Below, piece by piece: positions 1 through 64,000 of a stretch of 64,000 bases of DNA (position 1 is the first letter of the stretch; every line of letters begins with the position of its first letter). The notes below the pieces were generated by a model that had not been told where the DNA came from, made no database searches, and was given only the letters and a program-made list of their open reading frames with translations. Source of the stretch: Perna viridis (taxonomy: Eukaryota); the NCBI GenBank assembly GCA_037379345.1, contig CM074521.1:33380704-33444703 (forward strand). Direction: 5' to 3'. A program made the position numbers and the translations under genes.

Positions 1-189
1 TTTGCAAACAGTTGGCGATATTTATCAACATCAAATCTGTGGAACAATTCATTTGTAAGGAGTACAAAAAAAAAAAAAAACTGCAACTGGGTACTAATAA
101 CGTACACAGGACATGACCATATGTTTGTTCTTTAAATTATAGTAATAAACAAATAAAAAATAAATAAGTTATATACATATCAAGGAGTA

Positions 190-305
190 TTAATCAAAGG
201 AACCAAGATTCTAGTGAAAATCAAAAGAATGTAAACCAGGGACAAAGACCAAACATGGAAAACAGACATACACAACAAAGAATATAAAGTAACCAACATA
301 ATACC
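190..305 (-). mobile_element. Isolated 3'-end fragment of the Penelope-like (Naiad-type) family
   Basis: aatcaaaggaaccaag...aatcaaaagaatgtaaaccagggaca...catacacaacaaagaa matches 22882-22990 and the reverse complement of about 32660-32785. Confidence 0.75.
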
Positions 306-994
306 TACAAAGTTAAAAATAAAAAAATACACAAAATGGAGTTTCACCGGGAACTATTATCTGAGTGATATAAAAGCCTTACAGAAAGAATAGAGGAATA
401 TGTAGAGAGGATGAACAAATCCCAAATCTGGCTATGCTAAAACATAAATACATACATATTTTACAGACAGACCGTCTTTATTCAGGCAAAATTAGACATT
501 AGTGACGTCACATGAGAACATGTCTAAGAGGTAGGATACAAAGTCCTGTCACTCAATTATTTTATTAGAGGTCAGTCATGTCACATAACAATATACCTGA
601 GAGGTATACTGCTTCTGCTCAAAAAGCTCTCAGCCAATCAAAGGACATGATTTTTGTCAAAAGCAGGATTAAATGGTACCATATTGCACAACTCAGGGGT
701 ACACAATTAAGAACAAAAAAAATACACTGTAACACGGTCCTTTATTTTATCTTCATTATAAATTAGAATGTAAAAACAACCATCTCTGTACTGACATTTT
801 TCAAAAATATATTCAATTATCAATATATACATGATATACTGTACAACCTTGCACAAGCCATACTATTTGACAGTGGATGAAATAACAATAAACTTAAATG
901 GTATGATTCTTGATTATAAAGTCTGCACCAAGCTTGGCCATAGTGTTCAAAGCTATAATATCCTTACACCATCATTTCCTTACATGCTTAAGGT

Positions 995-1282
995 TTATAT
1001 TGCATTGTAAGGAGGTGGAACAGGATATGGATAAGCTGGTGGTCCATGGGGATATGGACCCTGAGGTCCTTGGTATTGGGGACAAGGGCTCTGTCCAGGG
1101 GGTGGTGGTCCAGGATAAAAGTTTCCATTTGGTTGACTTTGTAGTCCTTCTTGGTCTGGATGCTGACCTTGACCTTGCTGCACATGTTGTTCAACAACAA
1201 TGTTTCTCTGACCTAGCACCATGGTAACTGGAAGATCCCTGACCTCCTCTTCCACATCGAGATATTTCACTTTACGGTTTAC
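995..1282 (-). CDS. Terminal coding exon 5 of the 309-aa gene (Pro/Tyr/Gln tail)
   Basis: ctttag|GTA AAC CGT AAA GTG...; continues into the ORF-track 995..1270 frame and its stop. Confidence 0.9.
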   Translation of the reverse strand, partial: VNRKVKYLDVEEEVRDLPVTMVLGQRNIVVEQHVQQGQGQHPDQEGLQSQPNGNFYPGPPPPGQSPCPQYQGPQGPYPHGPPAYPYPVPPPYNAI

Positions 1283-4200
1283 CTAAAGGTAAAGATAAAA
1301 ATTAGTTAGAAACACTCTAATTGGTAACAAGGTAAAAAGATAGAAATAACAGAACAACAACAACAACTCATAAGATCTCAAATAAAAGTCTATGTAAATT
1401 TATGTTTGGTCTAATGCTGAGTAAAAGATTTTTTTTATCCCAGCTCCACTCCTCGCATGCCTTAAGACACTATCATCCCACAATCAATAACAGATAATCT
1501 GAAATAGAACAACACCGTGGAACACCATTATCACATACTCACTGTACTTAAGTTACACTGTAATGTTATCAATATATATTCCATTCACATGGTTAAATTA
1601 CATGAGTTTTAAGCTTGGCAGAGAGTATTCCTGTTTCTGTAATATCTGTTCATTCTTATTCATACAAACCTTGTCAAATTCAAATTTACTTATTTTATTT
1701 CACTAGGAAATTATCTCTAACAATATTTTTTTCTTAACAAGGACTGAATTTTATAAAAATTCATCAGGACTGCACAAAGAGAGGAGGATAAAAAAGTTTG
1801 ATAGACCATAGCATAGAAAAAATAAATATATGTAGGAGTTATAATTGCGTCAAATAGGGAGCACACAAAATTAGAAAAACAAAATTTCATCAAAATCTCT
1901 TCAGCAGTTTAGGAAGAGTGGTGCTTACAAAAAATAAGACAGATGAAAGCACAGACAAAAAAGACAAACAGGGTGATTCCTATATACCCCAAATTTTGCT
2001 TGCAGGGATAATAAAGATTCAGATGAGCAGACAAACAGAGATAGAGACACATATAATAAAAGCAAATCGTCTTCCATTGAACAGAAAGAGAAATATCTTC
2101 AATACATGTACATACCAGATAGCATGGTCCTCCAAACAGTAACCAGAATGGAAAACAGCAGAGGACACAAACTGGATGTACACAACAGTCCAACGGTGTA
2201 GAAGAGTTGTGTATATAGATACTCAGGTTCCCATTATCACTGTTGGAGCGACTGTCACAGAAAGTGACCTCAGCATCAACAATACCACTATACCACTGTC
2301 TGATACACTGACCAAATCCAATCTGTCAACAAATAACTTATGAATTTCAAACAAATAATGAGATGATTATTAATAGTATACCAATAGGAAAAATCTTTTC
2401 TTTTTTTGTTGGGGGTGGAGGGGGGGGGTCAGCAAGGATCAAGTCATTAAGTTCTAATTCTCCTGACCACACTTCAGGTGAACATATGAGAATGAAATGG
2501 TACCCATCTTCTATATCATTTTTACAAAAAAAAAATATTTAATCTATATTATTTCTTACAATGCCATTAAGTCTTCCATTTCTATACCTACCTAACCACA
2601 TTTTTGTTGTACATGTTTTGTAATTATTAAGATTTATACCTTAATACAAAACTTCTTTCCATCTTGCATGTATTGCATTGCCTCAGACAGTCTTCGGGAT
2701 AGTACCTCTTTTATGGCAAAGTGTTGGGTATTCACCAAGATAGCAAACTCATCTGTGTATTAAAATATGAATGAATATTAGTTCTTTTCTATCCTGAATA
2801 GCTTTTATTGACAATTTCTTTTTTTCAGAGTTCTTTTAAAGTGGTAGTATTAATGAAAAATAGGGATAAAACATTAAAAAAGAGCAATAACTCCAATATG
2901 GCATGAACCCTATATACTAAAATGGGATTGTGCTAAAAACCAAACTGAGCCTGTATTTTATACCAATACACAACTGTGCTGGGGTTTGAATAAAATAAAC
3001 TAGACATTGCCCCTAACAACACACAATTAATATTGGACACAAAATTTATGTTGATAAACTAGGCATTTTTGAAAAACAATTTTGCTGCTATATCTTATTA
3101 GCTTTTGATGTTGACAACACAATGACAGAAAATGTCAGTAAATTAACTTAAACCATAAATTCCTAACAATATGCACATCCCTATATGGTCATTTAACACA
3201 CCATCAAGTTTTATGACATTAAGGAGGATTTGCAGACAACGGATCAGACCAACTTTGTCTGAAAAATTCCTACATGTAAGTTCAACAGCAGTCACTTCTA
3301 AAATTATTGTCCAACCATAAATTCCTGACAGTATGCACATCTCCACATGGTTAAATTACATCACACAAAGTTTCATAACAATGCTGCAAGCTGCTAAGTA
3401 AATAGTTTGGATAGGCTTAAAACAAAATTTATGGCTCAAGTGGAAGGTTTACACATATTGTAAACATGTTTCTTATCAGGCGTAACCATAGTTAAATCAG
3501 TTTTTATTTACAGTGACTCAACCAAGATAAGGACATATTAATAATTACTAATAAGGACAATAACACAATAAAGAAGTTGTTCTTTAACTTTGACCAAACG
3601 GAGAATTTTATTGGTTTTATCATAAGCCTTATCTCACTAGACAATTGAAAGTTTGTAAAGTTTTTCAAGCAGCATTTTCTAAATTTCTAAAATACATATT
3701 TAAAAACTGCCCTCTATTTGCTTCCCCACAAATCAAATAAATTAGATTAACCTTTCCACTTCTTTCTAACTTTCAATACAACATAATGATCAGTTCTTTC
3801 ATGTTCTACTTTTGCACGGAACAACAGGGGCATTCTGAGAAGATCCCTGGTCAGTCTGTGCACATCTTCAACAGTTTCTACCTTCAGCTCACTATAACAA
3901 GAAAATGTAGAAACCTCAATTTTTTTTCAAATGATTTGTTAAGTTTGGAAAGCAGACTTCAAGTGTGGGAATGTTAATCTTCATTTAGACTTTTCCTGTG
4001 TAAACCTAGAATTTTGAAAAGTCCTGGAAAACTGGAAGGTAATAAAAAATGTTTTGTTTTCTGAAACAAAAGTTTAGAGAATTTTAACTCAGTTGTCGTG
4101 TATTTAAAAACTTCACTTCTTAAGAATCAGGCAAAATGTGTATATGGTGTGGCACATGAAGAAAAAAAAATACTGAGATTTGATTGCAAGTGTTTATACC

Positions 4201-6438
4201 TCATAACGTTTAACATCCAGAAATAACCATCAAAGTGCCTTTTTTATGATATTGATAGGTCAAATTTAGTTGAAATGCCCCTTGAAAAAATAATGGGAAA
4301 ATTTAAGTATAAGCAGTAAATACATATCTACGTCACAGATCCTTCAGGACAAACTTAAAAAGCTTTTTTGGTTCTTATCTAGATGTTTCGAATATACTTG
4401 AGACAAAAATGATCAAACTGAGAAAAATGTTGCACCATCAATTGCCTGATTCTTACACAGAAAAGTACTTTATCTGGTAGCTGTATATCATACTTTAAAT
4501 CTCATCTTTTATTCAGAGACCAAAAGTTTTCATATAAAAAAAAATTAAAACAACTGATATTCAAATTATTGCACAAAAACCATGTCTACAGATGACAACC
4601 ACACTTATGGAAATGGCAACGGCAGCCCAATACCATGATGGAGTCGAGGGACCATATTCCCTGGGTTCTCATTCTTGCTTATAGTACTTTTTTTTCTTCC
4701 AAATTAAGGGCTGAACGGTAAATTAAAAACAGTACTAAATGATGTGATTTTGCTTTTAAATTTTCAGTCTGAAACCCATACCTGCCAACCTATGGAAGGG
4801 CAAATGAGCAAGACCTCAAGCATTCCAGCATAAAAAAGCCAGTCATAACGTGTGACGACATTTTTCTCTGGGTATTTTTAACTACAGAAAAATTCAATAG
4901 TAATTTTAATGCATGCTGTGACATTAATACAATAAAGAGAATTTAAACTCATTGTGTAATCATTTAAAGCTTGGATTGTAATCTGATGTAGCAGCTTCAG
5001 CTGCTTTTATCGCTGATAAAGAGGGTCTATATTCAAAACAGTTGTATGTCTGGTTTATCTTACAGGCTAGTAGTGCACATAGAGTGTGTCTTTCAGAATC
5101 TGCATTTGCGTTTGGTAAAATGAGTAGGGCTTTGACCAGTCTAGCAAAGACACTAAATCTTGTACTGTCAGTTATTGTATCTTCCACTAATCCCATTTTT
5201 CCCAAAAAAATAGTTCAATGTCATTTTCTAATTCCCAAGATTAGGAGTATTTGCAAAGGAATTTTTTCTATTTAGAATAACTTTCATCATTGGAAGTAGC
5301 AGGTCCTGACACAGAACGTTTCCGTCTTTCTAACATGTTCCCAAGTGAATGATGAAACATTTCATTCTACAAACAACTGACCCAATTTGCTTTAATTACT
5401 ATAAACACACACATGTGTTAATAATCTGTCAATGTCAACTGCTGTCCAGAGGCATTTTTTTTTGTTCACAAAATCAATTAACATTGATTGGATGAAAAAG
5501 TTTGAGATTCTCAAATGATTTTGATCTTTCTAAAATTCAGCACCATTCTGGAAGATTTCAGGTGAGAAGGGGGATTTGCGGGACCCAAGCAGGAGGTCTA
5601 GTCCTTGCAGGAGATGGGGCACAATTTTGCAGGGGGTTCCAGCCGAATTCGGGAGACTTGGAAAGTATGGAAACCATATCACCCTGTTCAAAGGATTGAA
5701 TCTGATATTTGTTTTCATAATAGATTTCGTAGTTCAATTTAAGAAAAATAATGAGCCTGTCTGGTGACTGCATTGCCATTGCAAGAACAGTTTCTACCTT
5801 TGGTTTTTTTTTCTTTTTTCTTCTATTTTTGGAGCTGTGTGACCAAATTGCTTTTGTAGGATACATTTAACGTGTATTTTTCTTTGATTTTGTGGCAAAA
5901 TAGGGTATTTTGTTTAAGATGTAAAAAACGTATTTTACAAGTACACTGCGATAGTGCAACGTTGTTTACAAGGACAGAAGTTGAATTCCAGAATTGGTCT
6001 ATTTCTTTTACAGGGATAAGCAGTCACAAAGTTGGCCATGGCTACCAGATTTCCAGCTGGACTATCAAACTTTCGGATAAAACAGTTGAATATATAGAAA
6101 ATATTAAACAAAATATGGTCTGGACTACCAACTTAAATTTCATAATTTTCATCCCTGTTTTATCAAATTCTAAAATTTTGAAATTAACAATTAAAGTTCA
6201 CAACTGATACATGTACTGGTAAGCCCTGCCCCATGTTAGAATACTAAATTTCTTACTGTAATGATAGTCCTCGGCCAGCCATGTCAAACACCAAGTCAGA
6301 ATGGTAATTCTGTCCTGGGCGAACAGCAGGTTCTATCAAATTATACATAATCTGGGGATTATTTTCAAATTGGGACCATAACACAGCCGTGAATGGTGGC
6401 AATGTCCTAAGGTTTAAATTGGCTGTCTGGACTGCCAT
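995..6438 (-). CDS. Five-exon gene, 309-aa uncharacterised protein with a Cys-rich hydrophobic segment and a Pro/Tyr/Gln-rich C-terminal tail; join(6438..6257,3891..3752,2752..2640,2322..2116,1282..995)
   Basis: All four introns are GT-AG (donors gtaaga, gttaat, gtataa, gtatgt; acceptors ttatag, acacag, tgacag, ctttag). Phases 2/1/0/0 splice into one stop-free 930-nt ORF: MAVQTANLNL...GLSLHELKVETV...KKWKDEFAIL...KFCIKIGFGQC...DCCVHPVCVLCCFPFWLLFGGPCYLVNRKVKY...PPAYPYPVPPPYNAI*. Start context is ggcgATGG. Minus-strand AATAAA lies downstream at about 561-566 and 478-483. Confidence 0.88.
2116..2322 (-). CDS. Coding exon 4 of the 309-aa gene (Cys-rich hydrophobic segment)
   Basis: tgacag|ATT GGA ... 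TAT CTG|gtatgt; 207 nt, phase 0/0. Confidence 0.9.
2640..2752 (-). CDS. Coding exon 3 of the 309-aa gene
   Basis: acacag|AT GAG TTT ... ATT AAG|gtataa; 113 nt, phase matches both neighbours. Confidence 0.88.
3145..3380. repeat. Two degenerate units about 160 bp apart, resembling bivalve Helentron-associated / Cg170-like satellite monomers
   Basis: aaccataaattcct(a/g)aca(a/g)tatgcacatc...atggt...aagttt occurs at about 3151 and about 3313. The family assignment is recalled, not searched. Confidence 0.45.
3752..3891 (-). CDS. Coding exon 2 of the 309-aa gene
   Basis: ttatag|T GAG CTG ... TGG AAA G|gttaat; 140 nt, open frame ELKVETVEDVHRLTRDLLRMPLLFRAKVEHERTDHYVVLKVRKKWK. Confidence 0.88.
4777..5669 (-). 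mobile_element. Internally deleted hAT-superfamily DNA transposon in intron 1
   Basis: Imperfect TIRs CATACCTGCCAAC (4777) and CTTGGAAAGTATG (ends 5669), flanked by a GAAACC direct repeat (4771-4776, 5670-5675). ORF 4960..5205 has hAT C-terminal dimerisation-like LLILPNANADSER...TLCALL...AAEAATSDYN. Confidence 0.8.
6257..6438 (-). CDS. Coding exon 1 of the 309-aa gene
   Basis: ATG at 6438; ends TTA CA|gtaaga (phase 2). Confidence 0.8.
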
Positions 6439-7799
6439 CGCCGATTTCAATTTTTCTGTCTTTCACAACAATCCACTGGAATTTCCGCGAAGTGTAGTGC
6501 AAAACTAAGAAACGAAATCAAAACGCTTAAAAACGAAACGCAATCAATTTACATCTACTTATATTCGGTATAGTAAGTGTAAATATATAAGTAATATGAT
6601 TTTATATGTTCCCGAAGGAAGCGTTTATGGTTGTATAATCAACTTGGTGCTGTATACTTGTGGCAAGAAAAAGCATCAATATCCGGTTTGTACCTTCATT
6701 TTCAGGAGCTGAAAACAGCATAATGGCAGCTTCATTTGCGTGTACTTGTATTTATCCTGCAAAGGACGCATTTTCTGCCAATATTGCCTGTCCAATATTG
6801 TAAATCGATATTGGGCAGTTATTTTTGGAATAACGTGGGAACTACTTTTTGCCTTGGAGTTGGAAACTGTAATTAAGCAATATGGCGGCCTCCATGTTGA
6901 TGTGGCTTAGAAAATCAGTCATACATGTTGTACGTTTTCTGCATGTAATATTTCTCCTCATTGGAAATTAAAAAGTTTGAATATTGAAATTGTGACTTTT
7001 TTATGTGATGTATAAATAAATGGTGTCTAGGTATTTTTTGTGCTATTTTGTATGTATAACCCCATGCTGGTCTATCTCTCTCGTTCCGCATTCCACTGCA
7101 GACGATCGGTAGTCGTCCACAAATGTCTTCCGACAGTGAAACGGAGCGTGCATCTCAATTAAAGATGGACTGGTCGCCGACGTTGAATTTTCTGAATCTT
7201 AATGTTTACATGCATCCACCGTCGAATTCCATGCAGGAATGACTCGTTTCGTGACGTCATGATACAGTAAAAGCGTTTGACAAGACTTGTTGACATTTTT
7301 ATCCAGGTGTAACACAGTTACCTTTTTCATTTATAGTATTGTGATATGTGGTTTTCACGATATAAAGTTTTTAAAAAAAATCATAAATTTATGAACTCAT
7401 TTAAGCGCCCATTGTCAACAATTTCTTCAGAAAAGTGCGTCGCCGGTTATGCTAACAAGAAATAACTCAGCCGTGCAACCGTTGTGTTGTATATGAATCA
7501 TTTTTTGGCATGGAATTACAAAGAAAATATTTTTCAAAATACTTTTTAAGTTATTTACATTTATAAAAATATTTAGGTTACAAATACAGAAAGCATTTTC
7601 TCCCGAATGTATTATTTTAAAAGGAATTGGCAGACTCGTACGGATTTGCAAACCCATACTGTCGCCAAGATATTACTTCGCGGTGTTGTTAGAGGGGCGA
7701 TAGGGGTACTTTCTGTAAACCGCATAAAAAGCGATTTTACATAGAATTGACTTAAACCAATATTTTGTTTTTATTTGCAGGATAAACACAATACAAAAC

Positions 7800-7924
7800 C
7801 AGTGTCCTAGCATATCGGAAATATGGGTTACTCGGCGCGAAACGGGGGTAAATCGCTCGGCAAAGCCTTGCGAAACCCCCGGTTCTTAGCCTCGTACCCA
7901 TATTTCCGATATGCTAGGACACTG
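7800..7924. repeat. 125-bp palindromic (hairpin) element
   Basis: Perfect 29-bp inverted repeat CAGTGTCCTAGCATATCGGAAATATGGGT (7800-7828 / 7896-7924) enclosing nested stems cgggggt/acccccg, tcgc/gcga and ggc-aaa-gcc. Confidence 0.9.
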
Positions 7925-8688
7925 ATATATGCGATTGAGAGTCAAACTAGTCTCGGAAAATATTTCGCTAGTTTCGATAATTAAATACAAATCGAATCAT
8001 ACCTTTTCCAGAATAGGGTTGGTCATAACAGTCTGCAGTATGGCATCCAAATAATTACGAATATTGCGTAATCAATAATATGGAGTAGGCATTGACTAAA
8101 TCAGCGAGCACGTGTACTGTCTGTGTGGGATTCGTCAGAATAATAAAAACATTACAAAAATGAAAAAGGGTGGGGGTCGGACGAAATTTTTTGTTTCGCT
8201 AGTGCAATATTTCTATTTAAATTTCAAAGGCAATCGAAATCAATATTTTTATTTGAAAATCTGTCTTGTTAAATAATGGGGATTTTTTTTCAATGAATGA
8301 GCAAGGAGCTAATTTTTGGCTGCTTGAAACGAGTGACTACGAAACAATTTTTTCCCAAAAAAATTTCCAACCCCATTCTCCTTTTCCCATAGCCTTTTAA
8401 ATAGTCGATAGCTATGTAACACTTGTTATATATGACGATTAGGATATTGATAATCAACAGTTTACTGATAAAACTCTATACACCCATGAAAAGATGATAA
8501 ACATTTCCCAGTGACATTCTGTCGTTCTATTGTTTAAAAAGTACCTACCGCCGTATCAGAGATTTCTTGTTATATACCATGTAGATTGATGATGTAATTT
8601 AGTGTAGAATAAAATGCTGATCTAAACAGACGCCTTCGATCTATACGCAATCCTGTTATGATATAAATTGTAAGGAAAACATAACAAC

Positions 8689-9085
8689 ACTTCGCCATAC
8701 TTTACAATTTTTATTAAAAGCGTCTCTAGTAACATCCTTTTCAGTTTTAGCCGGTCAGATCAATTTGTACAGATACCGGAAATATTACAGTTCTCCACGA
8801 TTGGTGGGAAAATTTTACACCATGTGACGTAAACAAAATTCAGACGCAACTGACAGCTGGAAACAAGAAAATGATTGCCTTTCCTATCTTAGAAAAGCTA
8901 TGCTTCAATTTGAATAATACAATCGGAGTTGTATTTTTTCCCAGGCAGGTTAGGTTCTTGACAACAGCAGAGATCCACGTGTTTCCCGAAGTATTTTACA
9001 ACATCACATTCACTTCTATAAATAAGTAAAAAAAAAGTTATTGAAAACTATCAGAAATGATTAATTTATTTTTACTGAAACGTAA
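8689..9085. repeat. Unclassified interspersed repeat, copy 1 (second copy at about 21315-21760)
   Basis: Colinear similarity: acttcgccatactt...taccggaaatattacagttctccacg...caactgacagctg...tacaatcggagtt...ggttaggttcttgac. Confidence 0.8.
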
Positions 9086-9949
9086 TCTTAACCTATATTT
9101 TTTTTTATTTATTTGAATGAAGAAAATGATGAATTTTCTCCGTAAGGACAGTCACTTTTTGTTACTTCCGGGGCATGGCTTTTTTTCGTTAGTATAGTGG
9201 GGAATCTTATGGGAAATTTAGAAAGTACACGGTGCTCGCTATTACACATAATTCTCGGATCATAAAAATTGCAAAACGAAGCGAAAATAATCGATAAAAG
9301 AAAGAATTTAAACTAAACAATTCGATTTACAAAATGAATCAAATCGTAATCAAAAACATAATTCAACGAAGCAAATCGAAACAGGATGAAGCGAAACTAA
9401 ATTGAATAAAAGAAGTCTTTTAAGACGTTTCGCAAATTATAAGAACCATAACGTTAACCAGTGCCGGACAATTCGACCCAAAGACATTTCAGACCATGAC
9501 AGCCAATTATTCCTTATCAATGCCGGACATTTCGGCCAATAGACATATCAGACCTTGACAATTAGTACAATGCTTTAGAACACATATCATTACGAAATTT
9601 ACCGTATTTGAAGGTTATAAGTGTAATATATCAAATCAAAGCTGACAAAAATTATCAAAGTTGTTTTAATAAATGTTTCTTCGGGAGCGCTAAAAGGTAT
9701 CACCTTCATCATATTCAGTGTAAATATATAAGTAATATTATTTTAGGCTTTGCTTATGATGGTTGGAGCTCAATGTAGGATTTTAGACAAAACTGCGCCT
9801 CCATACTTGAACAATCGTCTACTTCCGTGTCGACAAATTTCGTCACTCCCCTTCAGAATATTTTAAAATCACTACTATATGGCTACTATTAATCCAAAAA
9901 TTTTCATAAGTCACTACAATAGCTACTATTGCATCAATATGTATCAAGA

Positions 9950-10073
9950 TGACTTCATTTCAAAAGTCATTACTGATTTGGCACAACTTTAACTTTCATG
10001 CAGCATTGAATTTGGAATAGTACTTTGCTTTCTTGGCAGGAGGTGCTGGAGATGAAATATTACGTTTGGGCAT
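9950..10073 (-). pseudogene. Possible remnant of a DNA-transposase N-terminus
   Basis: ATG at 10073 gives MPKRNISSPAPPAKKAKYYSKFNAA*K, resembling basic N-termini of hAT-type transposases; stops follow. Confidence 0.35.
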
Positions 10074-10396
10074 TTTGACGGTTGATGAGAGTGTTCTAAA
10101 TCAATAAAAAAATCACATAGTTCCTTCATTGACTTAGATCAAAAAAATATTTCATTTTCAGTGGATGCATGGTGAATGTTTCCATAACCGTCAAAAGATC
10201 AAATGTCCCGCATCAATATTTACACAATGAGTCCCAATGAGTCCCAATCGGTAATAAATTGTTTAATCATTTAAGCGTGTGCCACTAAAACTTGGGATAA
10301 TTGTCAATCATCTCCTGTATAACATCACACCTTTAAATTACGTCTCTCACTTTAAAGCTCTAAATTACTGTTTATGACCCTATATAAGATGTTCAC

Positions 10397-10495
10397 TAAC
10401 CCGAATAATCCAGTCCCTCTCCGTATCCGTTTCACTTCACTCTCGAGTGGAGTGATCGTAGGGAATGTAAATTAACGACTGCATTATTCGGGTTA
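10397..10495. mobile_element. 99-bp palindromic MITE with 9-bp TSD
   Basis: TIR TAACCCGAATAAT(c)CAGTC / GACTG(c)ATTATTCGGGTTA; central hairpin tcacttcactctcgagtggagtga; TSD GATGTTCAC at 10388-10396 and 10496-10504. Confidence 0.85.
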
Positions 10496-10849
10496 GATGT
10501 TCACCTGTCTACCTGAGATCAACCGGAAATGTCGTTATTCGATCCTCTCAGGTTTCTTCCTTCAGTAAATAAAAAAAATGGCGTCCAAAATTTGTTTACA
10601 GTATAAAGTTCGGAAATCGGTAGATTTTCTGTCTCAACGATAGAGCGGTCGGAAGGTTTTAATTCCGGTAGAATTGAACTACCGCCAGTAGGTTCACATG
10701 TATGCGGCCCTGCGTAGGTAAATATCTGATCACAGTTGGTAAGATTGCTGGGTAAGCCAATATGGCGGCGTTTTTCCTTTCTCTTCTGGCCAAACACCGT
10801 CAAATGACTGGGCTAATTTTAGTACCAACAGCTTTGACTCACCCAACTT

Positions 10850-11934
10850 AACATCAGACATAGATACATCACATGGAAGATCTTTCGATGTATCAGATGA
10901 TGACCCTGACTATTGATACGAGCACATGTGGGGATATTTTTCCAAGAACTGTACGATATGAGGAAAAAGAACACCCAAAGCAATTTCTATGTGCATACCT
11001 TAACATCAATAGCCTTCTGAGAACAAAACTTGCCATATAAAAGAACTTCTTCAACGAGGAACTGTTGACATGCTTTACCTTGCTGTTAATCTTACAAATA
11101 GACCTAATCATTGTTGTAATACATGTAGTTTTGGAACAGGCATTTGTCATGTCCACAATCTAATTGCCTTTCAATTCAAAATAGAAATTCCACCTCAAGT
11201 GAAAACTAGTAAATTTTACAGAAGTTTCAAATATTTTGATAATGAATATTTTTTAAGAGACTTAGAGCAGTCAGATGTAGACAATTTAGATTATACAAAT
11301 GTAAATAAAGCCTGTGATGTTTTTAATAACAACTTAATGGATGTATATAATAAGAATGTACAATTGAAAAGGAGAAATATTGTAAGAGCACCAGCTCCTT
11401 TTATGAATCGCAAATTGAAGCAAGCTGTATTTAAGAAAAGAATGCTTCATAATGTATTTAAAAGCCAAAGAGATTCTAAGTCATGGGAAGTATAGAGTAC
11501 AAAGAAATTGGGTAAATAAAATAAAGCGTGAATCTGTAAAAAAGAGTATTTTATAGAACGATGTGTAGGTGGTCCCAAAAGTACACTTTTGGCCCACCAT
11601 AAACCCTTATTTGACTAATAAAGGTAGCCATTTTGAATCAGATCTTGTGATTAGAGAAAATAATCAACTGTTAACAAATCAGAAAGATATTAGCTGTGTA
11701 TTTAATATTTTTTTTTATTGATGTAGCCAAAGACATAGGAAATAGTGAAATTCAAATAGATAACAACCACGCCAGCATTACTAAAATCAAACAAAATGCA
11801 AATGAACTACGCTTCAAACCTATTACAGAAGCTTTCACACAAAAACAGTTCAACAAAATAAATGTAAAAAAGGGTACTGGTTTTGATGAAATCTCAGATG
11901 AAATTCTGAAAATATCAGCACCAGTAGTAACATC
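10850..11934 (+). mobile_element. Degenerate CR1/L2-group LINE ORF2 fragment (end of APE endonuclease to pre-RT region)
   Basis: YRSFKYFDNEYFLRDL, APFMNRKLKQAVFKKRMLH, FWPTI, FFIDVAKDIG, KKGTGFDEISDEILK across frameshifts and stops. Confidence 0.85.
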
Positions 11935-12747
11935 CACTTACCAACCTGATCCCGAACCCGTGCCCGTGCCAAATTCTCCGTACCGAAATCACTATATTGC
12001 CGATTTTTCTATTTTCATTTGGAATTTTATACTGAAACTTGGCCTTGAAGTTCTGAGTGATCTTTTAAATCAATTGATGATAAAATTAGTTGAAAAATTG
12101 TGATATTTTCGAATTCAGTAAATTTTATGTTCTCAAAAGTCCCAAAATGTGTAACCGGAAGTTACCGTAACAAAATATTTATTGATTATTTCTCGCGTTT
12201 CAGTCCGATTTTTACGTTTTTTCAAAAACAACCAGAGGTTAAAAATTCGCTTTAAGATTTTAGATTAGTTTTAAAAGATATGATATAGATTTTAAAAAGA
12301 AATGTCGGAGTTTGAATTCCAATACGTACTGTAGCACGAATCCCCGTACCAACAAAGAATGGATACGATCTTATCAAGAATGACAAAGAAAGTCTCATAA
12401 ATAGAATCTGTTGCGATTTAAAGTTATCGTCCTTGAATATTTTAATAATAATATGGTGTTCTTATGTGAAATATATAATAAAATTGTACAAATAACAAAA
12501 ATACCGGACTTTGATTTTGCGTACGGGAAATTTGGATTATACATTTCGGTACTTCTGAAAACTGAAAATCGAATAAAAATCCAATTTTCGAAATCAATTT
12601 AAAAATCATTGATTCTAGCCTAGTCATCATATCATTGGTTACAAATTATCAGCTGGAAATATAACGTAATAATGGAGAAATCGACAAAAGAATATTTGGG
12701 TGCGGGGAAAATTGGTACGGGTACGGGTTACACATTTCGGTATGTAC
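11935..12747. mobile_element. Non-autonomous TIR element (MITE) truncating the LINE
   Basis: Imperfect TIRs ...aacccgtgcccgtgccaaattctccgtacc and ggtgcggggaaaattggtacgggtacgggtt...; AT-rich non-coding interior. Confidence 0.65.
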
Positions 12748-13156
12748 CATTCAGAAGATGTAACTTGTTTAGTAGATAAATTATTCCTTCTTTTGATTGC
12801 CGCTATGATCTTGGTTCCCTTGATTGCTCTTCCTGTTACAACCACCTTCATAGCTAGCCCATTACAGCTATAAATGCCATAAGGTAAGAACAAATTGAGG
12901 TACGTTAATATCTGTACAACGTAGATTTGGAGATTTCAATTCCTTGAAGTACCCAAGCACGCCCTGAAGATCAGTTGCCCCATTTCCGTCATCGAGCTCT
13001 TAGTTCCGTCAGAGCAGATTTGAAAACTTGGTTTGACTTATTGAATGCATCCTGTTTAATTAGAATGTCAAAGTCCTTTAAATGTAGGGGAGACATCGAG
13101 ATAAAAATGTTTTAGCACATCATTTCACTATTCAGCACTGTACTTTTCTTTGTAAC

Positions 13157-16100
13157 TTTATTTATTAATAACGCTCAGACACATCATATGTGTAACATGA
13201 GGTCAAACATATATACAAATCATACATGACAGAGAGAACAGGCACACAATATTAAAATAATCGGCTGATTTTTCGTATGAAAAGAGCTAGTTTTTTTTGT
13301 AAACATCAATATGATAATAGGTAAGTAATTTTGTAAATTTATCCATTCTTGGATACTATTTAAAATAGTTGGGATTAAGTGTACTCCTGAATTATGTTAC
13401 TACACTATTATTGCATGTAAATAAAATATGATATTCATCCCTTATTCCATCTTTACACAAAGTAAGCAATCTTTCATGTCTTGGCACATTAAGCTATCTT
13501 CCAGTTTCTATTGGGAGATGTAGATTTGACGTACGTAATTTAGTTATCCAGATTCTTCTAGTTTCTGGAAGTCTTATAAGATTTTTTTCAAGTGAAAATT
13601 CTAATTTAAATGAGCCATAAATTTGTCCTCTTGAAGAATTATTTAAGTCACTAATCCACTTTTGTATAAATTGATCTTGTAAAATTTTAGTTACATGATT
13701 TAAGTCAAACTGACCATCTTGATTTAAAAACACATATCTCATGCCAGTTTCATTAAATATACGTTCAATATGATGCCTCCATTTAAAGCTCTCAGTTCAA
13801 TTACATTTCAGTATATACAATAAAGAATACAAAAAACTACTTATAACTTATCTTTGTTATTGTTTAGTCTATCTTACCAACATGACAACATTCTTCTTTT
13901 AACTCTCACTTCTAAAGGAAAACGCCCCAATTCTCCATAAACCATAAAATTAACGGTCGAGCTTCGAACCTTCAAAATTCTTTTACAAAAACTAAGGCGT
14001 ATTCTTTCTATAATATGTAAAATTTTCATATCCCCAAATTTCAGAACCATAGAGAAAAAAGGTTCAATCATAGCATCAAAAAGTTTTAGTTGAAGATCAA
14101 CAGGAATGTTCTGGTTTCTAATATTTTTATAAATACTATACAAAGCTGTTTGAGCTTGGTTTACAAGCTTTTGTCAGGTGTTTGAAAAATTGCCATTGTA
14201 CTTGAAAGATAATCATATATAGCAAAAGGTATCTATAATTTCTATATTTTCGTCTTGTAATCTGAATTGAAAATTAATATTACATTTCCGTTTATAAAAT
14301 ATCATAATTTTTGTCTTCTCTACATCAACCTTTAATTTCCAATAATTACAGTATTGTTGAAAAAAATATTTAGTGCGTTCTGTATCCCATCAGGAGTTTC
14401 GGCTAATGGCATACAGAATTACAAATATTATGATCGAGTAAAATATCAAAATCACGGTCAGCTAGATCTTGCACTAAATGCAACGGAGAGCATCCACGAT
14501 CTTCAAGAAATTCCTCAAGATCGTTTAGAAAAATGGAGAAAAGGAAGAGAGACAAGTTTCACCCTGTCTGACACCTGTCAAATAGGGGAAAAATCTGATT
14601 GTTCACCATCATATTGAACACCAAATTTGATATTACCATACAAGTTGTATATAACAGTGAAAATTTTCCCTTTAATTCCACTAACTGTAACTTCTTGCAC
14701 AGGCCTGTTCTCCACACAGTGTTGAAAGCCTTGCGAAAGTCAATAAAGGGGCAAAATAATTTCTTTATGTCAGACTGGTAAATCGATACGAGGGAGTAAA
14801 AAAAAACAAGTTGTCTATTGTTGAATGTCCCTTTCTAAATCCAACTTGATTTTTCGATAATAAATCAACCTCATTAGCAAAGCACGTTAGTCTAGTGTTC
14901 AGTATCGATGTGAAGAGTTTTCCTAAACATCTTATCAACGTGATTGCTCTGAAGTTATCTGGGTTCATATTATCTCCCTTGTTTATTTAAACAGGTCGAA
15001 TTATACCCACGGTCCTATTGTATGGAACAACACCCGTATTCAAAATAAGGTTGAATAGTTTGACCAATAACTGAATCAATATCGGAGGCGAGTTTTTTCA
15101 GATACTCATTCAAAACACTATCCAGACCTGGGGATTTATTATTTTTCAATGATTTAATAGAACTACGGATCTCATCCTCAGCAAAGTCATTATTTAATAA
15201 AGATTCAATCTGTGGATTATCACAAATAGTGGTTAAATCTAAGACATCATCATCATTAAGCTTCTTAAAATAATCAAAAAAAATGTATCTGTATCTATAG
15301 GTGGGTTTACTTTACGAGAGTCTGAAAATTTGTTCAGTGTTCTCCAAAAAGCTTTAGGATCATACTTCGAAAAAGATCTCAACTCCGTCGCGGTTTTTTC
15401 TTGATAACTACGAAAATTTGTGTTAAGTTCCCGTTTATACGCTTGCGATTTTTCATTCAGAAGCTTTTTCGTATAATCGGTGTTAACATATTTAAATTTA
15501 TTTTAGCCTCATGAAATGCACCCGCTTAATACTGCATTCTTTAGTGAACCAATGTTTACAATCATCTTTAAAATTAGTCTTTAAATTGTGTGTACCAAAT
15601 GCAGATGTAGTACTTTCATTATAGAATAAACATAAATCATTTACAATTGAATTTTCCTGATCAAGAGTCATATGACTGTGTTCTACATTCATTAGTTTGT
15701 CATCAATATTTTGTAAAACATTAAGTTCTGAATCATCTCTCAAAACTTTCAGAAAATCATCTGCTTTACGCTGGTTCCATTTAACCCTTTCTTTACATGT
15801 ATTTTTGTTTTTACTATTTACCACTTTATCAGACCCAGCGGATAAAGAAACACAAAAATGTAACCTGTTATGCACATCTGAAAACATAGCTGTTGCTGAC
15901 ATCTGGAAGTACCCTTCAAACTGCTTTGATTTGCGTACCGCTCACATTATTGCTAAATATATTTCCTCTGTACCAAACCTAATCGAACAATCATGTAAAT
16001 TATGTGATCAAATATTCACCGATATGCTTGTCCATGCTACCCAAAACTACAAGTACTTCAGAGTTGTTTAATGTTTGGATGGACCTTATAATTGAACATT

Positions 16101-18038
16101 TACAGATGGTAGAAAAACTTCCACTGAACTCTGTGATTCCGATATAGATGAATTCAGACGACTCTGCTACATCCATATTGTAAAGTCAACAGGCGAATAT
16201 TTAAGATGCTTACGTTGTTGCAATACATTTTTGTAGCTAATGCATGTAATGTCACCAGTACACGAACATATCTTGCTCACTTTACTTGTATATAGATATG
16301 AATTAGTAATACAATTCATTATTATTATTATTTAATATTTCCTATTTGTGTCTTAATTAATTTGTAATTATGTAATTGCAATTCATGTAATCTCTATTTT
16401 GAGGAATTAAAGAATGAATGAATGAATGAATGAATGAATGAATGAATAAGAGTAACAAATAATCAACTAGACTGACATTTTTACAGGTGGTTCGTCCTTG
16501 GTCACTACATATACGGCCATTGGCCACAAAAAAGTTTTACCTTCTACATAGTTCTAACAGTTTTAAACCGTATCTATTAACACGACTAGCATCTTGACTG
16601 ATTCTATCTAGTGGATTTGTTTGTGCCTTAAATAGTCAAAACCAGAAAAAAATGTTTTTGCCTGGAATATCTAAAAGTTGTTCGTCAGGTAAAATCTGGT
16701 AAAATAGCCGTTCGAGCGCTCATATCACCAACAACTAAGGCATACCTTGTATTTTCTGAAAAATTCATAAATTCAGCTTCTACTTCAATAAAACATCCTT
16801 CTGAAGAATATTTTGAACCTTCAGGTGGTACATAGCAAAATCCAATAAGAATAGGCTCGTTTAAAGAAGACATTTTTGTTTGAAATTTTAATCCACTGGA
16901 CAAACCCTGAGACAGAGTCAATTAACTCTAAAAAATCTGAAAGGCACTTTTTGTAAATTATAATTATACCACCAGATTTATTTTTCACATTTATTCTGTT
17001 CTTAAAATGAAAATTGTAACCCTGCGGAATATTTAGGTGGTCATACTGATCTGTTTTTGTTTCTGAAAAAAAAAAAAACAAAAAAAATCATATTGCTTTA
17101 TCAATGGGTGAAAGGCTTGGTTCAGTACTTTGATTTCATTCCACACACGTTTAAGTAAGTAATGTTCAGTTTACTAATAAAACCGGTTCTATCGTCTTGT
17201 GCGTTGTCCTAGTCGTGCAGTCACGACCTTGCTCTATGTTGTGTATTGGCGGTACGGGTGGAGGGTCTATACGACATCTTATGTTGTACGGATGTCCATT
17301 AACGTGAATTTGATCATACACCATCGTAGCGCGTTTCCCATGTCTGTGTAATTCTTTCATTTTTGGTTGGAGTTTCCTACGAGGTTCAACTATTTCCTCT
17401 GGATACTGTTGATTGTGTACTGAGGTTTATCGTTCATGAAAGAGTCTATTTGATCAAATATCCGGTTAAGAGCCTCGATGGTGGAGAAAATTATTTGGAG
17501 AGATTTCTAGTCGACTTGGTTTTGGGATATCGGTACTGGAATAGGCTGCTGTATAATGTTGTTTGGTGGCAGAGGTTGTTGGGGCTGAAGTTGTGACTGT
17601 ATCCCAACAGAAGCCCACATGTGGAGTACTGTGATGAACGGCAAATTGAAGACCCGGGCTGGGCATGCCGTTGTAGCCGTTGTAAACAGGAAAAGTCAGA
17701 TTGTTTGGATACTGAGTATTCGATCCGTTGAGTGAAGCCTGTGGACTAACGTAGGATTCGAATGCTTGGTGCAGGACATGTGACAGGGGCTGGGTTTGGG
17801 CTTGAGGTTGCGGATGAGGTGTACCCGCCATTGTTGTTTTACAAGGTGGGGTCAAACCTGAATGTCCTTTTTTTTCCCCTCTTACTTCCTTTTGTCATGT
17901 CCGGATAAATTGCGTTAACACAGAATATAAGAAATGTTCATATTCTCACCGACAAAACAAGTCAACTCCATGTTGAAAACCTTAATTAATCATTTAAGAT
18001 CCGGAGCTGTACCTGCCCGTCTGTTCGATCCGCCATCC
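13157..18038 (-). mobile_element. Near full-length decayed RTEX-type LINE (ORF1 + APE-RT ORF2)
   Basis: 5' end ggatggcgg...agctcc. ORF1 has YPEEIVEPRRKL and GKRATMVYDQIHVNG. ORF2 has IGFCYVPPEGS, VVGDMSART, FSDVH, NFRAITLIRCLGKLFTSILNTRL, NQVGFRKGHST, GVRQGE, FMVYGELGRFPL, LRTSNLHLPIETGR. 3' end taataaataaa at about 13157. Many frameshifts. Confidence 0.9.
15890..16447 (+). mobile_element. 5'-truncated LINE 3' end nested antisense inside the RTEX element
   Basis: C-terminal CKLCDQIFTDMLVH motif, an AT-rich 3' UTR, then attaaa and a (GAAT)n tail at 16412-16447. Host ORF2 motifs lie on both sides. The left boundary is approximate. Confidence 0.7.
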
Positions 18039-18214
18039 TATTTTCTTTTCTACAAAAACAAAGAAAGGTGTCGTTCAGAAAAGTGGACAAAATATTTTTT
18101 TCAAATGCCATGTTCTCATTTTTCTCTGAAAGATACCCCGTAATTGGTTTGCCGACCTCTTATTTGTTTTATGGTTGTTGATGGACATTTTAAAAAAATT
18201 TTTCCAGGATATAG

Positions 18215-19132
18215 TCAAGTCAAATAAAATTTATGTAAAGTCGATATATCAAACAAGAAAACATAAGCTCTGTAGAGCTTTTAAAATCGAAATAAATAAA
18301 CACAAGACATACATATAAACTTAAAACAACATGACATACAAATTATAAATAACATGCAAGTAATCGAGCACCAAAAAAAAAGTACTATAATAAAAACAAT
18401 GCAGATTAAATTTAAAAGCAGATGCTACGAAGCAGCTAAAAGCATAAACATTAATAACATGCCAGCATGATCAAATTAATAAATGAAAGATTTTTAAGGG
18501 GATGATGTTGCACCTGTCAGTTGGGTAAGCCAAACTATTGGAAAAAGGAGCAAGAACATCCCTCCCTTCGCACTTATCTATCATATTTTTAAATTGATCA
18601 AGTCCCATGTCCCCTCTTAATTCATTTGGAAATTGGTTCCACAGTTTAGCTGCCCCATAACTGACAGAGTGCAGGCCATACTTGGTTGTGTTCACTCTTG
18701 GTACATTGTATGTTAACCAAGTTTGTATAACTGAAGGAGTAAGAGCTTTCTTTAACATTTATCATATCATGTAAGTATACAGGAGTAAGTTTGTTTATTA
18801 TTTTATATACATGTATAGCTAAAAATCTCAATCGTCAGGATGGTATCTTAGACCTTATTAACAGCTCTTCATATGTACATTTATCATCATTATAAATAAA
18901 GCGTAAAGATCTTTCTTGAATCTTTTCTAACTTTTTGTACAACTTTCATTATAAAAATGCCATACTAATTGATAATAGTTGAAATTTGCAAGTGTAAAAG
19001 AATAATATATTGTAAGTTTACCAAATTTACTGAGATCTTTTCATACATTTAATTGTCGTGATGCCATTTTACATACATCAGAGATATGGCTGTTAAAGTT
19101 CAATTTAAAATCAAATATTATACCAAGTAGAT
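18215..19132 (-). mobile_element. CR1-group LINE 3' fragment
   Basis: NFNYQLVWHF, KIQERSLRFI, NTTKYGLHSVSYGAAKLWNQFPNELR; 3' UTR with aaaagctc...gagctt stem and a (ttgac) end. Confidence 0.85.
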
Positions 19133-20249
19133 TTTCTAGGTTTACTAGATTATATAGTTCTCCGTGTTGGACGCAAAGCGCTTTGCCATTTTCCAAGATG
19201 GACGCCGACAGCGTAAGTACGCCCGTGACTTTCCCCAGGGTAATAGCTAGAACGTCCGGGTGTATGGGTTAGCAACGCTCGTGGGTATGTAGATTCTTTT
19301 TTAAACACGTGACATCAACCAATCGAAATCCTAAATTTTTACAATGCCGATCGAAATCCTAAACTTTTAGAAAGCCGGGGATGAAATATCATTATTACCA
19401 ATTAAGGACCCCATTCATTAGGCATATACATTATAGGAGAGTTCGCCAATCTCATCAGTGATGTCATATTCACTAATTTGCATTTTATTAAGTGTAAAAT
19501 TGGTTGGCAAATAAACAAATAAATTAATAATTGTCAATTTAATGATAGCAATTCCATTTTTCAAAACTTTATAACTTTGATGTATTACATCCAATTTTGG
19601 TTCTGTAAAATGCATGTTAAATTCAGATAAAATAATTTGTTTTTTTCTCTGAGTCAAGTTTCTATCAAAGGGGTCAGTTATATTATATTTATTATGAGTA
19701 TTGTTCTTTAATAGTACCAATAAAAAGAAAAAGGTGATTAAAATCAGAAAATGAAAAGGCCATTCATAAAAAAAATATCAGGACAAAAACCCAACAAATA
19801 CCACTTAAACACTTCACTAAATAAAAATTAATTAGCCAAAAATACCAACAAACAATATAAAGATTTACATATTTGTTTATTCGGTTTAAATTCTACAGAA
19901 ACTTGACTCAGAGAAGCACATTTTCGAACTTAATTTATGCTTTGTTTTAATAGTTTCTGAATTGTATGTATGTTATGTAACTAGCCTCAGTGCCTGAATC
20001 AGAAACCGAGTAATATTCAAAGCTAACTGATCCCTTCATGTAAACTTCCCGTTCTCATACAAGCAAGAAACACACGTAGAGCACACGTGTATGATATTTA
20101 AGAGGTACATTTTTATCTCGTATGAAGCTAGAACTATGACACTGTGGTGGTGAACACGACGAAGATCTGTTAGATTCTGTGGCGTATAACTACATATTAA
20201 TGCAAATCATATGCGAATATTAAATATAGAAATTACAAGTGTAATTAAC

Positions 20250-21885
20250 ACTGTTAGCGACTTAAAAATCATTATCGAACAGTCGTTGGAATGGAACTCT
20301 TCACTTTACATAAACTTTATTGGCATAAAGAGGGCGGGTAGACATATGCTCATTGAGGAAGATCATGAAGCACTATGGAAATCCAGACAAGTACATTTGT
20401 ATTTCTCACTAAGGAAGAAAAGAAAATTCCTATTTTTAGCTAGTCGAGATTTCCTTATCTCACCCACGAGTTGAGACAACACGTGCGCTTTCCCGTAACA
20501 AAATGGCACACTTGAATACAGAGTCAATGGACGATCACATCTTACCGATATCGAATATGTGCTTGAAAACTCGTTTTAAATAATAATTTCATCGAGAATA
20601 ACCGGTGATTAATAGCTCTCATACTCGAGAGAGCCTCATTAGAGAACGATTAAATCTTACCTTCGGGTGTCGTACAGGTGTTATATTCTTCATATCCCTA
20701 TCACAAAGACCACCTATGATGGAATGACATGCAGATTATTGCATAAAGGATGGATGACAAATTCCAAGTGATAACAGGAGTAATACAAGACTACATTATC
20801 ACATTTCTTCTTTCTGATGTCGATGAAGAAAACTACACAGGACAGTATTAATGGCATTCAATGTACGCGTACTTTGCTGGAACAGTTAGATGGCCTGGAT
20901 TTTGCTGACGACATTGTTCTTCTCTCATATAAACATAGCCAGATACATGACAACAAAGCAAAGCTTGAATCTGTAGCGGCATCGGTGGGGCTTTGAATCA
21001 AAAAGAGAGAAGACATAATACGAATTATGCGAATCAATACCAGTCACACTGAGCAAATTGATCTGGGAGATGGTGTACTGAAAGAGGTAACATAATTCAC
21101 ATATTTAGAAAGTGTCGTTGAAACACTATGACCTAGGCACAGACAGAGATAACAAAGCGAGAATAGGATAACCAGAACAACCTTCAGCATACCAAAGAAA
21201 GTAGGGAATGCTAGAGAAATTTCAAATTCAAAATCTACCAATATAGAATCTGCTTTAATATATAATGAGGAAATGTTTTTTTTTCAGGGAATGAGGAAAA
21301 ATGTTTGTTGTAGCACTTCGCCATACTTCACAATTTTTAACCCTTAAGGGCATCTCTAACAACATTCTTTTCAGTTTTATCCGGTCATATCAATTTGTAC
21401 AGGTACCGGAAATATTACAGTTCTCCACGGATGGTGGGAATATTTTACACATATCATATGACATAAGCAAAATTCAAACACAACTGACAGCTGAAAATTC
21501 ATATAAGAAAACGATTGCCTGTCCTATCTTAGAAAGGCTATGCTTTGATTTGTATAGTACAATCGGAGTTATATTTTTTCCGAGACGGGTTAGGTTCTTG
21601 ACGACGGCAAGAATGGAACAGCTGAGATACACGGACGTACATCCATGTATTTACCTGAACTTTTTAAAAACACATCATATTCACTTTTTTTTAATAAATA
21701 AAAAAAAATAGATAAACTCGAACAGTATCAGAAAAGATAAAGTAATTTTTATTGAAGCGTAATAGATGGTGAAGGCAGGCTACAATTGGCATGGAATTGT
21801 TCGTAGCGCCCTGAATAGAATCGGATGCATACAGGATGATTGTTAGTGGCTTATGCTCATCTAAGGAGCAAATAGGCTCAAGTCA
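20250..21885 (+). mobile_element. Degenerate RTE-clade LINE fragments, interrupted by a repeat at about 21240-21760
   Basis: LKIIIEQSLEWNSSLYINF, LDGLDFADDIVLLS (RT catalytic motif), FTYLESVV, ARIG, C-terminal IVSGLCS and a ctcaagtca tail. Confidence 0.85.
21315..21760. repeat. Unclassified interspersed repeat, copy 2, inserted in the RTE remnant
   Basis: Colinear with 8689-9085; RTE coding sequence resumes after it. Confidence 0.8.
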
Positions 21886-23552
21886 CACATTTAAAGCAAA
21901 TTTGGAAAATCACGGAATATAGAAGATTAACAAAAATGGTGGATATAAAACATATTTTTTAAATGGCACCAGATTATTTGAAATACTGTAACACCGGCAA
22001 CCTGGTGCAGAGTCGGAACACTCAGGAGTATCGGTTCACACTGAAAAATAGGGTTTGTTAGGATGATATATATATGTATGTATATAGGGTCAAATAAGAA
22101 ACTCGAAGGCATATAAAGTAACTAAACATTTCATTGTATAAACTGGAATACTACAGGTAGCTGCACACACACTGGTAATGGACAATATGCATGGCGGTTG
22201 ACGACCTGGAAAACTGGAACCTTGGTCTTACAAGTATCAATAGTAAAATCGTATCAAAATCAATACAAAAAACTCAGTTAAATCCTATTGTCAGGCTTGG
22301 TTAAGTTATCGAGTGTAAATGTCACAACGCAACAATGAATAACAAAGGATGAATGCAACTTTAAATATGTACGGGGTGCTTCTTCAAAGGAGTACATTAC
22401 ACCATAATACAACAATTCTGTCCCCCTCACCGACGCTAGTCACCGGTCACCTATCGAGCACCAGCAGAAGCAGTCTGCACAGTCACCGAGTCACATGGTA
22501 CCCAAATGTGATAAAAGTAAATTTTAATGTTCTTTATATTATAAATAATAACCTTTCCAGCTATGCTTAGTCTATCAAACATAGCTTTCTATATTTTTAT
22601 TTCCAACCCATTGATGACATTGCTGTTGTCCCCTTCTCTTCCAAAACAAGTGAATTTATACTGACTTCTTAGTCAATCCTAAGCAGCGTAGCGAATTTCC
22701 ACCAATCAGAAATTACGTCATATAGATAACGGGATCTTCACGATGCAAATAATGACGTCACCATATTTATTGACGCTTTTTTGCGCATAGTCAACAACAC
22801 AATATTTTATGAGTGTTTAACCACATTTATATTTATGCATACAGGACTAAAGTTTGCAATAAATGCAAGCTTTACAAAGAGTAATCAAGGGAACCAAGGT
22901 TATAGCGGTAATCAAAAGAATGTAATCCAGGGACAGAAAACAGGCATACACAACAAAGAACATAAAGTAACTAAAATCATAAATAAAAAGTAACAAACGC
23001 AAATGAGCAACTCGGACTCCACTAAAAACAGGGAGCATGGACCAGGTGCACCTTTAGGGTAAGCGTCCTTTGCTTTTCTAGAAACACCCGCCGAGTTGCT
23101 CGTAAAAAGTCAAGTCCAAGGTAGACGAAAGAGGAGAGGAAAACTATGACCCGTTGAATAAATCAGTTTTCATGGCGCCGATAGATACACCATAACGATC
23201 CACGAGTTCATGATGACGACCATAAAACTTCTGTAGTGATGACTTCAATCTTGTAGCAACATAACCCTGTTCCAGAAGCCAATTTGTTAGAGTTCTAGCG
23301 CGATCCAAAGAGTCTGCGTAGTTTCGGAAAGCTCTGGATAACATATGAGTTGCGATATGAACACTCCATACGCAGGTGCTAAAGGGATGTTGCACAGATG
23401 AAAGGAAAGTTGACAATTCTGAATGAAAAGTCATCACGTTTGTCGTAAAGTGTGGTCAATAGTTTTCCTTTACCATCGATTTCTAAGTGTAGGTCAAGAT
23501 GTGAGGCTGACTTCACAGTGTCTGTAGTATCCTTTATCTCAAGTTCTTTGGG

Positions 23553-24065
23553 CCCCGTGCAGGTCCGGGTGTTAAAAGAATAGGCCTGCAGCAGCGCTAA
23601 GCTTGTCGTATAAGGCGACTAAATAGTGCTCAGAAACCTAGCCGGGGGCTAGGCGCTCTGCCCACAGAGCAACTGGGATGTGTGCCCCAGGTGGTGGAAT
23701 GGGGTACCCCTGGCGTGTTACATGCTGGGGTTGTCAGGCTATAATACGGAAAACCTGACCGCAAACCATAGTGGTGCACCGTGTTGGGAAAGATGCCACG
23801 TTCCTCGCACATTAAAGAACCCTGCTGTGGTATTCGATAGGAGTAGGAACCTTTGCGCTCCGCCACTGGAGGCTAAATTGCCCGACCTTACCCATCCCCC
23901 CTTTTTCCAGTGGCAATCAAAATTTGTCGACCCTATTATCCTTGTGACCCATCCTTTTTTTTTCATTTCATGTTCATTTTATCATCCATTTCATGTTCAT
24001 TGTCTGAATATAGCTGAAATATTGCTGCTCGGACGTTAAACCCCAACAAACAATAACAACAACAA
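23553..24065 (+). mobile_element. SINE-like non-autonomous retroelement with a structured non-tRNA head, a V-domain-like core and a (CAA)n tail
   Basis: TSD of up to 15 bp, CTCAAGTTCTTTGGG (23538-23552, 24066-24080). Core motif gcacattaaagaaccc. 3' end atagctgaaatattgct...gacgttaaac followed by caa repeats. No coding capacity. Confidence 0.88.
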
Positions 24066-24443
24066 CTCAAGTTCTTTGGGGTAGATGCAATGTATCAAAT
24101 CCCCGAAATTAGGATTCTTTAAAGATAATACGTCACTATATAGCGGAAACTGAGATTAAAGGATCTAGCCAAACGATATTATTTCTTTCGGATCAGATCA
24201 GCTATAAAATCAGTCTCATAAGAGTGAATGAATATCCTAAGCGACATCACGCGAGAAGTAACGAGAGTGATTAATCACATTTACTTCTTGAACTGTTTTC
24301 GACGCGAACAGATCATCTTATCTGTCCGCTCTTCATTATAGAGTTTTTGCGCCGCACGTGGACTTCATTTCATGAATTTTAATTCGTGTCGCTTGATATT
24401 AAGGTAAGTTATTTTATTTCTTTTGTTTATTTGGTTTGAGTAT

Positions 24444-24681
24444 AACCCGAGGAGGGTTATTTTGCAATTTCTTTAATTGTTTAAAACCCGAAAAGGGTTG
24501 TTTCCTTTCTTAATTTTTCAACTCGAGGAGGGTTAGTGTTTCATTAATTTTTATGCTTTAACCCTAGGAGGGTTAGTATTTCGTTGGTGTATATTTTAAC
24601 ACGAGAAGGGTTAATTTTTGTTACTATATCATTTTAGCCGAGGAGGGTTGGTTTTCATATGTTTTAAGCCCGAGGAGGGTT
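24444..24681 (+). repeat. Array of seven short hairpin repeats (consensus AACCC-GAGGA-GGGTT) with variable T-rich spacers
   Basis: Copies start at 24444, 24485, 24520, 24560, 24598, 24636 and 24667 (period 31-41 nt). Confidence 0.9.
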
Positions 24682-24757
24682 GATTGAGATAGTTGGATTG
24701 TACACCTTAGACCGTAAATGTTTCCCCTTCTCTCTCCCTTTTCTTTAAATTGTTATT

Positions 24758-24843
24758 TAAGATAAGATAAGAAATTATTATTTTGATTCGGTATAGTAAA
24801 TAAGTAAAAACATGAACTCTGATGAGCTTTATGTAGATACACT
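24758..24843 (-). mobile_element. Tiny CR1-type 3'-end insertion inside the YR element
   Basis: Minus strand reads aaagctc atca gagttc...aaaataataatttcttatcttatctt, the same 3' stem plus microsatellite-tail layout as the CR1 end at about 18215-18285. Confidence 0.55.
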
Positions 24844-25201
24844 ATTAAATTTTTCAGAATTTATACGGTAATAACTATAATTAATATTTTATTCAACTCG
24901 GTAGTTTTATTTTGTTGAATGATTTACAGTGCCTTGTTGATTGTTTGGATTCAATAGAAAATGTCAAATATCAGTTCAATTTTGTCATGATAGGGACAGG
25001 GTGCAATCATGTTAACATTGGTACACGTCTGGTCTTGTTTTTGGTAATTAATATTCACCTTTTCAGTCATTTTGTTTAGATTTTACAATGAGTTTTGTAA
25101 CTAGGACATCTTGATAATATATTTTAGAGTATGATAAATATTAGAATGATTAGTACGGGAGTGCGCATTTTTCAGGTTGATTTGTCGGTGTGTAGACATG
25201 T

Positions 25202-25462
25202 AGTTTTATCGGCAATAAGGAGACCAAAGGTAATCCAGAGGCAAACATTTTGCCAGATCAGCGAAATCCACCCTATTTTTATCCTCCCTTTTATCCGTCG
25301 ATGCCGTTTGCTGAAGGTTATCAAGGCACAGGTTTTCCTCCGTTTATGAGACCCCGCTGACCAGGCTTCGGACCTAGATTTCAGCGTACAAGGGGTGCAT
25401 GTTTTTGCTGTAAAGAAACTACACACTTTGTAAATAACTGCCCGGAAATGAAGAGGGAATAG
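25202..25462 (+). pseudogene. Gag-like ORF C-terminus with a CX2CX4HX4C zinc knuckle (YR element)
   Basis: SFIGNKETK...PPYFYPPFYPSMPF...MRPR*PGFGPRFQRTRGACFCCKETTHFVNNCPEMKRE*; knuckle at 25400-25441; one in-frame TGA at a probable CGA. Not in the ORF track. Confidence 0.8.
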
Positions 25463-27181
25463 ACTGTTATTTGTATATGTTATAAATTGTGTATACTGAG
25501 TTTTTATGTTCCATTTTTTGTCAGATCTAATCAGTTTTCTTTCATATTAATGCATATTTTCTTACTTTCATTCCAAAAGAGTCTTATCCTTAAGTGGCTT
25601 TTGTCACGTGGAATAAAGGTTTGAAATCTTTTCTCTGAAATTTTGTTCTTATTTTTTGTAGGAAGGCCCAGTTAAGAGATTTAAATTTAATCTAGTTGTT
25701 CCTGATTGGGAAGTAAATTTGAATTTTGATCCTTTAGAGATTATTGATGACAAAATTGAAGTAAATTGGGTTAATTACAGAGGAAGGGTTCTCAAACCTC
25801 CGTTTCATGTTGATTCCGCTGACGAGGTAGTCACCGGGGATCAATTTGATTTTGAAAATTTCGGAAACATTTTTCTTTCTAAATGATGGAATAAATGTGA
25901 TTTTCTGTCTGAAGGTATCGAATCCCATCAGGAAGTCAGCCATGAAATCTTAAGTTTAGGGGTTCATTCATTCATTCATTCATTGCAGAACCAAAATTTT
26001 GTGCCCAAACTAAATCATCATTCGGTTACTTGGACTGTGGTGGCAGATAGGATAGTGTCATATCTAAGCGACATCACGCGAGAAGTAACAAGAATGATTA
26101 ATCACGCTTACTTCAGGAACTGCTTTGGATGAAGAGAGGCGTATTTCAACTGATTGTAATGTTTCTTGACACAGTTTATGCATTTGCTGCATACTCGCTT
26201 TTTATTTCCATCCTTGATAATTGACTTTTAACACCTGGTTTTGTCAAGCTTTCAGATGCTGTATGTCAGGAATTTTTCATTTTACCAGCCCCCCCCCCCC
26301 CCTTTGCATGTCTTCTCTGGTGTGTACACTCTATGTTACTGAATGCCCCCCAAAATTTTATGCCCAAACTAAATCAGCATTCGGTTACTTGGAGTATGGT
26401 GGCACTTAGTGTCATAAGTCAGCAAGTAAAGGAGCACAATTTGTTCCTTTTGGAATGCCGACCGTTTGTTCAAAAAACACGTCCACCACACTGGACATAT
26501 ATGTTGTCTATTAAAAATTCTAGCATTTTGTAAACATCTTCGTCTGTATATTTGGAAGATGATTTGGAATTATTTCTTACAAAGTATGATGAATTTCTAC
26601 CAAGAACTATATATTTGTTTCTAGGTATACAATCTTTTTGGGAAAAACAACGATGTATAATGTTTTTAAGTCGGGATTTTAACTGAGTATGAGGAATGGA
26701 AGTATACAGTGTTGAAAAATCATAGGTTTTAATGCTATTATATTCAGATAATAGTCTTGAACTGATTGTCTCTAGAGATCTTTCGAATTTTTCAGATTCC
26801 ACATTGAATTAATTCCACTACGGGAGTAACAAGTGTTGTTGTAGGACGGCAGACCCTCTTTGACAGTTGTAAATATAGAAGTTAAAAGTTTTGAAAGAGG
26901 TTTGGTGGTACATTTTGCAGATCCAGATATGAAACTTGTTTGTATGGATTTTTGTGGAGTTTAGGAACCCAGTACATCACAGTCATCGTCTTTGGTAGAG
27001 AGACCAAAAGAGGATAGCACAGATTTATTTTCCACAAACTCTTTTTGGAAAGTGTGGTAGCAGTATAGTTTTTAACACAGCTATTATATTTACGTCTACC
27101 TCTGATAACAGACATTTGACGTAAAACGTTTTGCAGACAAAAACAATATTGTTTTTTGTCTTTGTCTGATGGTACAACTTG

Positions 27182-28099
27182 CTGTCGAACCTCGTTAAGT
27201 TGATGTCGAAGGGACCATGCAAAAATGTTTGAGTTATCCGAGGTTCGAGTAATCCGAGGTCGAGGATAAACCGGAAGTACTATTAGTTTGGTCCATGATT
27301 GTTTCTGTATTTACATCATTTGTTTTTGCTTGTACATGTACATGTAATTCACTTTACACGGTACTTTGTAATATCATGCGTTTCATATCGGAAGATATTT
27401 TTTGTATGTTGTATATCATGTTTGAAATACTGAATGGCACCGAATGTTTAAGTCAAATTTCCTTTTCATTTTTTCTATTTCAAAAACGTCATAGTCCATA
27501 ACATGCTGCTTTGTTTGATTAACAATCAGGAGTATCGTCAAACCATGTGCTCTACAATATTACGATAAAATTTCAGATTCACCAGCAAAACTAATGTAGT
27601 CGTTGAAACACCCTTACTATCGTCTGTTTGATGTTTCGTTAAATAGTCAGATACCATCTAAATTCATCTGTATTTTTTTTTCAAAATATCAAAATATCCG
27701 ATATCACTGTTGGTGTAAATTTCGACGTGTTATTAATACAAATCGTTTCTTTGTACAACACTCGCAATTTTAAATTAATTAAATAAACAAATCAAATCAT
27801 AAAGAGTGTCAACAAATTAATTTTAAAAGCCCCGCTAATTGTTGTCAAAACACACTTCGATCATGCTTTGTAATAAAGCAATCAGTTTTTCGACTAATTA
27901 GTTGACTTCGAGACAACAGGGTTAATTATCATCGAAGTCCTATCGAGGGGACTGATTGATTGCCTCGAGTTACCCGAGTTTTCGAGTCATCCCAAGTAAA
28001 ATAGTATTAGAGTAGGGGGAGTTTTGCTGGGACTTAATAATTAGTACGAGTTATCCGAGATTTCGACTAATCCGAGTTCGACACATCGAGGTTCGACTG
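27182..28099. mobile_element. Tc1/mariner-pogo-type MITE inserted in the Penelope-like RT
   Basis: Ends C(T)GTCGAACCTCG... / ...CGAGGTTCGACTG followed by TA; subterminal tcgagttatccga-type repeats; host frame (IHEKY|VVPSDK) lies on both sides. Confidence 0.8.
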
Positions 28100-28479
28100 T
28101 ATTTTTCATGTATAGTAGACAATGTTTTTGCTACTTTACTGCGTGTTTTATTTGTGTGAACTTAATTTAAAATTAAAAAAAACAAACCTGAAAAGTAATG
28201 TTACAATTCTCTATTGCTATATTTTCTTGCACGTCACGTTGCAATGGATAATTTAAAAAGCATCAAAAATACTTATCACCGAAAAATGATCAGAGCAAAA
28301 GTATCTAACAATGACTGAAAACCAATCAATTGAAATATAAACTAAAAAATTGGAACGGAATGCAATCGAGGTCTATGCCAAAAATAGACAAGAAAGCAGG
28401 GAAACGACTCCATTTATGAGTAACAGAAAACAGTAATATCCATATATTTTTTAAATGAATTATCTATCTTGCAAATTTC

Positions 28480-29900
28480 GAATTCCTGATGTTGTAGAGA
28501 ATCTTCCCAAAATGTCAGTAACATTGTGTTTGTGTTGTTGTCTTTACATATAAGCCACCAACACTTAATCTTTATCTGTAGAAAGTTGGAGATATCAACT
28601 CAACACGTTACAGCTAGACCGTCATTGTCTTCCTTTGGTATTTCCACAAAATACAAACATTGTGATGTCGATCTCGCCAAGTGACTTCCATTTCCGTTCA
28701 AATCAAGTCAAGTCTAATAGATTTGATTTTAAGTCGTTTCACGTAAATAACAATTTACATAAGCTCAACACAGCTTTTCAAACAGACAAAACATACTAAT
28801 TTCCATTTTACCAAGGACATAAATGGCATCCAGCATTAATGTGATACCTGCTATACAAAGAGTCCACACAAATTATTTGATCAAAATATATCTCCTAGTC
28901 TGGTAGCAAAACTTCTTACTACCCTTTACTCGCAACTACAGGAAAATATTGAAAATCAAAGCCACTTTTTTATATAAATAACGAGAAACACCAAGGGTCG
29001 ATTTCACAAAAAAGTGTGAAATTGATCCTTAATTATGACGTGATAATGCTATTTTTTATTGTGACGTCATTACTTACGATCAACTTTATACTTACGACTT
29101 TTTGTGAAATCGACCTCTGCCTTACATACATTGCTATAGAGAGAAATCTTACTAAAAGTGAAAAATAATTCTTGGTTCCTTATGAAATTGTTCTTTGTTG
29201 ACATTACATTTGTACAGTTTGATAGAGTAGTGCTTCAACAAACAGCGTCTATCCCGATGTTCACCAATTGTGATTCATCTGCTCCCTGGTATTTTTCTCT
29301 TCTCTATGAGACTAACGCTGCAATGATGATGTTTTATCAATAAGTTATCCTGGATGTGGTGACTTGATTCAATTTAATTTAAAGGTTTGACATTATGAAG
29401 AGTATGGACACTCTGTCTGAAGTCTATTTTAATCGTGAACTCTAAACGCTTTCTTGAATTTAACATTAAATGATAGCTTGCAATTTAACTCTAATACATA
29501 CTCGACTACTTTGACACATTGGCACCTATCTCTTCATATGTAGTAAAAGTCAAATGCTTCATCATAAAGATAAATTCCTGCCTGCCAATTCAAATTATTT
29601 GCCATTATTTGCGACAATTAATTTGTTTAAAATAGGGCATACACAACCACTACTGATACACGTATACGTGGGCCATAGATTAAGATTGTCACTCCAAAAG
29701 TTCTACGGCCGTCACCGTGATTTCATTTATGATTGACCGATATTATTTTTTATGTTTTATATTCAATGACATTACTTCAGGTTTCTTTACATTTGAAGGC
29801 CGATTTTACTGGCATTTGAATGCAGGTTTGATATCTTGCTCTGCATGTTATCGTAGGTAAGGTCATCTCCTGGGAGTCATTTACGTAGTCAAAATCTTCG
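28480..29900 (+). mobile_element. Heavily decayed Penelope-like RT remnant
   Basis: FFVDITFVQFDRVVLQQTASIPMFTNC and RLRLSLQKFYGRHRD motifs. Confidence 0.65.
28996..29115. mobile_element. 120-bp palindromic MITE (PIF/Harbinger-like termini)
   Basis: TIR GGTCGATTTCACAAAAA / TTTTTGTGAAATCGACC with an imperfectly palindromic interior. Confidence 0.75.
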
Positions 29901-30069
29901 AGATTAGTCCCTCTGATGCCTGTGTTATTTCCCGGCAGGGTAGTATGCATTACCCAATCAGCATCTGTTATAAATAAAAATGATAACATCACACAACTGG
30001 TCCTGATTTCAGATTTGTCAAGGAAAAATGTATCTAATGTTCTACCTACCGTGTATTGGAACTCTGTGC

Positions 30070-30850
30070 AGAATGCTTTAAGTCATCTATATTAGACCTA
30101 TTCTGCTACCACACTCCCAGAAGAAGAGATAATTTAAAACCATAATTCTGTTCTTTCCTCTTTCTGTTTCTCTACAGGAGACGATGATTGTAATCTTCCG
30201 TCAAAATATTGGATTCCAAAACTCTACAAGAATGACAACGAACAAGTCTAAATAGCTGAATCTGCAAAATGTACTACCAAAAATCATACTTACAGCTGTC
30301 AAAGAGGGTCTTCAAGTCTTACAACGACACTTATTACTCTCGTAGTTGCATCGATTCAATGCGGATCCTGAAAATTCCAAAAGATCTTCTGAGGCGAATT
30401 GAAATAAGCAAGACCCATACTTTTCAATCCGTTATATTATTATTTCCTTTGTTCAGTTGGAATCTCGACTTAAAAGAATTACATATCGTTGTTACTCTAA
30501 AAAAAAGATATAACATCTAGATGCAAATACGAAGTACTTGGTTGAGATTCTACGTACTTTGTAATGTAAATAAACAATTCAAAATCATCTTACACATAAA
30601 GATGTTGTCAAAATGCTTGATGAATATTTTTTATATCGACAACATATTTGTCGAGTGTAGTGGACGTGTTATTCAGCAGACGGTCGGGTTGGTATTTAAT
30701 GGGGTCATATTGTGCTTCGCCACTTGCTGACCTTTTCATCACTCTTATGAGGCTAAATTTTATAACTGATTTCATTCAAAAGAAGGAACATCGTGAGCCA
30801 GACCATTTTACTCTCAGTTTCCGCTATAAAGATGAAGGGACACTACCGAC
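30070..30850 (+). mobile_element. Decayed Penelope-like RT fragment
   Basis: LPSKYWIPKLYKN, SAKCTTK, YSRSCIDSMRILK, IDNIFVECSGRVIQQTVG, MGSYCASPLADLF. Confidence 0.8.
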
Positions 30851-31599
30851 ACTATAAAGTAAGCCTCATATCTTTGAGCTTTGCATTCTCAAATAGAGAT
30901 ATTCGAACCCTAATAAGTCATTTCTTTTAGTATTATACTACATCATATCTTAACTTCTTCGTACTTGATGTTACTACCCCTAATCCAATCCACTGCAATG
31001 GTAGTAACAATTTTTTGTTAATGCTGGTGGTTCAGATCATTCTTTAATATATTCTGAGCAAGCTTTCAGTAACTGCGAGCGTTCTCTAAGTGGATATCTC
31101 ATTTTGTCTATATGTATATTGAGATATTCCATGGAGAGAACGATGAATTTTAGGTGTGTTTCTCTGCAGTTTCGATTGTCTTTTACCTTACATTTAAGGT
31201 AGTCAAAGCCTTAAAAAAACTAGTTTAACTCCACCGCAGATTTCATGCGCTTGTCCACAGTTGGGAGATGTTGGTCATTATGCGTCGTTATTTTACATTT
31301 TTGTTTCATTTTGAAGAAGTGTCATCGTTCTGTTGCCGTGAATTTTATAACTTTGGTTTTCGGGGCTTTTCAAAGCTGTTTACACTTACTGGAAACCTTT
31401 TTGTAACCTCTGAAAATATTTATTACATGTAATTTGTATTATGGGACTTATTATTTTTACTGGAATGAGGGACTTCTTATTCTGAGGGGGGGATCTTTTT
31501 TGTTCATGTAGCTATAATGGGGAAATCATTTTTTTTATTCCAACAAAAAGTACCCAATCATACGTTCAATCTGCAGACCATCTATTCCAGTACAAAATT

Positions 31600-32785
31600 C
31601 TGACTATTTCAAAATAATCAAACCATATTCCATCACTCTAAATGATATATTTGACTACAACAATGACGAACCACATCTTATTATATCAAAATATGGTATT
31701 AAAAATTGCAAAACATGCAGCATTCTTATAACCGACTCTTACTTCTCTAGCTCCCTTACAAACAAAACCTTCCATACAAGAAATCACGATGACTTAAGTT
31801 GCAAATTAACAAACTTAATATATGGATTAGACTGCAACTTTTGCGGTCTAATATATGTCGGTGAACCACAAGAACGATTAAATAAAAGATTGTGCGGTCA
31901 TCGTTGGGGAATAAATACCACCATATTCCCGACAGATCATTCAATCCTCTCTATGAAAGTGCTCCTCTGCTTGTTGACATATTCCTTCATAGCTGATCTG
32001 ATCCGGAAGAAGGAATATCATTTAGCTAGATCCTTTAATCTCTGTTTCCGCCATATAGATGACGTATTATTTTTAAACAATCCTAATTTCAGGGATTTAA
32101 TACATCGCATCTACTCCAAAGAACTTGAGATAAATAGTATTACAGAAACTGTAAAGTCAGCCTCATATCTTGACCTACACTTGGAAATAGATGGTAAAGG
32201 AAAACTATTGACCAAACTTTAGGACAAACGTGATGTCTTTTCATTCCTAATTGTCAACTTTCCTTTCATCTGAGGCAACATCCCTTCAGCACCTGTGTGT
32301 GGAGTGTTCATATCACAACTCATACGTTATGCCAGAGCTTGCCGAAACTATGCAGACTTTTTGGATCGCGCTAGACTTCTAACAAATAGGCTTCTGGAAC
32401 AGGGTTATGTTGGTACAAGATTGAAGTCAACACTACAGAAGCTTTATGGTTGTCATGATGAACTCATGAATCGCTACGGTGTATCCATTTGCGCCATAAA
32501 AGCTGATTTGTTCAACTTGTCATAGTTTTCCTTTCCTCTTTCGTCTACCCCGGACATAACTTTTTATGAGCAACTCGGTGGGTGTTTTTAGAAAAGCAGA
32601 GGTGCATCTGGTCCATGCTCCCAGTTTTTAGTGGTGTTCGAGTTGCTCATTTGCTTTTGTTACTTTGTGTGATTTTAGTTACTTTATTTTCTTTGTTGTG
32701 CATGTCTGTTTTCCATGTCTGGTCTTTGTCCCTGGATTACATTATTTTGATTACAACTATAAAATTGGTTCCCTTGATTACCCTT
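31600..32785 (+). mobile_element. Naiad-type Penelope-like element: N-terminal GIY-YIG endonuclease joined by internal deletion to the RT C-terminal half and 3' UTR
   Basis: About 31685-31960 reads KNCKTCSIL...DLSCKLTNLIYGLDCNFCGLIYVGEPQERLNKRLCGHR...DHSILSMKV, followed by FRHIDDVLFLNN, SASYLDL, SQLIRYARAC, LKSTLQKLYG. Confidence 0.88.
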
Positions 32786-32831
32786 TCTGTACTAAATGAA
32801 AAAAGGGGATAATTTTTTATTTAAAAAATTG

Positions 32832-32925
32832 TTATTTTGTAGCAACATAACCTTGTTCCGGAAGCCTAATTGTAAGAAATCTAGCGCGGTACAAACAGTC
32901 TGAGTAGTTACGGCAAGCTTTCAAA
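32832..32925 (-). mobile_element. Short inverted Penelope-like RT fragment
   Basis: ACRNYSDCLYRARFLTIRLPEQGYVATK, homologous to 32337-32420 in the opposite orientation. Confidence 0.8.
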
Positions 32926-33039
32926 AAGAAAAAAAAACTATATTTCATTTGGGGTAGCTTTGAGCTTTCAAACAATGCAGAAGTTAAATAGAGCATTTTG
33001 ACAACGCTTTTTAACTGCATATAAAATGTACTTCCAAAC

Positions 33040-34800
33040 CTCTTTTGTAAGTATTAACTTGTTACTCTCGTAGTATTATAAATTCAATGTGGATCGTGGA
33101 ATATTCGAAAGATCTTCTTGTATCTCTCAATGCTAGATTTTTTTCAGAATTTAATAGAAATAAGATCTATGATTTTTCAACTCTTTATACCACTATTCCC
33201 AATGCTCAATTAAATCACCGACTCAAAATCAGTATGCATCGTTTTTACTCTAAAAACGGTGGGAACAAAAAAAAAAAGATTCCGAATAGTTTTCTAAGTA
33301 CCAAAGATGACATTATTTTATTCTAATTGACAAAATGTTTGTCCAGTGTGCATGGTGGACATGTTTCTGAATAGACGGTCTGCATTCTGCAAATTGTGCT
33401 CAGGTACTTGCTGACCCATGCCTTCTCTCAAAAGAGGCTGACTTTATAGCCATCTTAATAAAACATACTATTTTAGCCAGATCCTTTTGTCTCAGCATCC
33501 ACTACATAGATGACGTTTTATCTTGAAACAATCCAAGATTATGGTATTGTACGAATTTACCTCAATGAGATGAGCTTTAGATGAAGGAAACTAGAGAAAA
33601 TGTCAGCCTCAGATCTTTACCTACTCTAAAAGATCGATTGAAAAGAAAACATACAGATTTACATACATATTTGGTTCGTCAACCTTCTTTTCGTCTGTGT
33701 CAACATCCCTTCAGCATCTGCATAATGAGTTTTTAATAACTCATTTCTTTTGCCAGAGCTTGCCCAAACTACGCAAAATCGCATCATTAGAACAGTTTTT
33801 TTACCATAGCATATTTTTTTTATCTTTTTGGGACATTTTTTGAGCAATTACACTAGTGTTTCTAGCTTAACGAAAGGTGCTCACCCGCCTAGTGTTCCTT
33901 GCCAAAGCTCCTAGTTTAGAGTGGACTGTGGGTTGCTCATTTACATTTTTGATTCTATGTGCATGTTGTTTTGGTTATTTTATGTTCTTTGTTGTGCATG
34001 CCTATAGTTTACTAGTATTTTTTTCCCTGGATTATACTCTTTTCAAATCATTCTGGTGATTTCTAGGACTGTGTAATCTAATATATAGTGGCTCAGAATA
34101 ATGATAATGTTAAACATTTTGGCTTTCAATATATTTTGTTCATGCAGTTTGAAGGATATTTATAACAGACGACGAGCATATTTTGTTGGACACATTATCT
34201 TCGCAAAACAAACCAAGTTGACATATCCTTCAACTTTCAGGTTCCACTACCTATATGATATTTAACTATATATTGGTGACTACCTTCATATCATCTGTTC
34301 CAAAGATCTTGAAATGAAGCCAAAAACACAACAGAAACACCAAAACTGCCTCTTATCTTGGCCTTTATCTCGAAATTGACAGTAACGGAAAGCTTAAAAA
34401 AACTATAACAAATGCAACATTGTTAAAGGTAATTGTGAAAAGTCTTTCATAGAAGTTATATTACAAAAGACATGTCAAAAGTTGAGATAAAACAATCATT
34501 CGCTTTGTCGGAAAAATTGATAATTATATCGATGAACTAGATTGGGTTTAGCGGCTTACAAAACCTACTTGGACATAATTGTGTTATCCAAGTCTCAACG
34601 TTAACGGTTCTACGGTCGTTAGGTATATCATGACCAGACAGTCCGTTTCAGATATGATGAATAACGTTCTGGAAGAGGCATGAATCATTTTCAAAACACT
34701 TGAAAGTTCTCCCTTAGTTTTTAGTAGTGCTCTTGGTGTTCGTGTCTTCATGTTCGTTTTATTATAATCTGCTGGGATTCTTTTCGTTCATACCTGTTAT
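33040..34800 (+). mobile_element. Two further degenerate Penelope-like remnants
   Basis: MWIVEYSKDLL, YDFSTLYTTIPNAQL, HYIDDVLS, and a 3' UTR at about 33870-34060 similar to 32600-32780. A second copy has ASYLGLYLEIDSNGKL and cggttctacggtcgt. Confidence 0.7.
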
Positions 34801-35849
34801 TCTAAATACAATTTACATTTTATTATTCAAACCTGAAGTTTTAAATTAAAAAAACTTTATTTTCATGGTATGTACCCTTTTAATATCCAATAGGAGCCAC
34901 AAAAATTAATAATTTACGTAATTTTAACAGTTAACAGGTTAAATTAACAGTTAAACAGTAGTATTGAAAATATGTATCTGATTTACAAAGTCCGGTATGC
35001 TCTGTAGATGTCATCTATATTGTGTTGGCATAACATGTAACAAACAACCGCTAGGTATCAACTTGCTTGTTCAGTAGTACTCCAGCTAAGAATCATGCAA
35101 AATGTTTATACATATTTGTATTTTTGATATTTTATTTAAAATGTTATAGTAAGCAGAAATTAACATGTGGCTGTTCAAATAATCCCTGTTCATAGGAGAT
35201 ATAAATAACAAAGAATGTACTATATAATTCAAAATGAAGGAGACAACTCTGTAAACGATACTGAAATACAATAGAAACCAATGAGCTTTAAATGTGAATT
35301 ACCTCCTGAAAACAGACAGATTGGGATGAATGATAACATTTCATCGTATAGGCCCATAAAAACAACTTAATACCAAAAATAAAAATGTGCAGCCTTTTTT
35401 TGAGTGTATTACATATTACAGAAATTGCACGATTCTTACAAAGACTGTTACTAAAAATCCCGTGAAAAGTATCTATGCAAAGAAAGATTCCACTTGTAAT
35501 TTCTAAAATAATTCCGGGAAAAGAATTCATGCAGCCCAGTTGTACATGACGCAATTAGATGAACAGGAATTATAGGGAATGAAATGTATTGGTCAATGTT
35601 AGGAAGAAAACCGTCCGTAAATATAAAGATTGTTTAACGAAATATCCGACAATGTGAGCAATATACTGAATTGACTAACTATTAAATATAGTGTACTTTA
35701 TTAATTCAAGTTTTTTCGTAATTCAACCTAGAGATTATTTTTTCGGCATCACAAAAGCTGACACCGAAAGAGAAATGTAGCATGCGTTCTACAATTACCA
35801 GTATTTTAAACAGTTTCTTTTATTATCTTTCCTAATAGTTTATCATTTT

Positions 35850-37200
35850 TGTTCAATTTGGTTATGACATGACATGATGTATTCGACTTTCTACTTTTAG
35901 TCTAAAGGACGCACGATTTGGCTAGTTTTGCAATGGCATATTTTATCATATAGTGGCAGAGTCGTATTCCTCAGGATCTGTTCATTATCTACCGTACAGT
36001 AACCTACTAATAAATATACATTACTGTACAAGAAATCGATTAGTTACATCAATTTTTATGAAATTTCTTCCGCCATAAAGAAACTACTAGTACTTTTTTT
36101 ATAGTTTTTTCCTGCAATTTGAATACGGATTGTTGCAACTTACCGAAGTCATGTTTATGACCCTTTTTTTACTTTCTTTGGGTAGGTAAAGCTTGAAATG
36201 GATATCATTTGTTCCTCTTCATAAAAGGCATGGGCGAAGTGTTCATATAACAGTTTAACCTTTGACAGATAATACATTCTTTGATGATAGAAATGTCATT
36301 GAACATTTTCGAATATGTACTACCGGTATATTATGTTCGATTTGAGATAGGTATGTTTCTTTACAAAAAATCCATAAAAGCTTTTCATGTTCTATTTGCT
36401 AACTTTCTCCTAATCTTTCTCAGAAACGTTTTGGTCTTAATATAATTGCAACATGTTTATATTCTTTAAGAATTTTTGGTCAAGTATCAGTATTAACCCC
36501 AATTCTTCTTGATTAGAGAAAAGCAATCACATTTCTTTGTCTTGCAGTGGTTGATTCTGAACTTCCAATCTATGCAAAAATTATCAAGTTCATACAAACA
36601 ATGCTTCAAATCCTCCCGGAGATGTATATACTGAGTCACCTGTGTATGGTTGATACATAGTTGTTCAGAATAACTGGCTCATAAACATCTTTGTGATATG
36701 ATTTGATATTATCAAATTAAGAGAATAAATGTCAAATACTGGTTTCTCATATCCTCTTGGTAATTTCTCTTTAAAGGTGACTTTCAATTTGCGTCATAAC
36801 AAAATGATACTCACAAAAAAATTGGAACCCACAAAATTATTTGAACAGGATATACATATATATATCAGTATCATACGGAGATTGACATACACAGAAATAA
36901 ATAAATTCAAAGACTAATTCAATCAGGTTAATAAGAAATGTCCAAAGTGTTATGAGACTATCGAAGATTCAAGAATAAACCTGTTACACTTTACATAATT
37001 TTAAAATAGACAACAAGATATCATATACTGGGCTTCCACATAAATGACACTGTCCATCTTTTGGTTAACCAACCCATAGGTAAGCAATTCGCTTAAAATT
37101 ATCAATTTTTAGGTTTCCACTGTGTCTAGCGAATTGCCAAATTAAGTCGATCATTGGGTGCTTCTAAACTTGAAGAATCGAGAAAAGTCACGGTATTTCG
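35850..37200 (-). mobile_element. Old, highly degenerate LINE (RTEX-like) remnant; the array's left breakpoint falls inside it
   Basis: Minus strand about 36620-36520 reads KHCLYELDNFCIDWKFRINHCKTK, typical of the region just after the RT YADD motif. Boundaries are approximate. Confidence 0.5.
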
Positions 37201-39875
37201 CAATCGCTCTACCTTCTTCCGGACTTCTTTGTATTTTATAGCATCATTCACAAGAATCTTTCACAGAGATTTGGATGGGAAAATACCAGTGAATATGTAT
37301 CCCTTGAAATAATTAAAGAGAGAATTTAGCTGAAATATGAACTAGGTGTGGTATTAGTCCAAGTTGTTCCCTTTCTGTATCTATAAAGAATTGGAATATT
37401 CTATGCACGAAAATGTGTTTGGTAAGAAATTTTGTATCCTTTTGACAGAGTTGTTGTAGAAACATCAGTTTATGTTTTTTTATCAGTCACAGGTAGTCTT
37501 TCTAGATTTAACATACTTTCGTACCTGTCTAAACGTATTGAAATTTTTAAGCCTTGAAAATGTGTAACACGTGTTGGAATGCTTCAAGTGCATGAATATC
37601 TTTGACTTTTAGTTCATTCCAAAGCCCGCATTCATAAAGAACAGCAGAGACGATACTTCTACAGAACAAGCCACACACTGTTAAGGGGTTTCACAGAGAC
37701 GATTCGGTACCGACAATAGCAAAATAGGCGTTACGACTTTTTCTGCAGGCTTGCTGGGCACTGGTGACGCGTCTTTAGATCGATGTATTCCAGGATGTTT
37801 TGTTTCTTTTAGTACACATTTATTTCAAAGTCCTAGTTTAAAGCTATTTTTGTCATCAAAATAACTTATCACTACTGACTTGCTCGGTTTGAATTAAAAC
37901 CTTCATTTCAGCGAATAATTATAAGCACAATTTAGAAGGACTTGTAGTCTGTGTGATGATGTTCTGATGCACACTAGAATTCATTTGAGGTGTTTTCCGG
38001 TGTCTTACTTATTTTGTTTTGAAAATGAATATCGAGAACAGAGTTACTTTTTCGCTTTCTATGTCATGATATTGTGAAATTACTAGTAGTTTCCTAAATA
38101 GTCGAATATCGCACTCGGTTGCTTCGTCAGTTTCACGTCACGTTAAGTATTGACCATGTAAAATATTTTACGCTAATTGTTGCGTATTACGGAATTCATT
38201 CTTGTTTGTAGTCAGTGTATGAAGCGGAGGAAGAGCCTCTTGGTCTCACTTCATCGACCCATTTCTTACGAGCTAAACGTACATGTTTATGTGCATTTTT
38301 AACCTCAGTGTTCCAGTACGGGTTTGCCCTTGAATTAAAACTGGACGATGGTAAAGTAACAGTTGCACATGTAAGAAGCGTATCAGTCAATTTTTCGTTT
38401 AAACAGTCTATATCATTTCCATTAACAAATCAAACATTTTCTCGTCTATTAACTCCTTGTACCTTTGGTTCATTTGAGGGTGCTTTAGACCTATTTCCGT
38501 TAGAGTTTGTCATTAAAATGTCTTTATACGAAATTTTGTCTTTGTAATTGGAGGAAAGTTCAACTTAACTGTCACGGGTTGTACTTTTACTGTTTGGGAT
38601 CGGAGGCTCTTTAATTTGCCGTGTGTTTTACTGGCAATTTTGTTCTGAATTATCCCGTCCTACACTGTTAAGTTCATGCATGGGAATTTCACGTTGCTCT
38701 TTTTGCAGGTGGGGCATTTATTTTGCTTATGTGAGGTGAATCGTTTGTGTTCACATGTGCTTGTTTGTCACCCAAATTTCGATTAGCCTTTTCGGTGTTA
38801 CTCATTCACTCGATTTCCACATTCAATGTCGTTGATTTCGCCGAACAGTTAAACATAACGATACTCATAAGTGTCCATTTGGTTTAGGCTCATTGAGGTT
38901 CAAGGCGGGGCGCTTTTCTGTATCGACGTTTGAAGAGATGAGATTACACACGATTTTGTTTTATTTCCGATTGGAGTGTGCTGATTTGACTGTCAAACAC
39001 TGCAAAATCAGTTGTAGTTCGACTCATTACTTTCACTACTTTTGCATTAGATTCAAGTTTTGACACTCTTGGAATGAATTCGGCTTTAAAAAGTTCGAAT
39101 TGTTGCTATTGGATTTCAACGCTTGTTTCAAGTTCTAGTATTTATGCAGAAAGTTTCTTCTCTAAGATTTCTTTGTTTTTTAACTACTTTCCAGTGTTGT
39201 AGTTAATCTTTCAATTAATAATTGTACTGTACTGATAAGTTCTACCTGATAGACCAGATTGTTTTCATTGATAGTTTCATTAGTCACATTGCTATTTAGC
39301 GGGTTTATAAATTTACTGAAATCTGAGTCTATTTCTGTAGATTCACCCTCTATATACATTTGAAGAACATAACAATCTTTCCCATACTTTTATATGCTTG
39401 AAGCCTTGTTCGTTGTCATTCTGTAGTACATTTTACCCTTCGGGCACCCCTAAATATCATTTGCCCAAAATAGGAAAATATAATGATACCAGGTTATTAG
39501 GGATTCATTTCCATTGGCAAGGTTCAGTTGCTTTAGTATTCTTGTCTCTTGGTCGAATATGTGTGTATGTGGTCTAGTTTTAGTAATGTTTGCTGAGAAG
39601 GAATGTAGGTGTCTTGCGTGAAAAAAAGTGGTACCTTATGGCTGCCATCATGAATGTTTACATTTTGCAACTGGGACCATTGGTCATATTGCGAAGAGTT
39701 CAAAAGATCGATTGCACTGTTATTGTATACGGATGTGTTGTACTGACTACCTTCTAGACTGTCTTAAGTCTTACTGACACCACTTCTGTGAACATAGGAC
39801 TTCCTGACTCATCAATGATACCAGAATTTGGATCACAGTCAGGGGAACGTTCAAAACATGCGGCCATTTTTTTCT
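37200..39875 (-). mobile_element. Decayed LINE (RTEX-like) inside array segment A, repeated in all six copies
   Basis: NPYWNTEVKNAHKHVRLARKKWVDEVRPRGSSSASYTDYK; NAYFAIVG...KPLTVCGL...SAVLYECGLWNEL; putative 5' start aaaatggccgc near 39870. Confidence 0.7.
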
Positions 39876-40498
39876 GTCTCCCATATAGGAGTTTTTGAAT
39901 TTTGTGATACTGCAAATTTCGATAAATAATTTATGATATAAAACGAGACACAATTCACTCCTCATACATTTAAGAAATAACTTGGTGAACACTATTTTCA
40001 GAATTGTGGAGTAATATGACTTGACTTATGAAATAAATTGTAACTAAGCAAACTATTTATAATAATATTCTTTCCAGAATATGTGCCGCTTAAAATTTCT
40101 TTTTCACGTGCAAATGATGTCCGGCTGTTTTCTTTACCGACTGCTTGAGAATCCCTTAATATTTGTAAAGACGCAGGATAGTCGGATTGTCAGTTGGCCA
40201 GCATTCATAGAGACAAAAGTAAAAAATAATATTTTACTAAAACTAAATAAACTGAACAAATCAAACAAAACTAAACATATATATACAACATGCAAATGAA
40301 CATAAGTAAATGGGCATGCAAATGAAAGTATGTAAGCAAACAAAAGTCACAGTTCACACACAGTAAACAAACTAAAAAATGGTGTAGTAAAATCTAATAG
40401 ATTATTCAATCAACATCTCTCACCATAGCTTCTACGGTACACCATAATCGATGGTCAAGATCTAGGACGCAACGATTTCTGTAGACTTTCAATATAAA

Positions 40499-40941
40499 CT
40501 GGAGTTTGACCTTGGACGTATAATGACATGCTAATATTTTAATTGTAGAAATGTCATTTAACATTTTCGAACATACACTATATGCCAGTTTAGTGATAGG
40601 TACGTTTCCATTAAAAAAGAGCGCATATTGTGAAGTGATAACAGGACGAGGATCCCGTATTAGGAGTATGATTTTCAGATTCTCAATAATTGACATCATC
40701 GGCCTCAGTTCAAAGAGTGGAAATCGAATTGTTTTTATTACTACAGCACTAGCCTCCTTACAATGGTTTTCAAGTTCAAGCATATTAGATTCAAACACAA
40801 CAGAAGTTTTCTTGGCATCTTTTAAATCTGAAACACCTTGAAATTTCCGATAAAAAGACAGAAGCTGATCCCCTTGATTATTCGTCTGATTAGCCCAAGA
40901 CACAAAAAACTCGAAAGGAAGTCCAGTAATATTGCATGTTA
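40499..40941 (-). pseudogene. Internal fragment of a carbohydrate (Gal/GlcNAc-6-O) sulfotransferase-family gene, copy 1
   Basis: Open frame LTCNITGLP...LENHCKEASAVVIKTIRF...NLKIILLIRDPRPVITSQ...VCSKMLND; RDPR..S is the 3'-phosphate PAPS-binding motif. The 5'-PSB loop, TM anchor and C-terminus are absent. Confidence 0.85.
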
Positions 40942-43900
40942 GCAACATGTTTATATTCTTTAAGAATTTTTGGTCAAGTATCAGTATTAACCCCAATTCT
41001 TCTTGATTAGAGAAAAGCAATCACATTTCTTTGTCTTGCAGTGGTTGATTCTGAACTTCCAATCTATGCAAAAATTATCAAGTTCATACAAACAATGCTT
41101 CAAATCCTCCCGGAGATGTATATACTGAGTCACCTGTGTATGGTTGATACATAGTTGTTCAGAATAACTGGCTCATAAACATCTTTGTGATATGATTTGA
41201 TATTATCAAATTAAGAGAATAAATGTCAAATACTGGTTTCTCATATCCTCTTGGTAATTTCTCTTTAAAGGTGACTTTCAATTTGCGTCATAACAAAATG
41301 ATACTCACAAAAAAATTGGAACCCACAAAATTATTTGAACAGGATATACATATATATATCAGTATCATACGGAGATTGACATACACAGAAATAAATAAAT
41401 TCAAAGACTAATTCAATCAGGTTAATAAGAAATGTCCAAAGTGTTATGAGACTATCGAAGATTCAAGAATAAACCTGTTACACTTTACATAATTTTAAAA
41501 TAGACAACAAGATATCATATACTGGGCTTCCACATAAATGACACTGTCCATCTTTTGGTTAACCAACCCATAGGTAAGCAATTCGCTTAAAATTATCAAT
41601 TTTTAGGTTTCCACTGTGTCTAGCGAATTGCCAAATTAAGTCGATCATTGGGTGCTTCTAAACTTGAAGAATCGAGAAAAGTCACGGTATTTCGCAATCG
41701 CTCTACCTTCTTCCGGACTTCTTTGTATTTTATAGCATCATTCACAAGAATCTTTCACAGAGATTTGGATGGGAAAATACCAGTGAATATGTATCCCTTG
41801 AAATAATTAAAGAGAGAATTTAGCTGAAATATGAACTAGGTGTGGTATTAGTCCAAGTTGTTCCCTTTCTGTATCTATAAAGAATTGGAATATTCTATGC
41901 ACGAAAATGTGTTTGGTAAGAAATTTTGTATCCTTTTGACAGAGTTGTTGTAGAAACATCAGTTTATGTTTTTTTATCAGTCACAGGTAGTCTTTCTAGA
42001 TTTAACATACTTTCGTACCTGTCTAAACGTATTGAAATTTTTAAGCCTTGAAAATGTGTAACACGTGTTGGAATGCTTCAAGTGCATGAATATCTTTGAC
42101 TTTTAGTTCATTCCAAAGCCCGCATTCATAAAGAACAGCAGAGACGATACTTCTACAGAACAAGCCACACACTGTTAAGGGGTTTCACAGAGACGATTCG
42201 GTACCGACAATAGCAAAATAGGCGTTACGACTTTTTCTGCAGGCTTGCTGGGCACTGGTGACGCGTCTTTAGATCGATGTATTCCAGGATGTTTTGTTTC
42301 TTTTAGTACACATTTATTTCAAAGTCCTAGTTTAAAGCTATTTTTGTCATCAAAATAACTTATCACTACTGACTTGCTCGGTTTGAATTAAAACCTTCAT
42401 TTCAGCGAATAATTATAAGCACAATTTAGAAGGACTTGTAGTCTGTGTGATGATGTTCTGATGCACACTAGAATTCATTTGAGGTGTTTTCCGGTGTCTT
42501 ACTTATTTTGTTTTGAAAATGAATATCGAGAACAGAGTTACTTTTTCGCTTTCTATGTCATGATATTGTGAAATTACTAGTAGTTTCCTAAATAGTCGAA
42601 TATCGCACTCGGTTGCTTCGTCAGTTTCACGTCACGTTAAGTATTGACCATGTAAAATATTTTACGCTAATTGTTGCGTATTACGGAATTCATTCTTGTT
42701 TGTAGTCAGTGTATGAAGCGGAGGAAGAGCCTCTTGGTCTCACTTCATCGACCCATTTCTTACGAGCTAAACGTACATGTTTATGTGCATTTTTAACCTC
42801 AGTGTTCCAGTACGGGTTTGCCCTTGAATTAAAACTGGACGATGGTAAAGTAACAGTTGCACATGTAAGAAGCGTATCAGTCAATTTTTCGTTTAAACAG
42901 TCTATATCATTTCCATTAACAAATCAAACATTTTCTCGTCTATTAACTCCTTGTACCTTTGGTTCATTTGAGGGTGCTTTAGACCTATTTCCGTTAGAGT
43001 TTGTCATTAAAATGTCTTTATACGAAATTTTGTCTTTGTAATTGGAGGAAAGTTCAACTTAACTGTCACGGGTTGTACTTTTACTGTTTGGGATCGGAGG
43101 CTCTTTAATTTGCCGTGTGTTTTACTGGCAATTTTGTTCTGAATTATCCCGTCCTACACTGTTAAGTTCATGCATGGGAATTTCACGTTGCTCTTTTTGC
43201 AGGTGGGGCATTTATTTTGCTTATGTGAGGTGAATCGTTTGTGTTCACATGTGCTTGTTTGTCACCCAAATTTCGATTAGCCTTTTCGGTGTTACTCATT
43301 CACTCGATTTCCACATTCAATGTCGTTGATTTCGCCGAACAGTTAAACATAACGATACTCATAAGTGTCCATTTGGTTTAGGCTCATTGAGGTTCAAGGC
43401 GGGGCGCTTTTCTGTATCGACGTTTGAAGAGATGAGATTACACACGATTTTGTTTTATTTCCGATTGGAGTGTGCTGATTTGACTGTCAAACACTGCAAA
43501 ATCAGTTGTAGTTCGACTCATTACTTTCACTACTTTTGCATTAGATTCAAGTTTTGACACTCTTGGAATGAATTCGGCTTTAAAAAGTTCGAATTGTTGC
43601 TATTGGATTTCAACGCTTGTTTCAAGTTCTAGTATTTATGCAGAAAGTTTCTTCTCTAAGATTTCTTTGTTTTTTAACTACTTTCCAGTGTTGTAGTTAA
43701 TCTTTCAATTAATAATTGTACTGTACTGATAAGTTCTACCTGATAGACCAGATTGTTTTCATTGATAGTTTCATTAGTCACATTGCTATTTAGCGGGTTT
43801 ATAAATTTACTGAAATCTGAGTCTATTTCTGTAGATTCACCCTCTATATACATTTGAAGAACATAACAATCTTTCCCATACTTTTATATGCTTGAAGCCT

Positions 43901-44992
43901 TGTTCGTTGTCATTCTGTAGTACATTTTACCCTTCGGGCACCCCTAAATATCATTTGCCCAAAATAGGAAAATATAATGATACCAGGTTATTAGGGATTC
44001 ATTTCCATTGGCAAGGTTCAGTTGCTTTAGTATTCTTGTCTCTTGGTCGAATATGTGTGTATGTGGTCTAGTTTTAGTAATGTTTGCTGAGAAGGAATGT
44101 AGGTGTCTTGCGTGAAAAAAAGTGGTACCTTATGGCTGCCATCATGAATGTTTACATTTTGCAACTGGGACCATTGGTCATATTGCGAAGAGTTCAAAAG
44201 ATCGATTGCACTGTTATTGTATACGGATGTGTTGTACTGACTACCTTCTAGACTGTCTTAAGTCTTACTGACACCACTTCTGTGAACATAGGACTTCCTG
44301 ACTCATCAATGATACCAGAATTTGGATCACAGTCAGGGGAACGTTCAAAACATGCGGCCATTTTTTTCTGTCTCCCATATAGGAGTTTTTGAATTTTGTG
44401 ATACTGCAAATTTCGATAAATAATTTATGATATAAAACGAGACACAATTCACTCCTCATACATTTAAGAAATAACTTGGTGAACACTATTTTCAGAATTG
44501 TGGAGTAATATGACTTGACTTATGAAATAAATTGTAACTAAGCAAACTATTTATAATAATATTCTTTCCAGAATATGTGCCGCTTAAAATTTCTTTTTCA
44601 CGTGCAAATGATGTCCGGCTGTTTTCTTTACCGACTGCTTGAGAATCCCTTAATATTTGTAAAGACGCAGGATAGTCGGATTGTCAGTTGGCCAGCATTC
44701 ATAGAGACAAAAGTAAAAAATAATATTTTACTAAAACTAAATAAACTGAACAAATCAAACAAAACTAAACATATATATACAACATGCAAATGAACATAAG
44801 TAAATGGGCATGCAAATGAAAGTATGTAAGCAAACAAAAGTCACAGTTCACACACAGTAAACAAACTAAAAAATGGTGTAGTAAAATCTAATAGATTATT
44901 CAATCAACATCTCTCACCATAGCTTCTACGGTACACCATAATCGATGGTCAAGATCTAGGACGCAACGATTTCTGTAGACTTTCAATATAAA

Positions 44993-45435
44993 CTGGAGTT
45001 TGACCTTGGACGTATAATGACATGCTAATATTTTAATTGTAGAAATGTCATTTAACATTTTCGAACATACACTATATGCCAGTTTAGTGATAGGTACGTT
45101 TCCATTAAAAAAGAGCGCATATTGTGAAGTGATAACAGGACGAGGATCCCGTATTAGGAGTATGATTTTCAGATTCTCAATAATTGACATCATCGGCCTC
45201 AGTTCAAAGAGTGGAAATCGAATTGTTTTTATTACTACAGCACTAGCCTCCTTACAATGGTTTTCAAGTTCAAGCATATTAGATTCAAACACAACAGAAG
45301 TTTTCTTGGCATCTTTTAAATCTGAAACACCTTGAAATTTCCGATAAAACGACAGAAGCTGATCCCCTTGATTATTCGTCTGATTAGCCCAAGACACAAA
45401 AAACTCGAAAGGAAGTCCAGTAATATTGCATGTTA
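44993..45435 (-). pseudogene. Carbohydrate sulfotransferase fragment, copy 2
   Basis: Same translation as copy 1 (within ORF 44900..45514). Confidence 0.85.
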
Positions 45436-48400
45436 GCAACATGTTTATATTCTTTAAGAATTTTTGGTCAAGTATCAGTATTAACCCCAATTCTTCTTGA
45501 TTAGAGAAAAGCAATCACATTTCTTTGTCTTGCAGTGGTTGATTCTGAACTTCCAATCTATGCAAAAATTATCAAGTTCATACAAACAATGCTTCAAATC
45601 CTCCCGGAGATGTATATACTGAGTCACCTGTGTATGGTTGATACATAGTTGTTCAGAATAACTGGCTCATAAACATCTTTGTGATATGATTTGATATTAT
45701 CAAATTAAGAGAATAAATGTCAAATACTGGTTTCTCATATCCTCTTGGTAATTTCTCTTTAAAGGTGACTTTCAATTTGCGTCATAACAAAATGATACTC
45801 ACAAAAAAATTGGAACCCACAAAATTATTTGAACAGGATATACATATATATATCAGTATCATACGGAGATTGACATACACAGAAATAAATAAATTCAAAG
45901 ACTAATTCAATCAGGTTAATAAGAAATGTCCAAAGTGTTATGAGACTATCGAAGATTCAAGAATAAACCTGTTACACTTTACATAATTTTAAAATAGACA
46001 ACAAGATATCATATACTGGGCTTCCACATAAATGACACTGTCCATCTTTTGGTTAACCAACCCATAGGTAAGCAATTCGCTTAAAATTATCAATTTTTAG
46101 GTTTCCACTGTGTCTAGCGAATTGCCAAATTAAGTCGATCATTGGGTGCTTCTAAACTTGAAGAATCGAGAAAAGTCACGGTATTTCGCAATCGCTCTAC
46201 CTTCTTCCGGACTTCTTTGTATTTTATAGCATCATTCACAAGAATCTTTCACAGAGATTTGGATGGGAAAATACCAGTGAATATGTATCCCTTGAAATAA
46301 TTAAAGAGAGAATTTAGCTGAAATATGAACTAGGTGTGGTATTAGTCCAAGTTGTTCCCTTTCTGTATCTATAAAGAATTGGAATATTCTATGCACGAAA
46401 ATGTGTTTGGTAAGAAATTTTGTATCCTTTTGACAGAGTTGTTGTAGAAACATCAGTTTATGTTTTTTTATCAGTCACAGGTAGTCTTTCTAGATTTAAC
46501 ATACTTTCGTACCTGTCTAAACGTATTGAAATTTTTAAGCCTTGAAAATGTGTAACACGTGTTGGAATGCTTCAAGTGCATGAATATCTTTGACTTTTAG
46601 TTCATTCCAAAGCCCGCATTCATAAAGAACAGCAGAGACGATACTTCTACAGAACAAGCCACACACTGTTAAGGGGTTTCACAGAGACGATTCGGTACCG
46701 ACAATAGCAAAATAGGCGTTACGACTTTTTCTGCAGGCTTGCTGGGCACTGGTGACGCGTCTTTAGATCGATGTATTCCAGGATGTTTTGTTTCTTTTAG
46801 TACACATTTATTTCAAAGTCCTAGTTTAAAGCTATTTTTGTCATCAAAATAACTTATCACTACTGACTTGCTCGGTTTGAATTAAAACCTTCATTTCAGC
46901 GAATAATTATAAGCACAATTTAGAAGGACTTGTAGTCTGTGTGATGATGTTCTGATGCACACTAGAATTCATTTGAGGTGTTTTCCGGTGTCTTACTTAT
47001 TTTGTTTTGAAAATGAATATCGAGAACAGAGTTACTTTTTCGCTTTCTATGTCATGATATTGTGAAATTACTAGTAGTTTCCTAAATAGTCGAATATCGC
47101 ACTCGGTTGCTTCGTCAGTTTCACGTCACGTTAAGTATTGACCATGTAAAATATTTTACGCTAATTGTTGCGTATTACGGAATTCATTCTTGTTTGTAGT
47201 CAGTGTATGAAGCGGAGGAAGAGCCTCTTGGTCTCACTTCATCGACCCATTTCTTACGAGCTAAACGTACATGTTTATGTGCATTTTTAACCTCAGTGTT
47301 CCAGTACGGGTTTGCCCTTGAATTAAAACTGGACGATGGTAAAGTAACAGTTGCACATGTAAGAAGCGTATCAGTCAATTTTTCGTTTAAACAGTCTATA
47401 TCATTTCCATTAACAAATCAAACATTTTCTCGTCTATTAACTCCTTGTACCTTTGGTTCATTTGAGGGTGCTTTAGACCTATTTCCGTTAGAGTTTGTCA
47501 TTAAAATGTCTTTATACGAAATTTTGTCTTTGTAATTGGAGGAAAGTTCAACTTAACTGTCACGGGTTGTACTTTTACTGTTTGGGATCGGAGGCTCTTT
47601 AATTTGCCGTGTGTTTTACTGGCAATTTTGTTCTGAATTATCCCGTCCTACACTGTTAAGTTCATGCATGGGAATTTCACGTTGCTCTTTTTGCAGGTGG
47701 GGCATTTATTTTGCTTATGTGAGGTGAATCGTTTGTGTTCACATGTGCTTGTTTGTCACCCAAATTTCGATTAGCCTTTTCGGTGTTACTCATTCACTCG
47801 ATTTCCACATTCAATGTCGTTGATTTCGCCGAACAGTTAAACATAACGATACTCATAAGTGTCCATTTGGTTTAGGCTCATTGAGGTTCAAGGCGGGGCG
47901 CTTTTCTGTATCGACGTTTGAAGAGATGAGATTACACACGATTTTGTTTTATTTCCGATTGGAGTGTGCTGATTTGACTGTCAAACACTGCAAAATCAGT
48001 TGTAGTTCGACTCATTACTTTCACTACTTTTGCATTAGATTCAAGTTTTGACACTCTTGGAATGAATTCGGCTTTAAAAAGTTCGAATTGTTGCTATTGG
48101 ATTTCAACGCTTGTTTCAAGTTCTAGTATTTATGCAGAAAGTTTCTTCTCTAAGATTTCTTTGTTTTTTAACTACTTTCCAGTGTTGTAGTTAATCTTTC
48201 AATTAATAATTGTACTGTACTGATAAGTTCTACCTGATAGACCAGATTGTTTTCATTGATAGTTTCATTAGTCACATTGCTATTTAGCGGGTTTATAAAT
48301 TTACTGAAATCTGAGTCTATTTCTGTAGATTCACCCTCTATATACATTTGAAGAACATAACAATCTTTCCCATACTTTTATATGCTTGAAGCCTTGTTCG

Positions 48401-49486
48401 TTGTCATTCTGTAGTACATTTTACCCTTCGGGCACCCCTAAATATCATTTGCCCAAAATAGGAAAATATAATGATACCAGGTTATTAGGGATTCATTTCC
48501 ATTGGCAAGGTTCAGTTGCTTTAGTATTCTTGTCTCTTGGTCGAATATGTGTGTATGTGGTCTAGTTTTAGTAATGTTTGCTGAGAAGGAATGTAGGTGT
48601 CTTGCGTGAAAAAAAGTGGTACCTTATGGCTGCCATCATGAATGTTTACATTTTGCAACTGGGACCATTGGTCATATTGCGAAGAGTTCAAAAGATCGAT
48701 TGCACTGTTATTGTATACGGATGTGTTGTACTGACTACCTTCTAGACTGTCTTAAGTCTTACTGACACCACTTCTGTGAACATAGGACTTCCTGACTCAT
48801 CAATGATACCAGAATTTGGATCACAGTCAGGGGAACGTTCAAAACATGCGGCCATTTTTTTCTGTCTCCCATATAGGAGTTTTTGAATTTTGTGATACTG
48901 CAAATTTCGATAAATAATTTATGATATAAAACGAGACACAATTCACTCCTCATACATTTAAGAAATAACTTGGTGAACACTATTTTCAGAATTGTGGAGT
49001 AATATGACTTGACTTATGAAATAAATTGTAACTAAGCAAACTATTTATAATAATATTCTTTCCAGAATATGTGCCGCTTAAAATTTCTTTTTCACGTGCA
49101 AATGATGTCCGGCTGTTTTCTTTACCGACTGCTTGAGAATCCCTTAATATTTGTAAAGACGCAGGATAGTCGGATTGTCAGTTGGCCAGCATTCATAGAG
49201 ACAAAAGTAAAAAATAATATTTTACTAAAACTAAATAAACTGAACAAATCAAACAAAACTAAACATATATATACAACATGCAAATGAACATAAGTAAATG
49301 GGCATGCAAATGAAAGTATGTAAGCAAACAAAAGTCACAGTTCACACACAGTAAACAAACTAAAAAATGGTGTAGTAAAATCTAATAGATTATTCAATCA
49401 ACATCTCTCACCATAGCTTCTACGGTACACCATAATCGATGGTCAAGATCTAGGACGCAACGATTTCTGTAGACTTTCAATATAAA

Positions 49487-49929
49487 CTGGAGTTTGACCT
49501 TGGACGTATAATGACATGCTAATATTTTAATTGTAGAAATGTCATTTAACATTTTCGAACATACACTATATGCCAGTTTAGTGATAGGTACGTTTCCATT
49601 AAAAAAGAGCGCATATTGTGAAGTGATAACAGGACGAGGATCCCGTATTAGGAGTATGATTTTCAGATTCTCAATAATTGACATCATCGGCCTCAGTTCA
49701 AAGAGTGGAAATCGAATTGTTTTTATTACTACAGCACTAGCCTCCTTACAATGGTTTTCAAGTTCAAGCATATTAGATTCAAACACAACAGAAGTTTTCT
49801 TGGCATCTTTTAAATCTGAAACACCTTGAAATTTCCGATAAAACGACAGAAGCTGATCCCCTTGATTATTCGTCTGATTAGCCCAAGACACAAAAAACTC
49901 GAAAGGAAGTCCAGTAATATTGCATGTTA
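49487..49929 (-). pseudogene. Carbohydrate sulfotransferase fragment, copy 3
   Basis: Same translation as copy 1 (within ORF 49394..50008). Confidence 0.85.
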
Positions 49930-52900
49930 GCAACATGTTTATATTCTTTAAGAATTTTTGGTCAAGTATCAGTATTAACCCCAATTCTTCTTGATTAGAG
50001 AAAAGCAATCACATTTCTTTGTCTTGCAGTGGTTGATTCTGAACTTCCAATCTATGCAAAAATTATCAAGTTCATACAAACAATGCTTCAAATCCTCCCG
50101 GAGATGTATATACTGAGTCACCTGTGTATGGTTGATACATAGTTGTTCAGAATAACTGGCTCATAAACATCTTTGTGATATGATTTGATATTATCAAATT
50201 AAGAGAATAAATGTCAAATACTGGTTTCTCATATCCTCTTGGTAATTTCTCTTTAAAGGTGACTTTCAATTTGCGTCATAACAAAATGATACTCACAAAA
50301 AAATTGGAACCCACAAAATTATTTGAACAGGATATACATATATATATCAGTATCATACGGAGATTGACATACACAGAAATAAATAAATTCAAAGACTAAT
50401 TCAATCAGGTTAATAAGAAATGTCCAAAGTGTTATGAGACTATCGAAGATTCAAGAATAAACCTGTTACACTTTACATAATTTTAAAATAGACAACAAGA
50501 TATCATATACTGGGCTTCCACATAAATGACACTGTCCATCTTTTGGTTAACCAACCCATAGGTAAGCAATTCGCTTAAAATTATCAATTTTTAGGTTTCC
50601 ACTGTGTCTAGCGAATTGCCAAATTAAGTCGATCATTGGGTGCTTCTAAACTTGAAGAATCGAGAAAAGTCACGGTATTTCGCAATCGCTCTACCTTCTT
50701 CCGGACTTCTTTGTATTTTATAGCATCATTCACAAGAATCTTTCACAGAGATTTGGATGGGAAAATACCAGTGAATATGTATCCCTTGAAATAATTAAAG
50801 AGAGAATTTAGCTGAAATATGAACTAGGTGTGGTATTAGTCCAAGTCGTTCCCTTTCTGTATCTATAAAGAATTGGAATATTCTATGCACGAAAATGTGT
50901 TTGGTAAGAAATTTTGTATCCTTTTGACAGAGTTGTTGTAGAAACATCAGTTTATGTTTTTTTATCAGTCACAGGTAGTCTTTCTAGATTTAACATACTT
51001 TCGTACCTGTCTAAACGTATTGAAATTTTTAAGCCTTGAAAATGTGTAACACGTGTTGGAATGCTTCAAGTGCATGAATATCTTTGACTTTTAGTTCATT
51101 CCAAAGCCCGCATTCATAAAGAACAGCAGAGACGATACTTCTACAGAACAAGCCACACACTGTTAAGGGGTTTCACAGAGACGATTCGGTACCGACAATA
51201 GCAAAATAGGCGTTACGACTTTTTCTGCAGGCTTGCTGGGCACTGGTGACGCGTCTTTAGATCGATGTATTCCAGGATGTTTTGTTTCTTTTAGTACACA
51301 TTTATTTCAAAGTCCTAGTTTAAAGCTATTTTTGTCATCAAAATAACTTATCACTACTGACTTGCTCGGTTTGAATTAAAACCTTCATTTCAGCGAATAA
51401 TTATAAGCACAATTTAGAAGGACTTGTAGTCTGTGTGATGATGTTCTGATGCACACTAGAATTCATTTGAGGTGTTTTCCGGTGTCTTACTTATTTTGTT
51501 TTGAAAATGAATATCGAGAACAGAGTTACTTTTTCGCTTTCTATGTCATGATATTGTGAAATTACTAGTAGTTTCCTAAATAGTCGAATATCGCACTCGG
51601 TTGCTTCGTCAGTTTCACGTCACGTTAAGTATTGACCATGTAAAATATTTTACGCTAATTGTTGCGTATTACGGAATTCATTCTTGTTTGTAGTCAGTGT
51701 ATGAAGCGGAGGAAGAGCCTCTTGGTCTCACTTCATCGACCCATTTCTTACGAGCTAAACGTACATGTTTATGTGCATTTTTAACCTCAGTGTTCCAGTA
51801 CGGGTTTGCCCTTGAATTAAAACTGGACGATGGTAAAGTAACAGTTGCACATGTAAGAAGCGTATCAGTCAATTTTTCGTTTAAACAGTCTATATCATTT
51901 CCATTAACAAATCAAACATTTTCTCGTCTATTAACTCCTTGTACCTTTGGTTCATTTGAGGGTGCTTTAGACCTATTTCCGTTAGAGTTTGTCATTAAAA
52001 TGTCTTTATACGAAATTTTGTCTTTGTAATTGGAGGAAAGTTCAACTTAACTGTCACGGGTTGTACTTTTACTGTTTGGGATCGGAGGCTCTTTAATTTG
52101 CCGTGTGTTTTACTGGCAATTTTGTTCTGAATTATCCCGTCCTACACTGTTAAGTTCATGCATGGGAATTTCACGTTGCTCTTTTTGCAGGTGGGGCATT
52201 TATTTTGCTTATGTGAGGTGAATCGTTTGTGTTCACATGTGCTTGTTTGTCACCCAAATTTCGATTAGCCTTTTCGGTGTTACTCATTCACTCGATTTCC
52301 ACATTCAATGTCGTTGATTTCGCCGAACAGTTAAACATAACGATACTCATAAGTGTCCATTTGGTTTAGGCTCATTGAGGTTCAAGGCGGGGCGCTTTTC
52401 TGTATCGACGTTTGAAGAGATGAGATTACACACGATTTTGTTTTATTTCCGATTGGAGTGTGCTGATTTGACTGTCAAACACTGCAAAATCAGTTGTAGT
52501 TCGACTCATTACTTTCACTACTTTTGCATTAGATTCAAGTTTTGACACTCTTGGAATGAATTCGGCTTTAAAAAGTTCGAATTGTTGCTATTGGATTTCA
52601 ACGCTTGTTTCAAGTTCTAGTATTTATGCAGAAAGTTTCTTCTCTAAGATTTCTTTGTTTTTTAACTACTTTCCAGTGTTGTAGTTAATCTTTCAATTAA
52701 TAATTGTACTGTACTGATAAGTTCTACCTGATAGACCAGATTGTTTTCATTGATAGTTTCATTAGTCACATTGCTATTTAGCGGGTTTATAAATTTACTG
52801 AAATCTGAGTCTATTTCTGTAGATTCACCCTCTATATACATTTGAAGAACATAACAATCTTTCCCATACTTTTATATGCTTGAAGCCTTGTTCGTTGTCA

Positions 52901-53980
52901 TTCTGTAGTACATTTTACCCTTCGGGCACCCCTAAATATCATTTGCCCAAAATAGGAAAATATAATGATACCAGGTTATTAGGGATTCATTTCCATTGGC
53001 AAGGTTCAGTTGCTTTAGTATTCTTGTCTCTTGGTCGAATATGTGTGTATGTGGTCTAGTTTTAGTAATGTTTGCTGAGAAGGAATGTAGGTGTCTTGCG
53101 TGAAAAAAAGTGGTACCTTATGGCTGCCATCATGAATGTTTACATTTTGCAACTGGGACCATTGGTCATATTGCGAAGAGTTCAAAAGATCGATTGCACT
53201 GTTATTGTATACGGATGTGTTGTACTGACTACCTTCTAGACTGTCTTAAGTCTTACTGACACCACTTCTGTGAACATAGGACTTCCTGACTCATCAATGA
53301 TACCAGAATTTGGATCACAGTCAGGGGAACGTTCAAAACATGCGGCCATTTTTTTCTGTCTCCCATATAGGAGTTTTTGAATTTTGTGATACTGCAAATT
53401 TCGATAAATAATTTATGATATAAAACGAGACACAATTCACTCCTCATACATTTAAGAAATAACTTGGTGAACACTATTTTCAGAATTGTGGAGTAATATG
53501 ACTTGACTTATGAAATAAATTGTAACTAAGCAAACTATTTATAATAATATTCTTTCCAGAATATGTGCCGCTTAAAATTTCTTTTTCACGTGCAAATGAT
53601 GTCCGGCTGTTTTCTTTACCGACTGCTTGAGAATCCCTTAATATTTGTAAAGACGCAGGATAGTCGGATTGTCAGTTGGCCAGCATTCATAGAGACAAAA
53701 GTAAAAAATAATATTTTACTAAAACTAAATAAACTGAACAAATCAAACAAAACTAAACATATATATACAACATGCAAATGAACATAAGTAAATGGGCATG
53801 CAAATGAAAGTATGTAAGCAAACAAAAGTCACAGTTCACACACAGTAAACAAACTAAAAAATGGTGTAGTAAAATCTAATAGATTATTCAATCAACATCT
53901 CTCACCATAGCTTCTACGGTACACCATAATCGATGGTCAAGATCTAGGACGCAACGATTTCTGTAGACTTTCAATATAAA

Positions 53981-54423
53981 CTGGAGTTTGACCTTGGACG
54001 TATAATGACATGCTAATATTTTAATTGTAGAAATGTCATTTAACATTTTCGAACATACACTATATGCCAGTTTAGTGATAGGTACGTTTCCATTAAAAAA
54101 GAGCGCATATTGTGAAGTGATAACAGGACGAGGATCCCGTATTAGGAGTATGATTTTCAGATTCTCAATAATTGACATCATCGGCCTCAGTTCAAAGAGT
54201 GGAAATCGAATTGTTTTTATTACTACAGCACTAGCCTCCTTACAATGGTTTTCAAGTTCAAGCATATTAGATTCAAACACAACAGAAGTTTTCTTGGCAT
54301 CTTTTAAATCTGAAACACCTTGAAATTTCCGATAAAACGACAGAAGCTGATCCCCTTGATTATTCGTCTGATTAGCCCAAGACACAAAAAACTCGAAAGG
54401 AAGTCCAGTAATATTGCATGTTA
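53981..54423 (-). pseudogene. Carbohydrate sulfotransferase fragment, copy 4
   Basis: Same translation as copy 1 (within ORF 53888..54502). Confidence 0.85.
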
Positions 54424-57400
54424 GCAACATGTTTATATTCTTTAAGAATTTTTGGTCAAGTATCAGTATTAACCCCAATTCTTCTTGATTAGAGAAAAGC
54501 AATCACATTTCTTTGTCTTGCAGTGGTTGATTCTGAACTTCCAATCTATGCAAAAATTATCAAGTTCATACAAACAATGCTTCAAATCCTCCCGGAGATG
54601 TATATACTGAGTCACCTGTGTATGGTTGATACATAGTTGTTCAGAATAACTGGCTCATAAACATCTTTGTGATATGATTTGATATTATCAAATTAAGAGA
54701 ATAAATGTCAAATACTGGTTTCTCATATCCTCTTGGTAATTTCTCTTTAAAGGTGACTTTCAATTTGCGTCATAACAAAATGATACTCACAAAAAAATTG
54801 GAACCCACAAAATTATTTGAACAGGATATACATATATATATCAGTATCATACGGAGATTGACATACACAGAAATAAATAAATTCAAAGACTAATTCAATC
54901 AGGTTAATAAGAAATGTCCAAAGTGTTATGAGACTATCGAAGATTCAAGAATAAACCTGTTACACTTTACATAATTTTAAAATAGACAACAAGATATCAT
55001 ATACTGGGCTTCCACATAAATGACACTGTCCATCTTTTGGTTAACCAACCCATAGGTAAGCAATTCGCTTAAAATTATCAATTTTTAGGTTTCCACTGTG
55101 TCTAGCGAATTGCCAAATTAAGTCGATCATTGGGTGCTTCTAAACTTGAAGAATCGAGAAAAGTCACGGTATTTCGCAATCGCTCTACCTTCTTCCGGAC
55201 TTCTTTGTATTTTATAGCATCATTCACAAGAATCTTTCACAGAGATTTGGATGGGAAAATACCAGTGAATATGTATCCCTTGAAATAATTAAAGAGAGAA
55301 TTTAGCTGAAATATGAACTAGGTGTGGTATTAGTCCAAGTTGTTCCCTTTCTGTATCTATAAAGAATTGGAATATTCTATGCACGAAAATGTGTTTGGTA
55401 AGAAATTTTGTATCCTTTTGACAGAGTTGTTGTAGAAACATCAGTTTATGTTTTTTTATCAGTCACAGGTAGTCTTTCTAGATTTAACATACTTTCGTAC
55501 CTGTCTAAACGTATTGAAATTTTTAAGCCTTGAAAATGTGTAACACGTGTTGGAATGCTTCAAGTGCATGAATATCTTTGACTTTTAGTTCATTCCAAAG
55601 CCCGCATTCATAAAGAACAGCAGAGACGATACTTCTACAGAACAAGCCACACACTGTTAAGGGGTTTCACAGAGACGATTCGGTACCGACAATAGCAAAA
55701 TAGGCGTTACGACTTTTTCTGCAGGCTTGCTGGGCACTGGTGACGCGTCTTTAGATCGATGTATTCCAGGATGTTTTGTTTCTTTTAGTACACATTTATT
55801 TCAAAGTCCTAGTTTAAAGCTATTTTTGTCATCAAAATAACTTATCACTACTGACTTGCTCGGTTTGAATTAAAACCTTCATTTCAGCGAATAATTATAA
55901 GCACAATTTAGAAGGACTTGTAGTCTGTGTGATGATGTTCTGATGCACACTAGAATTCATTTGAGGTGTTTTCCGGTGTCTTACTTATTTTGTTTTGAAA
56001 ATGAATATCGAGAACAGAGTTACTTTTTCGCTTTCTATGTCATGATATTGTGAAATTACTAGTAGTTTCCTAAATAGTCGAATATCGCACTCGGTTGCTT
56101 CGTCAGTTTCACGTCACGTTAAGTATTGACCATGTAAAATATTTTACGCTAATTGTTGCGTATTACGGAATTCATTCTTGTTTGTAGTCAGTGTATGAAG
56201 CGGAGGAAGAGCCTCTTGGTCTCACTTCATCGACCCATTTCTTACGAGCTAAACGTACATGTTTATGTGCATTTTTAACCTCAGTGTTCCAGTACGGGTT
56301 TGCCCTTGAATTAAAACTGGACGATGGTAAAGTAACAGTTGCACATGTAAGAAGCGTATCAGTCAATTTTTCGTTTAAACAGTCTATATCATTTCCATTA
56401 ACAAATCAAACATTTTCTCGTCTATTAACTCCTTGTACCTTTGGTTCATTTGAGGGTGCTTTAGACCTATTTCCGTTAGAGTTTGTCATTAAAATGTCTT
56501 TATACGAAATTTTGTCTTTGTAATTGGAGGAAAGTTCAACTTAACTGTCACGGGTTGTACTTTTACTGTTTGGGATCGGAGGCTCTTTAATTTGCCGTGT
56601 GTTTTACTGGCAATTTTGTTCTGAATTATCCCGTCCTACACTGTTAAGTTCATGCATGGGAATTTCACGTTGCTCTTTTTGCAGGTGGGGCATTTATTTT
56701 GCTTATGTGAGGTGAATCGTTTGTGTTCACATGTGCTTGTTTGTCACCCAAATTTCGATTAGCCTTTTCGGTGTTACTCATTCACTCGATTTCCACATTC
56801 AATGTCGTTGATTTCGCCGAACAGTTAAACATAACGATACTCATAAGTGTCCATTTGGTTTAGGCTCATTGAGGTTCAAGGCGGGGCGCTTTTCTGTATC
56901 GACGTTTGAAGAGATGAGATTACACACGATTTTGTTTTATTTCCGATTGGAGTGTGCTGATTTGACTGTCAAACACTGCAAAATCAGTTGTAGTTCGACT
57001 CATTACTTTCACTACTTTTGCATTAGATTCAAGTTTTGACACTCTTGGAATGAATTCGGCTTTAAAAAGTTCGAATTGTTGCTATTGGATTTCAACGCTT
57101 GTTTCAAGTTCTAGTATTTATGCAGAAAGTTTCTTCTCTAAGATTTCTTTGTTTTTTAACTACTTTCCAGTGTTGTAGTTAATCTTTCAATTAATAATTG
57201 TACTGTACTGATAAGTTCTACCTGATAGACCAGATTGTTTTCATTGATAGTTTCATTAGTCACATTGCTATTTAGCGGGTTTATAAATTTACTGAAATCT
57301 GAGTCTATTTCTGTAGATTCACCCTCTATATACATTTGAAGAACATAACAATCTTTCCCATACTTTTATATGCTTGAAGCCTTGTTCGTTGTCATTCTGT

Positions 57401-58474
57401 AGTACATTTTACCCTTCGGGCACCCCTAAATATCATTTGCCCAAAATAGGAAAATATAATGATACCAGGTTATTAGGGATTCATTTCCATTGGCAAGGTT
57501 CAGTTGCTTTAGTATTCTTGTCTCTTGGTCGAATATGTGTGTATGTGGTCTAGTTTTAGTAATGTTTGCTGAGAAGGAATGTAGGTGTCTTGCGTGAAAA
57601 AAAGTGGTACCTTATGGCTGCCATCATGAATGTTTACATTTTGCAACTGGGACCATTGGTCATATTGCGAAGAGTTCAAAAGATCGATTGCACTGTTATT
57701 GTATACGGATGTGTTGTACTGACTACCTTCTAGACTGTCTTAAGTCTTACTGACACCACTTCTGTGAACATAGGACTTCCTGACTCATCAATGATACCAG
57801 AATTTGGATCACAGTCAGGGGAACGTTCAAAACATGCGGCCATTTTTTTCTGTCTCCCATATAGGAGTTTTTGAATTTTGTGATACTGCAAATTTCGATA
57901 AATAATTTATGATATAAAACGAGACACAATTCACTCCTCATACATTTAAGAAATAACTTGGTGAACACTATTTTCAGAATTGTGGAGTAATATGACTTGA
58001 CTTATGAAATAAATTGTAACTAAGCAAACTATTTATAATAATATTCTTTCCAGAATATGTGCCGCTTAAAATTTCTTTTTCACGTGCAAATGATGTCCGG
58101 CTGTTTTCTTTACCGACTGCTTGAGAATCCCTTAATATTTGTAAAGACGCAGGATAGTCGGATTGTCAGTTGGCCAGCATTCATAGAGACAAAAGTAAAA
58201 AATAATATTTTACTAAAACTAAATAAACTGAACAAATCAAACAAAACTAAACATATATATACAACATGCAAATGAACATAAGTAAATGGGCATGCAAATG
58301 AAAGTATGTAAGCAAACAAAAGTCACAGTTCACACACAGTAAACAAACTAAAAAATGGTGTAGTAAAATCTAATAGATTATTCAATCAACATCTCTCACC
58401 ATAGCTTCTACGGTACACCATAATCGATGGTCAAGATCTAGGACGCAACGATTTCTGTAGACTTTCAATATAAA

Positions 58475-58917
58475 CTGGAGTTTGACCTTGGACGTATAAT
58501 GACATGCTAATATTTTAATTGTAGAAATGTCATTTAACATTTTCGAACATACACTATATGCCAGTTTAGTGATAGGTACGTTTCCATTAAAAAAGAGCGC
58601 ATATTGTGAAGTGATAACAGGACGAGGATCCCGTATTAGGAGTATGATTTTCAGATTCTCAATAATTGACATCATCGGCCTCAGTTCAAAGAGTGGAAAT
58701 CGAATTGTTTTTATTACTACAGCACTAGCCTCCTTACAATGGTTTTCAAGTTCAAGCATATTAGATTCAAACACAACAGAAGTTTTCTTGGCATCTTTTA
58801 AATCTGAAACACCTTGAAATTTCCGATAAAACGACAGAAGCTGATCCCCTTGATTATTCGTCTGATTAGCCCAAGACACAAAAAACTCGAAAGGAAGTCC
58901 AGTAATATTGCATGTTA
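58475..58917 (-). pseudogene. Carbohydrate sulfotransferase fragment, copy 5
   Basis: Same translation as copy 1 (within ORF 58382..58996). Confidence 0.85.
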
Positions 58918-61900
58918 GCAACATGTTTATATTCTTTAAGAATTTTTGGTCAAGTATCAGTATTAACCCCAATTCTTCTTGATTAGAGAAAAGCAATCAC
59001 ATTTCTTTGTCTTGCAGTGGTTGATTCTGAACTTCCAATCTATGCAAAAATTATCAAGTTCATACAAACAATGCTTCAAATCCTCCCGGAGATGTATATA
59101 CTGAGTCACCTGTGTATGGTTGATACATAGTTGTTCAGAATAACTGGCTCATAAACATCTTTGTGATATGATTTGATATTATCAAATTAAGAGAATAAAT
59201 GTCAAATACTGGTTTCTCATATCCTCTTGGTAATTTCTCTTTAAAGGTGACTTTCAATTTGCGTCATAACAAAATGATACTCACAAAAAAATTGGAACCC
59301 ACAAAATTATTTGAACAGGATATACATATATATATCAGTATCATACGGAGATTGACATACACAGAAATAAATAAATTCAAAGACTAATTCAATCAGGTTA
59401 ATAAGAAATGTCCAAAGTGTTATGAGACTATCGAAGATTCAAGAATAAACCTGTTACACTTTACATAATTTTAAAATAGACAACAAGATATCATATACTG
59501 GGCTTCCACATAAATGACACTGTCCATCTTTTGGTTAACCAACCCATAGGTAAGCAATTCGCTTAAAATTATCAATTTTTAGGTTTCCACTGTGTCTAGC
59601 GAATTGCCAAATTAAGTCGATCATTGGGTGCTTCTAAACTTGAAGAATCGAGAAAAGTCACGGTATTTCGCAATCGCTCTACCTTCTTCCGGACTTCTTT
59701 GTATTTTATAGCATCATTCACAAGAATCTTTCACAGAGATTTGGATGGGAAAATACCAGTGAATATGTATCCCTTGAAATAATTAAAGAGAGAATTTAGC
59801 TGAAATATGAACTAGGTGTGGTATTAGTCCAAGTCGTTCCCTTTCTGTATCTATAAAGAATTGGAATATTCTATGCACGAAAATGTGTTTGGTAAGAAAT
59901 TTTGTATCCTTTTGACAGAGTTGTTGTAGAAACATCAGTTTATGTTTTTTTATCAGTCACAGGTAGTCTTTCTAGATTTAACATACTTTCGTACCTGTCT
60001 AAACGTATTGAAATTTTTAAGCCTTGAAAATGTGTAACACGTGTTGGAATGCTTCAAGTGCATGAATATCTTTGACTTTTAGTTCATTCCAAAGCCCGCA
60101 TTCATAAAGAACAGCAGAGACGATACTTCTACAGAACAAGCCACACACTGTTAAGGGGTTTCACAGAGACGATTCGGTACCGACAATAGCAAAATAGGCG
60201 TTACGACTTTTTCTGCAGGCTTGCTGGGCACTGGTGACGCGTCTTTAGATCGATGTATTCCAGGATGTTTTGTTTCTTTTAGTACACATTTATTTCAAAG
60301 TCCTAGTTTAAAGCTATTTTTGTCATCAAAATAACTTATCACTACTGACTTGCTCGGTTTGAATTAAAACCTTCATTTCAGCGAATAATTATAAGCACAA
60401 TTTAGAAGGACTTGTAGTCTGTGTGATGATGTTCTGATGCACACTAGAATTCATTTGAGGTGTTTTCCGGTGTCTTACTTATTTTGTTTTGAAAATGAAT
60501 ATCGAGAACAGAGTTACTTTTTCGCTTTCTATGTCATGATATTGTGAAATTACTAGTAGTTTCCTAAATAGTCGAATATCGCACTCGGTTGCTTCGTCAG
60601 TTTCACGTCACGTTAAGTATTGACCATGTAAAATATTTTACGCTAATTGTTGCGTATTACGGAATTCATTCTTGTTTGTAGTCAGTGTATGAAGCGGAGG
60701 AAGAGCCTCTTGGTCTCACTTCATCGACCCATTTCTTACGAGCTAAACGTACATGTTTATGTGCATTTTTAACCTCAGTGTTCCAGTACGGGTTTGCCCT
60801 TGAATTAAAACTGGACGATGGTAAAGTAACAGTTGCACATGTAAGAAGCGTATCAGTCAATTTTTCGTTTAAACAGTCTATATCATTTCCATTAACAAAT
60901 CAAACATTTTCTCGTCTATTAACTCCTTGTACCTTTGGTTCATTTGAGGGTGCTTTAGACCTATTTCCGTTAGAGTTTGTCATTAAAATGTCTTTATACG
61001 AAATTTTGTCTTTGTAATTGGAGGAAAGTTCAACTTAACTGTCACGGGTTGTACTTTTACTGTTTGGGATCGGAGGCTCTTTAATTTGCCGTGTGTTTTA
61101 CTGGCAATTTTGTTCTGAATTATCCCGTCCTACACTGTTAAGTTCATGCATGGGAATTTCACGTTGCTCTTTTTGCAGGTGGGGCATTTATTTTGCTTAT
61201 GTGAGGTGAATCGTTTGTGTTCACATGTGCTTGTTTGTCACCCAAATTTCGATTAGCCTTTTCGGTGTTACTCATTCACTCGATTTCCACATTCAATGTC
61301 GTTGATTTCGCCGAACAGTTAAACATAACGATACTCATAAATGTCCATTTGGTTTAAGCTCATTGAGGTTCAAGGCGGGGCGCTTTTCTGTATCGACGTT
61401 TGAAGAGATGAGATTACACACGATTTTGTTTTATTTCCGATTGGAGTGTGCTGATTTGACTGTCAAACACTGCAAAATCAGTTGTAGTTCGACTCATTAC
61501 TTTCACTACTTTTGCATTAGATTCAAGTTTTGACACTCTTGGAATGAATTCGGCTTTAAAAAGTTCGAATTGTTGCTATTGGATTTCAACGCTTGTTTCA
61601 AGTTCTAGTATTTATGCAGAAAGTTTCTTCTCTAAGATTTCTTTGTTTTTTAACTACTTTCCAGTGTAGTTAATCTTTCAATTAATAATTGTACTGTACT
61701 GATAAGTTCTACCTGATAGACCAGATTGTTTTCATTGATAGTTTCATTAGTCACATTGCTATTTAGCGGGTTTATAAATTTACTGAAATCTGAGTCTATT
61801 TCTGTAGATTCACCCTCTATATACATTTGAAGAACATAACAATCTTTCCCATACTTTTATATGCTTGAAGCCTTGTTCGTTGTCATTCTGTAGTACATTT

Positions 61901-63604
61901 TACCCTTCGGGCACCCCTAAATATCATTTGCCCAAAATAGGAAAATATAATGATACCAGGTTATTAGGGATTCATTTCCATTGGCAAGGTTCAGTTGCTT
62001 TAGTATTCTTGTCTCTTGGTCGAATATGTGTGTATGTGGTCTAGTTTTAGTAATGTTTGCTGAGAAGGAATGTAGGTGTCTTGCGTGAAAAAAAGTGGTA
62101 CCTTATGGCTGCCATCATGAATGTTTACATTTTGCAACTGGGACCATTGGTCATATTGCGAAGAGTTCAAAAGATCGATTGCACTGTTATTGTATACGGA
62201 TGTGTTGTACTGACTACCTTCTAGACTGTCTTAAGTCTTACTGACACCACTTCTGTGAACGTAGGACTTCCTGACTCATCAATGATACCAGAATTTGGAT
62301 CACAGTCAGGGGAACGTTCAAAACATGCGGCCATTTTTTTCTGTCTCCCATATAGGAGTTTTTGAATTTTGTGATACTGCAAATTTCGATAAATAATTTA
62401 TGATATAAAACGAGACACAATTCACTCCTCATACATTTAAGAAATAACTTGGTGAACACTATTTTCAGAATTGTGGAGTAATATGACTTGACTTATGAAA
62501 TAAATTGTAACTAAGCAAACTATTTATAATAATATTCTTTCCAGAATATGTGCCGCTTAAAATTTCTTTTTCACGTGCAAATGATGTCCGGCTGTTTTCT
62601 TTACCGACTGCTTGAGAATCCCTTAATATTTGTAAAGACGCAGGATAGTCGGATTGTCAGTTGGCCAGCATTCATAGAGACAAAAGTAAAAAATAATATT
62701 TTACTAAAACTAAATAAACTGAACAAATCAAACAAAACTAAACATATATATACAACATGCAAATGAACATAAGTAAATGGGCATGCAAATGAAAGTATGT
62801 AAGCAAACAAAAGTCACAGTTCACACACAGTAAACAAACTAAAAAATGGTGTAGTAAAATCTAATAGATTATTCAATCAACATCTCTCACCATAGCTTCT
62901 ACGGTACACCATAATCGATGGTCAAGATCTAGGACGCAACGATTTCTGTAGACTTTCAATATAAATTCAAACTAAATTTCATCATTTCAATATATATTCA
63001 TTTCTGATTCTCATGGCACACTATAATTTTCATTTTCTCATATAAATCAACCCAATTTATCATTCAAATTGACCAATACACACTTTTCAGCCAATATAAA
63101 TTTCAGAAATAATTAACACAATTCTTGTGTTGAACGTCCACACAATATTTCAACATTTCACCATATACACCGACGGAAAACTAAATTCAGCAAATTTCAC
63201 TGTGTAACAAATGGAACTGTAGAATATATTAATGCAACATCCTAGCTAAATTAACACCAACTATCGCTGACTATAAATATTACACCATCCGCTAAATTAC
63301 GGAAATATGGATCGTTGTTCACCGTACAAAACTGACATTAACATACGGTATTTAGGTAGATCTGTGTCAAAAACTAGGACGATAGCATTTGACAATATTT
63401 ACGTTGTTTCCTTCAAAACGGAGCACAAAACTTGATAGGAAAAACCCCTGAAACAAATAAATTAACCCAAAATAATTAAATGTTCACTCAAAAATGGAAT
63501 TTAAACGATAAACTGACCCGCCACGTGAGAATTTAAACTAAAGGCCTGTCCGACACGCCATACAACGACAGAAATATCTACACGGTCACAAACAGAAATA
63601 AAAC

Positions 63605-63830
63605 GCTTACCTGAGCAGATTCAACATATTTTCCTGTGAAACTCCATGTCCTGAACTGACAATTCTGAGACCTCACCAAATATGTGAATTGCAAACTTGG
63701 ACACAACACGTCCAGTCACTTCAAAATCTAAATGTGCTCTGCCTAGCCGCTTTACCTGTATAAATCAACCGTGCTTATACGCACCTGTTTGGCGGGAAAA
63801 TCATTGAGCGGGTATTACTTACCTTAAAAA
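63605..63830 (-). other. Possible 5' exon(s) of a minus-strand transcript
   Basis: Consensus donors CAG|GTAAGC (63611/63610) and AAG|GTAAGT (about 63822) in a relatively CpG-rich stretch; no downstream exon identified. Confidence 0.3.
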
Positions 63831-64000
63831 ATATGCTAAGATATTTGTGAACTACATCATCTATTTCAAACTATGGGCAAAATAGTAAATTAGTATATGC
63901 AAAAAATGAAAATAATATAATGAAGTTCGGTACAATATTCCATATGTTTCTAAGACGACCACTGAAGGGTGTTGGCTTCCGATATAGCTAACAACCACTA

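Follow-up and report, generated by a model that had tools for sequence, protein, structure and literature searches.

What does the head of a young SINE do when that element carries no tRNA? The question is raised by one insertion in the window, the whole stretch of 64,000 nucleotides of Perna viridis DNA analysed here. The original prediction described an element bounded by target-site duplications whose head can fold into a pseudoknot, and named that head a candidate ribozyme or other functional RNA. Our analysis retains the broader part of this claim, a functional structured RNA, which is backed by the covariation of three helices (PK1, P2 and PK2); the ribozyme is the weaker branch in view of the helix order, the Rfam comparison and the site of the same fold in viral 3' UTRs. 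The features are collected in Table 1.

Table 1. Features of the SINE and of its predicted RNA head (positions in the window; all on the plus strand).
Feature	Position	Strand	Remark
SINE, complete and young, LP-SINE type, 514 bp	23552..24065	+	15-bp target duplication, genome copies
Target-site duplication, left copy, 15 bp	23538..23552	+	final G doubles as element base 1
Target-site duplication, right copy	24066..24080	+	identical to 23538-52
Conserved structured RNA head: two predicted pseudoknots and T-loop-type hairpin	23552..23630	+	
P1	23554..23569	+	23554-57 with 23566-69; first loop base U23558 conserved, mostly unpaired
PK1, 7 bp	23559..23589	+	23559-65 with 23583-89; covariation
Linker	23570..23582	+	ends in conserved AGAATA (23577-82)
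P2, short stem immediately 3' of PK1	23590..23603	+	23590-92 with 23601-03; RNAalifold and pair counts
PK2	23593..23630	+	P2 loop 23593-99 with 23624-30; duplex energy
P3 hairpin, 4 bp, 7-nt loop U-A-W-R-A-G-G, then conserved TAA	23605..23622	+	putative T-loop, by pattern
Two family-specific hairpins	23637..23670	+	outside the common motif
Body segment resembling Nin/Tgr_1 SINE motif	23814..23828	+	likeness by eye to the PMC4758252 supplement (sections covered)
Tail like the 3' end of intact Nimb/I-type LINE L487	24000..24065	+	closes with CAAA/CAA repeats

The 15-bp duplication on which the element was originally delimited is perfect; the start had been placed at 23553, and the true first base is G23552, which is shared with the duplication. 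The empty site (23537 joined to 24066) is present in contigs from four of four public sequencing runs. The source genome holds 382 candidates of this SINE, and the 40 that were scored have heads of 98-100% identity. Target duplications of 7-15 bp, together with a CAAA tail, were found at 23 of 30 fetched loci, a set biased to flanks resembling those of the query. Among 29 copies selected by their tails, 26 start within 2 nt of G23552 behind unrelated upstream flanks, one starts 5 nt in and two start far inside; the median identity of these 29 to the window copy is 0.979. Given the uniform starts and the high identity, the SINE is young and complete, not a truncated relic of a tRNA-headed element. 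ARAGORN detected no tRNA in the SINE, no B box within one mismatch occurs in it, and the sole A-box-like 11-mer (one mismatch) lies at 23683, behind the head, in agreement with the earlier statement that the head has no recognisable A or B boxes. The possibility that the segment is the interior of a 5'-truncated tRNA-derived SINE, raised with the original prediction itself, is thus ruled out.

SINEs of this kind have been described. LP-SINEs are known from scallops, oysters, abalone and periwinkle, and their initial ~70 bp correspond to the 5' termini of the LINEs Nimb-17_LMi, I-3_DR and RTE-9_CPB; a promoter role was proposed for this head, with Pr77 drawn as a parallel (Matetovici et al. 2016, PMC4758252; this and the other papers are cited for the sections covered). 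Judged by its sequence the window SINE is of LP-SINE type, and its head type is already published as a sequence (PMC4758252): it has a Nimb-17 5'-domain head and no tRNA, with core and stems as in the scallop copies when compared by eye, variable target duplications and a tandem-repeat tail. The scallop copies (Fig. S2 of that paper, 'Nimb-17 homology') share this core and, on inspection by eye, each of the four pairings, whereas the window family has a body of its own. Neither the fold nor a viral occurrence is given in the sections of PMC4758252 covered.

The motif also heads a LINE. An intact element with endonuclease, reverse transcriptase and RNase H domains and a 1238-aa ORF2 (L487) begins with it (69.9 bits), and the 3' end of this LINE resembles the SINE tail. 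The partner LINE of the SINE was not found in the source genome, where one active Nimb-type family took up all the matches listed in both protein searches; the head is absent from seven of seven fetched copies of that family, and its tail match is weaker than that of L487. Searches of the source genome for other head families returned only the present SINE (30 of 30 places; the best 30 of 121; the best 30 of 258; 2 of 2). The active Nimb-type LINEs (L480-L486, e.g. G000:C9:2999650-3005730), with many intact 1247-aa ORF2 copies, have a different 5' end, consisting of a C-rich/G-rich stem, an inner hairpin and a possible loop pairing, with no Rfam match; candidates for this end are an HDV-like ribozyme and a sister pseudoknot. 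L487 (G001:C4:516000-528000, 2905-9040; ORF1 and ORF2) lies ~1.1 kb from bacterial DsrE-like genes in a bivalve gill-symbiont assembly, with no target duplication beside its tail and with downstream DNA that is non-bacterial in look and contains a gap; it is more likely host DNA joined in assembly than a true insertion. In GTDB, five of eight pattern hits score 33-70 bits, and we infer that these hits are animal DNA within symbiont or soil assemblies. A planctomycete MAG contig, for instance, starts with a motif-bearing repeat (L459:99-182) whose downstream sequence resembles a metagenome copy (L172) and which is probably soil-animal DNA. An animal-derived contig holds two heads in tandem (L133:1372-1517), the first without the P2 3' strand.

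The head is predicted to form two adjoining H-type pseudoknots and a hairpin with a T-loop-type loop, an architecture richer than the one first described. The individual pairings put forward originally are present in the sequence: CCCG (23554-57) with CGGG (23566-69) in 4 of 4 positions, its loop 23558-65 with 23583-90 in 8 of 8, the GTCG/CGAC hairpin (23605-08 with 23616-19) in 4 of 4, and the two downstream hairpins in 7 of 7 (23637-43 with 23647-53) and 6 of 6 (23655-60 with 23665-70). The pairing of AGCGCTA with TAGTGCT (7 of 7) was likewise correct, but it had been read as closing an internal loop and is better explained as a second pseudoknot, PK2, formed on the loop of P2, a covarying stem that had been overlooked. 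A seven-nucleotide loop closed by G-C, with U at its first position, a purine at its fourth and A at its fifth, is the T-loop pattern. The downstream hairpins were seen only in the present SINE family. The first of them (23637-23653) exists in two subfamily forms, in which an extra C is matched by an extra G (75 and 23 copies; 98 of 102 concordant, 4 discordant), and is, to judge from these matched changes, under structural constraint within the family. When the 41-nt segment was dinucleotide-shuffled 5000 times, a 4-bp hairpin with a 7-bp loop helix appeared in 7 of the shuffles. The folding energy of 23550-23690 is ordinary (z = -1.30; 25 of 200 shuffles equally good), and the support for the fold is therefore covariation and not stability.

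Covariation was assessed on alignments with one row per family, chosen by eye from metagenome, GTDB and viral hits; a pattern scan of metagenomes gave at least 122 stretches, which look like repeats of animal hosts. Pair counts were made at fixed anchors picked by eye, three PK1 rows that are out of register being retained, and the permutation tests treat the families as unrelated, ignoring kinship. On these terms 105 of the 126 PK1 pairs are canonical over 18 families, whereas permuting the strands gives 72.8 ± 6.0 (0 of 20000 permutations as high); the animal-derived rows alone give 60 of 77 (268 of 20000) and the viral rows 45 of 49 (4 of 20000). For P2, which RNAalifold discovered in 13 non-viral rows, 54 of the 66 pairs are canonical over 22 families (permuted 37.4 ± 3.3; 0 of 20000), and 20 of 21 in the viral rows. 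Eight pairs of PK1 and P2 are changed on both sides (alignment A1), and all slid controls are lower. For PK2, the summed duplex energy over 21 families is -129.8, against -83.7 ± 9.3 permuted, the helix being weak in six of the 21, four of which are among the seven viral rows. Compensatory changes are thus found in three helices over 18-22 families. The absence of covariation among homologues, which was to count against the original prediction, was not what we observed, and the compensation that it foresaw is visible in published scallop copies (PMC4758252) and in other families. P1 and P3 are almost invariant and so contribute little covariation. In all 21 rows the P3 loop is U-A-W-R-A-G-G; most of these rows were selected by that very pattern, while the seven viral rows came from a pattern with a free P3 loop. 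Among single metagenome copies, 40 of 120 pass a strict pseudoknot parse; many are decayed, rearranged or register-shifted. In the comparison with Rfam advised earlier, neither the head (to E = 10) nor the motif of three viral loci matched a family.

The same fold occurs in viruses. Scans of IMG/VR found the whole motif in seven distinct virus records, which a model built from non-viral rows scores at 33-67 bits, against a maximum of 24 for 52 other loci of the viral collection; as all these loci were preselected by pattern, their E-values are not blind. Three records encode tombus-type polymerases, one a toti-type polymerase and one a tetravirus-type capsid; the remaining two are a record with a polymerase-like ORF without a Pfam match and a large DNA virus. 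Exact look-up gave the names Hubei tombus-like virus 21, Shuangao toti-like virus and invertebrate iridescent virus 6. The motif follows the last stop codon by 4-198 nt, on the coding strand, in six of six RNA-virus records, and in invertebrate iridescent virus 6 it lies ~120 nt after the stop of gene 206R and ~150 nt before the next ATG. All seven copies are thus placed after a stop codon or between genes, and two of the seven records (L217 and L228) have a second copy in tandem. Looser viral scans gave 136 further loci with, among the matches listed, one strong one, of the same sequence as L220, and no new member; the loose patterns yield mostly chance matches. The best match in a phage collection spans 27% of the head and is no member. 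No relation was found between 206R and the last ORF of L227, and the planthopper SINE reported in invertebrate iridescent virus 6 lies elsewhere (157.8-158.1 kb, the motif being at ~92.1 kb). 206R is reported to be the top-expressed gene of a related cricket virus over its coding part (preprint 10.64898/2026.05.19.726264).

We tentatively propose, at somewhat less than even chances, that the head is an exoribonuclease-resistant RNA (xrRNA) that stops Xrn-type 5'-to-3' decay and so fixes the 5' end of the element RNA. In the retroelements, transcription would start at a host promoter and read through into the element; trimming of this RNA would stop 6 nt upstream of the conserved loop U and leave a stable RNA with a fixed 5' end, whose Nimb-type tail would then recruit a LINE reverse transcriptase. 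Viral RNA protected in this way would persist as a short non-coding 3' RNA. The conserved part of three repeat families (n = 26, 24 and 16) starts 6 nt upstream of this U, suggesting that the head itself sets the 5' end. The proposal is favoured by the fact that one mechanism covers both the retroelement and the viral settings, and by the 3' UTR position and tandem copies of the viral motifs, since xrRNAs sit in 3' UTRs and are often in tandem (PMC8374639). Such RNAs are further characterised by a ring of 15-16 nt that surrounds the 5' end (PMC8374639). With slightly more reserve, we consider that the head may represent a new xrRNA class, a double pseudoknot with a T-loop, and a module that moves between animal retrotransposons and +ssRNA, dsRNA and dsDNA viruses.

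Comparison with known xrRNAs gives partial likenesses. Class 3 xrRNAs of dianthoviruses, poleroviruses and ST9a have a 5' P1, at the base of which Xrn1 halts, a long pseudoknot and a T-loop (PMC12397905). The head resembles them in a P1 at the 5' boundary, an AG-containing linker before a long loop pseudoknot, a putative T-loop and a site after a stop codon. Their T-loop, however, lies inside the P1/P2 apical loop and takes a bulge (J1/2) from P1/P2, whereas the T-loop-type hairpin of the head is 3' of the first pseudoknot and within the second; with neither that arrangement nor a sequence or Rfam match, membership of class 3 was rejected. The flavivirus classes 1 and 2, which have a three-way junction with a 5' pseudoknot, were also rejected, the supported helices forming no three-way junction. 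The coremin xrRNA, modelled as an H-type pseudoknot that requires a downstream hairpin (PMC10321173), is similar in that model, in its required hairpin and in a strongly conserved core of ~20 nt; it differs in sequence and stem sizes, and its conserved hairpin is 5', whereas that of the head is 3'. Several points count against a nuclease block. The connectivity of the head is unlike that of each xrRNA class compared, four plain H-type pseudoknots failed to stall Xrn1 (PMC10321173), and the three repeat families mostly have a purine as base 1, which is what one would expect of a transcription start. The weakness of PK2 in the viral rows and the modest share of metagenome copies passing the strict parse also weigh against it, and the reported high expression of 206R in the related cricket virus is not explained by a 3' block alone.

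A further objection leads to the main alternative, which we judge rather unlikely: the helix order of the head is that of the T-shaped translation enhancer of TCV. The head would then be a ribosome-binding, tRNA-shaped translation element. With the same limited probability it would serve the viruses as a 3' cap-independent enhancer, assist ORF1 translation in the LINEs, and tether SINE RNA to ribosomes translating LINE RNA. The TCV structure, a 3' CITE that binds 60S/80S and enhances translation, consists of coaxially stacked double pseudoknots and a hairpin (PMC5336357), and in our mapping the strand order P1, PK1, P1', PK1', P2, PK2, P2', P3, P3', PK2' falls on psi3/H4a, H4b/psi2 and H5. The head indeed has two adjoining H-type pseudoknots with a hairpin before the last strand, the element of TCV lies in the 3' UTR of tombus-type viruses, and three viral records of the motif have tombus-type polymerases. 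The T-loop type of the loop, the replacement of tRNA heads by LP heads in Saccostrea SINEs (PMC4758252) and the expression of 206R point in the same direction. However, P3 has only 4 bp, far below the long H5 (-21.8 kcal/mol; PMC5336357), and the head is about 80 nt long against about 100 nt. It has no positive sequence likeness to the TCV structure and no Rfam CITE match, and it is also found at the 5' ends of retroelements, where a fixed 5' end would need a second mechanism; the weak PK2 of four viral rows counts here as well.

A fixed 5' end would be provided by a new self-cleaving ribozyme cutting just 5' of P1, which would free the element from read-through transcripts as the HDV-like ribozyme does in L1Tc; we regard this as improbable. 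Beside the uniform start of the copies, a compact double pseudoknot with invariant unpaired bases would suit a ribozyme, and there are precedents in L1Tc (PMC4758252) and in the UTRs of RNA viruses, some in tandem (PMC13725137). The ~77-nt 5' signature Pr77 of L1Tc is, like the head, common to unlike LINEs and their short derivatives (PMC4758252), but the head does not have the HDV helix order. As originally stated, the fold has neither a full HDV nor a full pistol topology; nor does its helix order fit the consensus order of twister, and no Rfam match supports any of them. Two traits of the head are reminiscent of HDV-like ribozymes: a 7-bp helix that starts with a G behind an unpaired U, and a CUAA word. 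The nested order of HDV-like ribozymes is P1-P2-P3-L3-P3'-P1'-P1.1-P4-J4/2-P2'. In most rows the strands of the 7-bp helix are 12-17 nt apart, too few for P2, P3 and L3, and an HDV-like ribozyme was rejected; pistol and twister were rejected as well, their conserved cores and helix orders being absent and Rfam giving no match to E = 10. A permuted twister or hammerhead was also rejected, non-circular twister permutations having been found nowhere in PMC10085705 (sections covered). The viral copies have no conserved base at their 5' boundary, and a cut at the U/G step finds no counterpart, at most one of 29 copies starting there. Moreover, self-cleavage in a 3' UTR would deprive a viral genome of its 3' terminus, and the viral ribozymes of PMC13725137 are mostly upstream of ORFs.

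The published proposal for LP-SINEs, an internal DNA promoter for which the fold would be secondary or a second function as in Pr77, is in our estimate quite improbable as an account of the head. It would agree with the location at the extreme 5' end, the fixed offset and the purine at base 1 in three families, and with a P3 hairpin loop two mismatches away from a B box, in addition to the proposal itself (PMC4758252). Against it, three helices vary freely in sequence while their pairing is kept, and the six RNA-virus records, which have no DNA stage, keep the fold with compensated helices. A role common to the elements and the RNA viruses must be exerted at the RNA level, so a DNA promoter cannot be the shared function; it is possible as an added function in the retroelements.

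The 5' terminus of LINEs and the 3' terminus of viruses are the usual sites of polymerase or packaging signals, which we count in favour of such a signal (for the LINE RNP, or for RdRp or capsid) or of a decoy for a host antiviral protein, as is the role of the TCV structure as an RdRp scaffold (PMC5336357), but the idea is very unlikely: the active Nimb-type LINE of the source genome lacks the head, and a near-identical 18-nt core is used by unrelated polymerases, those of Nimb, I and RTE LINEs (PMC4758252) and of tombus-like, toti-like and DNA viruses, a breadth that suggests a partner supplied by the host. Combinations of nuclease-blocking, translation, ribozyme, promoter and polymerase or decoy roles are possible.

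In the full-text literature, a coverage outside which subscription journals and Repbase reports fall, we found, among the papers listed, none describing the fold or its presence in viruses, and the word ribozyme is absent from the sections covered of two later papers on mollusc retroposons (PMC11481361 and PMC11203168). SINEs of this type are known; what appears to be new is the fold, its second pseudoknot and the distribution among viruses. Whichever role is correct, selection acts on one RNA fold of 80 nt in two settings, the 5' ends of retrotransposons and the 3' UTRs of unrelated viruses, and the question left by the LP-SINE paper (PMC4758252), the role of the head, becomes testable in vitro. 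If Xrn1 is blocked, the head would answer the stated search for xrRNAs in cellular RNA (PMC8374639), as one encoded by animal genomes and carried by Nimb, I and RTE LINEs and many SINEs. The SINE 5' end would then be made by nuclease trimming, without a Pol III promoter or a ribozyme, a third route to a defined retroelement 5' end beside promoters and ribozymes. If instead the head binds ribosomes, it would be a minimal T-shaped element, a parallel to Alu RNA on its route to the LINE protein.

Four of the 30 top copies (L006, L012, L013 and L028) are inserted in copies of the same SINE, one of them in the AGAATAGG linker of the head. The window copy is itself nested in another high-copy repeat, its flanks (23040-23550 and 24081-24200) being covered by many divergent contigs. 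Further downstream, at positions 24440-24680 of the window, a short CCCGAGGAGGGTT-like unit recurs about seven times at irregular spacing.
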